Shown piece by piece: positions 1 through 64,000 of a DNA stretch of 64,000 bases. The stretch comes from Mizuhopecten yessoensis. Its lineage: Eukaryota. Within the stretch, counting starts at the first letter, position 1. Every line of letters begins with the position of its first letter. The stretch lies in contig NW_018406714.1 in assembly GCF_002113885.1 (NCBI RefSeq), forward strand, positions 90,958 through 154,957, given 5' to 3'. Position numbers and translations under genes: made by a program. A model generated the notes under the pieces. The model searched no databases, was not told the DNA's origin, and saw only the letters and a list, made by a program, of their open reading frames with translations.

Positions 1-203
1 ATTTGGCTGCCATGGCCGCTATTTTGCTACTAAGTTCTAATAGGCCGATCTCACTTAAAATTGGTCTAGGAATGATCAGCTCATGGTCCTGACAAAGTTA
101 AGTTAACATTATACTATTTTTTACTCAAATTGGTACATATTTCAACAACAAAAATAAATACTGTAGACTCAGGTGACCGTTTAGGCCCATGGGCCTCTTG
201 TTT
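1..203 (+). mobile_element. 3' end of a Helentron-associated (HINE-type) non-autonomous element
   Basis: Ends in CAGGTGACCGTTTAGGCCCATGGGCCTCTTGTTT with the perfect palindrome AGGCCCATGGGCCT (183-196), a terminal structure typical of bivalve HINEs. Confidence 0.65.
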
Positions 204-1034
204 AATTTCCCCATATATGTTATGCCACCTTCATGAGAGGATGAGCAGTTCAATTTAACCATCGTCCGTAGTCTGTTGTCGCCCTAAAAAAACTTTGTTA
301 TTGCTATTTCTCAGAAAGAACATCATGTGTGTGGCCCCTCGTTCACTTTTGAGACTGTAAACAAAACAGGCCGACAGGTGGCCGTTTTGGATTAATAAAG
401 ATAAATCGTTTTCTTGCTATTTTTCGGAAATTGATGGATATCTGTCAGCTTTGCGGGTTCCCTTTGTGTTAAAAAGTAAAGGAAAAAAGTGAAAAGATCA
501 ATTTATTTAGAATTAATGAAGATTATACACATTGGGGTTCCCTGCGGCATATAACATTTTGACTGATTGTAAGCTATGGCCTAAAGCTTGAATCGTTGGT
601 TTTTAAAGGAACAGTTTAATGAGACTATTTATTTATCTAAACTTTTGCAGCTACCTTCTAGTCTTAAACTAAACCAATTTCATTTTGGGACTAACTGAAC
701 ACTAAGACATCCGACATATCGTCATCAGACGTTCCGGAAAACGAATTTATGTTGACAAGTTTTTTGGGATATGCTGAATGGATCTTTGACAATTTTAACA
801 TAAAAAGTAGCAGTGCTTCCTTAGGCTTATCAGTTAAAATTGTGTTATCATTATAATAAAATACATTTATGGTAAAGGCGTCTTATTCATCAATTGTCTA
901 AGGGTAAAGAGAAGCCTTGAAATGAAAATATGTCGGAGAGCTAATGAGATCTTACGATGGAAGGCACGAAGGTCCGTCAAGAACCTCTTGTTATCTATTT
1001 TTGTGATAAATATGACTTTCCATTTTTCCTTAAG

Positions 1035-1234
1035 GTACATTTGACTACAAGTTGAGCGTCAATCAAACTGAAATAGAGGCTATAAAACAGCTGTGCCAAG
1101 TCCCTTTCTCCCTGGGGTGTCGGGAAGATGTGTACAGGATGCTATCCACCCAGATGTGTGAAATGAACATCCGCCATCCTTCAACCGTCGAGGAAGCATT
1201 ACATTTGTACGAAAATTTGGTAGGAAATGTTTAA
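1035..1234 (+). CDS. Terminal exon of a putative integrase-core (IS3EU-like DDE) transposase; upstream exons not identified in the window
   Basis: Acceptor TTTTCCTTAAG| at 1034; phase-1 frame GTFDYKLSVNQTEIEAIKQLCQVPFSLGCREDVYRML...HPSTVEEALHLYENLVGNV*; AATAAA at 1265-1270. The GTxDY...GC...P.T.EEA..LY..L pattern resembles the C-terminus of animal integrase-core-domain proteins (recalled, not searched). Confidence 0.55.
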
Positions 1235-3141
1235 GAACAGAGACGCATGCAGTGTGAATCATTGAATAAAAATGGAAACTATTTTGCTGTTAATTGGTGT
1301 TTATTGCCTCATGCAAAGACTTTAAATCAATCAATTTAGCTTTGATCATAATTCAAAATATAATCGAGTGCAGTACTATGACATTCCTTGTAGTACATTT
1401 ACTAACATTAAAAAAGGGCTTAACGACTTCGCCTAAATTGTACAGAAATTTACATCATTTACACCAATAATAACCCTTTTTGTCTCTCTTAAACTCGTTT
1501 AACAAGTTAACAGAATTTTTGTTATCAATAAGATTTAAATATTTCTTGTATATAGTACATTCAAAAATAGTAATGTAATATCAGTCCGTTTCATGCTAAA
1601 GTGACAGTGATAAACATCAATATTATTTAATATATGGAATATATAATTATTTACCGTAAATAATCATCATCAATGAATAGAGAAATAAATTACGATCGAA
1701 TTTGCCACTTTGTCATTAAAGTGAAGCAAATGTTAAAGAAATCGGTCTTGTAAAACTGAATGATACATGTACAAGTCTCTAAAACGAATACTAAAGACAA
1801 AGAAACACATGGATAATGTTCTCTGAGACCATTAAATAAAATTGTCACCACAGAGCAAATATACGTTGATTAGAAAGATGCTTGCCAAGACATCGGATAA
1901 AAACTTAAAGTGAATTAAAAAATGCAGCATGAATTGAAGTTATGAAAATCATGACTTTTAAATGGATTTGTCAAAAACGTTATAGGAGCTCATGGAAAAA
2001 AAGGAAGTTATTGAAGAAGAGTGAATCATCGGACTATGAAATACAATGATAGATCGGGCGTATAAAAAGACAGCATATCGACCAATGTAGTAAAATACAA
2101 TCGACAGAGTAAAATATAACCAGTAAAATAAAACAATAACATTAATAACCAAATTTAAATGAAACTTTGACTATCTTTTTAAAAGGTTATTTCTAACGGA
2201 TAAGTAGAGATTTTCAAAAGTGTTAAAACATGTAATAAAACCACCTTTTAAACAAGCATAATGTGTATTGCCTAAGCAATAAATGTCCCCTACCGACTCC
2301 AAAAGCTATAATTAGTAATGAAGATGGAAGTCTTTGGTGGTTTGCTTAAAAAGACAAAAATGTACAATTACATTGTACATGAAGATCATTAGTAACACTT
2401 GGTCAAAAACGGAGAAAGCACTGTGTCAATTGAACTTGTTCTGTAATCCTTTTCTTCAGGAAACCCTGGAGTAAAGTTTTTGTTTATAGGGTCAAATCTC
2501 AAATCAATGTCTGACGACATAGGTTTTCAGGACAAAGACAGTATCAGATGGTACATTATAAGTTCCAATGGTCATACTTAGTTGAAAATCAGTGATTAAA
2601 AGTCGAAACTTATTTACACTTCAACTGCAAATTGTAATTACACAGGCACTATCAAATCTCGTGTTATCATCTAAAGGCATAAAAAAACCCTCAAAACATA
2701 AGGTTAGACGAGCAGACAAACGAGCATAGTTCCCACCTTTCCCCTACAAAGGGGACTTATAAAACTACGAAAATGTATGTTATTCTCTAGCCATAGAATT
2801 ATGCATGGACTGAAAGGTGTCCACTATAATGCCATTTCAATTAGCGCAAGTTCTGTATTTATTTTTAAAAATCGTTCTTACTACGCCCGTGGCACTTGAA
2901 TACTTAACAGGGTTTTTATTGTCAAAGAAAAATATAAAATATGAAAACTGCCATATGAAAAACATAATTCGTAATTAAAAGGGTTGAGAAATACCTGATT
3001 TCAAAAACAAAATCAGTTAAGATGAGCAATCATATCCAAATATTATAATCTAATCTGTTTTAAAGAATTCTATATTACATAAGCAAAATCTGGAACAAAC
3101 TCAGTGAAAAAGTATCAACGGGTGATCTCATACTTCTAAGT

Positions 3142-6100
3142 TTAAACCAGGTGAAATCCACCACCCCACTGAATAGCCTTCACCATGTCTTCGCAGAAAA
3201 CGTCTGGGTCAGAGTAACCTCTCCAAATGCACAATATCAGGCCACATGTATGTGCAGTTGGAAGTTGTTTCGAGCATCCGAAGGTTACTTCTAGCTTGTT
3301 TGGGAAGCCCAGCGGAGGTACCGACGATGCTCCAGTCCAAAAAGCAAGTACTTCTTCTAACGTCACGCCAGTGGTTCCCCCTTTATCAAAAATATAACAC
3401 ATTCATTCATTTTCCCATGAGTAACGACATTTTAATAACAAATATGCGGGAATAAAGCAAGATAATACTACCTTTAACATTCTAGATTAAAATTAGATTT
3501 CACAAGACAATACAGCAAATGACAGAACTTTTATTTATTTTTTAAGTGTAACAGGTTTCTTTGTTTTTTCTCCTTTTTTATCTTTATTGTTTTACATGTG
3601 ATATTTTTATGAACTCGAAGACAAACATTAGTTGACATAAAGCACAATTTTGTTCCAAGTTATTCGAAAGTATTAGGCCTAATGGAGATGATATGTAGTT
3701 GTGCTCACAAACGAGAGATCTGTAGAATCAAATAGCATGAAGGAATGAATGAACTGTGCCTTCTTTCAATATTCAATTTTTGTCGAAGAATTCATTTAGT
3801 TTTTGTCAAAATCTTTATTTGATTGTTGGTAAACTTTATCATCATGGCAAGTTAAATTCACATTCTTTAACTTGGTTTCTCGATTTTTTTTCTGTTTGTA
3901 TTATATATATACTGTATTATCATTATCGTTATCATCATCTTGGCATTCTTTACTCGTGACAATATCATCAGATTCTGCAAACGAAGGTGAAACAAAGAAC
4001 TGATGCCTTTGTGATTAATAGACTTTATCAAAGACGCAAAAAATTATCTTACCTTCAGAATCGGCTAAAAATGCCTCGAGACAGTAAATAGCATCATTCT
4101 CCATTGTTCTGTAATTTGATCCTTCAGGACTGAAGTCGATCTTATACAGTGATCTCAATGTTGGGAACGTGAGTTTGCTATGCTGGTACGTGAAAAGGTC
4201 TTTGAATTCATCGGGTGCCAACAGAATGGTGTTGAAGAAGCACCCAACTTTATTTAATCCCTCTTGATATTGCACTATTTCTGAGTGTACACTAAAAAGA
4301 TAATTGCAAATTAGTTAACATCAGCTTCTCAAAATCTGTTTTGCCAAAAAAAAAGCTTTCTTCCAACAAAGGGTTTCAAGACGCCCGTGGACAAAACGTT
4401 AAAAAGAGGAAGAACATTTGTTTATCCTAGTTTGTCTTTTAACAAACTCGAGAGTTATATGGTGTTTAACGTTCCTTCAAAATTTCATCTTAAGTCAAAA
4501 TGGTCGTTTTCATCTATTTTTAACTCGCACTCACACTGTCTTTCATAAGATTCGGGTTGATGGTATATGCTGGTATGTGTTATCTCGTCATCATGATCTC
4601 ATTGAGAAATATTCTGTTTTCTTGTGCGATATATATAAAGTGTATGACGTTTCTATCTTGTCCTCAATTTAAGAATGTGATATAACCTATTTTACAGTTG
4701 GTGTTATAATACTTTATCAAGGTCTCCTTGTAAACCCTTCTTTTGTTCACATGTGGTCCTTTTTTCATCGATATTGAGTTTTGAATTATGATTTAGTTCG
4801 AACATTGATATTGTTTGTTTAACACCAATTACAAATAAATTGCTTCATAAATATATAACACGCAATGTACACTTGGCATAGCTTATGAACAGACAGACTG
4901 ATTTACAGAAAAAGTGATTCCAATACATCCCTCACATGCATCCTATTCCCCATCACAAACAAGCAGAAATACTCGGTACTGACAATCGACACTGTCAACT
5001 CACCGATAGTAAATTTCGTTCTTCACAAGAACTTGAAAAAGTTCGCTCTTTTTTTCAATGTGTTGGTAGCTAATGCTAAACAGCCCTTGGTCTGCACACC
5101 ATTCGCTGCAGTCATCCAATGCTTGTGTATATTCTTGTTGTGTAAGTGCTTGTTGTATCTAAGAAATAAAATAAATGTGAAAGAGGTATCAGCGAACATT
5201 CTTCAACTACAGCTAAAAAGGAAACTGAAATACCAATCAGTACGTTCCTGCATTTACACACAAAAAATAGGCCAGCAAATAATAAAAGGCGTTAATTTGT
5301 GTTGCTGTATAAGGATTCAATACTAAGTTTAAAGCTATGAAATTGATAAAAGAAGGCGTTTGCCCTGAATTTGAACTTTCTTGCAAATTTTAACATTATA
5401 GATAAAACCTGATGAAAATGATTAAAAAAGAAACAAATAAAAAAAGTGCCAAATTGGTAAGCGTCGAATTAAGATTACCGCTATAGCATGGACAGCAGGC
5501 TAATGCTATGTCGAGCCTAGGTGAAATGCCATTTTGTGTTTAGTTCCTTCATGTGTATATATATCAATTTTTGATAAATGCTTATGAATACTTACAAAGC
5601 ATAAATAACTTTCGAATGCTGGTTTCTGGTGATCGAAAACAAAAATAAAAAATAAAATCATTTAAGCAGAACGTACGAAAACAACCAAAATAAAGTCAAA
5701 CAACTACCTTTAGAAGCCTTTCCCTGACATCAAGATCAATCACACAGTTTTCAATGGCGGGGAGATTGTTTGGCTCTCTGTTCGTGAGGAAATGGTAAAG
5801 TGCCATGTTAAACACGGGAAATCCTTGTCCACCATGCAGAATAGAGAAACTTGCCAATCTGCCTGCCATTTCGTATGTTTTATACGAGAGCTTCCTGAGA
5901 TCGTGACAAAAAAAAATGCCCATCTGTAGATCCCTGCTGAATTTCGTTCTCCATGTCTTTCATCAGCAAGCTATCGGATACAAGACATAGAATGTACATT
6001 CAACTTTTGTGTCAGATTATTTCTTATAGGAACTGGTACATATACTAATATTTACATTTGGTGTGGCAAAGCCCTTCTATATTACTACTAAAGTACCGCC

Positions 6101-8375
6101 AATAACAGCTTCATCTTATGAGACTATAACTGAAGTTGGTCTTTGCACCTCCGAGCGACTTAACAGTGTCGCTACCGAACTTATCGGTATCTTCTGCTTT
6201 GATCCCTAACACCAGCTGCCTATCTCAAGTGTCTGTGAGATCAACAAACAATTTAACGCCTGGATTTTTCACCAATTCAACCTTCTCCGGTTGCACGATC
6301 AACATCAACAACAAGCCGGACCGCAAATATAACTCTGACCTGATTACTGCGGGCTTCCGTTGAGTGCGTGCGCCGGATATAGGTCGGAATAAAATCGGAA
6401 AAATGTTTTACGACACTTGATTAGTTACTTACAAAATGTCACTTGTTACTTTTTATGAATCGAGAATATGATAAATATATAAATCAAAATCAAATGAATT
6501 ATTAACGACAGTTGCGGAGTCTTTTCAATTTTGTATGGAAAATAGCGTATGACGTCTGCTGTTATATTTGTGCCGTTCTAGATACTGACCTGACCTGACG
6601 GTAGTAAGCGGGAAATTTGAAATTTGGAAAAAACATAATTTATTTTTTGCGAATTCTCATTATGGAAATATTAATATAAGCAATAGACTGCATAGATGTG
6701 GCAGACCAACTGGTATAACTGCCACATGTGTCACAGACAAACTTAACATGGTGCGCGTTACTGGTCATAACCCTCAAGACTACGGGGAGGGAAAGGAACA
6801 CATATATGTATGTGGATTTGTTTACCCATTAATATCACAAAATGAACAAAAATATAGTTTTGGTTTTATGTTGTTTAACGTCCTATCAGCAGATATTGTC
6901 ATTTAAGGAGGGACAAAAATATGAAACGTTCGAACGTTCCTTTTAATAAAATAGATCATAATATGGATATGGGCCGATAATAACCAGAACGAAGCGTTAA
7001 GGTTGTTCAATTTAACTCAATCACCAGCTGACATGTTATGGAATTCCGTGTCTTGGACAACTGTCAGTAGTTTTAATATATTGTTAAATATGTTTTCATG
7101 TATTTGTATCCACATTTCAGTGTGATACAATTATCGTTCTAAGCATTGCACTAGCAATAAATTATTATGCATTAAACATGGTCGAGCATAATAGAATTGA
7201 TATGGTGCGTAAATGAGGCTCCATATGTCAGAATATAGATGTAACAGCTTTATCATCCGGAATTGTTACACTGTTTTACAGATGGAAATGTTCTCAAAAC
7301 TCTTTTTCTTTATCGAGGTCAGGAGAAAATGCTGTTCCCCACTTTGCAGACAAAACGGACATCTCAATCCTCTGCATAGAAATTTGATACATCTGTACAT
7401 CTATATGATCTTAGGGGCATTCTAAGTATGTTTAAAGTATACAAGTGACTATAGTTTTGAAGTGTTTCCTTTCAAAGTGTTGTTAGTCTAAGGTGTTACC
7501 GGAGAAATTCACGCTTAGGACCCCCGAGGTCGTCTCCAACTTCGCCACGAAAGGTTATCTTAATTGGACGGCAACAGTTCCAGTCTTCTCTTGATACGAT
7601 CCTCATGATCGACTTAAGAATATTAGCCCGATGTATCAACATAAGGACGGGCTCGTCCGTAGTGAGAGTTTGTTTTATCCACCAAGACAAAAGACCTTTC
7701 AAAGATAAGTCCGATCTGAAAAAAATATTTACATGGGTATATAAATCGATAGGCAAATATAATGTGGGCCCCATTTTCGAGAAATACCTATTGATGACCA
7801 CATCAAAGATTGTACGAAAGACACACAAGTGAATATTACCTTTCAATACAAATTACAAATTTAGATTAGACACAGTAGAGTCAAATAATGAATTGAACTG
7901 CATCATACAGCTGTTTCGTCCTTAATCTATGAATCATCATGTCATTCTCAGGAATTTGGAAAAACAAAATCAACCATACATATTGTGTAAAGAACAATGA
8001 TGGAAAATAATGAATAAGATCCCAAAGAGAATTTTGTTTTAGCTTCGAATATGTCACGATGGCTGACATTCTGCCATACTGTTCTTTAATTCTTGTAAAA
8101 CACATCTGGACTTGGTAACTGAAACACAGAAAATTACAAAAATGGATTTCAAAGTTATGCCATCTGATGAATACTTACGGTCCAACTACACTGCCATCGT
8201 CATTATCAACATCACAGGAAGGTTCTGGTACTGTGGCGGGAGCAGCAGGCGGAGGTTCCGATGTATGAGTCGATTCCGGAGGAACCACCTCCGAGATTGT
8301 ATGTGGTGATGGCATGGATTCATCCTCATCTGAGACTTGTAAAACTGGCCGTGATCTCCGTAATCTCAGTTGATT
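3142..8375 (-). CDS. HECT-domain E3 ubiquitin ligase, G2E3-like; exons 8179-8375, 7500-7715, 5708-5970, 5004-5158, 4053-4291, 3142-3380; 5' end unresolved (candidate micro-exon 8715-8754)
   Basis: All introns GT-AG with compatible phases. HECT motifs ITFRGEVGDDLGGPKREFLR, YEMAGRLASFSILHGGQG, IDFSPEGSN, VLAFWTGASSVPPLGF, catalytic LPTAHTC, terminal GGFHLV*. Summed exon length 1309 nt = 3n+1, extra base in the A9 run at 5908-5916. Confidence 0.88.
6100..6700 (+). mobile_element. Possible 3' fragment of a Crypton-type (tyrosine recombinase) element inside a HECT intron
   Basis: ORF 6136-6363 is Ser/Thr-rich and ends GFFTNSTFSGCTININN, similar to the C-terminal F..CT.NIN tail of Crypton-family proteins; no catalytic motif visible. 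Confidence 0.4.
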
Positions 8376-9148
8376 CTATTGAAATAAATCGAACTATTCC
8401 AGGGTATTTGTGGCAAATATTCACTTATCTCTTGTGTTCATTAAGCGGAAAAGTTTCTTTTTCTGTAGATACCAATAAGCTTACATTACCAACCTGTCTC
8501 AACTTGAGTTTTTTCTTGTGAAAACAATTTTTGTCATAATGTAATAATTACCATGGCTTTAGTATGCATACTAAATGCCTACATCCATCGTTGCATCACC
8601 TTAACAAAGGATTTCAAATAATCCCGACTACCATTCTCACAGTGTTTTGGTATTACATCAACAATACAAAGATATACTCATTTTACTTAATAAAGTACAT
8701 GTATGGACTCTTACCACACGACGAAATGAAATCCTCGTCCTCCTCGGCATTTGCCTGAATAGGAGTTAAAATGAGATTAAAATTTTATCATTCTATTAGC
8801 CAATGAAAAGCAACGAACCGAAGCCGTCGGGTGTTTTTGTTATGAAATAATAAAAACGTATTTATTAGTAAGTATGTAATAAATGGATATATTCACTGGA
8901 TAACAGGGTAGTTGTGTAATAAATATGTATTTATTTGTACAATTTTAACTCTAATGACGAAAAATAAGATTTGACATATGATTATGCGACTCTCGTCAAC
9001 CTGTTCATGAAAACTTCCGTGTCGTCAAATCGATTTAACCATTTGTTACATTGTAAACTTTGAATGAATACTTTAATGGGTACAGTTTCAGGGAGCAACA
9101 TTAACATGCATGCAATTGCACATGAAACATGGTAAGGAATGCAGAAGG

Positions 9149-9305
9149 CAGGGTACGATATATACAGTGTACAAGGTAGGGTAGACAGGGTACGAGATAT
9201 ACCGTGTCCAAGGTACGGTAGACAGGGGACGATATATACAGTGTCCAAGGCACGGTAGACAGGGTACGATATATACAGTGTCCAAGGTACGGAGGACAGG
9301 GTACA
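9149..9305. repeat. 37-bp minisatellite, about 4.2 copies
   Basis: Unit CAGGGTACGATATATACAGTGTCCAAGGCACGGTAGA starting at 9149, 9186, 9223, 9260, 9297. Confidence 0.95.
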
Positions 9306-9562
9306 GATCACTGAAAACACTAAAAAGTCTATTTGGTCCATTCGTACGAGTTGTAATATTTGGTTACTTTTTCAAATTCACACCGATCCGACGACAAGGC
9401 CGGGTCCATATTACACTTTATAGATCAACTGTTGTAATATTAAATTCCAAAATATATACTTTGCCAACTCCTAGTGAAGAAATTGTTATTGAACATGTTA
9501 TAGCTTTAGAATGGCAGGGTGCATATGGATATATACACTTCTTCTTTTCTTCCATAATCTAA

Positions 9563-9873
9563 TATGGTGGTTATTATCTATGGTTTGCGCATGTGTAACA
9601 GGAAGGCGACAAGACGACAAAGCGACAAGACGACAAGTCGACAACACGACAACAAGACATTTTACCGCGACAAAACGAGATTCTGTACGCGCTAATTAGC
9701 GTGTTCAAAATGTCGTGTTGGCGTGTTGCCGCCTTGTCGCCTTGTCGTGTTGTCGCCTTGTCGCGGTTTGAAAACACAACAAGACGACATTTTGTCTATT
9801 AAATCTCGAGTTGTCGCAGCTTGTGACAAGACGACAAGACGACAACACGAGATGGCCGTAATCAGCCACCATA
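9563..9873. mobile_element. MITE with TATGG...CCATA termini (IS3EU-type) and ACGACAA subterminal repeats
   Basis: Left TATGGTGGTTATTA; right end reverse-complements to TATGGTGGCTGATTA; internal ACGACAA/TTGTCG arrays in both orientations. No matching TSD seen. Confidence 0.7.
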
Positions 9874-12800
9874 CTTATATGACATAGGCCTTCCCACTGT
9901 TATTGCACTTATTGGAGACAATATACACAAATATTTGATAATATCCATGAATGGTTTATATATTATGAACGGCATAGTGCGATGTTTTCTCTATCAAACA
10001 TGTACATCACAAGATATTTTATCAGCCCTATCGAAACATGACGCGGTGTGTTCAAGACAGGGATTGAAAGACATGTTTGTTACAAACTTGTTACACATTT
10101 AATCAATTTAGTAACGCAGTGTTTCTAATAAAGGTTTATCTAAGATAACTTTGCTATATTATTGGAGTTATTTTGTACCAGAGTGGAACCCACTTATTAT
10201 GATGTCGTTTATTATAATTTGTTCCCCATATGCCGATTTTATCCTTAAAGTAACTAAATATAAGCACAAAAATCGTTTATCATGATATGGTCCAAGGTTG
10301 GACCCCACTTATTATAATATTTGTTCTGTCGTGAATGAATTTTATAAGGTAAAAACTCAGGTAAGTTGTCCGTGTTTGACACCAGGACAATTGAACAATA
10401 GGTCGAGCTAACTGTACATCGCCCGAGGTAATTAACTGTCCACCCAAGGTAAACTTTTCACACCCCGCTTCACCCTTGTCAGTGGCAAACAATAGATCGA
10501 CCATCGATTTCTAGTCATTAATTTTGGTCTAAACAAAACATGTGCGGTAGTTAATTGCTATCTAAAATACACTGTTGGACCGTGTATCAAATGGAAATGA
10601 TAAGGCCAAACTGATTTAAATCATCTGTCACATGGCTCCGTTAACCTACCGACATTTTCTGACACAAATTCTTATAAGAAAACGAGCACGCTTTCCAGTT
10701 TTTATTCATTTGAGCAATGGATTTTCTATCTTTATTGCATTACAAGTTGATTTCCCCGTGTTTCCGTTGAAAAAGTGTCAAAATCGGGGCATGCCAGGAC
10801 GGTGCTGGAAATCGATCCATAGTTAACGTTATTGTCGTAAACAACTGACGACGACTGCTTTACTTACAATATACACCATTTTTGTTCAAAAGAATATTTG
10901 ATTATTGTTAAAAAAGAAATATTTTTCCGTTTTTAGTTGTTATTGTTTCTTTGCAATTTGATTTCACCGTACGAATTGCGAGGCATGTAATTGTCATGTG
11001 ATCGTAATTTACATAGGGCGGCAACATATTATGACGCTTATGGGCCAAAATTTAATGCAACTTCTTGGTGCAAAAAAGGTAAATTATGACTATTTATATC
11101 ACTTCTTCCATCATATTGACTGTTACATTACGATGTCGTTAGCTAGGATGAAGTATAATGATAGTTCTTGCTCGAAGTTATTTGAAAGTGAAAGTAGAAT
11201 CTACATACTGATCATTACGACGACAAAATGAAATCTTCTCGATTTTTTTCAACAAGCTGATATAAATGAAATGAAAAAATCAATTTCAATTATTACTTCA
11301 TCAATTTGTATTAACATCTTATCAGGTTTCCAAATTAATCTATGTCTGATGATTATAGAGCATCTCACTTCCGGTTCAGATAACCTAATAGTATAAACGA
11401 TCGAAAACAGCTTAATCGTTTTGTTTTTTGTAATATATCGGGGTGGGTTTTTTCTGGCAAAGAAAATAACATAATAAGATGGTTCCACTGTGCTGTTTTT
11501 TTATAATTCTGACAGAATTTCGGACTCCTGTGGTTCAAATGTTGCATGTGGTCAGGCAATAATATGTTTTAACAGAGGAAATATATTGGGCTCATATTAC
11601 CGTACTATGCCGACTGCATCATCGAGTATCTTGACGTGTGAACTGAATGCTTTTGTAAAGATTGCGTGGCAAGGTACGTACTCTGAATGAGTGAATAATA
11701 TGTGCATGTGTTCCGACATAGACAGTGTGCAATATAAATTAAACTTTAGAATGATAGTATGTATCACCCTAAGCTTGTAAAAAGCCAATATATAGTCCAC
11801 GTTTCTGACGCACTGTCACCTTGATGTTGATGTCAATATATTATGTTTGGGTTCATTGCAAGCGTCTCTGTGGAAAGATAAGCATATCCTGCCTACTGAC
11901 AGATTGCATAATAATTATATATACATTTGTTTAGACATTTTCAGCCGATACTTAGAAATTGAAGTTTTAATCCGAAAATCGTTTTTTTGCATGATGAATT
12001 AACAGGTATTTTTTTTTCTGATGAAAAATTGAAATAAATACAATTTGTTTTAGTAATATATTCGTGATTAATTCCACTCTGGCATTTTTCATGCGTAGTA
12101 AAATAAACTGGAATGGTGACACCTGTCCAAAAATCTGTATCTGCCCCTGGTCTGGTTCTGCTTTCATACTGTAATAATATGCATTTCTGCTGGTAATGTT
12201 CATATAGCGGGTTGCAGCGCAAATGTAAATATATAATTATGCATTCGAAAGTCATCTCTTTATTTATGGCAGAAGCAGAGCCAAAAGCTTCTTGAAGCAG
12301 TACTTGTGGTTGGTCTTCGGAGGGAAAATACTTTTCAGATTATTGCCAACATAGACATTAGATAAGAGTAAATATTTGTTCACATCAGTTTCAGCGAATT
12401 TAAATGGTGTTTATCCTGCATTTCAACTGAATGTTTTATGTTCGTTTTCCTAAAATGTTATATATTCAGTACTTTGATATATTAATATGTGTCTTTAATA
12501 TTAATTAAACTTTACTGGTAGCATCTGCCCTCGATTTAAGCCAGACTACGTAGACTAGCGTCTTGTATTATTGAACGCTCTTCCCAAATATCCATTGAGA
12601 ATATATCTGTAACGTGTAAACAAAACCTAATCAACAACATTTATCTCGTACCTGCATAATAACTGTACCATCAACCTTCGTATATCAACACGCTCAATAA
12701 TAAGCAAGTGGGCTCATACATGTAATTATAAATATACTCTCCATAATTAAAGGCAAAGCGACCTCACAATATTTTCATATTAAAAGCCAAGTGGCCTCAC

Positions 12801-14023
12801 AATAATTTCTTATCAAATAGCCAAGTGGCCTGAATATTTACACATCCTTACCGTTTCCACATGAGTGAACAAAAACTACAACGCCATACGAATGATAGTA
12901 AGTGGGCGTGTCCTGTCAGCCAATCACAGTCTTTATATAGCTAAGCACGTGGCCACCACACAAATGCAAATCACTACTAACCAATCACATGGCTACAACT
13001 CATTGTTGATACTCAAAGCGTACTACTACCACATAGCCTTTAAAAGCGGATGAACTAAACAGTGACTTGTGTGAGCCTGGTACAAAAATACGGTCACTCT
13101 CGGTGAAATCATTCAAATATCCCACTTGGCAAAATCTTTTTAGTTAAGATGACGTCACTTATCCTCTCATATTTTTTTATTTGTACTTATTGGAATGGAC
13201 GCTGGCTTCCTGTCTGTGCCCTCACAAATGATCCATCTGGGGTGACCTGAGTGGGACCTCTGAGGAAGCTATCTATACTACCTCTTATCTACTCCATATA
13301 AAACCGTTTAAATGTCTCACTTTGCAAACCATTTTTACTTAATATGATCCCTTTGTCATACTTATTCGGGGAGGATAGTTTTTATTTGTGATGTGTTATT
13401 TTGGTGGAAGAAAATTCATATTTATTAACTTTAAACTAATATGTCCTATCCAGCTACTTTCAGATTATCCCAAATTTTAATATTTCATCTCTTTTTCTGC
13501 CTGGAGTGACCCCGCCCGATATTTTGACGTGCAGGTACACTTAGTTTCTGTTCCAATGTTTATACCTTGTCTACACATAGATCATACATCAGTTTTATAT
13601 TTATTTACTACTTTAATTCGCATTTTTATCTAGTTATTCACTTATATCACGGATTCATACTTTTGAAGATGGTTTCCTCACTGTAATTAGCGTTTTGCTA
13701 CGAGACGGCCGAAGGGATATTGTGTTATCTACAGCATACTATACAAGTAGTAATTGTGTTTTTGTTATGTATTTGGTAATGAAGTGTTATTTCATTGGGT
13801 ATGGACATCTTATATGTTATATGTTGTGATATATTTACCTTAGATGAAGTAAGAATTTGTATTCATTATGAACTGTTTTGCATCGCATGTTATCTTATCG
13901 AGTCAAATAATTTTTGAAAGTAGGCAATAACACTTTGCCGTGTATAATAAACCTGCGTTTGGTTGCATTATTTAAAAAAATAAATATTTCAATTGAATAT
14001 TTAATTAATAAAAAATGTACGAA

Positions 14024-14765
14024 TGTATGAATGCATATTTATATGTTCGGCACAAAGATAAACAAACACTGCACGTGAACTTCATATTGTAGCAGGTTTT
14101 GGTCTCTTGTGGTTTTCAATTTGAGTTGAATCAAAAATAACTATTTCACAAACTCAATAAAAATGGATTACTTGTTGCTTACATGTCATCCTATTATGTG
14201 GGATATGTACAGGAGTGTACTTTCCTACTATCAGAGGTCAGGTGTAGGGAGACAAAAATGTACTGCGTACATAATTTCTTACATATGCTTAACTAACTCC
14301 TCAGTGTCTGTCTTCTCATTTCCTTCTTTGTAGTTTGATACAGTGGCATACAGCCTTTAACAATAGCCTCTCTGCTTCAACACAGCAAGTTGGAAGGTGA
14401 GAGACAGAAAATACCACCATCTCTTCATCCTCCAGAAACTCCTCTTGTGAATTTGCTTCAGTGGAATTGACTGGTGCTGTTATGGAATGGAATGCTTCTG
14501 CTGGTGTTACTGAGAGAGCACTCTGCGGTCATGCAGGGGACTTTAGTGGTTGGCTGAGGATACTTTGAAGCTCCCTGAAATTCGCTAGTGCTCCAGACTC
14601 CTGAATGTTGTAAGCATCAAGTCTGCGAAAAGGTGAGGTTTCCTTACCTCGTGAGCATAATTGAGTGCTTTGTTAAAGTTATACTTCAATACGGCAATTG
14701 TATGAATGCATATTTATATGTTTGACACATAAATATAAAATGCACTCGAAACAATACATATTAGT
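14024..14765. repeat. Diverged ~65-bp direct repeats (14024-14090, 14699-14765) flanking a ~600-bp insert
   Basis: TGTATGAATGCATATTTATATGTT identical at 14024 and 14699; weaker similarity continues about 40 bp. Confidence 0.7.
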
Positions 14766-17309
14766 TTTAGAAAGATATATGTCCAGCAAGACTGCAGTCC
14801 GATCCTCCTGTAGTTCTTACTGACTTTCTTTTATTGAATTTATTATACAACGAATGTTCAGCACGGATTTAATTTAATTAGAAATTCAACTCACAAAATA
14901 TGTCTTTTAATACGTCAGAGATGTCGTCAAACAGACATATTGTTTATTCGATTGTTATATTATAACACAACCCTTGTGTAATTATTGATGACTTGCCTGT
15001 TTAATAGAGAGTCATTATCTGTCAGAAACATGAACGACATTTTTGCACCGTTAGGGTTAGTGAAATAAGAACGTTGTATAAAAACATAAGATTACTACAT
15101 ATTGACAACTGGCTTTATTGTTTCGGACGCAATTCAATTTGCAAAGATAGTATGTGTTACATAATAACATAGGTGACATACCATAGCTCGCTAATGCTGT
15201 CTAATTTCTACAATGATGGATCGACGCCTAGCTTTAAATAATACATAGAGAGCATAATATTATCACTTGATACATCATATGCATGTGATAGAGACACGTA
15301 CTAGCAGTGTTGTATGTGAAATGAAATTTTGTAATTCAAAGCACGTGTTGACACATCAAATTACTACTTCATTATGACTGAATGACGTAAATCCGTGTTT
15401 AAGTGTACTTGCAATGACATTTTCATATTGAGCATTAGTATAATAATATCTGGACAAAGATTCGCGATCACCACACAGCAATCAACAATAATGATATTAT
15501 CATCAAAACAAATTATTATCTCAAAATCTTTATCTTTGAAACAAAACATATTGCAAATATGCTTAAAGAGTTTCCTTATAAGAACTTATATCAAATCAAA
15601 ATACCATAATAAGTATCAATACAATTGATAAGTGCCTTGTTATCACATAATTCTGATCAAAGTGGATGTCGCGGATTGCATTAATTACAGATGTCGTGGA
15701 TCAACATAATGGATCCTCGAAAAGCCGGTCATTTTAGTTCTAAGTACTCATTACAATATAGAAAACATCGAAAGAGAAATCAATACCATGCATAAGTCAT
15801 CAGATGTGTTCTACTTGCAATGACTTTTGATATCAACTAGTTATTAGCAAGGAAAGAAGAGGAAACTGTTGACGGTTGATATGGTAAGAAACATATTTTC
15901 ATCACGTTTGAAAATGTCTTTGATCGTTTCTTCTCTATGGTACCAATCACGATAAATCACTAATTGGATTGTTGATGCGGAATTACCTAAAGTGTTGAAG
16001 TTGACTTGGGAATAGATTTTCAGATTTGGAAATTTCCCCCTCAAACTAGAATATATGTTTGTGTTATGTGACATCTATTCCTCCATCCTCTTGACAGTAA
16101 ACAGTTTTATTTATTTCACGTGTCGGTGACAGGGCCCCTGAAATGTGCTATTACTTGAAAGTAACATACAGTCCACCACAAAATCCCCACAGGTCAAAGT
16201 CTAAATAAGAAAATAAAATGCAGTAATCAAACCTAATTGTTTATCTTTCTTCGCTCTATATTTTTTAAAAGAGAACAAAATATTGTTTTTTTGCAAGATG
16301 AATGATCAATCCAAAGGCGCGACATGTAACCTTTGCTTGCATTTCAAAAGCATTATGGTAACTTTTTATATCAGTCAGCTAAGCATGACTTCACTGTCCA
16401 GATTTAATCAGTACATAGCAGTAGTGCGATAATAATATCTTAAATTAGCACAGTAATCAAGTCAACGGAGCATTTGACGGATTCAAGAGTTAAATGTACG
16501 AGAGCATGAACATTATGCAAGAAAGAAGGGATATGCATTTTGTTATTTCGACTCCTAATAATCACCATTTTCAGGGAGACTAATAATCTAAAATCACCGG
16601 TTAGGCTGGAGAAAGTTCTGGTCTGCAAGTATGCAAAAACAACGAAAAACATCGAAAAAAGAGCAAGAACACCGCTATTTACTATCAATTATGCAACGTC
16701 CCAAACTACCATTGTCACAAACATGTTAGGACTCTGCGTAATTTTAGAGAAGCATTATCATCATAATAGAAGAGCTATCTTAACAATGTTGTAGAAATCG
16801 ATCTCACAACAGTTTTGACAACTACCGTAACAGATTTTATGCGAAGCATTAAGTCCTTTTACAAATCTATCTAATCAACATTATTATTACAATTTCTTTA
16901 GACATTCCTAAACAGTAGAAATCCTAATATACAAGATATGGAGCATTCATCACAAAATTTGGACATTTGCAAAGCTACATGTATCAATGCTAACTATGTG
17001 TGTGGATGCATCTACTAGACGATAGTTCTACTTAAGTAGCCGTGAACAGGAAACGTCCACTCAATGTTACCTATCTCAGGCTTTACATTTCCAACAAAAA
17101 GCACACAAAAGATCAGTAGAAATGATATTATTCAACTCATCCCATTCCCCCTTTATAACATAGAAAACCTCCATGATAAAGAACATCTGAAAGTATGACA
17201 ATTACAAAGCAAGGAGTTTTTTGCATAAAAACTTTACAACAATAACTGCAAAATTTTCCTATGTTCAGGGCACATGAGTGCAATTTTTCTAAAGTGTCTA
17301 AGAGGCAGG

Positions 17310-17545
17310 GGATACAATTCAAGTCGAAGGAGGCAAACAGGAATACATATGGGAAACATATAGGACTTTTAAACCCAGATTGGTGAGCATGTCAACAACA
17401 GAAAGACTTCAAAAACAACAGTTGAAGAACATGTAAAGGAAACAGGACATGCTCGAAAACGGCAAGGAAAGCAACATCTTTCAAGAAATCTATTGAGATC
17501 GTTTGTCAGACCCAAACGTTAAACAGAGGACAGATTTACATAACT
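17310..17545 (+). mobile_element. Decayed Penelope-like GIY-YIG endonuclease fragment
   Basis: Across frameshifts reads YIWETYRTFKPR / GEHVNNRKTSKTTVEEHVKETGH / KESNIF...IEI...TLNR, matching the YIGET.R.L..R..EH...AV.EH...GH...LNR pattern. Confidence 0.7.
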
Positions 17546-19164
17546 AAACTCCCTCTGTCAAAAAAGGTGTCCTCCTGAATAGTAATCACCTAAAACAGGA
17601 ATCTATTGAAAGTGTGAATTTAACAACTCCATGCCTAAAAATAACAGCGAAATATATTTATCTTGAGCCTTTTTAAGGGTGATAATTAAAAAAGAAATTC
17701 TTAAAAAAAAATCCTGTCATTCTGGCAATTGCATTAAAAATTCGTAACCAAAACGTTATCCTGTTATTTCTGGTAATTATTCTGGATTGGTACTACACAA
17801 ATCAGCATGCCAATAATAACGATGTAAAAGAATGAACGTTAAAAGAACGAGACGCAGTGTACACATCCTTACCAATTGTCTTTACAAAATACAAGAGTAT
17901 ACAATGATTAACAAGAAACATTCAGGTACATGTAAAAGGCGGCTATGTATATGCGTATGGGACCGTTACGACGTGTGCATTTACAATTGTCGATTTATGT
18001 CCTTTATTATAAGACATGAACACATATTTTTTGAACTTAAAATAATAAATCTTCAGATCTAGCTAAAATGCTGTAACATCCCTCACAATCGAATTTTAAT
18101 ATCATATTTAAATCAATGTAATTCTTTTTTTTAAGACGAAATCGTCTTTATTGTTAGAGCCTTGACTCTATTTAAGTTAATCACGATTACTTTCACACAT
18201 CGTTCGTCAATCAGGCGCAAGTTTTAATAGTCCAGTATTTCATCGTTTGCACATCGTTTAAACACCGTGCGCGCACCACACAAAGTCTTTTATCTCAATC
18301 TCGCCGAGATGGTGTTTTCAATAGTATAATCATTGTGTTGCTTGCTATTTGATTCAAACAAAGTCCCCCAACTGAAACATATTTGTCTTTAAAAAATAAA
18401 TATAACATTCTGTTGATCCTTAAAGAAAGCTGTATCACTTACAGGTTAACATATAACAATGTACAGGGAGATTTGAAAAATAGGCCCAATTGAAAACAGT
18501 ACAATAAGTAATTTAATTGCACGCACTGCTTACTTATCAGCATTTTCCTGTACCTCAAATGCAATAAATTGCATATAATAACGATATACCTTCAGAAGGA
18601 GTGTTGAATGTTAAGAGCCTTCCAGCGGCGTTAGGTATAGATTTTGACCGAAAATGCGTATATTTTCAGGAAGCTAACATTTCACAACATTTATTCGTGT
18701 TTAAATCGCTTTTACGTTCCTTTTGCCAAACGCCGATATCTTGATCACTGCTATAACAGTTGCTTCATCATCAATGGGAACTGATGTGATATATTAATTA
18801 CTGGCAACCCGCTGTTAATCACGGGAATGCGACAAGACCACAACTATAACACTGGTTTTTATTGATATTGTAATTGAAAATAGCATAATTTCGTTAACTT
18901 TATAAACGAGCCACAAGCCATTTTGATTACAAGCCTGTGCGGATTTGCTTATAATTTAATTATATATCGACATGTGCATACTCTGGACTAGAAGGGAAAT
19001 CAATCCAAAGAACCAATTGGCAATTTTCATCTTGTTTTGATTTAACTTGTTTTTCAACATGTAGAACATGCTGAATAACACCATTAGGGACCAGAAACGA
19101 TGCTTCAATCGTAACTCTCATGTTGTGCAGACAAATGTGTCCGAGGGCAGATTTGGTAAGCAAT

Positions 19165-19730
19165 TACATCCTGGGATGAAGGAGTGTTAATTACGAAAAG
19201 TAGGTCACTGTTACATATAGTATTCACATATGCTTTTTGCAAGTTCGTCTGTGGCATATCTTCTATACTTTAACACTTTTAGTAAATATATTTGGTACGT
19301 AAGTTCACCCTTGGATGGCGGAGTGTTAAGTACAACAAGTAGGACACTCTGACCATATTTTTACCGTTGACGTTATTCTTTAACAAAAACGTTCATCTAG
19401 GGCATATCCTCTATACTATTTCACATGGAATAACCAGATTTAGTATGCAAGTTTGTCTTGGCTGGCGGAGTGCATAGTACAAGAAATATGTGGCATTTCT
19501 TTTATACTTCTTCACCTGGAGTAACCAGATTCGGTATGAAAGTTTTGTCTGGGTTTGTGGAGTACATAGTAATGGAAATATGTAGCTGTGAATAAAAAAA
19601 AAATATTACTAATAGGGGACTATGGATTGCCTTGTAATATCTTGGCTTGAACATTGAAAATTGTTCTTTAAAGAACCATTCCTTGGCGCAAATGTGGGGT
19701 ATAAGTCTGCCATGTTGGCGACAATTCTAG
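19165..19730 (+). mobile_element. HINE-type element with diverged internal tandem repeats
   Basis: Repeated GCATATC(C/T)TCTATACT and GGCGGAGTG blocks; end GGGGACTATGGATTGCCTTG also found at 34817-34853, with a related end inverted near 2250-2295. Confidence 0.55.
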
Positions 19731-20816
19731 TTATTATTATGATTTACGTGGTGAAGTTTTAAAAGAAATGTTCAGATGTACCGGAACAAATCAGTAGGTG
19801 AAGGGTAAGTAATAATGACACATGAATAGCAAAAAAACAACAAAAAAACAAACAATTGAATATGTCAGCTAAGAATCTTTTCAATCGTGTTTTTTAGATG
19901 TGTTAATTTGAGATAATTGACTGAACAAACAGCACATACCTATAGTTATGTAACAATATAGTTGTATAAAATCGCTGACCGCAAATTTTCGAGCGTGGAA
20001 GTCTTTGGCTGCCCAATTGCTCCCTATGCGTTTTTTTTTTTTTGCAAATACCTTGTGAATTACCATTAAATTGTCAACATATTACCTATTTCTTCTGTCT
20101 TTCTGTGACGAATGGAAACTCATAAACAAACATAACCGGTATTCATTTTAATTAAACCGCGGGTGGCACACGTCCATAGGGAAATGGTTGTTGACGAACG
20201 CCATGCGGGAGTGTCGTGACGTCAAGTTCCATGACAATATGGTTTCAGTCATCTTCGAGTCTCAGGGTATTCTACTCATTTAGGTTCTCGGCACCCATGG
20301 GATATGTCATTACGAAATCAGAGGCTATGCACGCGCCATCGATCAAATCGCTAACCTATCATTAGCACTGTTTTTGTAATGATATATTCCAGGGTTGGAG
20401 AGAATGAAAGTGAGCATAACCCCTGGTATTTGAGGATGAGCTGCAGTGAGAAGACAATAAACATATTTTTGAATCGTCAGAAGAAAAATGGGTCGACATT
20501 CTTTAGTCGTCGGGTGTGTCGGGCGCTTGAAATAAGGCCAGTTAAAAGCGCGATATCCAAATATTAGTCACACTCGTTAAATATATTTGGTATTACTAAA
20601 GATACTGTAAAATATACTCTATGTCTCCGGGTGTTTGTGTAATATATTAAGTGAAAAAATTAATTTCACACAAAATAAGCAAATTCACAAGTGTACAAAC
20701 AAAAACAGGATACGGAAAAAAAACAACTGTTCTTATATTTATTATTATTGTCTACTTTCTGCAAGTATAAATTACTATATTGAGATGGACAGCATTTAAA
20801 CATAACATAAAAAAAA

Positions 20817-22915
20817 CCAAGTCAAATTGTAATGAGGGACCATTACAGATGTCCCTCAAACTGCCCCCATTGTCGCAAAGATGCATTAGAAAAGGTTAAC
20901 AAAGCCTTAATACAACTACAATATACGTACTAAATTTTAGTGATATCAAATAATTTCTCAATTGTGACCAATCAGAAGCCTCAGTGTAGTTGCTATGCTA
21001 ACGAAACCTATGCGATTGAATTTGCAGTCCGCTAATACCCCTATATTCAAATTTTCATAAAAATAAAAATATATATCAATTTTGACCAATCAGAGGTCAG
21101 GAAATGGCGGACAGTTTATTGAATCATAACACGCACACTGCAGTTGTATTCGTAGTGCCATATTACACCTTTATACCCAATTTCATCAAAATCTGACAAT
21201 ATTTAAATTTCGACCAATCAGAGGCCAGGAAATGGCGGGCATTTTGTTGAATCATAAAACGCACACTGCAGTTGTTTTCGTAGTGCCATATTACACCTAT
21301 GCACCATATATCATCAAAATCTGACAAGAATTAAATTTTGACCAATCAGAGGAATAAAACGGCGGCCTTTCCTTTTTGTTGAAATGTAAAATCTAAGCTA
21401 CGGAAGTGATCATTGTCCTATGATACACCTACATACTAAATTTGATCAAAATTGGACAATATTTAAAATTCGACCAATCAGAGGGCGGAAATGGGGGCCA
21501 ATTTGTTGAAATGTGGAACCTAACTTACGGAAGCGATCAATGTCCAATGATTCACCTACATACCAAATTTGGCCTTTTTGTTTAATAACAAAACAAACAC
21601 CGCAGTTGTTTTGGTAGTGCCATTCTACACCTATATACCAAATTTCATCAAAATCGGACAATGTCTAAATTTCGACCAATCAGAGGCTGCTGTCCGGCTG
21701 ACCAGTCGGATGACCGATCGAAAAAACGAAAATCCTCTTGCGTACCGCCTGTTTTTCACGAACACTCATGTACAGTTTCGTTGAATTCCGCCCTATGGTT
21801 TTCGAAAATCATGTCGGAAACATCGTCGGCGGAAGAAAATGGAAGAAATAAGATTAATAAAAAGAACAAGTACTAATTGTAATGGGGGACCATTACAGAA
21901 GTCCCCCAAACCTCCGCAGTTATTTTCGCAGTGCCAACATACACCTTCATGTACATATCTTATTTCGACCAATCAGAAGTCTCCGTGTGGTTGCTATGTG
22001 GTTTGTATGGCAACGAAAACTATGCAGATGAATTCGCAGTCCCCTAATAAGCCTATATACTAATTTTCATAAAAATCGAACGATATCTAAATTTCGACCA
22101 ATCAGAAGCCTCCGTGTGGTTGCTATGTGGTTACTATGGCAACGAAACATATGCTGTTGTATTCGTTGTCCCTAAATACACATTTTTACCAATTTTCATA
22201 AAAATCGAACAATATCTAAATTTCGACCAATCAGAGACCGTGGCACGGACGTCTTGGTTGACCGATCGGAAAATGAAACAACTCCTGACCTTGATGAACA
22301 CTTGTGTTAAGTTTTAGTTAGTTCTGTCCAATAGTTTTTGAGAAATGTGTTGGAAACTTTTACGGCGGAATGAGAATAATAATAACAAGTACTAATTGTA
22401 ATGGGGGAGCATTACAGAAGTCCCCCACAAACCCCGCAGTTATGTTCACTTTGTCCTAATACCACTCTATACCAATTTTCAACAAAATCAAACAATATTT
22501 AAATTTCGACCAATCAGAAGCCTCAGTGTAGTTGCTAAGGCAACGAAACAAATGCGGATGAATTCGCAGTCCACTAATACCCCTAGATCCCAATTTTCAT
22601 CAAAATCGAAGAATATCTAAATTTCGACCAATCAGAAGCCGTGGCGGCCATCTTGGTTGACCGATCGGAAAATAAAACTGTACACACCCTGACCATAATG
22701 ATTACTTGTGTCAAGTTATAATGATAATAATAATAAGAAGAAGAAAAAACGGAGTAAAACCAATAAGTCCCCCACTTCGTTTGGGGGACTTCATAATGAT
22801 AATAAGAAACGGAGTAAAACCAATAAGTTCCACACTTCGTTTGGGGGACTTAATAATAATAATAAGAAACGGAGCAAAAACAATTTGTCCCCAAACTTTG
22901 TTTTGGAAACATAAT
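20817..22915 (-). mobile_element. Three head-to-tail HINE/Helentron-type units with a 118-132 bp satellite core
   Basis: Terminal motif A(C)CAAGT..AATTGTAATG(A/G)GGGA.CATTACAGA.GTCCC at ~20817, ~21866, ~22384; 11 copies of GACCAATCAGA; opposite end has (AAT)n(AAG)n plus hairpin AAGTCCCCCA-CTTCGTT-TGGGGGACTT, repeated at 60-bp period (22749, 22809, 22869). Confidence 0.8.
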
Positions 22916-24438
22916 TAAAAGCATTTATTAACACCTATATGCTAAATCGTTGTGAGCCTATTTTATCATCTACAGTATATACTATTTTTTACCACCTACC
23001 GGTAGCATGATAAATTAATTACCATTGATTGTCAGTATGATAAAAAGCTGAGAACGATTTAAGAACAACTTGAAAAGTCTTGAGAACGACTTTTCCCATT
23101 TTCCAGCACTTGGGAACGTATTTTCTCAAAATAGAACGTCCGCTCGCACCAGGTGACGTCCAAAACCGGAAATAGTATCCACCCAAAAGTGATTCGCGTA
23201 AGAAAATAGTCCGTCATAAACATATCAAAACAAATTTACGAAAACATATTTTGAGAATAACATCACCATTTCAAAAGTGATTGTGCATATGGAAAAGCCA
23301 ATGACGATAAGACTGTTTTAAAAAAGAAATTGTTCGTACATAATTTTAAGGTTCATAGTATTCCTCCGCAAAACAAATCTATTTGTTTACTTTTGGCCTA
23401 GGATTTTTGATCGATGACCTTTGAGCCTAGAAGTCGTTAGGAAAATTTGGTGATAAGTTGACGACTTTTTTTAAAATGAAGAAATACATAAGGTAGTAGT
23501 ATATAGATGATAAACAGAGATTCGAACATTTTCTCATAGCTCGCACGTGGACACAATCTCGAGTCCACCTGCGGTGGCCTCTCGATTTTATCCACGTGCT
23601 CGCGATGAGAAAATTGTTCTCACGATAAACCACGAAAACACAGTGCGATAATCTATAAATCCATTCTATATGGGAATGGGAGGAAAGAGTAAGAGTAGGG
23701 AGAGGTGAGTGTGAATGCTTGTACACACACCGTTCCATAAGTTTATAAATTATTGAAAATAGAGAAATATGTCCTTAATTTGACAAAAACTACTTATCCC
23801 GTTTTTAATAGCAGGGGTAACACTTGCCTTTTTCACGATAGTTTCAGAAATGTAGCATACGATACATATTTATAAGATATTTTAGTCAGATGTTCACTAA
23901 TAATATGTACAACCTCTTTCAAAGCTGCGCCTTTACCAGGTTAGATCAAACGGGTTTAGAGCAGTCTAGTCTACCAAAAATGTCGCTTACATCTGTATGG
24001 GAAATCTTAATGTCAGCTAGACGCTAGCCACACACGCTATTTATGCGTGGAAGTGGAACGTAAGAGTCGACAACGGTAGCTTTGGAGCTAAAATAACCTT
24101 CAACGACATCCCCAAATATTAAATTATTGTGGGAAATAGGAGGGAGAAGACATATACCAGGGTTTCGTAATAAAAGCCTTATAAATCTCAACCAGCTTTT
24201 GGAATCAGGAATGAACGCATTTTTGTTTTAAATATTTGCAATCTTGTCAAAGTGCTTCTGTTTTGATTGGCCTATATCATTAGTATTAGTATAATTAATA
24301 CGACTAAATTGTATCCAGTTTCTTTTTAGCCTTAATTCTTATGTATAAATCGCCTTTTATGAATTACATTTATAATTGTAATTGTCATTTAAGGGGGTCA
24401 CTGGTCACAATATTTCTAGCGATACATGTATTTTTTGT

Positions 24439-24665
24439 TCACACTTGGTCATAGATGTGCGAGAGTCTTTGATCCCTCTCGTCTCGATTTAGAACTGGCC
24501 CACTGCGGCGTATCCAGATGGCTTCCTTTATTTGCCGCTTGAACAGATTGCTCTCTCTGTTTAAAACTTCCGAGCTATCCCAGTCAATCACATGGTATTT
24601 CTGTGTGGCATGGTCTGTGATTGCCGATTTATTTTTCTGGGACTCCGACTGTTTTATTTCTGATC
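24439..24665 (-). mobile_element. Penelope-like GIY-YIG endonuclease C-terminal fragment
   Basis: KSAITDHATQKYHVIDWDSSEVLNRESNLFKRQIKEAIWIRRSGPVLNRDE is the typical Penelope/Poseidon endonuclease tail. Confidence 0.85.
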
Positions 24666-24799
24666 TATGACCAAGTGTTAACAAAACGTAGCTGAATTTG
24701 AATTTGATAGCTTGTTTTGCGAGAAAGGCGAGTCGGCTATGGAACTTTGTAAGATTGCCATTTATAGATATACATAAATGCATAAAAAAAATCTGACGT

Positions 24800-25038
24800 T
24801 TTGACGATAGAATTGGTAGTGTCGAAATAACGAAAGTGACATATGCTATTATTTTTTTCGACTTGGTATAGTATCTCCAATTATATTATGATAACGAGAT
24901 CATGAGAAATATATCGCTAAGTCAGCTCCAATTATATTATGATAACGAGATCATGAGAAATGTATCGCTAAGTCGCCTTATCATGATAATCAAGTCGACT
25001 TGGCGAGATAATTCTGGCGACAGAATTATGAAGCCGTA
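24800..25038. mobile_element. MITE with ATAACGAGAT subrepeats ending GCCGTA (TAYGG-type terminus); partial second copy at 25903-26014
   Basis: Tandem ~50-bp duplication 24875-24975; block ATATATCGCTAAGTCAGCTCCAA...GACTTGGCGAGATAATTCTGG recurs at 25903-26014. Confidence 0.6.
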
Positions 25039-25574
25039 AATAAATAAATTGATTAATTAATTAAAGTGATGTTTTCCAGTATCCTTCAAATTGATAGAGC
25101 ACGAAGATAGCGTAAAGAGAGCCGTTTGACAATAAACGGTAAATACAAGTTATAGTTGGACAACAAACACTTATGATTGTATCGGATAAGCATCATGACG
25201 TTTTGGAAAGTAAATGCAACATATCGTCACCAACAATTATTAGTCGGTGTATACACACGGTGTGATAACATCACGGAAGTACCGCATTTTTTCTGCTGAG
25301 TAACCCGTCTAAACCAAACACTGTACAAAACGGCAATGTGGATAAACCATACTATCAACTAGATCTTCTTGCTTCTGATTTTAATCTGAAAAAATGAACA
25401 GAACTATTGACATCATTGATTGTCGGTTAAAAATCCCCACAGTTCATTCCACTAATACATCGATTTTTTACATCACGTGACACTCAACAAAGACATTCTT
25501 ACATCCAAAGACACTCAATATACGAACTCCTTTATCGAGTTATGCTTAAAAAACATCCTGATTTACCGTGCGCC

Positions 25575-25804
25575 TAGTCCGAATCATTCTGACGTTTTAT
25601 CGACTTTTTTCAAATCGGTCTGTCGACGATTAACGTCAGAACTCCGGCTCTCTATGACGATTTGTTTCTAAAATATCAGTTTGAAGTGCGCTCCGGGCGC
25701 GGGTCGCATATTTCCCGCATATTATAGAGGGCCGGAGTTCTGACGTTTATCGACGACAGACCGATATGAAAAATGTTGATAAAACGTCAGAATAATTCGG
25801 ACTA
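25575..25804. mobile_element. 230-bp fold-back MITE with 9-bp TSD (Mutator-like)
   Basis: TIRs TAGTCCGAAT...ATTCGGACTA, arms pair over ~80 bp; TSD CCGTGCGCC at 25566-25574 and 25805-25813. Confidence 0.9.
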
Positions 25805-26019
25805 CCGTGCGCCTAACTGTACCAAATATCACTCAACAAACACATCTAATATCACATGCATTCAACCAAATACATAGTTAACTTAAAATTGGTTTAGGTT
25901 TAAATATATCGCTAAGTCAGCTCCAATGTAATGATGATAACGAGATCATGAGAAATATATATCGCTAAGTTGCCTTATCATGATAATCAAATCGACTTGG
26001 CGAGATAATTCTGGACGCA

Positions 26020-27620
26020 TGGTGTTGACTAGTGTTAATGAAGTCACCAAAACAGATAAAGACAAATCGACGGTTGAGAATGAGGTGATCAACCTTTCGA
26101 GACATGATTTAACCAAAGATCAGACTAGTATTTTGGCGAAAGGTTTGAAATTTGTACCAGATAGAAAGACAGTAGACATCAGAAAGCTGATCATAGACAT
26201 GGCAGAATGGGAGAGAATGATGAGACTTACGGAATGTTTTGCTAATAAAGATGGTGAATGTTATCGGGTAGAGTGGGACAATCAGAAGAAAAGTAATTTT
26301 ACTCCAGGAAAAGGTCGAGATATGTGGTTAGATACTCACGTTGATGTTGTTAAGAACGAGGTGTTATCTGGATGTGACTTCAACGCCGAATTATCTCAGA
26401 CACCACTGATTTTCTAAACAAATTGAAAGAAGTTCAACAGCCATTACCACCGGGCTCTCTGCACTTTTGCTTTGATGTAAGAAAGCTATATCCTTCGGTC
26501 CCGAAAATGGAAGGGTTATCGGCCTACAGATACAGTGCTTGATATGATAAAAACAGAATTAGAGAATAATAACTTTCAAATTGGAGACTAACAGTTAATA
26601 CAGACGGACGGGGTTGCGATTGGGTCAAAGCTTAGAAAGAATTTCGCATGTTCCTACATGCGTAAATGGGATGAGAAACTTGATCTGTCGGACCTCCTAA
26701 CTCTTTTTCTACAAGCGGTTCATAGATGACGGTATCGGTATATGGACGCATGGTGTTGACAAGCTGGAAGAGTTCGCTAATTTTGCAAACAACATCCACA
26801 GGAGCATCAAGATCGACCTGCGATACAGTGAGCGAGAGATAGAGTTCCTGGACACCAGTATAAGAGTGGAGGACGGGATGCTGCATGTGACACATCGGTA
26901 CAGGAAACCGACCGACAAACAACTGCGTCTTCTCTATTATTCTGCCCATCCAACATGGATGAAGAGATCGATACCATATAGGTTGGGTATTCGATTAAAG
27001 CGGATCTGTCAGCAAGAAGTACGTCCGACTGTGATGTGTGTGATAGACTCATAGAAACAACTACTGATACATCTTACCAGTCTACATATAGGGCACTAGA
27101 TGGGCAGTCCTGTCAAACCCGCAATGTTATTTATTGTTTGTCATGTTTGAAATGTGACATATTTGTATATGTGCGAGAGACGGAGCGTGCACTTAAGGAA
27201 AGGATAAAGGAGCATGTGGCGGACATCCGGCTGAATAGAGATAAACCGGTGGCACATCACTTTCTTGGAAGAGGTCATTCTCAATCGGACTTGCGGGTGT
27301 GCTTACTGGAAAGGGTTAAAGATGAATCGAATGTAGCAAGGCTTGTGATAGAGGGATTTTGGATCAACAAACTACCACTACTTTCCCCAATGTCATCAAT
27401 ACCAAGTGATGATGATGACCTCACAATTTGTGAGGTCATGGCTTGATGACGTCAGTGTTTTGTATTGACGTCATGGTAACAGTGGTATGACGTCATCCAT
27501 ATCAACGTCATAGTAATCATCATGTTTGTCAAGATGGGTGACATAGAGGTCCGGTAAAATTTAAACCCTGACGAAAGGCTAAGCCCGAAAGCTTGAAAAG
27601 AGTGACTTTAAAGTTTCTTA
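26020..27620 (+). mobile_element. Penelope-like retroelement (Neptune-like), internally deleted and frameshifted
   Basis: N-terminal VINLSRHDLTKDQTSILAKGLKFVP; RT motifs DVRKLYPSVP, QTDGVAIGS, YKRFIDDG, FLDT, YRKPTD, SAHP; GIY-YIG NVIYCLSCLKC..YVRETERALKERIKEH. Confidence 0.92.
27562..27600 (+). ncRNA. Minimal hammerhead ribozyme in the Penelope 3' terminal repeat
   Basis: CTGACGA (27568-27574), stem GGC-TAA-GCC, GAAA (27587-27590), followed by palindromic AAGCTT; located just downstream of the GIY-YIG ORF. Confidence 0.65.
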
Positions 27621-27624
27621 AAAA

Positions 27625-27911
27625 TGGTAGTTGTTATTCGCTGCTTAATCGAAATGGCATCAACTTGTTAACCCGTTGTCGGTATAATGTGACCGGGCGG
27701 AATGCTGTGCTGGTTGACTTCGGCATGGTATTTCAGTGAGATAGCACTATGAAGTCGGCATCAGAACCGCGCTATCACAAGGAGGCAAACATAACAACAT
27801 ACCCTGCCTCCGGCACACAAACACATGCACGCATACACAAAATACATGGCGGCACTTCTGAAATGACCTTAGTTGTTAATAGGACATTTAACTTGTTAAA
27901 ACCAAACCAAA
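27625..27911 (+). mobile_element. 5'-truncated bivalve-type SINE (CORE/MESC-like body)
   Basis: GTATAATGTGACCGGG...TTCAGTGAGATAGCACTAT body and tail GACCTTAGTTGTTAATAGGAC...AAACCAAACCAAA; related tail inverted at ~6857-6915. Confidence 0.6.
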
Positions 27912-29838
27912 TATAACGTGACACCCAACAAAGACAACCTTTCTTAACGTTACTATAAACAAAGACATGCTAACATCACGCGACACAGATTTTCTTAAAC
28001 CCTTTCACCATAGCATTTACATTTCAATTCACGTGAGACTTACCATAGAAATTCTTCATCACGTCCCACTCAACAATGGAATCTTGCACATTACGTGACA
28101 CTATCAAACACATGCTTACATTATGTATCACTTAACAAAAAATATTGTTTTTACTTAACATCGCGTGAGACTTGACAAAGTGGCACTTTACAAATCTCAG
28201 AACTGTCAGAGTCAATGCTTTGTATGCTTTACATTATTGTTAAGTACATAAGAAAGTCCGCTGTATTACCAACGCGATCATAAAGACTTTGTAAAAAGAA
28301 CATTTCTACTCTGAATTAATACATTTTTAGTTTCTAATTTAGTTTTTTAATTTAGTTCAGCGGTTACACTGCATTTGCATTTCAAACTATTGACTCCATT
28401 ATTGGTAATTAACATGAATATACACACACCTTTTGAATATATACAACCTGAGCATAACACAACAGTTTTATATAATCAAAGCAACATACGAGTCATCGAC
28501 TACATGGACCACTCTTTTGGTCAACCAGTCGGCGATGATGCAAATAGTGATCGGGTTATATATTCAAATATCACTTTAAGGTGTAATATAGTTATTATAT
28601 TTCATTCATAATTATTAACACAAAACTGTAATATTTATACACATTGTTGTAATTAATGTACTGGTATAGAAGAAATTTCACACACTCTGTATGAACTGTT
28701 GTACCAGTGAGCAATTTTCTAAATTATGAATATATAAATAATATAAAAGTAAATATGTATATAACAAAATAAATAAATTTCGTTTTCCTCCAGTTACTCA
28801 TTTTAAATTTTGACTTACCATCTCCTCCGTACTTGCGAATCTAGACCTTCATATATATAAATCAAAAGCATATAAGCAAATCAAATGAAATGATTGTTTG
28901 TGAAATTAGCAGGATTCGGTACCATAACCTTACCAAAAATGGAACATTCCGTCATTATAGGCTGTGCAAGATACATGGGATCTGTGTATTCCCGAACACT
29001 TTCTGGGGTTCGTTTTCAGATAGTATTTTTGTTTCAAAATGCTGCTTTATGGATTCACAAAATATGCGGGAAAATAATTGGAACAGGACAGGGTTTAATG
29101 TACAGGAGCAGATATGACGCCATTCCATAAGACTGTCCATACTGTCTGCATACACCTGACGTCAATATGACAAAACAGTTACAACACTTATCAGTCTAGT
29201 GAATTTTACTTGCCTTCCAGAAAAAAATATATCTTAAACGTTTGTATTGTTTATGTAATTAAGCTGTGAGATACAAGCACTGCCGGTATTTCAACAATCG
29301 TAAAGCACACAACCGAGTATATTCTCACCTGTCCTGCTCAATATCTACATAATGTACAGCGTACCGGTACCATCTAGCCGCAGGACCTCTCCATCCATTA
29401 CCACATAAGATCTCTGTCATTGATAGTGAGACAAAGTTGTATTTCTTATAAACCTTCAAACAAATTCGTTCACAGGAAAATTATCACATTGTTTGGCAAT
29501 GTATATTGCACTCATTTTCATGCATAAATCTTTTCAGATCAGCTCTTACATTTTCATCCAGCAATATTACGTTTTCGTGCGTTATCAATCACTCGGATGT
29601 GGTCTTTAAAGAAGGCAAAGAAATATTAATAAATTCAGATCTTTTGAGCTCAATCGACACTGATAAGGATAAAATTTACACCCCATTTACTCACTCAAAC
29701 CCGGCTGAGTTACTCGTGTTTCTTACTGTGTAGCATAACTCTCCAGAATGTGTGTCATAATGTTTATTAGTACTTTCATGTTCACCAATGGCCTCTGCAC
29801 ATAAGATTGAGTTGATAGCCACGTGTCCTCGGTGGCAC

Positions 29839-30990
29839 CTAAACGTACGTTTCCCTGGAGTCTTTGTTGTTATTTCCACTACAACTGTTGCTGTCTTTCC
29901 GCGCAACCGATACGGCGGCACCACTATGACCGTTCTGCAACAGCCGTTCTGAAACCTTCCGCTGAATTGTACATTTCTTGCAAAATATTTTCATAAACGT
30001 CGTTCGGAAAACTTTACTCATGCTACAGTATAGCACAAAGTTTAAAGCCGAATTGATTGCCAGAAGAGAATCCGTGATTTCGCGTATACCACGAACTAAG
30101 CTGGTTTCGTCTACATATCCAAATCCAAAAAACAACGACATCACAGCATCTGGCATGATACACACTACGAAGCAAAGTATAATGACGATCAGCATTAAAG
30201 TTATTCTGTTTCGCGAAGAGAGTTTTTTGCCCGGGACACGTTGCTTCCTTAGTTCGTTAATAATCCTTGCGTTGAGGATGATGAGGACAATGAGTGGTAT
30301 GATGGAACGCAGTGAATTCTGGACCCAAGTGTAGGGAGTCATGAACCGGTCGTTCTGACCGAGCATGCTCTGTTGAATTTTATAGCAGGACACGTTTAAA
30401 CGGTCATCGTGCTGTAGCATAGGTTTGTATCTGAGCGCAGAGGGCACGGACAGAGTGATCATAGACACAAACACGACCGTACTGACGATACGCGCTCGCG
30501 CAATTGTGCACATCTCCTTGGCCTTCGTGATGTGGCAGACGGCGATGTAACGGTCTACGGCTACCGAAACGGTTAACCAGGCAGTTACACATACTGACAT
30601 ATTGAATATATAATGGGCATATGGATAGAAGTTAAATATGATCTTATTGTCGTCGTCAAGGTTCTCCAATTTTAAAACAAGAAGAATGAAATACATGAGA
30701 TCGTTGAGAAGTTTGATGGTGTCGGAAACAGCAAGACTGGACAGATACACATTGGTGGCTGTTCCCATATCCTTGTGGCCAAGCACAATCAAGGTAAGGG
30801 TGTTACCGATTATCCCAACCACACAGACAATAGGATATATAATGAGCCCAGTTACGAACTGTGCCCACTTGTAGAAGACTGCGTACTCATTTGGGGCCTC
30901 TGAACAGATGTAGTCCAAGGCAGTCGCGTTTGTGAAAGTGTCCGATAATGGTGTTGTGTTACCAAAAACTACCGTGTTCAAAGTCGCCAT
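29839..30990 (-). CDS. Class A neuropeptide GPCR, FMRFamide/myosuppressin/sex-peptide receptor-like, 383 aa, intronless CDS
   Basis: Seven hydrophobic segments; GN in TM1, LAVSD in TM2, DRY, CIMP in TM6, NSALNFVLY (NFxxY) in TM7; N-terminal NTT/NAT sequons. Splice acceptor TTTTTTCAG at 31051-31052, 60 nt upstream of the ATG, implies an upstream non-coding exon. Confidence 0.95.
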   Translation of the reverse strand: MATLNTVVFGNTTPLSDTFTNATALDYICSEAPNEYAVFYKWAQFVTGLIIYPIVCVVGIIGNTLTLIVLGHKDMGTATNVYLSSLAVSDTIKLLNDLMYFILLVLKLENLDDDNKIIFNFYPYAHYIFNMSVCVTAWLTVSVAVDRYIAVCHITKAKEMCTIARARIVSTVVFVSMITLSVPSALRYKPMLQHDDRLNVSCYKIQQSMLGQNDRFMTPYTWVQNSLRSIIPLIVLIILNARIINELRKQRVPGKKLSSRNRITLMLIVIILCFVVCIMPDAVMSLFFGFGYVDETSLVRGIREITDSLLAINSALNFVLYCSMSKVFRTTFMKIFCKKCTIQRKVSERLLQNGHSGAAVSVARKDSNSCSGNNNKDSRETYV

Positions 30991-31142
30991 CTTAGCGCTG
31001 CTGGAGAGGTCAGCAGTTGCGGGATTCCACCTTGCAATGTCTACAAAGTTGCTTGTTCAGGAGGACACATCTGAAAAAAAACCACCAATAATATAACAAT
31101 CTTAAGTAAAAAAACACTAAGAAGTCTCTGTAAACACACGTC

Positions 31143-31145
<3 letters not shown>

Positions 31146-31189
<44 letters not shown>
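31146..31189. repeat. (GA)n microsatellite
   Basis: About 22 uninterrupted GA units near the 3' end of the GPCR 5'-UTR intron. Confidence 0.98.
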
Positions 31190-31195
<6 letters not shown>

Positions 31196-33249
31196 AAAAT
31201 CTTATAAAAAAAGAACAAATCAGTGGGTATATCAGTATACCATTTAAGTTTATTTTATAACTTCTTTTGGTCTAACGTTCCAGTAGATACTGGTTGGAAT
31301 ACTCCTTACAATGACCACATCCACCTGATTAAGACGTTAATAAATTATATATGAAAAGGTCATGATTTAAGGAACTTGACTTATGTAGTAGACGACGATA
31401 AAAAACATTAGTTTTCATTCATTGGTCCAAATTCAGCAAAAAGCCTCTCACTTTGATCACCCTTTTTATTTTCTTATGTTTTGTTTTTAAGTGTTAAGGG
31501 GTTAAAATGCTTAATATCACCATGTCGACAATTCCATGTGCTTGCTTCTTTTTGCATAAATGAGGATCTTTTAAGATTAAGCCTACTTAGTAGAATGTGG
31601 TAATAATCATAGTCTCTAAGATTATAATTTGATTTTTTAATTTCGAATTACGGTCGTTCGATGAGTTCGCTAGTGCAAAATCATCGGCAAAACATCTAAC
31701 AATGGATTGTAAGGTTTTCTCCTTAACAAGAAAATCCACTTTGCCAAAAACGACCAAGGGCTTTCATGAAATCACAGAAAACAATAGCAATAGCGTCTCT
31801 GTTGTCCATGGCAAGTACACTCTCTTTGAGAGATTGCCATTTATAAAATGATTATTTATGTGTTTGCATACAATACTTTCAAATAACTTTCCAATACAAC
31901 TTCGTTAAGAGATAAACTGTAATTAGCCAGCGAATCTTGTTGTAGCATAGGCATTTTTCCCAAAAATCTGGAAATGTTGATTTACTTATTCATTCAATAG
32001 AACAGATAATGGAGTAGCAATTTCATTAGCGATTTACTTCAACATTCGATGACTAATTGCATCAGGAACATCAAGTACACCTTGCGACGAAAATAAAACA
32101 TTTTAACATCGTTTTTGTGTTCGAAGGCGGGTAATGGGAAGTGGGAGTCGTTTAAATTAGAAATCGAAAGGATAACAAAATCGTTGTTCGAAACCCGTAA
32201 TACTACTATTAGCAAGTAGACGTGTTTTCTTAATATAACATCCGCGTTCATTTCCATTACATATTTTAATTGCTTGGGTTTGATTCATGGTGCTTCTTAT
32301 ATTTACGTGCATACTATTTAGCCTACTTTCTGTTTCAGACTTCAGATTGCTATTCTGTATACATTTAAGATATCATTATTAATATTATTACGAGCGAAAC
32401 GAAACATAATATAAACAATATATATATTGTCTTTTTCTACTACATTGTACAACAATTAAAAAACGAAATTAATAGGCAGACAGGCTTATGTCTTCATTTG
32501 TTAGTTAATCTACATGTATATTGCCATCAAGTTACCAGAGAACCATATTCAAGCACGATGGAATAAATTGTTAGTCATTGTTAAAACGTTTGTCGACTTT
32601 GATCATTTTCAGAATGTTTTCGCCTTAACACGGCAGAGGCATTTACAGTAATATAGAACGTCTATGTTAAGAATGGGAGTTTTCCATGTTGTCATTACAA
32701 ATTTAGTAGAGTTCCCACAATTGGGTCCCGTGACCATTTGTCCCGGACCAAGGTTTGAAAGTTGATGTTATTCAATTTAAGGGTGCTGATTAAAATTAGC
32801 ATCGTGAAAATGACGCGAAAATTCAAAATGGCCGTCACCCGGCGTCTGGTATATAACAAATACACATGTTTGATATACGTCTTATATGATATTTGGGTCT
32901 AAATATATAAGTTTAGGGTCAGGCATTTTATTTATTAATATAATAACTTGATAAGTGTAAGCGTTGAACGGAAAAATGAAAATTATTATATTATATTATA
33001 TAAGACATCAATAATGTTTTGGATGCCAAGATTTCATCTTTAACCATAGTGAATTAGATAAAACAACCATTGTATTAAATGCCTGGTCAATTATTTTGTT
33101 TATTTCAAGTTTAACGACCCGCTAAAATATATCAGTGATACATTATGAATTATCATAATAAATGTCTTTGGATATTGTTTATAAAGTTCAAATATGTCAT
33201 TTGAACTTTATAAAATTTTTAGTATAGATAAATGTGGTGTAGCAAAAAT

Positions 33250-34620
33250 CGTTTTTAAGAATGTTAAAATGTTAATATCAACTCTGTAGTTCTATAGAAT
33301 ATAGAGAAGAAGAGTTTTAAGTGCAATTGTTTTGAACATTTTGAAATTTGGCGGGAAAATGAACATTTTTCAAAGTGGCATATCTTCGTCATGCCTTCAT
33401 TAGATAGTGCTCTTTAAGATGTAATAAAAATGAACTATTTTTGAGATTTTCATTTTTGACCTATATTGGCCCCCATAACGAGGACTTGAACTTGACATAT
33501 TCTCTGATAACATGTCATGGGAAAAATTAGTCTAGAAAAAGATCTAAAAGAACCATCATACGTTTATGCAGTACAACCAACGCGTTTGAAGTTATAGTCA
33601 TTCGAAAAGGTCCAAAAATATGTTTTTAGGTCTGTGACCCTGACCTTTGATATGACGATCATGGTTTTGTTTGGGTGTCATGGGATTGTTGTGCTTAATC
33701 ATATGCTGAAATATGAACGTTGCATCTTTGTGCTTTTTAGAGATAAGGTTTTAACAAGATTTCTGGAAATAAGAATAATAATAAGAAGAAGACGAAACAA
33801 AAACAATAGGGATTTCCATCCAAAATGGAAATCCCTAACTAGAATTGATCAAGATTAAAACACGGGATTTCCAGCAAGAAAATGATCTACGATATCTTCT
33901 CGGACTGACGTCGCTTTTATTCGTTTCCCTTCTTTGACCAACCTTGTACCTTATTTATACTACAGGGTGAAGTTGTTTCTGAGAGGTCAGCATTGACAGA
34001 AAGCTGTTTAGTGTTTCTGTATTATGTTTCTGACTATCATGCCTAGTAAATTTGGAATATTAACCTTGTTTGTGGATAAGGTCAGATCTGTGATTCAATA
34101 GGACCACAGTAAGGAGACGGTCTCTACAGAGTTTAAATTAGCTGTAAGAGCTATTGCTCGTTGAACAGTTTCTAGAAAAAATACATTTGCTATTCTCTGA
34201 ACGTTTATGTCATTTAAAGCGATATTTTGTAGAGTTCACGTGTTTATTGATGTGCATAATGATGCAGTGACCTTGGAACTTTATAAATCTCTTAATTAGG
34301 ATACATTCTTAAAAATGTGCTGTAAAAAAAACGTTTTGAAAATATTTTGAAATGTTCATACTTTGATCATTTGATCCCTGTGACCTTGAATGAGGGGGCA
34401 AGGTCAACGATTTGACTTATTTTGGTAGTCAAGGATACATGCTATGTTTGTGCTGAATATCACTTCTGTACGTTTTTTTAGAGAACGGAGAAGAAGAGTT
34501 TAAAGTGGAATTTTTGTGATTTTTTTTAAATTTTGGCGGGAATATGAACATTTTTCAAATTGGCATATCTTCGTCATTTTTGATGCTACGACCATGAAAC
34601 TTTTCACATACCTTCATTAC
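33250..34620 (-). mobile_element. HINE-type satellite-bearing element fragments
   Basis: TGACCTTG-rich units; block AGAAGAAGAGTTT..GTG...TTTGGCGGGAA.ATGAACATTTTT near 33300 and 34490; (AAT)(AAG) microsatellite plus hairpin AGGGATTTCCAT...ATGGAAATCCCT at 33770-33840. Confidence 0.6.
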
Positions 34621-34854
34621 ATCCTGTTATTGAGGATTTAATGATAATATCCTGAGCATATCTTCTATTCTATTTCTCCTGGAGTAACCAGGTTTGGTGT
34701 ACAATGACATCTTGGGATGGTAGAGTGCGAGAAGTATGTATCCGAATACTTTCCTAACAGTAGGCACATCCTGACATAAGTGTACTATTTGTGAAATATA
34801 GCAATCATTAACGGTGGGGGACTATGGATTGCCTTGCAATACTTTGCCTTGTTC

Positions 34855-36050
34855 ATATAAACAATATAGCTGATGAACTAGAATCAACAGCACATTTATC
34901 TGCTGGGAATACTTCCATCACAAAATCCTTCCCTTCGTGTCGAGAAATAGAATTGTTTTTAAATAGAGATGTAGAAAAAATCAATAAGTGAGCCAAAACC
35001 TGGCTAGTTCCTTTCAATACAAACAAAACTGTGGTTGTTTTATATGAAATTAAAATAATTTTGACGAAGAACTTGAATTGATAATTGACAGAAATTGGTT
35101 TAGTTTCAGTAGTTTGCATAGACATATTGGAGTCGTTTTTAATTCAATGCAAAATGGTCTGATCACATTGATGACATTTATCAATCAGTAATGAAATAAA
35201 ATTATGTCAGAAGAAAAATAAATAATAAGTTAAAATCTAGATGCTCTATTAAGTATTTACAAATCATTTGTAATACCTTTTCTCGAAAATGCGTTTGAGA
35301 TTTGGGATGGATGCCCTCAAGTAGACTCGGAAAATTGTGAGCAGGCTGGGCGTGAAGCAGCAAGAATAATTACTAGATTACCATCATGCCAAAAATTAAT
35401 CTTTATATATGTAATCAGAATTATAATTACTTTTAGATAGAAGAGCTAGACGAAAACTTCTATATCATATCAAATGAACACTCAAATTACTCCAAGCTAT
35501 CTATCAAACTATTACTCCCTACAGTAGGTGAAAACAATCCAGGTGCTTTTAGGACAACTATAGAATTCCGAATTATAGACTTTCTACTACAACAAAATAT
35601 TTCTTACCTTCTACATTAAGTAACTGGAACACTAAACATAATAATATTAAATCTCTGCCTCTCCCATTTATAAATTTAAAGCTCTATCCCAACATATTCC
35701 CACAAATTAGCCCTGCTACTAAAGGTATGGTAAAAGAAATTTAAATAGCATACAAACTAGACTGAGATATCAATGCAGCACTCTTAAATATAGTCTTTTT
35801 CGTGCTAAGTTAGTTCTGAGTTCTAATTGTGTAAAGAGTGGGCACTATTGCAAATATGCTTATCATTTCATTCTGAGTGCCAAACTTATTAAAATGCTCC
35901 TGCAGTAATGCTTCAAATTTTGTATAACTTAAATATGCAATTAGCTTAAATTTGTTACTTTTCGGCGATGAACAGCTGGCTTTGGATACACAATGTGATG
36001 TATTTGTTCATGTGCAATCTTTCATAAAACCCAGCGGAAGATTTTGAACA
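34855..36050 (+). mobile_element. Heavily decayed CR1-group LINE, RT 3' half and C-terminus
   Basis: Fragments AKTWLVPFNTNKT, AKWSDHIDDI, EIWDGC, EAARIITRLP, QTRLRYQCSTL, LLFGDEQL in the expected order with many stops and frameshifts. Confidence 0.75.
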
Positions 36051-39000
36051 TAAACTAGAAAATATCTATCGATAACAATTTATATGAGATTTACTTCTTT
36101 CAATTGTTATATTTGAAACTAATTGCCCATGTCATCTTCTGTAAATAAGAAATATTTTGTTGATATGAGATGGCTTCAGAATTTGCTGTAACTTGTGCTA
36201 AAACATTTGTACCTATTTCGACAATAACATTTTTCAAGTCAAATTAAAGTCAGGTGTTCTTAGCGTTTGAACTGAGTGTGAAAATAAATGGAATAAGCAT
36301 GTTCATGTTAAAGACGTTTTGAAAATTTGGCCGCTGCGAAGGATTCAGTGAGCAGACGTCTGGGTAAATGCTGATTTTTTTTCAAAATGCTGCACCCGGA
36401 ACAGTTGGAAATTTGAAGATATTTTATTATTTTTCATCAATATTTTATATATTATGCTTACCAAGCTAGCCGACACATAATATATACTATATATAATATT
36501 TTCCTTATCTGAAACGACAATCAAATGAACTAGAACAGTGATAAATAGGCTTGACTCGTTTGTATATTCTGGTAGCTTGATTGTGTCTGTTTCTTCATGA
36601 CAGGCATGGGCAAACCCATGTTATAACGTTGGAAATTGATTTGTTTCAATTTTACGATACGGGACAAAATCAATTGGGTCAATGGCTGAACCCTTAGACC
36701 AGTGTGGTAGCATATTATGTGTTACACTTTAAGGCCAGTAGTTGTATTGTTGAATATGTTGGGTATCTTTACTGTTTCCATATTATGACAAAAGGATGGA
36801 ATCCAAAGCAGTCAACAGGACCACAGGGCAATCTTACTTTCAAAAATGTATCTGTCATATCATGTCCAGTAAGTACAGATATGATCATAAGATTGAGATA
36901 TCAATTATTTCCAAGCACTCCGAAATTAGAGAATACCCTTTGTAAGTCCCAATAGGCAGGGCAGTAACCTACAGTTTGGAGCAAACTCAACTTGGTATAT
37001 AGTGCACTTTGAAGTGCACATGTAGTGAACATGGTGGTGCGTTAGACAAAATAGTGAAGTGCATTTACGTGCACTGCAGCGTTAACTCCTGGTGTTTACT
37101 CTAGTTTTAAAGACCGAAGTACGAATTTTAATTATCTATATTTATGATTGGGTTATTTCATTATATATCAATTAAATGAGTAAAATTCATTAAACTGAGT
37201 GTTAAAAAATATCAATTTAAACTGAAATTTGTTGATAACGATTTAACGGGCTTTTAACTGTTTGGACTGTTTTGATTTTAAACCCTGTTCTTACAGCATG
37301 ATCTTTACCCTCCGCGAAGAAAAGGATAATATAAACCTTAGTACTAAAAGTAAACTTTGTCTTCCGTTTGATATAAATCAAAGAACAAAAAATGCTGATA
37401 CTATTCCAAAATTGTGAAAATATGAAAATTAATTTTGGCAGTCATATCCAATTCATGTGAAAGTCATTAATTAATACCACGTTAAAACCCTTCATCCAAG
37501 AATGCTCCTTGCCAAATACCATGTACCCAGGCCTCTTCCTTATTTGGGAGAAGTTATTTAAATATTTTGACATATTTGATCATTGCGACCTTGAAAATTG
37601 ATCAAGGTCAATCATATTTTCAAACCAAATAGTCATTCACCTTAGCAGATTGAATTTTAAAAATGAAGACCCTATACATGTATATCATAGAACCGGAGGA
37701 GAAGTTTATCAAAGATGTAACCATGAGTTAGCACACTTAAACAATGACCCCTACAAAAAGCTGCAAGTTGACCCTTTACACAAAAATGTTTCATGAGAAA
37801 AATCATGCAGATTCACTCGTTCCACATCATATCAGAATATTATGTAAAGGACTTGATCCGTTTTTGACATATTTGGTTTAGAAATGTATTTTTTTTAACA
37901 TTTGACCTCTTTGGCCTTAAAACTTGATCAAGGTCAATTATTTTTTCAACTTGATAGTCAATCACCTGAGCATCAAATATCAAGTCTCTTAATCTTTTAG
38001 AATTGTTTTTTTTTAAATTTGTTAACCTGAAATAGCAGATACAATTTTATCTTTAAACAACTCAAAAGTTGACCTGGTTAACTAGAAACGTTTCCTGCGA
38101 AAAATATCCTCATAGGATATATTCACACTATACCTGAATTAAAGGGAATCTATCGAAGAATTTTCGAAATATTCTCGATTTTACAAAATAAAAAAAGATT
38201 CTTTCAACATTCGACCTTTGTGACATTGGTAGTTGATCTAGATTAACCATTTTTTCAAACCTGATAGTTAAATATCTAATCCTTTTACATACTGTATTAA
38301 ATGTCAAGACTCTAGACCTCGTAGAACTTTTTCTTATGTTTTTTTTAAAGTTTGTTACCAAAAACATTGTATTTGAACTTTGACCCCTACCGAAAATCGA
38401 ACATATTTCTAGAGAAATAAATGTGTATTGTTGTTCTACAAAGCATATACTTAATAGCTTAAGCCATTAATGAGTAATTGCGATAAAAGCAAAACGGATA
38501 TGACGTTATGGCGGCCAATTTGGTTGTTTAACCCCTTCGCTGCCACAGTGAAAACCCTGATTTTCTGACAGGCCAAGATTTCAGCGTGCCTTTCAAATGA
38601 CCTATTATGACGTCGTTGTACTATGACGTCAACAAGTTATGCGTAGACCCAAGTACGTTTACTCAGGAAACATCATGGAAAAATACATTGAATAACTTCA
38701 TATTCAAAAGATCATATAATACTATCACGATCACCTAGAACCACATGCTATACCTCTATGGAAAGCTTAAATATAGAATAGGATTAATATACAATTGAAG
38801 TCCATGTTTTGAGGATAATATAATTGTAAGTATATAAAATACATATCCCATGTCATATTATTTTGAAAGGGAAAATTTAGTCAAGTAAAATCTTTTGAAC
38901 CTTGTCACAAAACTCTTTATTATAATATAGTTTGATACTCCCTTTGAACAATTCATGTTGAGAAATTAACAAGAGACAATGTTTTCTTGGCGATTTTATT

Positions 39001-40114
39001 CAGTAATGGAAAAATCCTTAACTTTACAGCCGTACGTTTTAGCGGCAGCTGTCGGTGAATTTCTAGCTGACATAAATGTCTTTCCAGCAAAAGAGAGAAG
39101 GTAACTTCTCGTTTTTTCGCCTATTGTCTCTGAATACAAGTATATGCATTTATTTTGAATCAAAATCATCTTCCAACAGCATCTAAAACATCGTTATAAA
39201 TGAGTGATTTATTTTACGTTTAAACGCGGCACCCTCTCAGTGCGTGCTTGCTCTAATTGAACCTGTTCGTTTTTATTCAAATCCAAATGTGAACAGAAAT
39301 ATCTGATTAGAAGTATACATTATGATATTTATAATTCTTACTTTTGATGGATTGTGCAAACAGACTCATAACAGTTGTGTTGTCGGTCGACAGCGTAGTG
39401 CTGTACATGTTTACTTCTCACTGGAAGGCCATGATATTGTGCTATTTCGGTCGCAGCTATTTTTATCACCGGCTTTCCCAAAAGATGATATGACCACACT
39501 GGACGATGGCTTCATTATCGACTACGTAAACTTTCTGTAGAAACACACGCATCCTTCCATATCCGAAACTGTTATCGATATCTTTCCTTAACCTCACACT
39601 ACACCGTTAAAATGTATTATCACTCCCGGGGCTAACTGAACTACTCATCTCGAAGCAAGCTTAACCAACTTTCCCAACTAGGTTTCCCCAAAAATATTTT
39701 TCGATAGAACCGACATTGTTCTAGGTTTCCACGTAAATATTATTTATAATGGCATTAACAATATATACTGGTCGGTCACGACAACTAGTTGGGTCCCTGT
39801 ATATACATACTGTTTTCTTATCATTATCAATAGAAACAAGCTCCTTTGTTTACCCATCCCGTTTCCATCCCTCCACGGGTATGTACAATCCCATCCGTGG
39901 TACATTTGTGGTTGCTGAATAGTGATTGAGAAAATAGAATAGGATATGAAGAAACATTCAATAACTCAAACATAAATATATTTCAACGACAAACTGTCTT
40001 TGCATACCATTACGTTAACGATATATTTGGAAGCGTACAATAACTGGTCCGGACCCAGTATTCATCCCTCCATCTGTTTATCTCCACCCCTCTACGTGTC
40101 CATCTATGGGACAT

Positions 40115-40600
40115 CCCCAACGTGTATATGTCCATCCCGCCCCGTGTCCATCTCCATCCCGCCCGTATCTATGTCCATTCCGCCCGTATCTATGTCCATT
40201 CCGCCCGTATCTATGTCCATTCTGCCGCGTTTCCATCTCCTTCTCCAACGTATATATGTCCGTCCTGCCCCGTGTCCATCTCAATCCCGCCCGTATCTAT
40301 GTCCATCCCGCCCGTATCTATGTCCATTCCGCCCGTATCTATGTCCATTCTGCCTCGTTTCCATCTCCTTCTCCAACGTATATATGTCCGTCCTGCCCCG
40401 TGTCCATCTCAATCCCGCCCGTATCTATGTTCATCTCGCCCGTATCTATGTCCATTCCGCCCGTATCTATGACCACCTGCCTCGTGCCAATCTCCATCCC
40501 GCACGTGTATATGTCCATCCCGCCCCGTGTCCATCTCCCATATATATGTCCATCCTGCCCCGTGTCCATCTCACTCCCGCCCGCGTCTATGTCCATCACG
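40115..40600. repeat. 21-bp minisatellite with a 128-bp higher-order unit
   Basis: Unit CCGCCCGTATCTATGTCCATT; larger block repeats at 40229 and 40357. Confidence 0.95.
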
Positions 40601-40641
40601 CCAATATTCAATTACTTTTCTCTGTATTTCAACAGATCAAT

Positions 40642-42848
40642 ATGACACGGATTTACAACAAAAAAACTAGGAGAGCGTTCCACACATCAAGAGCTGCATT
40701 GGGGAAGGCAAGGGAACTTGTTCAATTACACAAATATAGTGTCAGATCAGCAGCGTCCGAACGCGATATAGACCGCTCAACGTTGAAACGTTTAATTTTA
40801 AAGTCGAATATCAGTGTTGAAATTTCGATGGGATACAAGGGGCATAACCAAGTGTTTAGTGCTCATCAGGAGGATATTTTAGAGGGGTATCTCATGACGG
40901 CTTCAACGATATACTTTGGTATGACTCCAAAACACATGAGAGTTCGCTTACTAGTGTGCAGTTGCATACGATATTAGTATCCCGACATCTTGGGTAAGGA
41001 ATAAGTGCGCCGGTATGGATTGGTTTCATGTTTTATTTTAAAGACACAAGAGCCTTCTCGTCGGGACCCCTGAAGCAACCAGTCTTAGCCAAGAGACAAG
41101 TTTCAATAAAAAACAACGTTTCGGCCATCTTTACCAATCTTCGAGAGGTGTACGAGCGTCACAGATTTACGGCAAAGGATGTATGGAATGTAGATGAAAC
41201 TGGGGTCACCACTTTTCAGAAGCCCAGAAGAATAATAGTGGCAAAAGGAATTAAACAGGCGGGCGCCATGACATTGTCAGAAAGAGGTACACTGGTGACT
41301 GTTTGTGGCGCTGTGAATGGTGCCGGTAACTCAATGCCCCCTATTCTGATATTTCTAAGAAAAACATCCAAGACACATTATATCAGGGACGGACCAAACG
41401 GATGCACTTGTTCCACTCACAAGTGCGGATGGATGACATCTGACAATTTCCGAAAATTCCTGGAACAGTTTGTTAACCATACAAAACCGTCGGCGGAGAA
41501 ACCTGTCCTCTTACTCTTAGACAATCATCATTCTCACTTTAGCATTGCTATTTTTTCATTTGCAAAGGCTAGTGGTGTAATGCTTTCAATTCCAACTAAT
41601 GGCTCCAACAAACTGCAGTCTCCAGATGTTTCCGTTTATTGACCCCTGAAACGATGTGTGGATAAGGACGCACCCTGGAATGCCAATGACCATCTAAAAC
41701 CTCCCAGGAATCCTATGTGATACGTGGCCAATTGCAGATTAGAAGCAACAAGGATATTTCCCTTGAATCCCAACATATTCAACTGATAGACCAGCACAAG
41801 ACTGTGAAAGTACAGCAGAGACCATGTCGCGATGACGAGGTGATGTTCCTGACACTGGTGACAGCATCACACTACTTCCACAGTTCTATCGTCGATCCTT
41901 GTTCATATGCAGCATTTGGATAACGCCGGTAGAAATCCACCGGGAACAGAATCAGTACATGGAAATGCTTTCCTTGAAGAAAGAGGAAAGACCCAGGTGC
42001 AAGTGGCGGGAGATTGACATTGTATACTGCATGCAGTTGAAGTGTCAATTCAGTCAGAATCAAATATGAATGTTAATGCTTTCCAAATATGTGGACAACT
42101 TCTCAGAGAGATTTCGAAAAATGATGACTTTTATAACAACTTCATGATGGGCAACAGCAACGTTTTAGAAGAGCTTCGAAATTACATACAGCAAAAAAAA
42201 ACATAAAACACACAAAGACCTGGTACTGTCTGCTTGTTGTAATACATTTAACATTTCATCAGGGGTATACACAATTGGTCGCGATAGACTGGACGAGATT
42301 CGTCAGGATCCCCGAGGATCTCATGACCGGGTATCATTTGGAACCATCGTTCTTGTCTTGTCGGGAACGGGGTATCAATAGGAATCAACATACTCCACCT
42401 GAAGCTGATTAACCAAATGTTGGTCCTCAAAATTTTGACTCGCAATCAGACCGTCCGTTCGCGAAAACCATCTCAAGAAAGGGTGTATACAGGGGCCGAA
42501 GAAAGAGGGGGAATGCCATATTGACTGACACTTCTGAACTTAAAATCATTGAGGAGGAACCATTTAAAAAAAAAAGAAGGAAAGACATCAACATGAAAAC
42601 AAAAGTATGAAAAGACTAAAGAAAAAGGCACACAAGGAAAAGAAAGACATTACCATGATAAAAGAGGACCTCGACGATGACGATTGCTTCTGTATATTTT
42701 TGTCTCGAGTCGTATGGCAACAGTAAGCCAAACGAAGCATGGATCCAATGTATTACTTCCAAGTGGTGGTCCCACCCACGAGGAATGTACAGACGGCACA
42801 TCGATGTACATTTGCCAAAACTGCGAGTCTGATGATGATATATTGTGA
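40642..42848 (+). pseudogene. Decayed pogo/Tigger-family (HTH + DDE_1) transposase with OTU-like insert and C-terminal PHD-like finger
   Basis: Acceptor TTTCAACAG at 40635 then ATG at 40642; HTH YSVRSAASERDIDRSTLKR; QVFSAHQEDIL...FGMTPK; DDE motifs WNVDETG, LLLDNH, LQSPDV; IFPLNPNIF/TDRP; RPFAK...AILTDT; C-terminal WIQC...YICQNCESDDDIL*. Several frameshifts and stops. Confidence 0.88.
41960..42385 (+). pseudogene. OTU-like cysteine protease (deubiquitinase) domain remnant within the pogo transposase
   Basis: FLEERGKTQVQVAGD*HCILHAVEVSI (TGA at 42015-42017 where GDGHC needs GGA), then ELRNYIQQK / DLVLSACCNTFNI...IVLVLSG; catalytic His not visible. Confidence 0.65.
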
Positions 42849-44120
42849 AGACGAACACTGTTCATTATATATAGTATATGTCACATGAGTTGGCCTCGTG
42901 ACCATGTCATTCATCTACTATTGTATTACATCCCATGTCATATCTACCCTCGACCTAATTAAATTAACTTTTCTATTTGAGCTGTATATGTTAATTTTAG
43001 AAAGTAAGCAAGAATAACAGTATACATTTGGGTATTGATGAATGATAGTCATGTGCATAGCCACTCTTCGAAAACCGGTATATGAAATTACATGAAGTTC
43101 GTTGCTTCCACTGAATTTGCCTTGTCCAGTTTTGGACATGATTGACAACTATAGATAGTTCAATATTTATACCGGAATACAAAAGAAACAAGCAACAAAT
43201 GATAACATGTATTTCTAATTTGCCAAGTAAAATATATACCAAATCACACCATCACTGCTTACAGACTACATGACCACTGTCTTAAGCTGTCTGTACGATG
43301 ATCAATGCTCTTATATGCTTGCGATATCAGAGGAGAATATTTGAATTTTACTAATTTTGTAGTATGAATTTAAAATAGGTTATTTTAAACTGTCAATTTG
43401 TACTGTGGGATCACTGATTCGAATCCCCTTCCTTCTAACTTGTTACAGTACAATACTCACTGAAAAGCTACATACATTTATAAGACCATCTCTTTACCAT
43501 ACTATTTATTTTTAGCATTATTTCGGTAGAGTTGTTACATGAGAGCTTATATCACCCTACTGTGTTGAAATTTGCTGTACTTTTTATTTCCTTCACAGCG
43601 CACCTAAATTTATGTTAGGCCTTAATGTACTTGGAAACAGGGATAAGCTTGATTATGATATTATCGTAATTAATGTAAATTGAAAACGTAGCCAAGAATT
43701 TGTGTGGGGAAAGCAGTAACCTTGAAATACTGTGTCAGGTAGTAACATTCAGTCTGATATAAAATTAATAATCATAACACCTACTTGACATGCTGCAGGA
43801 AACACTGAAATCAATTATAAGCATTCGAGGATGTTTCTATTTTTAGACATACACTGTACGAGAGAATAGTTTAGTTTCATTATATGCTAATCCAGGAAAA
43901 CATCGTAAACACGTTCTAGATTTTTGCTGAGGATATGATCGTGACAGGTTTCACTCATTTTGTATGTTTGTTTGAGGGGTCCGTTTCACTACCAAGTAGT
44001 TCGGTTATCCATTAGGCGATAACCCAAACGTAACCTGAATCAGGAACACTTTAAAACATAAATGGCAGACTTGCAAATGTTAATGCAGGCCATACAGTCT
44101 TTTTCAATGCTTACACAAAT

Positions 44121-44425
44121 TGATCTCTAGAGTCAAGTCAAATATCTATAACGTTTAAATGGCATCTGTGTGTGGTAATTGATCTCTAGAAATTAACCAG
44201 TTATCTAAAACGTTTAAATGGTATCGGCGTGTGGTAATTGATCAAAAGAGACTACTAGTTATGTATAACGTTTAAATGGCATCTGTATGTGGTAATTGAT
44301 CTAAAGAGATTACCATTTGTCTTTAACGTTTAAATGGCATCTGTATGTGGTAATTGATCTATAGAGACTACTAGTTATGTATAACGTTTAAATGGTATCT
44401 GTGTTTGGTAATTTATCTATAGAGA
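44121..44425. repeat. 58-59 bp minisatellite, about 5 copies
   Basis: Units starting TGATC at ~44121, 44180, 44239, 44297, 44355, each with AACGTTTAAATGG(C/T)ATC.G..TGTGGTAAT. Confidence 0.95.
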
Positions 44426-47400
44426 AGCCTGTGCACAGTAGTCAGGAAGGGGGTAGCAAATGCGCTGTGAGAGCAGATGCGCTGCCCTGAGACAGGCCAG
44501 TGTTCGTGGATCGCCACTGCCCAATAGTAGCCAGTGTGTTGCCCGGATAAAAGCCAGTGTGCGAGGTTAGCCACTGCGTAATAGTAGGGCATTAGTAAAG
44601 CCTGTGTACATTTGTTAGGTCGTTTGTGGTTTTGTAGAGTGCCGTGGCAGGTAGCCCGACACTGTGTTGCTATCTTTGTTTTGTGATTTGGTTTTCTGTG
44701 GTTCGCTGCATTAGAATAATTTGTAAATATTACTTATTCTTGTCTGATTAGGATAGGGTCTGCAGTGGTCTAATTATTTAATTTTAGGTCGCATCTAAGT
44801 TCGCCACAGCAAACAGGGTTGAGCTACCATTATAGGCACAACATATCCCGGGAGACACTTGCGTCTCTAAGTCCAAAGTTAAGCTAAGTGATTGGCAGAA
44901 AGTATAAGAGAACAAAAGTCATCCCTAAAACGTAGTGTTGGTAAGTGGTGACACAACAACTCTGCATTTACCCACTCCCCGCCATTTAAAATTTGGCGCT
45001 TATCAACAACGCGTAAGGATCTGACGGGACGTTTATTAAATGATTACATAAAGATAGTAATTTGGCATATTTTATTATAGATATAAACTAAAACACTTAC
45101 TTTATTTAAGTAAGTAATTATAGGATGTTAATGATGAGTTTGTTCACCTAATTAAAATATTTGCAGAGGGTTGTCTAGATATGATAGTGTAAAAGGTCCA
45201 GATCAAGTATTGTCAGCCTGATGTGTCGCTTCACGTTCCAGGAAAGTGTTTCGTGAAAAAGCACTCGTGAAAGATATCAAAATATTAGCCACACTCATGA
45301 AATACATTTTGTATAACTGAAAACACTGTTAGATGTCCTCTATTTTCTTTTCAAAAATAATTTATCAAAGCTATATTCACGCCAGCAAAACAATTTTTAA
45401 TGCGCAGTTACAGTTTTTGGCAATAGTACGGGCACAATAAAGGCCATATGCATGATTTCTAAGTGAACATAAATTACCATTTCTAGAAATATGAATAAAC
45501 CTGTAAATCTTATGAAATGGTAAACGTTTTATTTTCTACTCTTGTATTACAAGATCAAAACAGCTAGCAAATTAGACTCGGCTAAGCGTACCTAAAAGGA
45601 GTAAAAAGATTGAAGAGAGAACACCTCAGATTAGAATTAGATATGAAAACGTGGGAATTTTTAAAAAGAATACTGTCAGAGTACAGTCTATCCTGGGTTT
45701 TAGATACGTCACTGTCTAGGTGTGACACCAGTGATTATCATCAAGTGTTGTGCATAGGAAATGGCCATGTTATCCCATTACGCAGAGGCGGATCGAAGGG
45801 GGTGTCACCAACGCACATGCCACCAGCGTGCCATTGCCTTACGTTTGCAAGAAGGACAATACACATCACATTTGAATGGTTTCAAATGGGGTAGCTTTGA
45901 TCAAAGGTCACATAAATAAATGAAAATGAACATTAAGCAAACATACATTTACATTTTGTAGGAGTTATCATTTGAGCTTCATTATTCATGGTAATTCATA
46001 GTTTTCACACCAAACTTGATATATATGAGTAACTCTACGGTAATATGATCATATCCTGCTCACTGACAGTACAACTTGATAAAGGTGATGATAATTTGAC
46101 ATTGACATTTTTAGATAATGTTAAGATTTTTTTTTTTTTTTTTAAGTCGATGATGTTTTCTTGCACGATAGATTAGCAAGTAGTTATGTACACTGTGATA
46201 TACTTATTTACTAGACACCAAAATAAGATCGTATGTGTCTTAATAAAATTGAAATAAATAAACAAAATTAGAATAAGACATTGTGATGATTCATTCCACT
46301 TGGGCATTTTACTAATATAAAGAAAACATCATCAAAGCGCGATAGAATACAAAGAGGACACTCATAAGTCTAACATCACTTTTGTTTCTTCAGTTGTTGT
46401 AACGACCTGTCACTGTTCACTATATCATGACAGGTAACATAACTTACGCACACATGTATTTTACAGATAATGAATGGTGATTAAAACTGCTGTGTTTTTG
46501 ATACCAAACATACGTGATTAATGAACTGTAATGAATCATTTCACTTTCACCAGTAAACGCAATGCTTTCAAATTTACGTTATAATCAAATGTAAAAAAAG
46601 ATGGAATGGTGAAGCTTTGTTTACAGTACACAAACACCCAATGGTTAGTATATATAGGTCCAGCGTCCATCACTCATCAGGTCGACCAAATCTATGAATA
46701 CTTGTCCTTGTAAGGCGTCACATAATATAGTCAGTCTTTCAAGGAAGTGAAATAGGTGGATTATCCAGGCTCCATTGGATTACGTGATTGGGAATATTAA
46801 CAGCTATGTTAATATCAATTTCATAAAACAATATTTAAAATGATACTGTTCAAAACCCGTTTTATTTAAAACTAGCAACGATGCATACATTGGTAATATC
46901 ATACGAATGCAGTTTTCGCTTCCAAAACCCACCACCTGTCCCATCCGTCATTGTCACTATTGGGATTCATCCATGTTAGTTTCGAGATATGTCTAATCTC
47001 AGTGCCAGGATCTGTCAGTGTCAGTGTCATGATCAGTCAATTTAAGTGTAGGTTTCCGATAATGTCAATGTCAATATCCATTTAAGTGCAAGGATCCTCT
47101 CTTGTAATAGTTTTCACCCTCGTTAAGACACGACAAGCGCTTTCATCCGGGACAAGAAGTGTTACATTGTATTAATATCAGTTTATATAACTTGTTTTAC
47201 AAATGTTGTAAAATACGTTAAGTGTATTTTTTAATCTTTCAATGTCAGTGTCTGGTTCAACAAATATACAAAAAGGATCCGCAGATGTTATTGCCAGGAT
47301 TAGTTAATGTCAGTGTCGGGATCCGCCAATATAAAGTTTCGAAATCCGAAAATATTAATGTGTGGAGTTGGCATTTTCATAATCGAGATCCGTCAATGCT

Positions 47401-47868
47401 AGTGTCAGAATCTGTCGATAGGAGTGTTGGGATGCGTCAACGTCATTGTTGGGATCTTGAAAGGTGAATGTCGGGATCCGCCGATATTAGTGTTGGGATC
47501 CGTCAATATACGTGTCGGTAACCAATGTCAGTGCTAAGGTCCGTTAACATAAGTGTCGGGATCCGCTTATATACATGTAAGTATAAGGATCCGTCAATGT
47601 CAGTATTGGGATCCGCCAATGATAGTGGCGGTAATCAACGTTGTCAGTGTTCAGATATTCCAATGTCTGTTAAGTCTCTAGATCCATCAATAATATGAAA
47701 AGGCAAAGCCTTAAAAGAGCGAAGCTTTTGTTGATCTCTGATATTTACTAATTCAGAATGAGATAATACTGCTTTCAGAATGAGGTAAGATAAAATTTAT
47801 TTAAAGTCGGCTAGTCAAGGGATAACAATAAAACATAAACTCTAATGAAATTAAGACCGACATAACAA

Positions 47869-48518
47869 TAGGGGAGATCGGGGCAAATTCGGCCCATTTT
47901 TAAAGTCCGTTTTGGGAAACTTGTATTGCCGCACGTCCGTTTTTGAACATTATTTAATTTTCCCTGTCGAATGATCGGATGGCCGAACGAGCCTCGCCAT
48001 GGGATAAGTTCGGACAGGCATTCAGGTAAATTCGGCCCCATTGGAATTAGCTTAATTATGACGTTATAAAGCATGCAACGTCAGATTTTACCACCAATTT
48101 TACAACTTTTTATGTGTTACATGGGCCGAACTTGCCACGGTATCATTGGCCTAAACTGTCCGGGCCCAAATTGATATTTCAATAAATTCTTATCGTACAG
48201 CAATATGGTAGTTAGTGCTTGGCTTGGCTTGGCTTTTATGTATATCATTTGAAGTTGTCAGTGTGTTACACGTTTGACCGTAAAACAGTAGCAATTCCGT
48301 TTAAAGAAAGTTCGCATAAATAGAAGCGAGATCATGATTATCTTTCTACCCTCTCAAAAGTAATTTTCTCCTGTTTAGTAATTTTAAATTAGAGTTTTCC
48401 TCGCCATTTTTTCGTGTGAATGCCCAGCCAACTAAACTGCTAAGATCTTTAAAGTTGTAAATATTAGCTCAAAAACAAAAAATATCAGGGGTGGCCGAAC
48501 TTGCCCCGGTCTCCCGTA
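47869..48518. mobile_element. Tc1/mariner-pogo-type MITE with TA ends
   Basis: Left TA-GGGGAGATCGGGGCAAATTCGGCC; right end reverse-complements to TA-CGGGAGACCGGGGCAAGTTCGGCC; internal copies of GGCCGAAC/TTCGGCC. Confidence 0.85.
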
Positions 48519-48638
48519 TGTAGATAGTTTAATATCGTTGATGATTGGTAAAAATGTATTCGCAATATAATTCTTGCATCAATGACGCCATTTTCAAAGC
48601 TAAAGTAGATATTTGTTCTTGTGCGTAACGTATATGAT

Positions 48639-48703
48639 GGGTCGGGTGGCGCAGTGGATAGCGCGCTCGTCTTCACCAAGATGACCGGATTCAATTCCGG
48701 TTA
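48639..48703 (+). mobile_element. tRNA-derived SINE head, truncated
   Basis: A box TGGCGCAGTGG and B box GGATTCAATTCC; too short and imperfect for a tRNA gene. Confidence 0.6.
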
Positions 48704-48704
48704 C

Positions 48705-48780
48705 TAGTCCGAATTATTCTGACGTTTTATCGACTTTTTTTCATATCGGTCTGTCGACGACAGACCGATATGTCGTCGAC
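48705..48780. mobile_element. Deleted copy of the 25575-25804 MITE
   Basis: TAGTCCGAATTATTCTGACGTTTTATCGAC... left arm joined directly to the right-arm sequence GACAGACCGATATG. Confidence 0.85.
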
Positions 48781-51700
48781 AATATCACTGGCAGGATCCG
48801 TCATTATCAGTCGCGTGATCCTCTTATCTCAGAGCCAGGATATGTCAGCGTCAGTGTCATGATCAGTCAATTTAAGTGTAGGTATCCGATCATGTCAATG
48901 TCAAGATCCATTTAAGTGCCAGGCTCCCTCATTGTAATAACTGGGATCCGTCATTGTCAGTGTCCCAATAATGTCAATGTCAGCATCCGTCAATCTACGT
49001 GCCAGGATTCGTGGATGTGAGTTTCGGGATCTGTCATTAGAAATTTAGAAATTCGTCGATGTCAGTGTCGGTAGATGCCAACGTCAGTGTCGGGATCAGT
49101 CAATATAAATGTCAGAGGAACCCTTTAATGTCAATGTAGGGATCCGTCAAGTGTCGAGATTCGGCAATGCATCAGGATCAGTAAATGTAAGTGCCAGGAT
49201 CCACCAATGCTAGTGTCGAGATGAGCGGATATCAGTGCCTGAACACGTAAATGGCCTCTGCAGTAGTATGATGTGCATGCATATTCGTTATTATGTTCAG
49301 ATAATTAAGCGCTTTGTCGTTTTGTGATGTCAGGTTTTATGCACAAGTAAATATTTCAGTAACGAACTGTTGTCGTCACATGCCTGTGCGTTAAAGCACA
49401 CATGAAATAGAGTCTAAAGAGATACGCAAATCAAACAAACAACATTTGTGCACATTAGCGCATTAATTAAAACACGACATACTATCTCTCTTATCTAGTG
49501 ATGATTCCATGGAACCGACTGATGGAAAGTAACATCAACATGTAGTTAAGATCGTCCGTAATTAGCTGTTACGGTGTTAAACTTAACTTACATCTCTCGA
49601 AATTGTCAGAGAAACAAATATCGGCGTATGTTAGAATCCACAAAATATAAAAGGTGTCAATATTCACTATTTACAAAACAGGTAATACTTTATTACATTT
49701 TAAACAAGAAATATTAAAAATCAATTATTCTAAAAAAAGTATATTTGTCAAAACACGGATTGCAAACTACTATTAAATATGACAAGCCAGACATAAATTC
49801 AAGCGGCGTAAGTGTTTAAAGCCTGGTTAGCTGAACAACACGCAGGCCGCGAGAAAATCCTTTCTTATTTTTATTATTACAAGCTTACCAAAACATAATA
49901 TATATAATACTGTCCTTTATCTGCAACAACATCTTCACTATAAAATTAAATAAATAATAAGCGGACAGGCTTATGTATTCATTTGTTTTTATGATATATT
50001 GCCATCAAGTAACCATGGAACCGACTGATGGAAAGTAACATATTTCAGTACGATCAAATTGAAGAATTATTCATTGATATTTCAATTTCTACTCCAGTTC
50101 GACTCGATGCAACTACCAAATATTACCTGTTGCATTTACCGATGAAATTGATAAGATTAACATTGCCAATGCGTATTAAAACATATTTGTCAGATTTTGC
50201 GAAGGTAAATAACTATTGACATTTTTAAACAAAGAAGAAATTTAGCGGTTCTCAACTTTGAGCTAAGACAAATATGGCTGCCGTAGACTCGCATATGAGC
50301 CTGCGCTCCGCGTCTAGACATTATTTTCCCTCAAAGACGCGACAGAAAATTGAATAGCTAAACGTATAAATCAATCAACACATAAACAAAATTTAAGATA
50401 TTTTTTTCTGCTTTGTTTCTTCATAATTTGGCTGTATTGAACTAAGCGCACAACATCATTTTGTTCATGGTCCTTTCAAGATGGACTGTACTTTTTACAT
50501 AACGTCAATACGTAGACGACTTGCACAAGCTCCAAAATCTGGGACCAACTATGAACTTTCCCAAGTTCAATTTATTGCGAAACACATGTTAATTAAAACA
50601 ACTGCTTCAAATTTGTTTCAAGACCAACTGAATTCATCACTCAATGAAATCGACCACAGCAAGGTTCAATCATTAATTGAAACATTTGTCGACACTTTGC
50701 TTGTTTTAGCCTTAACATGACAGAGGCGTCTACAGAATTATAGAACGTCCGCATTTAAGATTGTATAGTTTTTTGCATCTGTCGTCATCACTATTGTGTG
50801 TTAACATTGCAGTCAGCATCCAAAATGTGTCCAAAATAAGCTATTTTCTTTAATGCCTTGCTATATTTTCTTGTTAACAAAAAGAAGATCGCTTTGATAT
50901 TTAAGCAGTCGTGATAAAATAATTTCATTTAAAGTCATTATAGGCAGACAAAAAGCCGTTATAGGCAAATAAATAGCTAATGATTGGGCTGGACGTACGG
51001 GTACATACACGATTGTGTTTGTTCCCTCATGCCAAGCAAGCAACTTTTTGGTTGAAGGGTTGGAATCGCAAATGCATATATGTCTTTCCACCCTTAATGC
51101 ACTTGTGCTAGCCTATGTGTATCAGCTATTTTATACGTAAATCATATATACAGTGTATGGTTGGTTGTCTCTACCCTTTTCATTCACATGTTATGACGTA
51201 GAGACAAAATCCTAAGGAATCAGCAGTACGTACCAGAAAGCTATCATAGAAGCATGAGTCTATTTTTTATTTTATGCCAAGCGAGCTATGGCCAAAGAGT
51301 TGAGATCTCATGATTTGATCTAGACATGAAGCCCCTATGCATGTAGCCCGATTCTCTTCATTCAATTTATGAACAGCTAGGTATATGGTTATTTGGTGGT
51401 GACCCAAAATGTTTTCGAACAGGGCAGACTCATACCCTATTGCTCCAAGAAATATAGGAGTTTTTCTTTATAGAACGCTTTTAAACAAACGGGCTTAACG
51501 CCGAAAATAGAGGAGGTAACTCAACTTCTTATATTTTGTTTTAAGGGTTCTATGTGAAAAATATCAATCAAATCAATGCATTAGTTTAGAATGATTAGAG
51601 CAAGCAATGCATCTAAAAAAAGGAATGTAATTTAATAAATTTGGGAGACAACTCCATTTGATGTTTTCAAAAATGTATGCCATTCAATTAAAGTATTGTT

Positions 51701-52616
51701 TATATCAAGTATCGTTTAAATAGTTGAAGTACGTGCTCTTCAATTCATATTCTTATTCATATCCGTTTTATCAACAGACAGGTTGACAGATAGATGCATG
51801 GACAGACAGACAACCCAACTGAATTATAACCCCTCTCCTATATTATACATTAGTTAGTCTTGTGGTAGGGAAACACAATTCACAAGGGCCCAGCCCGAGT
51901 GAAACATGATTTATAGAGGGACAATAAAGAAGCGCTCGTCCCTAATGCAAGAGCAAAACATTATTTTATTATACTTATATAGAAAAATAACAGTGAAGAT
52001 AATCAGGCGTATGCAACATTGTTGTCATTTGTTTCAGCGACTCGGAACTCAGAAGTGGTACCTATAGCTGATCTTTCTAGAGAGGCTCCATATAAGGGGA
52101 ATCTGTCTGGAGATACACAAACAGTCAATGACAACGTCATATTTTATTTCTCCGTCATGTGATCAACAAAACCAAATCAGACATGTTATTACACAAATGA
52201 CGTATTATAATATCTTTATTGTCTTCCTCTCCTTTCTCGTCCCTTTTAAGAGTAACCTCCTCCATTTATTATTGTTTATTATACCTCAACTTTATTTACT
52301 CTATATAAAAGTAATTGGTTAAATCGAATATATCCCCACTTTTGCCTGACTGTGTTTTAGTCCTGTGTGTTAGTCTGGGAACTAAAACACACCTACACTC
52401 GGGTGTTTCCGCCGAGCCAATCAGGCGAGAGGTGGGCGGAGCTTGTTACCGAACTCGTAGGCGACGCACAAGGTGGGCGGAGCTTGCTACCGAACTCGGA
52501 AGCATTTGACTCCATTGCCATCAAAGGGGTAGTTGGGTTGTGAAGCTATACAGCTTATGGTTTACAAATATTTTCAAGTTAAAACTATTTCTGCAGTGTG
52601 TATCGGTATAATAAAA

Positions 52617-52759
52617 CGGTTAAAGTATGGGATTGAGGGATATATCAAGTTTCTGGTGTCCCAAGACCAGGTATATTTCCCGAGGCGAAGCCGAGGGAAA
52701 TAGGCATGGTCAAGGGACACCAGAAACTTGCTATATCCCTCAACCCCATACTTTAACTG
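52617..52759. mobile_element. Long palindromic element with central CCCGAGGCGAAGCCGAGGG (Crypton-like non-autonomous)
   Basis: About 65-bp arms (GTTAAAGTATGGG.TTGAGGGATATA.CAAGTTTCTGGTGTCCC...) in inverted orientation; GTATAATAAAAC directly repeated on both sides. Confidence 0.75.
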
Positions 52760-52900
52760 TATAATAAAACATCACCACAAATCACACAAAAGAAATGAAC
52801 AGAAATTAAATAAGGTTTGTAGAAGTTCATATTGGAAATTGTTTATCAAAGGTATAATAAACATCAACATTGCTTACAGTTGCGTATGTAATGAATGTAT

Positions 52901-53045
52901 TGTAGCGGAACTGGACTGGGTCGATCGTTGGGAACCAGATTGCTCATTTGGTAGAGCGTCTGCCTATATTTAGGAGGGTGCCGGGTTTAAATCCCTGTCA
53001 GGTCGTGTATTTTCTCCACTCCTGTTACATTGGTGCCTGTGACCA
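52901..53045 (+). mobile_element. Short LTR (129 bp, TG...CA) containing tRNA-like A/B boxes, followed by a tRNA-His-type PBS (Ajax-like)
   Basis: TGTAGCGGA (52901)...TCCTGTTACA (53029) imperfect inverted ends; A box TGCTCATTTGGTAGAGCG, B box GGGTTTAAATCCC; TGGTGCCTGTGACC immediately downstream. Confidence 0.7.
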
Positions 53046-53179
53046 ATCCTTGTTTCAAAGCATTACGGGATACCGGATACCAGAGAAAAAGTAAGTTCAC
53101 AGTTGTGTGCAATCTGATTGAGTTGTGTAACGCATCAATGCGTGTGTACTCATGTTATTCCTCCACCACCGAAACATGA

Positions 53180-53494
53180 TAATATAATGATAATAATAAT
53201 AATATTTATTTAACGTCGTGTACAATTGTCAACAACAAGCATAAACTCTGTAGAGCTTTTATTACGACGCCGCTAAGGGAACAAATGGTGTTTTCGTGGT
53301 GGGGGAAAATCCACGGGGTAAACCATCGTGCCATCGAAGGGATAATAACTAATTACACTATCAGACATCACTCTCTTTTCCACCGCTGGGGATCGAACCG
53401 AAATTCTTGGGAGAGCGAGTGGTCTGAAGCTCGCGCTTGATTGCGCACAGTAGTAAATGACTATGCGCGTTAGCGATCACGGCTACCGAGGCAC
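53180..53494 (-). mobile_element. tRNA-derived SINE
   Basis: Minus strand begins GTGCCTCGGTAGCCGTGATCGCTAACGCG, has B box GGTTCGATCCCC and a 3' (TTA)n tail. Confidence 0.65.
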
Positions 53495-56400
53495 TCATTT
53501 GTCCATAAATGACCAAGTTTCAAGTTTTATTTTACACTCATGACACGCGAGGTACGTTACAAGAGGTCAACATTTCAATTACATAGCAAAGTGAGTACAG
53601 ATTGTGTATACAACATGTAAATATATAATACTACAGAATAAAAGCACTGCATTTATCTTATGTCACTTAAAGTCTTAATTGTTTTCTCTAGAAAACGACT
53701 TCTTTTAGGTAAAACATGTAAATTACAAATAGAAATCATTCCTTTAAGCTTAAAATTGCTTGGGTTTGTAGTGTAATATCTATGGATATATTTTTCTTAT
53801 TGATGATATATAAGTATTTTGGCATTTAAACAAATAATGTGGTTCATCACCTATCACCTGTTTGACATAAAGGGCATATTCTATCTGATTTTGGAGTTGC
53901 ATTCCAGCGTCCAGTCTCTATTGTGAAATTTAGATTATACGTGCGGATAATAATAATAATTCCGCATGGTGGGTTGTGAATAGTTGTGTATTGGGGTAAA
54001 ATCCTAGAAAAAGGAGGGATTGGACTGGACCAATCGTCGGCAGCCAGGTAGCTTCCTGGTTGAAGCTCCGATCTGAACGCAATTTTTTTTGCTCATGTTA
54101 CAGCATTAACATGATCTACATCAATGTATGAAACAAAGTTGAAATATGAATGATTTCATATCAGATACGCAATTGACCGTTGACCTTTATCAGACACATT
54201 TTCGACCTACCCCTATGTGCCCGACAACGGGAAGGGACAGGAACCCCAATTTTTCAATTTGATACCCTCTTTCAAACAAAAAGATTTTAATCAAAACTAC
54301 AAAGAAAAACATACCTTGTGGGGCTTAATGAAAAAAATAATGATAAAAATGAAATTAGCAAAAATATAAAAAGACAGCTTTCTTATTGCACAAATTATCT
54401 AGAGTAAGTCCAGGATTTGAAATATGGACTTCAGCTTGTAAACCTATCACGCTCAGTCAAACGACTGCTCTGCATAAGGGGATATTAATGTATATATATA
54501 CCGGTACTATATACAACTTTATTAGTTCCAAAGAAGACGTCATTAAAACCACCCGGTCTTTAAATCAAAATATACGCATCATTGACAACAGGTCTATGAG
54601 ATTGTGTTTTTTTAAGTCCTACTAAAATCTCGATAGACCAAACCATGACCAAGACATTTTACTCATATATTTATGTGTGATTAAGAAAATATGTCTAATA
54701 ATGAAGGAACAGAGTAAGAAAGTAAAAAGAACATGTTTGCTCAATGCTATACTTATTATTGAATATCGCACATAATTTGAAATAACATCACAAACAACTT
54801 GGTCTATGAAGTCAATGATGAACAAGGATTTTCATTACGTTTGTCTATGTGTCTACTGTTACGGTTCAACAAGCCCCCTAAAAGATGTAACAGTCATATT
54901 CAAATACCCTTATCAAAATTCGGAATATGTATATGTAATTTAAATATATTGAACTTGTACATGAGCTATTAAAAAGTACATAACCAGGTTAACGAGGTCA
55001 CAATACGGCATTAATGCTGATGCTATTATAGAGGTTGTTCACAAGGTTGATAACATGTCAATCTTTCAAGCGACCCAACTGAATGTTACGAAATTACGTT
55101 ATTAGAAGATCATTTATATACCTATGTCATACGGGGCTTTATTACTCTTTAACTATGTGTGGATAGGTATACCGGCCGCACAAGATGATGATTGTTGCTA
55201 TGAGAACGTACAAAAATCATAGTAAGCGTCCGCGTAACATATTTTACCGGTATATGTGTGTAAAACCATAGACCTTTGACCAAAAACACTACCTAAACTT
55301 CATATAAAACGTCCCTTTTTAACACTCAAAGTTTTTATAAAAGAGCTAGACTTGTTATAAACATAATTCTACTTTTCAGTTTCAATGTTTATAACATGTA
55401 TAGTGCATTCATATAACCAAAGAATGTTAGCAAATGGCACATTATCTAAAGTTCATTTATCGATCAGGGGTACTTAGCCTTTGTTTTCTTATTCATTAAT
55501 TGCTTAAATGTATTACTAGTGGATTTTACTATGATTTTAGTTGTTTCGCATGGCAACATCTATCTTTATATGAGATCTTTATATGAGATCGGAATTCCTC
55601 TCAGCTAGTTTTAAATTTTGCCATTTCGTTTGGATAATGGATGAGTGTGATACAAACAGAAATGTCTCGTGATTTATATAAAGACAAAAGTCGATCAAAT
55701 ATTGGTACATATAATATTTCCATCACAAAGAGCGGGCGTACTCTAACATAATATTGACAGTTGGTAAACTGGTTACGTTTTTCTAACGAGAAACGTAATA
55801 ATCAATAAGCCTAATGATAACAAAAACTGAAAAAAAATCAGACTTCTGTGTTATGGTTCCAGTACCTTTATTTCCATTTTTTATATCGTCTTTAATACTT
55901 CCATAAACTTGAATTTGGAGACCGGTAACTTGTTTAATTAATAGTACATACAAATACATGCATCGGGGATTTGAAATGTATACGTACCCTGGCTATTCAT
56001 TAAATTGCATTCATAGATAAATAGTTCTTTGTTACACGTCTTTTATTTTATTTTGAAAATATAGTTGATTGATAAGTTATTATATATGATTGAGTGCGCG
56101 ATAATGTATTTATATGTTTTTCAGTTTGAAAGGCAAGCTCGTCCATGTAGTTAACTATTATGAATAAGAACACTTATATGTACTAGATATATGTAATTAT
56201 TTCATTCATGATATACACCTTTGGTATAAATAATAATATAGATTTTCTTTACCGATCACAAAAATGTAGGTACATTTATCTATACTGACCTTTCTACAGG
56301 TATATCTTACCTATCTGAATTCTGGTACTGGAAACACTACGGCTGGCTGGCACACCCTGAGGGGTGTGTACTGCAGAGGGTATAGGGTTTTGATGTCAGA

Positions 56401-56824
56401 TAACATAGGGACCGAGACCACAGTCAAACTTTAATATGTCTATGTCTGTGTGAGGATGCTCACAGATTATCCTGTCTCTAGTTCCACATGAAAACGTGAT
56501 TGGCGTCTAGGAAAGATGATGTCATTTTCCTCAAATTTCAAGTTAAGGAGTTTCCATAATTAAGGACTTTTTCGGTAAACTGGTTATAGTACCGCACACA
56601 CAAGCAAGTGAAAATGTTACACCGGTGCAGAGGCGTATATATTTGGCTTTAAAGTATACATATCTGACGGCTGTCAGATTTGATATAGACAACGCCACAA
56701 TTAGATTAAGTGGCCAAAGTACATGAGTTTGTGTTTTTTTCTGTGCTCAATACATGTTAGTGTAAGTGCTACAATATTTCATATTTTGTCATACATGTAC
56801 ACTTGTACGAAGCCTCATCGCCAG

Positions 56825-57750
56825 GTTCAAGTTCAAGTTCTTTATTACTTTGAGTCGTTCGACTCACTAGTTCGAAGTAACAAACTTTGTGATAATTCAA
56901 AATAGCTTTACACAACAATACACACATTAAGAACACAATTACAATGGAAACAGTATCATGTTTGAAGAGTGCAACTATATCTATTTATAATAATTAGGCT
57001 CATCTCGAATTTGCAAATTTGATATATTTCCCTGAGTTGGTTATTTCTTTTGTATTTTTCACACTCAGTAGCGCTGTCTATTTAAACATGCTTGGCATTT
57101 TAATGAAAAAAGTTTTCAAAAAATGTCCTCCCAAATCAGAATAACATGGGCATTTAAAAATAAGTGAAACTCATCTTCAACATCATCAAAATTACAAGCA
57201 TTACATACTCGACTATTCAATGTTTTGATATCGCCCTTTTTCTGATTTTAAGTTATGAGAAGATAATCTATTTTTTATTGTATGGGTTTACGCAGATAGT
57301 TTTGAAGATCAAAATAATCGTTAAGATATCTAAAAACATTCTTCTCTAAAAATATCAATTAATCTTTCTTTAATTATTTAATAAAACTTGTTGTCGTTAA
57401 TATCATATTCCCAAATATACTTAGGCCAGGTAAATTCTCGTCTCTGATACTTTCTACTGTGTAGCTTGTAAGGGCGCTAAGTGGTACTAATTGGTCAGCT
57501 GTAAAAGGTCAATTATCTTTTTTATTGAACCATGTAAGTTCATGGGTACATTAGACCGGAAACACTTGACTGATTTTTGACACCTTCATATACCACACAC
57601 AGAAAGGACACTCCGCTAAACCTATTATAGACAGAGGCGTATTGTTATATATGTACGTCTTTGCTATAGACAACAAGGAAGCACACTCTACTTTCTTAGT
57701 TTTAACACTCATTGATACAAAACAGATTTCTAGAATATCATATGATGACA
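56825..57750 (-). mobile_element. 3' fragment of an RTE-X-like LINE
   Basis: Minus strand DVEDEFHLF..PCYSDL and tail AATAAAGAACTTGAACTTGAAC. Confidence 0.7.
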
Positions 57751-57829
57751 ATAAAGTTATATTTATAATGGTTTTTTAAATGATTACTGAAAAATATCCT
57801 CACTTTCAACAATCTTATATTGAGAAGTT

Positions 57830-59622
57830 TATTGCGTATGGTTGATATTCAACATTGCTCGTTGATAAGAATGATTACGGAAGGTATAGAAGGGAAATTC
57901 CTGAAAATAATAAGTCTCTATGCCAATGTAAAATGTTGTGTTACTGAATTTTTCAAATGTGATTGTGGTTTATTCCAAGGGGAAATAGTATCTTCCTTGT
58001 TGTTTACATTATTTGTTAATGATTTAGAAATGGATTTTATAAAAAAAAAAAAATTGCTTATCACTAGAAATTCAAACTATTAATTTATTTTTACTTATGT
58101 ATGCAGACGATATGGTCATACTATCGGAAACACCAGAAGACTTGCAGAAAATGTTAGATTCACTATCAGATTATTGTAGAAAATGGAGCTTAACTTTAAA
58201 TGTAGATAAAACAAAAACAGTTATCTTTAGAAATGGTGGTTTAATAAGAGCAAAAGAAAAATGGTTTTATAATAATGATGCGATTGAAGTAGTTGACGAG
58301 TTAAATTATCTTGGTCTCACTTTAAACTATAATGGAAAATTTACAAAAAAAAAACCCAAAACTTGCAGAACAAGGTCGAAAAGAACTATTTGCCATAAAT
58401 AATGTATGTAAAAAGGATTATTTTAATATAGAATCTCGTCTTGCTGTCTTTGACACGTTTGTCAATAGGATTTTAATGTAAGGTTCAGAAATTTGGGGGT
58501 TTCATAAAGCACCCGAAATAGAAAAATTGAATATTGGATTTTTGAAATCATTATTAGGATTGAAAACATCTACAAACTCTGCATTTCGTTATATTGAATT
58601 TGAAAGATCACATCTGGAGCTGTTAAGAAAAGTTAAAATGTTTAAGTATTGGATTAAATTACAACTGTGTGCTGAAAGCTTGTTATGATGATATGGTTGA
58701 AAATAAAGACCCTTGGATCCTTAACTTCAAACATGATCTTTCAAGAGTCGGCCTGGGATACATGTTTGTGGCTGATAGTATTAATCATTCTAGTGAAGTA
58801 TATAAGCAGCGATTATGTGATAGTTTTCAGCAAGATTGTCTAGAGAAAGTTCATTCTTCTTCTAAAGGAGTATTATATCAGCATTTAGTGGAAAGTATTA
58901 AATTGCAACCATATCTTCATAAGGCAATTACTTTAAATTATCTAAAACATATTTCTAAGATGCGTTTATGTGCGCATGACCTGTTCATTGAACGTGGCCG
59001 TTACAGAGATATACCTAGAGAAGAAATAAAATGTATTTTATGAAATGAAAATGATATAGAAGATGAATTTCATTTTATAATTAAATGTTATCGCTATTCT
59101 GACCTCCGATCTAAATTTATAAAGCAATATTATTTCAAAAGGCCTAGCATGTTTAAATTCGTTCAATTACTCAAAATCGAAAACACAAAAGAACTTAATA
59201 ATTTAGGAAAGTATTTATCACTAACGTTTAAACGTAGTCCAGATTTATTAAGAGGTCATCACTAGAACAGGTCATGTTAAGATACATGTTGTATATCAGT
59301 TTATTGAATACAAATTATATAATATACCATTATATTGATAAGTCTTGTCTGGGTGAATGAGGGTGAAAAAGGTTCTGGCGTGCGTATGAATGTGAATATG
59401 ATGAATGACGAATGATTGCTGCTGCTGTTGCTGATTTGATGATGATGATGATGAGGATGATGATGATGATGATGTGTGCGAGTTAGTGTGAGTGACCTTG
59501 ATGATGATGAGGATGATGTGTGCGGACATTGTGAGTGTCCTTGTGAGTGTCTTTGTCTTATCTGTAATTGCCATACGTTGTAAAACTTCAGCAAATAAAG
59601 AACTTCAAATTGAACCTTGAAC
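57830..59622 (+). mobile_element. 5'-truncated RTE-X-like LINE (RT plus C-terminal zinc motif and 3' UTR)
   Basis: GLFQGEIVSSLLFTLFVND, MYADDMV, LNVDKTK, NYLG, LFIERGRY...C...IEDEFHFIIKC..YSDLR; tail AATAAAGAACTTCAAATTGAACC at ~59594; frameshifts and stops. Confidence 0.88.
59400..59520. repeat. (GAT)n/(GCT)n compound microsatellite
   Basis: Direct inspection; produces the poly-His/Ser/Gln ORFs in the track. Confidence 0.95.
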
Positions 59623-60154
59623 TGATTTACCTGTATACAGCTGTACGTGGTGGACAGATAATACACTCGATCAATTGACATGGACTTATAATCAATAGCC
59701 TTGAAATCACTGAAGGTGACCTTGATCAGGTACAGCTCATCAGAATCCAATGTGACCACAGGTGAATGATCAATGCGTTATCACTGCCTATATACGCAGG
59801 TATGGATATCGTATTGGAAGAAAAGTATCTGTCAGCGGGTGGTCATGTTGCCCTTACAACCTTTATAACTGCCAACAAAATTGTTTATACCTTTATCAAG
59901 GGACAGATCATTACCACATGGCCAGCTCTATGCCTGTTACTTAAATTACCCCTCAGGCGCTGGTGTGGGGAACACACAGTAGACCCATGGGAGGAGGGCT
60001 GCTTATGTCCATGTATGTGTAAACCGACATTTTTTTTCTTCAGACTATTATGAAAGTTGGAATAATTTTCTTTATCAACAATTCGTTTCGACAAATATAT
60101 ATTCCGTAACATTTTCGACCGAACGTTTCACAAACGGTTTTCAAATGGAAAGAT

Positions 60155-60342
60155 GTAGACGCAAGTGCTACGGAAACGATACAGAAGTGCTACGGAAACG
60201 CTACGCAAGTGCTACGGAAATGGTTCGGTAATGGTACGGAAGAAGTGCTACGGAAATGCTACGCAAGTGATACGCAAATGGTACGGAAATGCTACGCAAA
60301 CGGTACGCTGAAAGTGGAACAGCGAACGTGCACGGGTCTGTA
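60155..60342. repeat. ~11/22-bp GCTACGGAA/ACGCAAGT array, probably the subterminal region of a MITE ending GGGTCTGTA
   Basis: Repeated AAGTGCTACGGAAA and TACGCAA units. Confidence 0.6.
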
Positions 60343-61406
60343 GAGGAGAAATGAAGCTCCGCATGACCTGGGTATATAAAAAAACCTTTAAAGTATGGGT
60401 CATTTCTCAGCACTCAGTTGGGAAAAAAAATATTGACATGTTATAAGTCCAGTGAGCTATTTTTATTAAGACATCAGCCTTAATGCCTTATTTTTGACTA
60501 AGTTAACCAGGCTATGCATTTTTAGTATAGCCAATCTGCAAGTTCAATATATACAAATAACATAATATCAGCTCCGATTTTTAATTGAGGTCTTTCAACA
60601 TGACTTATCAGGGGGTTGACATTTTAGGTGACTACAGCATCTTTTAGGGGGATTGGTGAACCTTAAGTTCGAACATTTAACCCCTTTGATCAAGTTATTC
60701 CTTTTGCTATGTGGAGTGTCAGCCTTGAAATTTAATTCGCAATTACAAGAATAAAGTTCTAACGAAATATGGCTGATATCTATATTTAATATATCTAAAT
60801 ATTTATTTAAAATTTACAACTTTTAAAAGAGAAGATGTTTAAAGCAATATGACCATATTAACCCCTTTGCCCCTACCTTCAGTCCTGCGTGTACAATGCC
60901 ACTTTTTGTGCAATTGTGAATCCTCATCACCTCCGAATACATGTAGTCAAATGTGTTACAATTTCAATTAGTGGTTCTAAAGAAGAATTTGTATGAAGAA
61001 ATTGTTCAAGGACGGACAGACAAATGCGACAGTACAACATATTGAACTTTACTGGCTCTGCATGGAGAGTTACTTTGCAGGTAATTAGACCAAATAGAAA
61101 ATTCTCGTGTTTCCGCTTACCTTCCCAACCCTTAGTCGTCAAGGGTTCCTTGGTGGTAGTCACCTCAAAGTAATAAAAGAGTACATAATGAGTGATTCAG
61201 CTTGTACTGGTTCTGCACATTAAATGGTTTTAGATTTTTATAAAACATTAAGTTATGATTTAAAAAAATATTCACTGCATTATATTTTTATATTTTCTTA
61301 CTTAATATTTCAGTAAAATTACATTTCTCAAAACAAAAAAGGAATGGGGAACAATACATCTAACCACTGTGAATTGTGCACCAGAACAGTAGCAGGTTGA
61401 GACACA

Positions 61407-63006
61407 TGTAGCAGGACAGAGGAACAAGTCAATTATCAAATGTCAATATCTCACCACTCAGTAGCAGCAGTAGTTAACAGGAATATAATTATAGGCAGCA
61501 GTATTAAAGTGCTACAAATGGCACCACAGTCTCCAAAGTCTTGATAAGGCAGACACGTGTTTGTCTTCCTATAGCGGCACATATGTTTTTCCCATCTTAA
61601 GACAACCTAGATCAAAAATAGCTTAACACCATTTTGGTGTAGCCGATCTCTCCCTAATATAAAGTTTCTGTTCATGCTCTTGACAAAAACTTTTTGGGTC
61701 AATGTTCGACCTTTCATCTGAAATGTTATGTCAGTACAACCTAATACGGACAGCTCGTTTCCATATGTGCATTTTTTTTCTTTAATGGGTTTAGGTTTTG
61801 TTGGCAGCTAAATACGATTTCTTTTATTAAACGTACCTCTACCCCAGAGTCGACAAGACAATGAGATATGTGTTTCCCAATCGTGAAAACACTAGAGCTC
61901 GGGTAACTGAACCCGGTATTGCTATCCTAAATGTACGTATTTTATGTGTTCTTCGCCAACTCCTTCCACCGGCTTCTTTGTGGGAGGAGTATTTCAATTT
62001 AAATATTGCAAATAGGACAGTTGCGTCTTATGTGTCCTATTTTGTTACAGTACAAACATATGGCACCAGTTGTTGGGCGAGATTGTACAGCTGAAATATG
62101 TTTTCCCCTCCTAGCTCCGCTACATTCCCGAGCGAGATGTTCCTGTTTACCGAAATGATAACTGGTTCTCTGAGGTCGCATGTGTTCTATTTTCATAGGC
62201 TCTAACGTTGTGGGTTCCCCCTCAAAACTTCATTTTGAGATAATCAAACCTTAACCCATCTTAACATGCTGCCTTGTTTGCTCCCTCTGTCTCTATTATA
62301 TAGCGCTTGAAAAAATCACCAGTAGTCCCAGTATATGTTTGATACGCTATGTTGGGTGTATCTGCATTCGTCAAATCCGTCAGTTTTGCTTTTTTTCTGT
62401 CCTTTACCCATTGTTTAAATAATATTGGCTGTCCGTCGTACGATTTAATTGTCTGCCTAATCCCTTGTGTTGTCATTGCCACTGCTAATGTCTTATTTTT
62501 TCACTAATATTTAGCAACATGTGTTGTTCTTCAAAATCAGCATTTATTTGCCCCTGTTGGGTTTAGGTTGCTGATTGTGATGGAGGCCCAGTATACATAT
62601 TACTTCTTCCCCCATAACATGTTCTCCAATACCACTTCCAATCTCTGAATTAAACGAAGCTGCCATCTGCTGCGCTTAATTGTCCATTTTTTGGCTGTAT
62701 TCATTTCTTGATATTTTTTGTATTATGCATTATAATTCATACCCTGTAAATTTATCTTTTTACTTGGTTTTACTTCGTTATTAAATTGCGTGCACATTTA
62801 ACTTTACTTAAATATAATGTGGTTGGAACATACAAGGGCTAACATATGAGAGTAACTAATCTTGTATCTTCTCTTCTTTCCAAGTCACTGTCCGTAGCTT
62901 CTCCTCAGTGAAATCCATGCCAACGGCTACAAAACGCGCTCATATTCGGACAAAGGAACAAGTCAATTCTCAAATGTTAATATTTAATCACTCAGCAGCA
63001 GAGGTA
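61407..63006 (-). mobile_element. Deleted Gypsy-type LTR retrotransposon: gag zinc knuckle and protease between LTR remnants
   Basis: Minus strand gag IKSYDGQPILFKQWVK, CLYCNKIGHIRRNC (CCHC), protease CLVDSG...FILGRD; ~55-bp direct repeats GGAACAAGTCAATT.TCAAATGT.AATAT at 61421 and 62954; the left one ends ...TGCTACA on the minus strand at 61407. Confidence 0.85.
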
Positions 63007-64000
63007 GCTATATATCCCTAAAATTATTCGACGTATGCACAATTAAAAACAGTGAGAATCACCAGTGATGCTATACATATGTCAGGTGCTGGTCGTACTA
63101 TTGTACGACTGTTAGATTGATTGGTACTTTCTGCATGTATGTAAAGATTACCTATTGTCAATGCACGTGTGATATTGCAAACTTAAAACAATCACTGCTA
63201 ATAATAACTCACTACCGTCATAGTATTGCAAATTTACTCAATGCCATAAACACATGGATTTTCCAAACAAAAAGAATGAATTGTAAAACAACAATTTGCA
63301 AGAGATATTATTGTTTAATCATAACTCAAAGCTGATCCAGTATTATGTGGAGCAATACATGGCTATTCGTTGCCTCTGTACTAACTTTTGTTACAATCCA
63401 ATCCACACACCTGTCTAAAAATGTATATATTACAGAATTTTTATCATAATTAATTAATCAATTGTTACATTTAAATGTGCTTGAAACGAACATTTCGCGA
63501 ACATCAGCCACATAAAAGTATAATTTAATGGGGGGGTTTCTGGAAGTATACAATGATAAGACATTGTTAATTACAAATACGTTTCTTGTTATTAGGAAAC
63601 ATTAAGCTATTTTAACTGTCATTGTACAATACAAGAAAGCTAATGACAAGTAAGACCTATACTCTGAATAATAGCATTTTTAACGGAAAGAGATGTGTTG
63701 CATGGCGGCCCTCAACCAATTTAATAATTTTAAGCATACTTCAATAAATTGGCATGAAATACACATCAAAACAATGTTTATTCCTGAGATAGAACCAACT
63801 TGTGACTGCAGATCCCCCTATAATGATTTTCATGGTGCCAAGAACCCTATTTGCCTTTCAAACATTAAATTTCGAAAAAGACAAAATTTGAATCTGCTTT
63901 TGTTGTTAAATGGCACTTTCATAAGCCTTTTCGATGGTATATAACACTTGACAATATGTAATGTCATTTTCTTGCAAATAAGAGTTTTACTCATTATATG

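Follow-up and report, generated by a model that had tools for sequence, protein, structure and literature searches.

The analysed window is a stretch of 64,000 nucleotides from the scallop Mizuhopecten yessoensis. Its first 9.9 kb contain the last exon of a plus-strand transposase gene and a minus-strand gene for a HECT-type ubiquitin ligase. The two genes converge, each being transcribed inwards from the vicinity of one terminal repeat of a 22,393-bp element (G000:C3387:78438-100830), the right end of which is window position 9873. The remaining left 12.5 kb lie upstream of the window and include the left terminal inverted repeat (TIR; L005:7481-7812) and the other transposase exons (L004). 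N stretches occur inside the sequence at L004:7303-10000 and L005:3390-7170. The features of the window are listed here.

1..9873, no strand: right part of the element, 9.9 kb; TIRs, 6-bp duplication and paralogous empty site
1035..1234, plus strand: last coding exon of the transposase, continuing the L004 exons; homologous to the C-terminal exon of Pinctada, Patiria and scallop locus C
3142..3380, minus strand: last HECT exon with stop codon; Pfam HECT, E 3e-11
4053..4291, minus strand: HECT exon 6; aligned to HECT proteins P0004, P0005, P0014 and P0045, GT-AG borders
5004..5158, minus strand: HECT exon 5; alignment to HECT proteins, splice sites from sequence
5708..5970, minus strand: HECT exon 4; three-frame translation and alignment to HECT protein P0005
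7491..7715, minus strand: HECT exon 3, start of the HECT N-lobe, motif GDDLGGPKREF; open reading frame (ORF) list and alignment
8179..8375, minus strand: HECT exon 2, acidic and proline-rich, no domain recognised; splice sites from sequence
8715..8750, minus strand: predicted first coding exon of HECT, short basic N-terminus MPRRTRISFRRV, GTAAGA donor
9558..9873, no strand: right terminal repeat unit, 316 bp; 88% identical, inverted, to L005:7481-7812
9874..9879, no strand: right 6-bp target-site duplication CTTATA; left copy at L005:7475-7480

The last transposase exon follows an acceptor AG at 1033-1034 and ends with a stop codon at 1232-1234. Its 66 codons, read in the original prediction as a plus-strand terminal exon, are borne out by the sequence and the ORF list. 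Built leftward, the gene gains exons at L004:2628-2837, 4649-4744, 5996-6133, 6322-6435 and 6701-6853. These match the DDE integrase family PF24764 (rva_4) of Pfam and contain HVDG-, DAGTEN- and RIERWW-type motifs; as had been proposed, what the upstream exons encode is an integrase-core protein and no unrelated protein of the host. Relatives of full length that are linked to the same ligase match rva_4 at 1e-60 and have helix-turn-helix domains, located at the N-terminus. The same relatives match the NCBIfam models for IS481 (4e-15) and IS3 (1e-10) without reaching the curated cut-offs, which points to a distant relationship. A PDB sequence search returned no solved relative of the transposase. 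Judged by these matches, the gene is predicted to encode a DDE transposase that lacks the HHCC zinc finger and is related to integrases and IS3/IS481.

The ligase gene is predicted to comprise seven GT-AG exons between window positions 8750 and 3142, totalling 1,351 nt (450 codons and one base), with splice sites read from the sequence and the first exon inferred. Exons were searched singly and not as a joined spliced protein, and the last exon alone passes the Pfam HECT model (PF00632, E 3e-11). It carries the catalytic cysteine of the C-lobe in an AHTCG motif and a phenylalanine four residues from the C-terminus, and its identity to HECT proteins from Pinctada, Magallana and Mercenaria is 55-60%. 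The remaining exons could be aligned with complete HECT proteins from other bivalves and from a sea star, and the border of exon 6 is common to five other species. Pfam HECT is also found in full-length relatives, and the nearest solved structure is the HECT domain of UBE3A/E6AP. The exon alignments and the HECT match uphold the intron-containing, minus-strand ligase of the original prediction. Its lack of a recognisable substrate-binding domain likewise holds: in Pfam, no domain other than HECT, zinc fingers and PHD included, was found in the N-terminal exons of this copy or in full-length relatives. The N-terminal regions gave a weak UIM match only in Pfam and weak beta-grasp-like leads only in the Atlas structural search.

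Between the two stop codons (1232-1234 and 3142-3144) lie 1,907 nt, in agreement with the predicted convergence at about 1.9 kb. Opposed poly(A) signals had also been proposed, and the candidate hexamers exist (AATAAA at 1265, TTTATT at 1300). The assignment of the second to the ligase is doubtful and was rejected, because two candidate minus-strand AATAAA hexamers lie much nearer to the HECT stop, at 2858 and 2915.

Ends and target site of the element

The termini of the element, TATGGTGG...CCACCATA, are of the TA...TA, or more specifically TAYGG...CCRTA, type. The terminal repeats (332 bp on the left, 316 bp on the right) are 88% identical over 332 bp, their outermost nucleotides agree at 20 of 20 positions from TATGG inwards, and together they form the sole long inverted repeat within the 45 kb examined. 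The right repeat has an internal palindrome with short CGACAAG-type subrepeats, and its outer end reads ...GTAATCAGCCACCATA.

CTTATA is perfectly repeated on both flanks of the element, as a 6-bp target-site duplication. On contig C5377 (L035:976-1210), the left flank, a single hexamer (CATACA) and the right flank follow each other without the element; this empty site is not an allele but a paralogue, about 83% identical. From the duplication and the empty site it follows that the element was inserted as one unit: the whole two-gene unit entered an older repeat in a single event, duplicating CTTATA. A scan for TAYGG ends, TIRs and duplications gave exactly one match at this locus and exactly one in Pinctada; five other loci, 20-60 kb in length, yielded none. 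As expected for an IS3EU-like element, inverted repeats of the TAYGG...CCRTA type and a 6-bp duplication enclose the gene pair, and a paralogous empty site is known.

The TAYGG-ended sequence noticed just upstream of the ligase in the original prediction is present at window 9558-9873, with ends TATGGTGG...CCACCATA. Its reading as a bystander MITE was rejected: it is the right terminal repeat of the element, since a duplication flanks the outer pair of ends only and neither unit individually. The further claim that more such MITEs occur in the window is weakly true. Two to three other short TAYGG-ended inverted-repeat candidates are present, none with a target duplication, and a second copy of the right-repeat family is absent from the window.

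This copy is dead. The transposase contains two in-frame stops, and a one-base frame change lies inside HECT exon 4, within a run of nine A (5908-5916), reflecting either a frameshift in the ligase of this copy or an assembly error.

The gene pair elsewhere in the scallop genome and in other animals

Matches to rva_4 and to G2E3-like HECT lie 3-22 kb apart on nine contigs and are convergent in every case (9/9), against an estimated chance expectation of about 0.4 such pairs within 25 kb; those on C2252, C3327, C5106, C5220 and C5364 are known from coordinates only. The G2E3-like HECT copies are many and unlinked. Most stand beside a transposase gene and some within TIRs and target duplications, so that the ligase is neither single-copy nor syntenic, and the linkage anticipated between HECT and integrase genes recurs on the nine contigs. 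One full copy of this element family was found, together with a partial copy on C4355 that is about 95% identical and includes a translated exon (L006:190-327) outside the N stretch. Among the scallop loci compared, the element described here (locus A) and locus B have stops and frame breaks in both genes. Intron positions of both genes are common to loci A, B and C, and the transposase gene of this lineage has at least five introns. Locus A is closer to B by its ligase and closer to C by its transposase. The TAYGG/TIR/duplication scan found no ends or duplications around loci B, C and D.

The convergent pair also occurs in Pinctada imbricata, Mercenaria mercenaria, Patiria miniata, an ENA assembly and the carp Onychostoma macrolepis, while the loach Triplophysa tibetana has a single gene model with both domains. 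The predicted conservation of convergent linkage thus extends to four other species, and in altered form to a fifth. A complete copy in Pinctada (L019:310-19374) has the ends TACGG...CCGTA, a perfect 6-bp duplication (GTAACC) and terminal repeats of about 500 bp (TACGGAAGC...), and its transposase start codon lies 17 bp inside the terminal repeat. ENA assemblies contain an intact 6.3-kb family with 235-bp terminal repeats (TATGAGGTGCC...) and ends TATGA...TCATA. Its three copies are 97-99% identical, and each has its own perfect duplication (GTCGGA, GCTATA and TTCTTA). The two-gene architecture is mobile in these animals too.

Searches around the copies of Patiria, Mercenaria and Triplophysa gave no convincing ends or duplications; in these searches and those around loci B, C and D, the two matches of a relaxed scan were discarded as low-complexity. 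In Triplophysa the similarity of the two copies extends over the full 28 kb, as a segmental duplication in an NLR cluster, and is uninformative on element borders. Co-divergence of ligase and transposase was compared in six elements only (Spearman 0.70, Mantel p ~0.08).

Classification and alternative readings

The region is probably the right part of an inactive 22.4-kb copy of an IS3EU/GingerRoot-type cut-and-paste transposon with a transposase and a HECT ligase, an assignment made by published descriptions of termini, duplication, TIRs and transposase type. The rva_4 exons, the TIRs, the duplication and the recurrence of the pair all support the IS3EU-like transposon, with a ligase tail-to-tail with its transposase, of the original prediction. 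Counting against this reading are the few full copies, the MITE-like repeats, the loci without ends (B, C, D, Patiria and Mercenaria) and the paralogous nature of the empty site, as well as the differing A/B/C ranking of the two genes and the weak co-divergence test.

IS3EU elements end in TA..TA, which in fungal families reads TAYGG..CCRTA, and have 6-bp duplications and known passenger genes; GingerRoot elements have 6-bp duplications and 100-150-bp terminal repeats; homologues are reported from oyster, fish and cnidarians (PMC10045372, PMC12730594, PMC6839031). The scallop element shares with them an integrase/IS3-IS481-type DDE transposase without the HHCC finger, TAYGG...CCRTA ends and 6-bp duplications, and is in keeping with their TIR lengths of tens to hundreds of bp. 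It differs in its terminal repeats, each an entire palindromic MITE-like unit of about 320 bp, and in the five or more introns of the A/B/C transposase. The literature searched contains no mention of a HECT ligase gene in IS3EU/GingerRoot elements and no description of a HECT-integrase two-gene unit. Fungal IS3EU families carry TET/JBP dioxygenase and alpha-kinase genes (Kojima 2025, PMC12730594), whose order and orientation with respect to the transposase are fixed, and these passengers are proposed to aid escape from host control (PMC12730594). Superfamily, TAYGG..CCRTA ends and 6-bp duplication are the same in the scallop element, whereas it carries a ubiquitin ligase in place of a DNA demethylase or kinase, and the hosts are animals (molluscs, an echinoderm and fishes).

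The ligase has a G2E3-like HECT domain, and databases list its relatives in Mercenaria, Magallana and Clarias as 'G2E3-like'. Both marks of a G2E3 orthologue, N-terminal PHD/RING-like fingers and a single conserved host locus, are missing: unlike G2E3, the gene lacks the fingers, is neither single-copy nor syntenic, and lies inside a transposon.

Ubiquitin-system domains are known from other DNA transposons, such as OTU in Ginger1 and Helentrons and ULP1 in some MULEs and CACTA elements. The common principle is that an enzyme of the ubiquitin/SUMO system is encoded by the cut-and-paste or rolling-circle element itself. OTU and ULP1 are proteases that remove the modifier, whereas the scallop enzyme is, by sequence, of the ligase type that would attach it; it is also encoded by a separate convergent gene and not as a transposase domain.

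Taken alone, either terminal repeat forms a complete MITE-like unit that has TATGGTGG at its two ends, so the structure also resembles a composite of two MITEs. Two independent IS3EU-family MITEs may have flanked a host gene pair, and a transposase acting in trans may have moved the interval via the outer ends; the ligase, and perhaps the integrase gene too, would then be DNA captured from the host instead of a standard component of the element. About 10 solo repeat units in the genome, some of the same length (on C69115, C54200 and C1340), and the very few full copies of this family fit such an origin. It is nevertheless very unlikely, given that the same genes occur in the same convergent order in elements with unrelated terminal repeats (Pinctada and the ENA family), that the Pinctada transposase starts 17 bp within the repeat, and that the element encloses just the kind of integrase that should work on TAYGG ends with 6-bp duplications.

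It is very unlikely that the integrase-derived and HECT genes are a domesticated pair kept by the host, with the TIRs and the hexamer match being incidental. The several introns per gene at positions common to loci A, B and C would suit such a module, as would the wide distribution of the pair in animals (with RefSeq models, e.g. in Mercenaria and Patiria) and the loach gene models, located in a segmentally duplicated NLR cluster, that fuse both domains. Against it stand the stops and frame breaks that this copy and locus B have in both genes, the many unlinked places of the pair, the duplication and paralogous empty site that mark insertion as a unit, and the three near-identical ENA copies, each with its own duplication. 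That an ordinary G2E3-like host ligase merely adjoins an unrelated decayed integrase gene is barely conceivable: the many members of both gene families in this genome are all that speaks for it, and it is already contradicted by the nine convergent pairs of nine and by the convergent integrase that adjoins the nearest ligase relatives in all five further species/assemblies that could be judged.

Possible role of the ligase

In the transposon, the transposase would bind the subrepeats in the terminal repeats and then cut and join DNA, with the ligase as a putative accessory factor of transposition. The catalytic cysteine is kept in 10 of 10 ligase copies compared, at pairwise identities of 33-60%, which suggests that the enzyme ubiquitinates some protein to the benefit of the element. 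Its target may be a host factor that restrains the element or answers its DNA breaks (silencing, DNA-damage or apoptosis signalling), a guess that could equally prove wrong. A more doubtful guess is that the ligase controls the level of the transposase itself.

Transposons carry enzymes that remove ubiquitin or SUMO or erase DNA methylation, and viruses widely use ubiquitin ligases to disarm host defences. The literature searched describes no DNA transposon of eukaryotes that encodes an E3 ubiquitin ligase. A ligase that travels with a transposase would provide a simple system for studying how mobile DNA handles host surveillance and its own damage, and the intact 6.3-kb ENA copies offer a compact version for testing the idea.

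The proposal that G2E3-like genes of aquatic animals are transposon cargo stands for the loci examined only. In molluscs, echinoderms and fishes, many genes annotated 'G2/M phase-specific E3 ubiquitin-protein ligase-like' may belong to transposons instead of being cell-cycle genes of the host. Tentatively, HECT-bearing IS3EU/GingerRoot elements could form an old animal-wide lineage (in bivalves, echinoderms, fishes and probably more hosts) that explains much of the G2E3-like expansion in aquatic animals. In some fishes its two genes would have merged to encode one transposase-ligase protein, and its ligase would manipulate host ubiquitin signalling, for example by blunting silencing or the DNA-damage/apoptosis response to transposition.

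Ends and insertion site of the element

The 45 kb around the genes contain a single long inverted repeat. Its arms (L005:7481-7812, in the DNA left of the window, and window 9558-9873) are 88% identical over 332 bp, lie 21.7 kb apart and enclose both a plus-strand transposase gene and a minus-strand HECT ligase gene. The outer 20 nt are the same at both ends (TATGGTGGCTGATTACGGCC), and the six bases beyond each end are CTTATA. When the flanks of each single repeat unit were compared with one another, no match was found for either unit. The TAYGG-ended element that the original prediction placed beside the ligase is thus real, but it is one of the two terminal repeats enclosing both genes and not a separate MITE.

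The right flank is a member of an older repeat family. Another member, on contig C5377 (L035:976-1210), spans the insertion point, with left flank, a single hexamer (CATACA) and right flank in succession. Together with the matched CTTATA flanks, this empty site establishes that 22,393 bp (C3387:78438-100830) were inserted as one piece with duplication of six bases. When this locus (locus A) was scanned for TAYGG...CCRTA ends, requiring a match in 14 or more of the 20 terminal bases and in five or more of the six flank bases, the same two arms were the only pair recovered; five further loci, each spanning 20-60 kb, gave none. The terminal repeat unit is low-copy, being present at a minimum of about ten places in 988 Mb, so two units 22 kb apart are unlikely to be unrelated.

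The older dispersed family is seen at window 9923-10300 and has at least 40 copies, approximately 80% identical; the element sits in one of them. Beside an N stretch, the end of a young repeat (L005:7180-7455; C3387:78137-78412), which recurs at 100% identity at several other genomic sites, stops 25 bp short of the element's left end, indicating two separate insertions in one old repeat. Short inverted-repeat candidates with TATGG ends at window 52626-52750 and 57837-58913 have no matching 6-bp flanks, and may be unrelated IS3EU-type MITE remnants.

The transposase and ligase genes

The window covers C3387:90958-154957 on the plus strand. The 20 kb left of it were examined as L004 (C3387:80958-90957) and L005 (C3387:70958-80957), which include N stretches at L004:7303-10000, abutting the window, and L005:3390-7170. 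Ligase exons, taken singly, were placed by alignment to Pinctada, Magallana, Mercenaria and Patiria HECT proteins and by splice sites read from the sequence; the gene model is predicted from genomic sequence.

Exons of the two convergent genes at locus A
~L004:1457-1537 and ~L004:2044-2127, plus: two N-terminal transposase exons, resembling the helix-turn-helix N-terminus of relatives
L004:2628-2837, 4649-4744, 5996-6133, 6322-6435 and 6701-6853, plus: transposase core exons, GT-AG borders
Window 1035-1234, plus: terminal transposase exon, preceded by AG at 1033-1034, TAA at 1232-1234
Window 8715-8750, minus: ligase exon 1, GT-AG
Window 8179-8375, minus: ligase exon 2, GT-AG
Window 7491-7715, minus: ligase exon 3, GT-AG
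Window 5708-5970, minus: ligase exon 4, GT-AG
Window 5004-5158, minus: ligase exon 5, GT-AG
Window 4053-4291, minus: ligase exon 6, GT-AG
Window 3145-3380, minus: ligase exon 7, GT-AG, stop at 3142-3144; passes Pfam HECT

The expectation that the plus-strand gene, followed leftwards, would encode an integrase core is borne out. The open stretches in L004 together encode a DDE enzyme core of the integrase type. Three of them match Pfam PF24764 (rva_4, 'Integrase core domain') singly, and the motifs HVDGDDK, RMDAGTEN and RIERWW, expected near the catalytic residues, are present. Full-length relatives linked to a similar ligase match rva_4 at 1e-60 and carry N-terminal helix-turn-helix families. 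Against NCBIfam these relatives score 4e-15 for IS481 and 1e-10 for IS3, both far below the curated cut-offs and so a distant likeness. It is for such distant IS3/IS481 likeness that IS3EU is named. The gene itself is broken by an in-frame TAA near L004:2080 and a second in exon L004:5996-6133; the copy at locus A is dead. A partial, rearranged copy of the 3' half, approximately 95% identical, lies on a 5.4 kb contig (C4355:1-5447; L006). It is free of the second in-frame stop, and its second catalytic Asp is replaced by Val. It may represent either a second family member or a haplotype that has diverged strongly.

The last ligase exon retains the catalytic Cys (AHTCG) and a Phe four residues from the C-terminus. 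The N-terminal ~80 residues form a basic stretch followed by an acidic, proline-rich one, and contain no domain. The seven exons total 1,351 nt. Within exon 4 the frame moves by one base in a run of nine A (5908-5916), which reflects either a true frameshift or a miscounted homopolymer in the assembly. Between exon 1 and the right terminal repeat is a GGTAC-rich minisatellite (window 9120-9300, units of ~40 bp); a similar-looking array at L005:1756-2489 is outside the element, ~6 kb left of its left end.

Recurrence of the gene pair

As a query, the last ligase exon finds only three places in the scallop genome, each faced by an rva_4 gene. Locus C (C4497) was found via the transposase search, and there a more distantly related HECT gene faces the transposase gene. 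Whole-genome Pfam scans place rva_4 and G2E3-like HECT matches 3-22 kb apart on nine contigs (C3387, C5470, C4497, C5364, C1335, C2252, C3327, C5106 and C5220), convergent in every case, a linkage for which the original prediction had proposed a genome search. With no more than 97 rva_4 matches and 71 HECT matches across 988 Mb, chance alone is estimated to place ~0.4 pairs within 25 kb of each other. Both genes are decayed at locus B (C5470); the transposase exons seen at locus C look intact. Loci A, B and C have transposase intron positions in common, with at least five introns (L004:2837-6701 at locus A; counterparts on C5470 and C4497). The Pinctada, Patiria and ENA transposases read through at these positions, which points to intron gain within a transposon gene lineage.

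Relatives of the ligase in other species were taken from an exhaustive search; for one further relative, the contig is too short for its neighbours to be assessed.

Ligase relatives and their neighbouring integrase genes
P0005 (Pinctada imbricata), P0014 (Mercenaria mercenaria) and P0045 (Patiria miniata): in each, an rva_4 gene in convergent orientation lies 1.5-5.5 kb downstream
P0095, ENA assembly: intronless convergent pair, 437 bp apart
P0143, Onychostoma macrolepis (carp): convergent integrase, uncalled, detected by tblastn
P0117 and P0152, Triplophysa tibetana (loach): helix-turn-helix, rva_4 and HECT within one gene model

The complete Pinctada copy (L019:310-19374) has TACGG...CCGTA ends, the duplication GTAACC and terminal repeats of ~500 bp made of short tandem units. 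The transposase start codon is 17 bp within one repeat, and the first ligase exon begins just inside the other. In the ENA family, elements measure 6.3 kb and their repeats 235 bp. Three copies with 97-99% identity occupy different sites, each with its own duplication (GTCGGA, GCTATA, TTCTTA), direct evidence that the two genes transpose as a unit. Among the six elements in which both genes are comparable, ligase and transposase pairwise identities rise together (Spearman 0.70, Mantel p ~0.08), a trend that weakly suggests joint inheritance.

On T. tibetana CM017917.1 (L039:10001-20629, L022), models of 863-864 aa combine helix-turn-helix, rva_4 core and HECT. Several copies, at least 90% identical, lie within a segmentally duplicated NLR (FISNA-NACHT) cluster. 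The models could represent a genuine fusion of transposase and ligase, or separate genes merged in annotation.

Affiliation and proposed role of the ligase

IS3EU/GingerRoot elements have TA...TA ends, TAYGG...CCRTA in fungal families, produce 6-bp duplications and in some families carry passenger genes (PMC10045372, PMC12730594, PMC6839031). The ends and 6-bp duplication of the scallop element are those published for this group. With ends, duplication and empty site all present, the copy at locus A is complete, and its structure is that of an IS3EU/GingerRoot-type transposon that carries a HECT ligase gene as an accessory. No description of a HECT ligase paired with such a transposon was found in the literature searched; a terse Repbase record is possible. 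By analogy with the family, the transposase would bind the repeats, cut and join the DNA, and leave a 6-bp stagger for repair.

Each of the ten ligase copies compared, whose domains share 33-60% identity pairwise, retains the catalytic Cys, and the position and orientation of the ligase gene are fixed among elements with unrelated ends. From these sequences we infer that the ligase would be active and serve the element. Its most likely substrate for ubiquitination would be a host protein, either one that holds transposition in check or one that responds to the breaks; setting the level of transposase would be a less likely role.

An N-terminal module is common to the Pinctada (L019:3014-3673) and Patiria (P0045:1-350) ligases at 32% identity, and scallop copies are without it. 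It matches no Pfam family, and structure comparison gave weak beta-grasp-like matches. These matches are leads only, as is a UIM-like motif that the full-length ligases of complete elements also carry and that the copy at locus A lacks.
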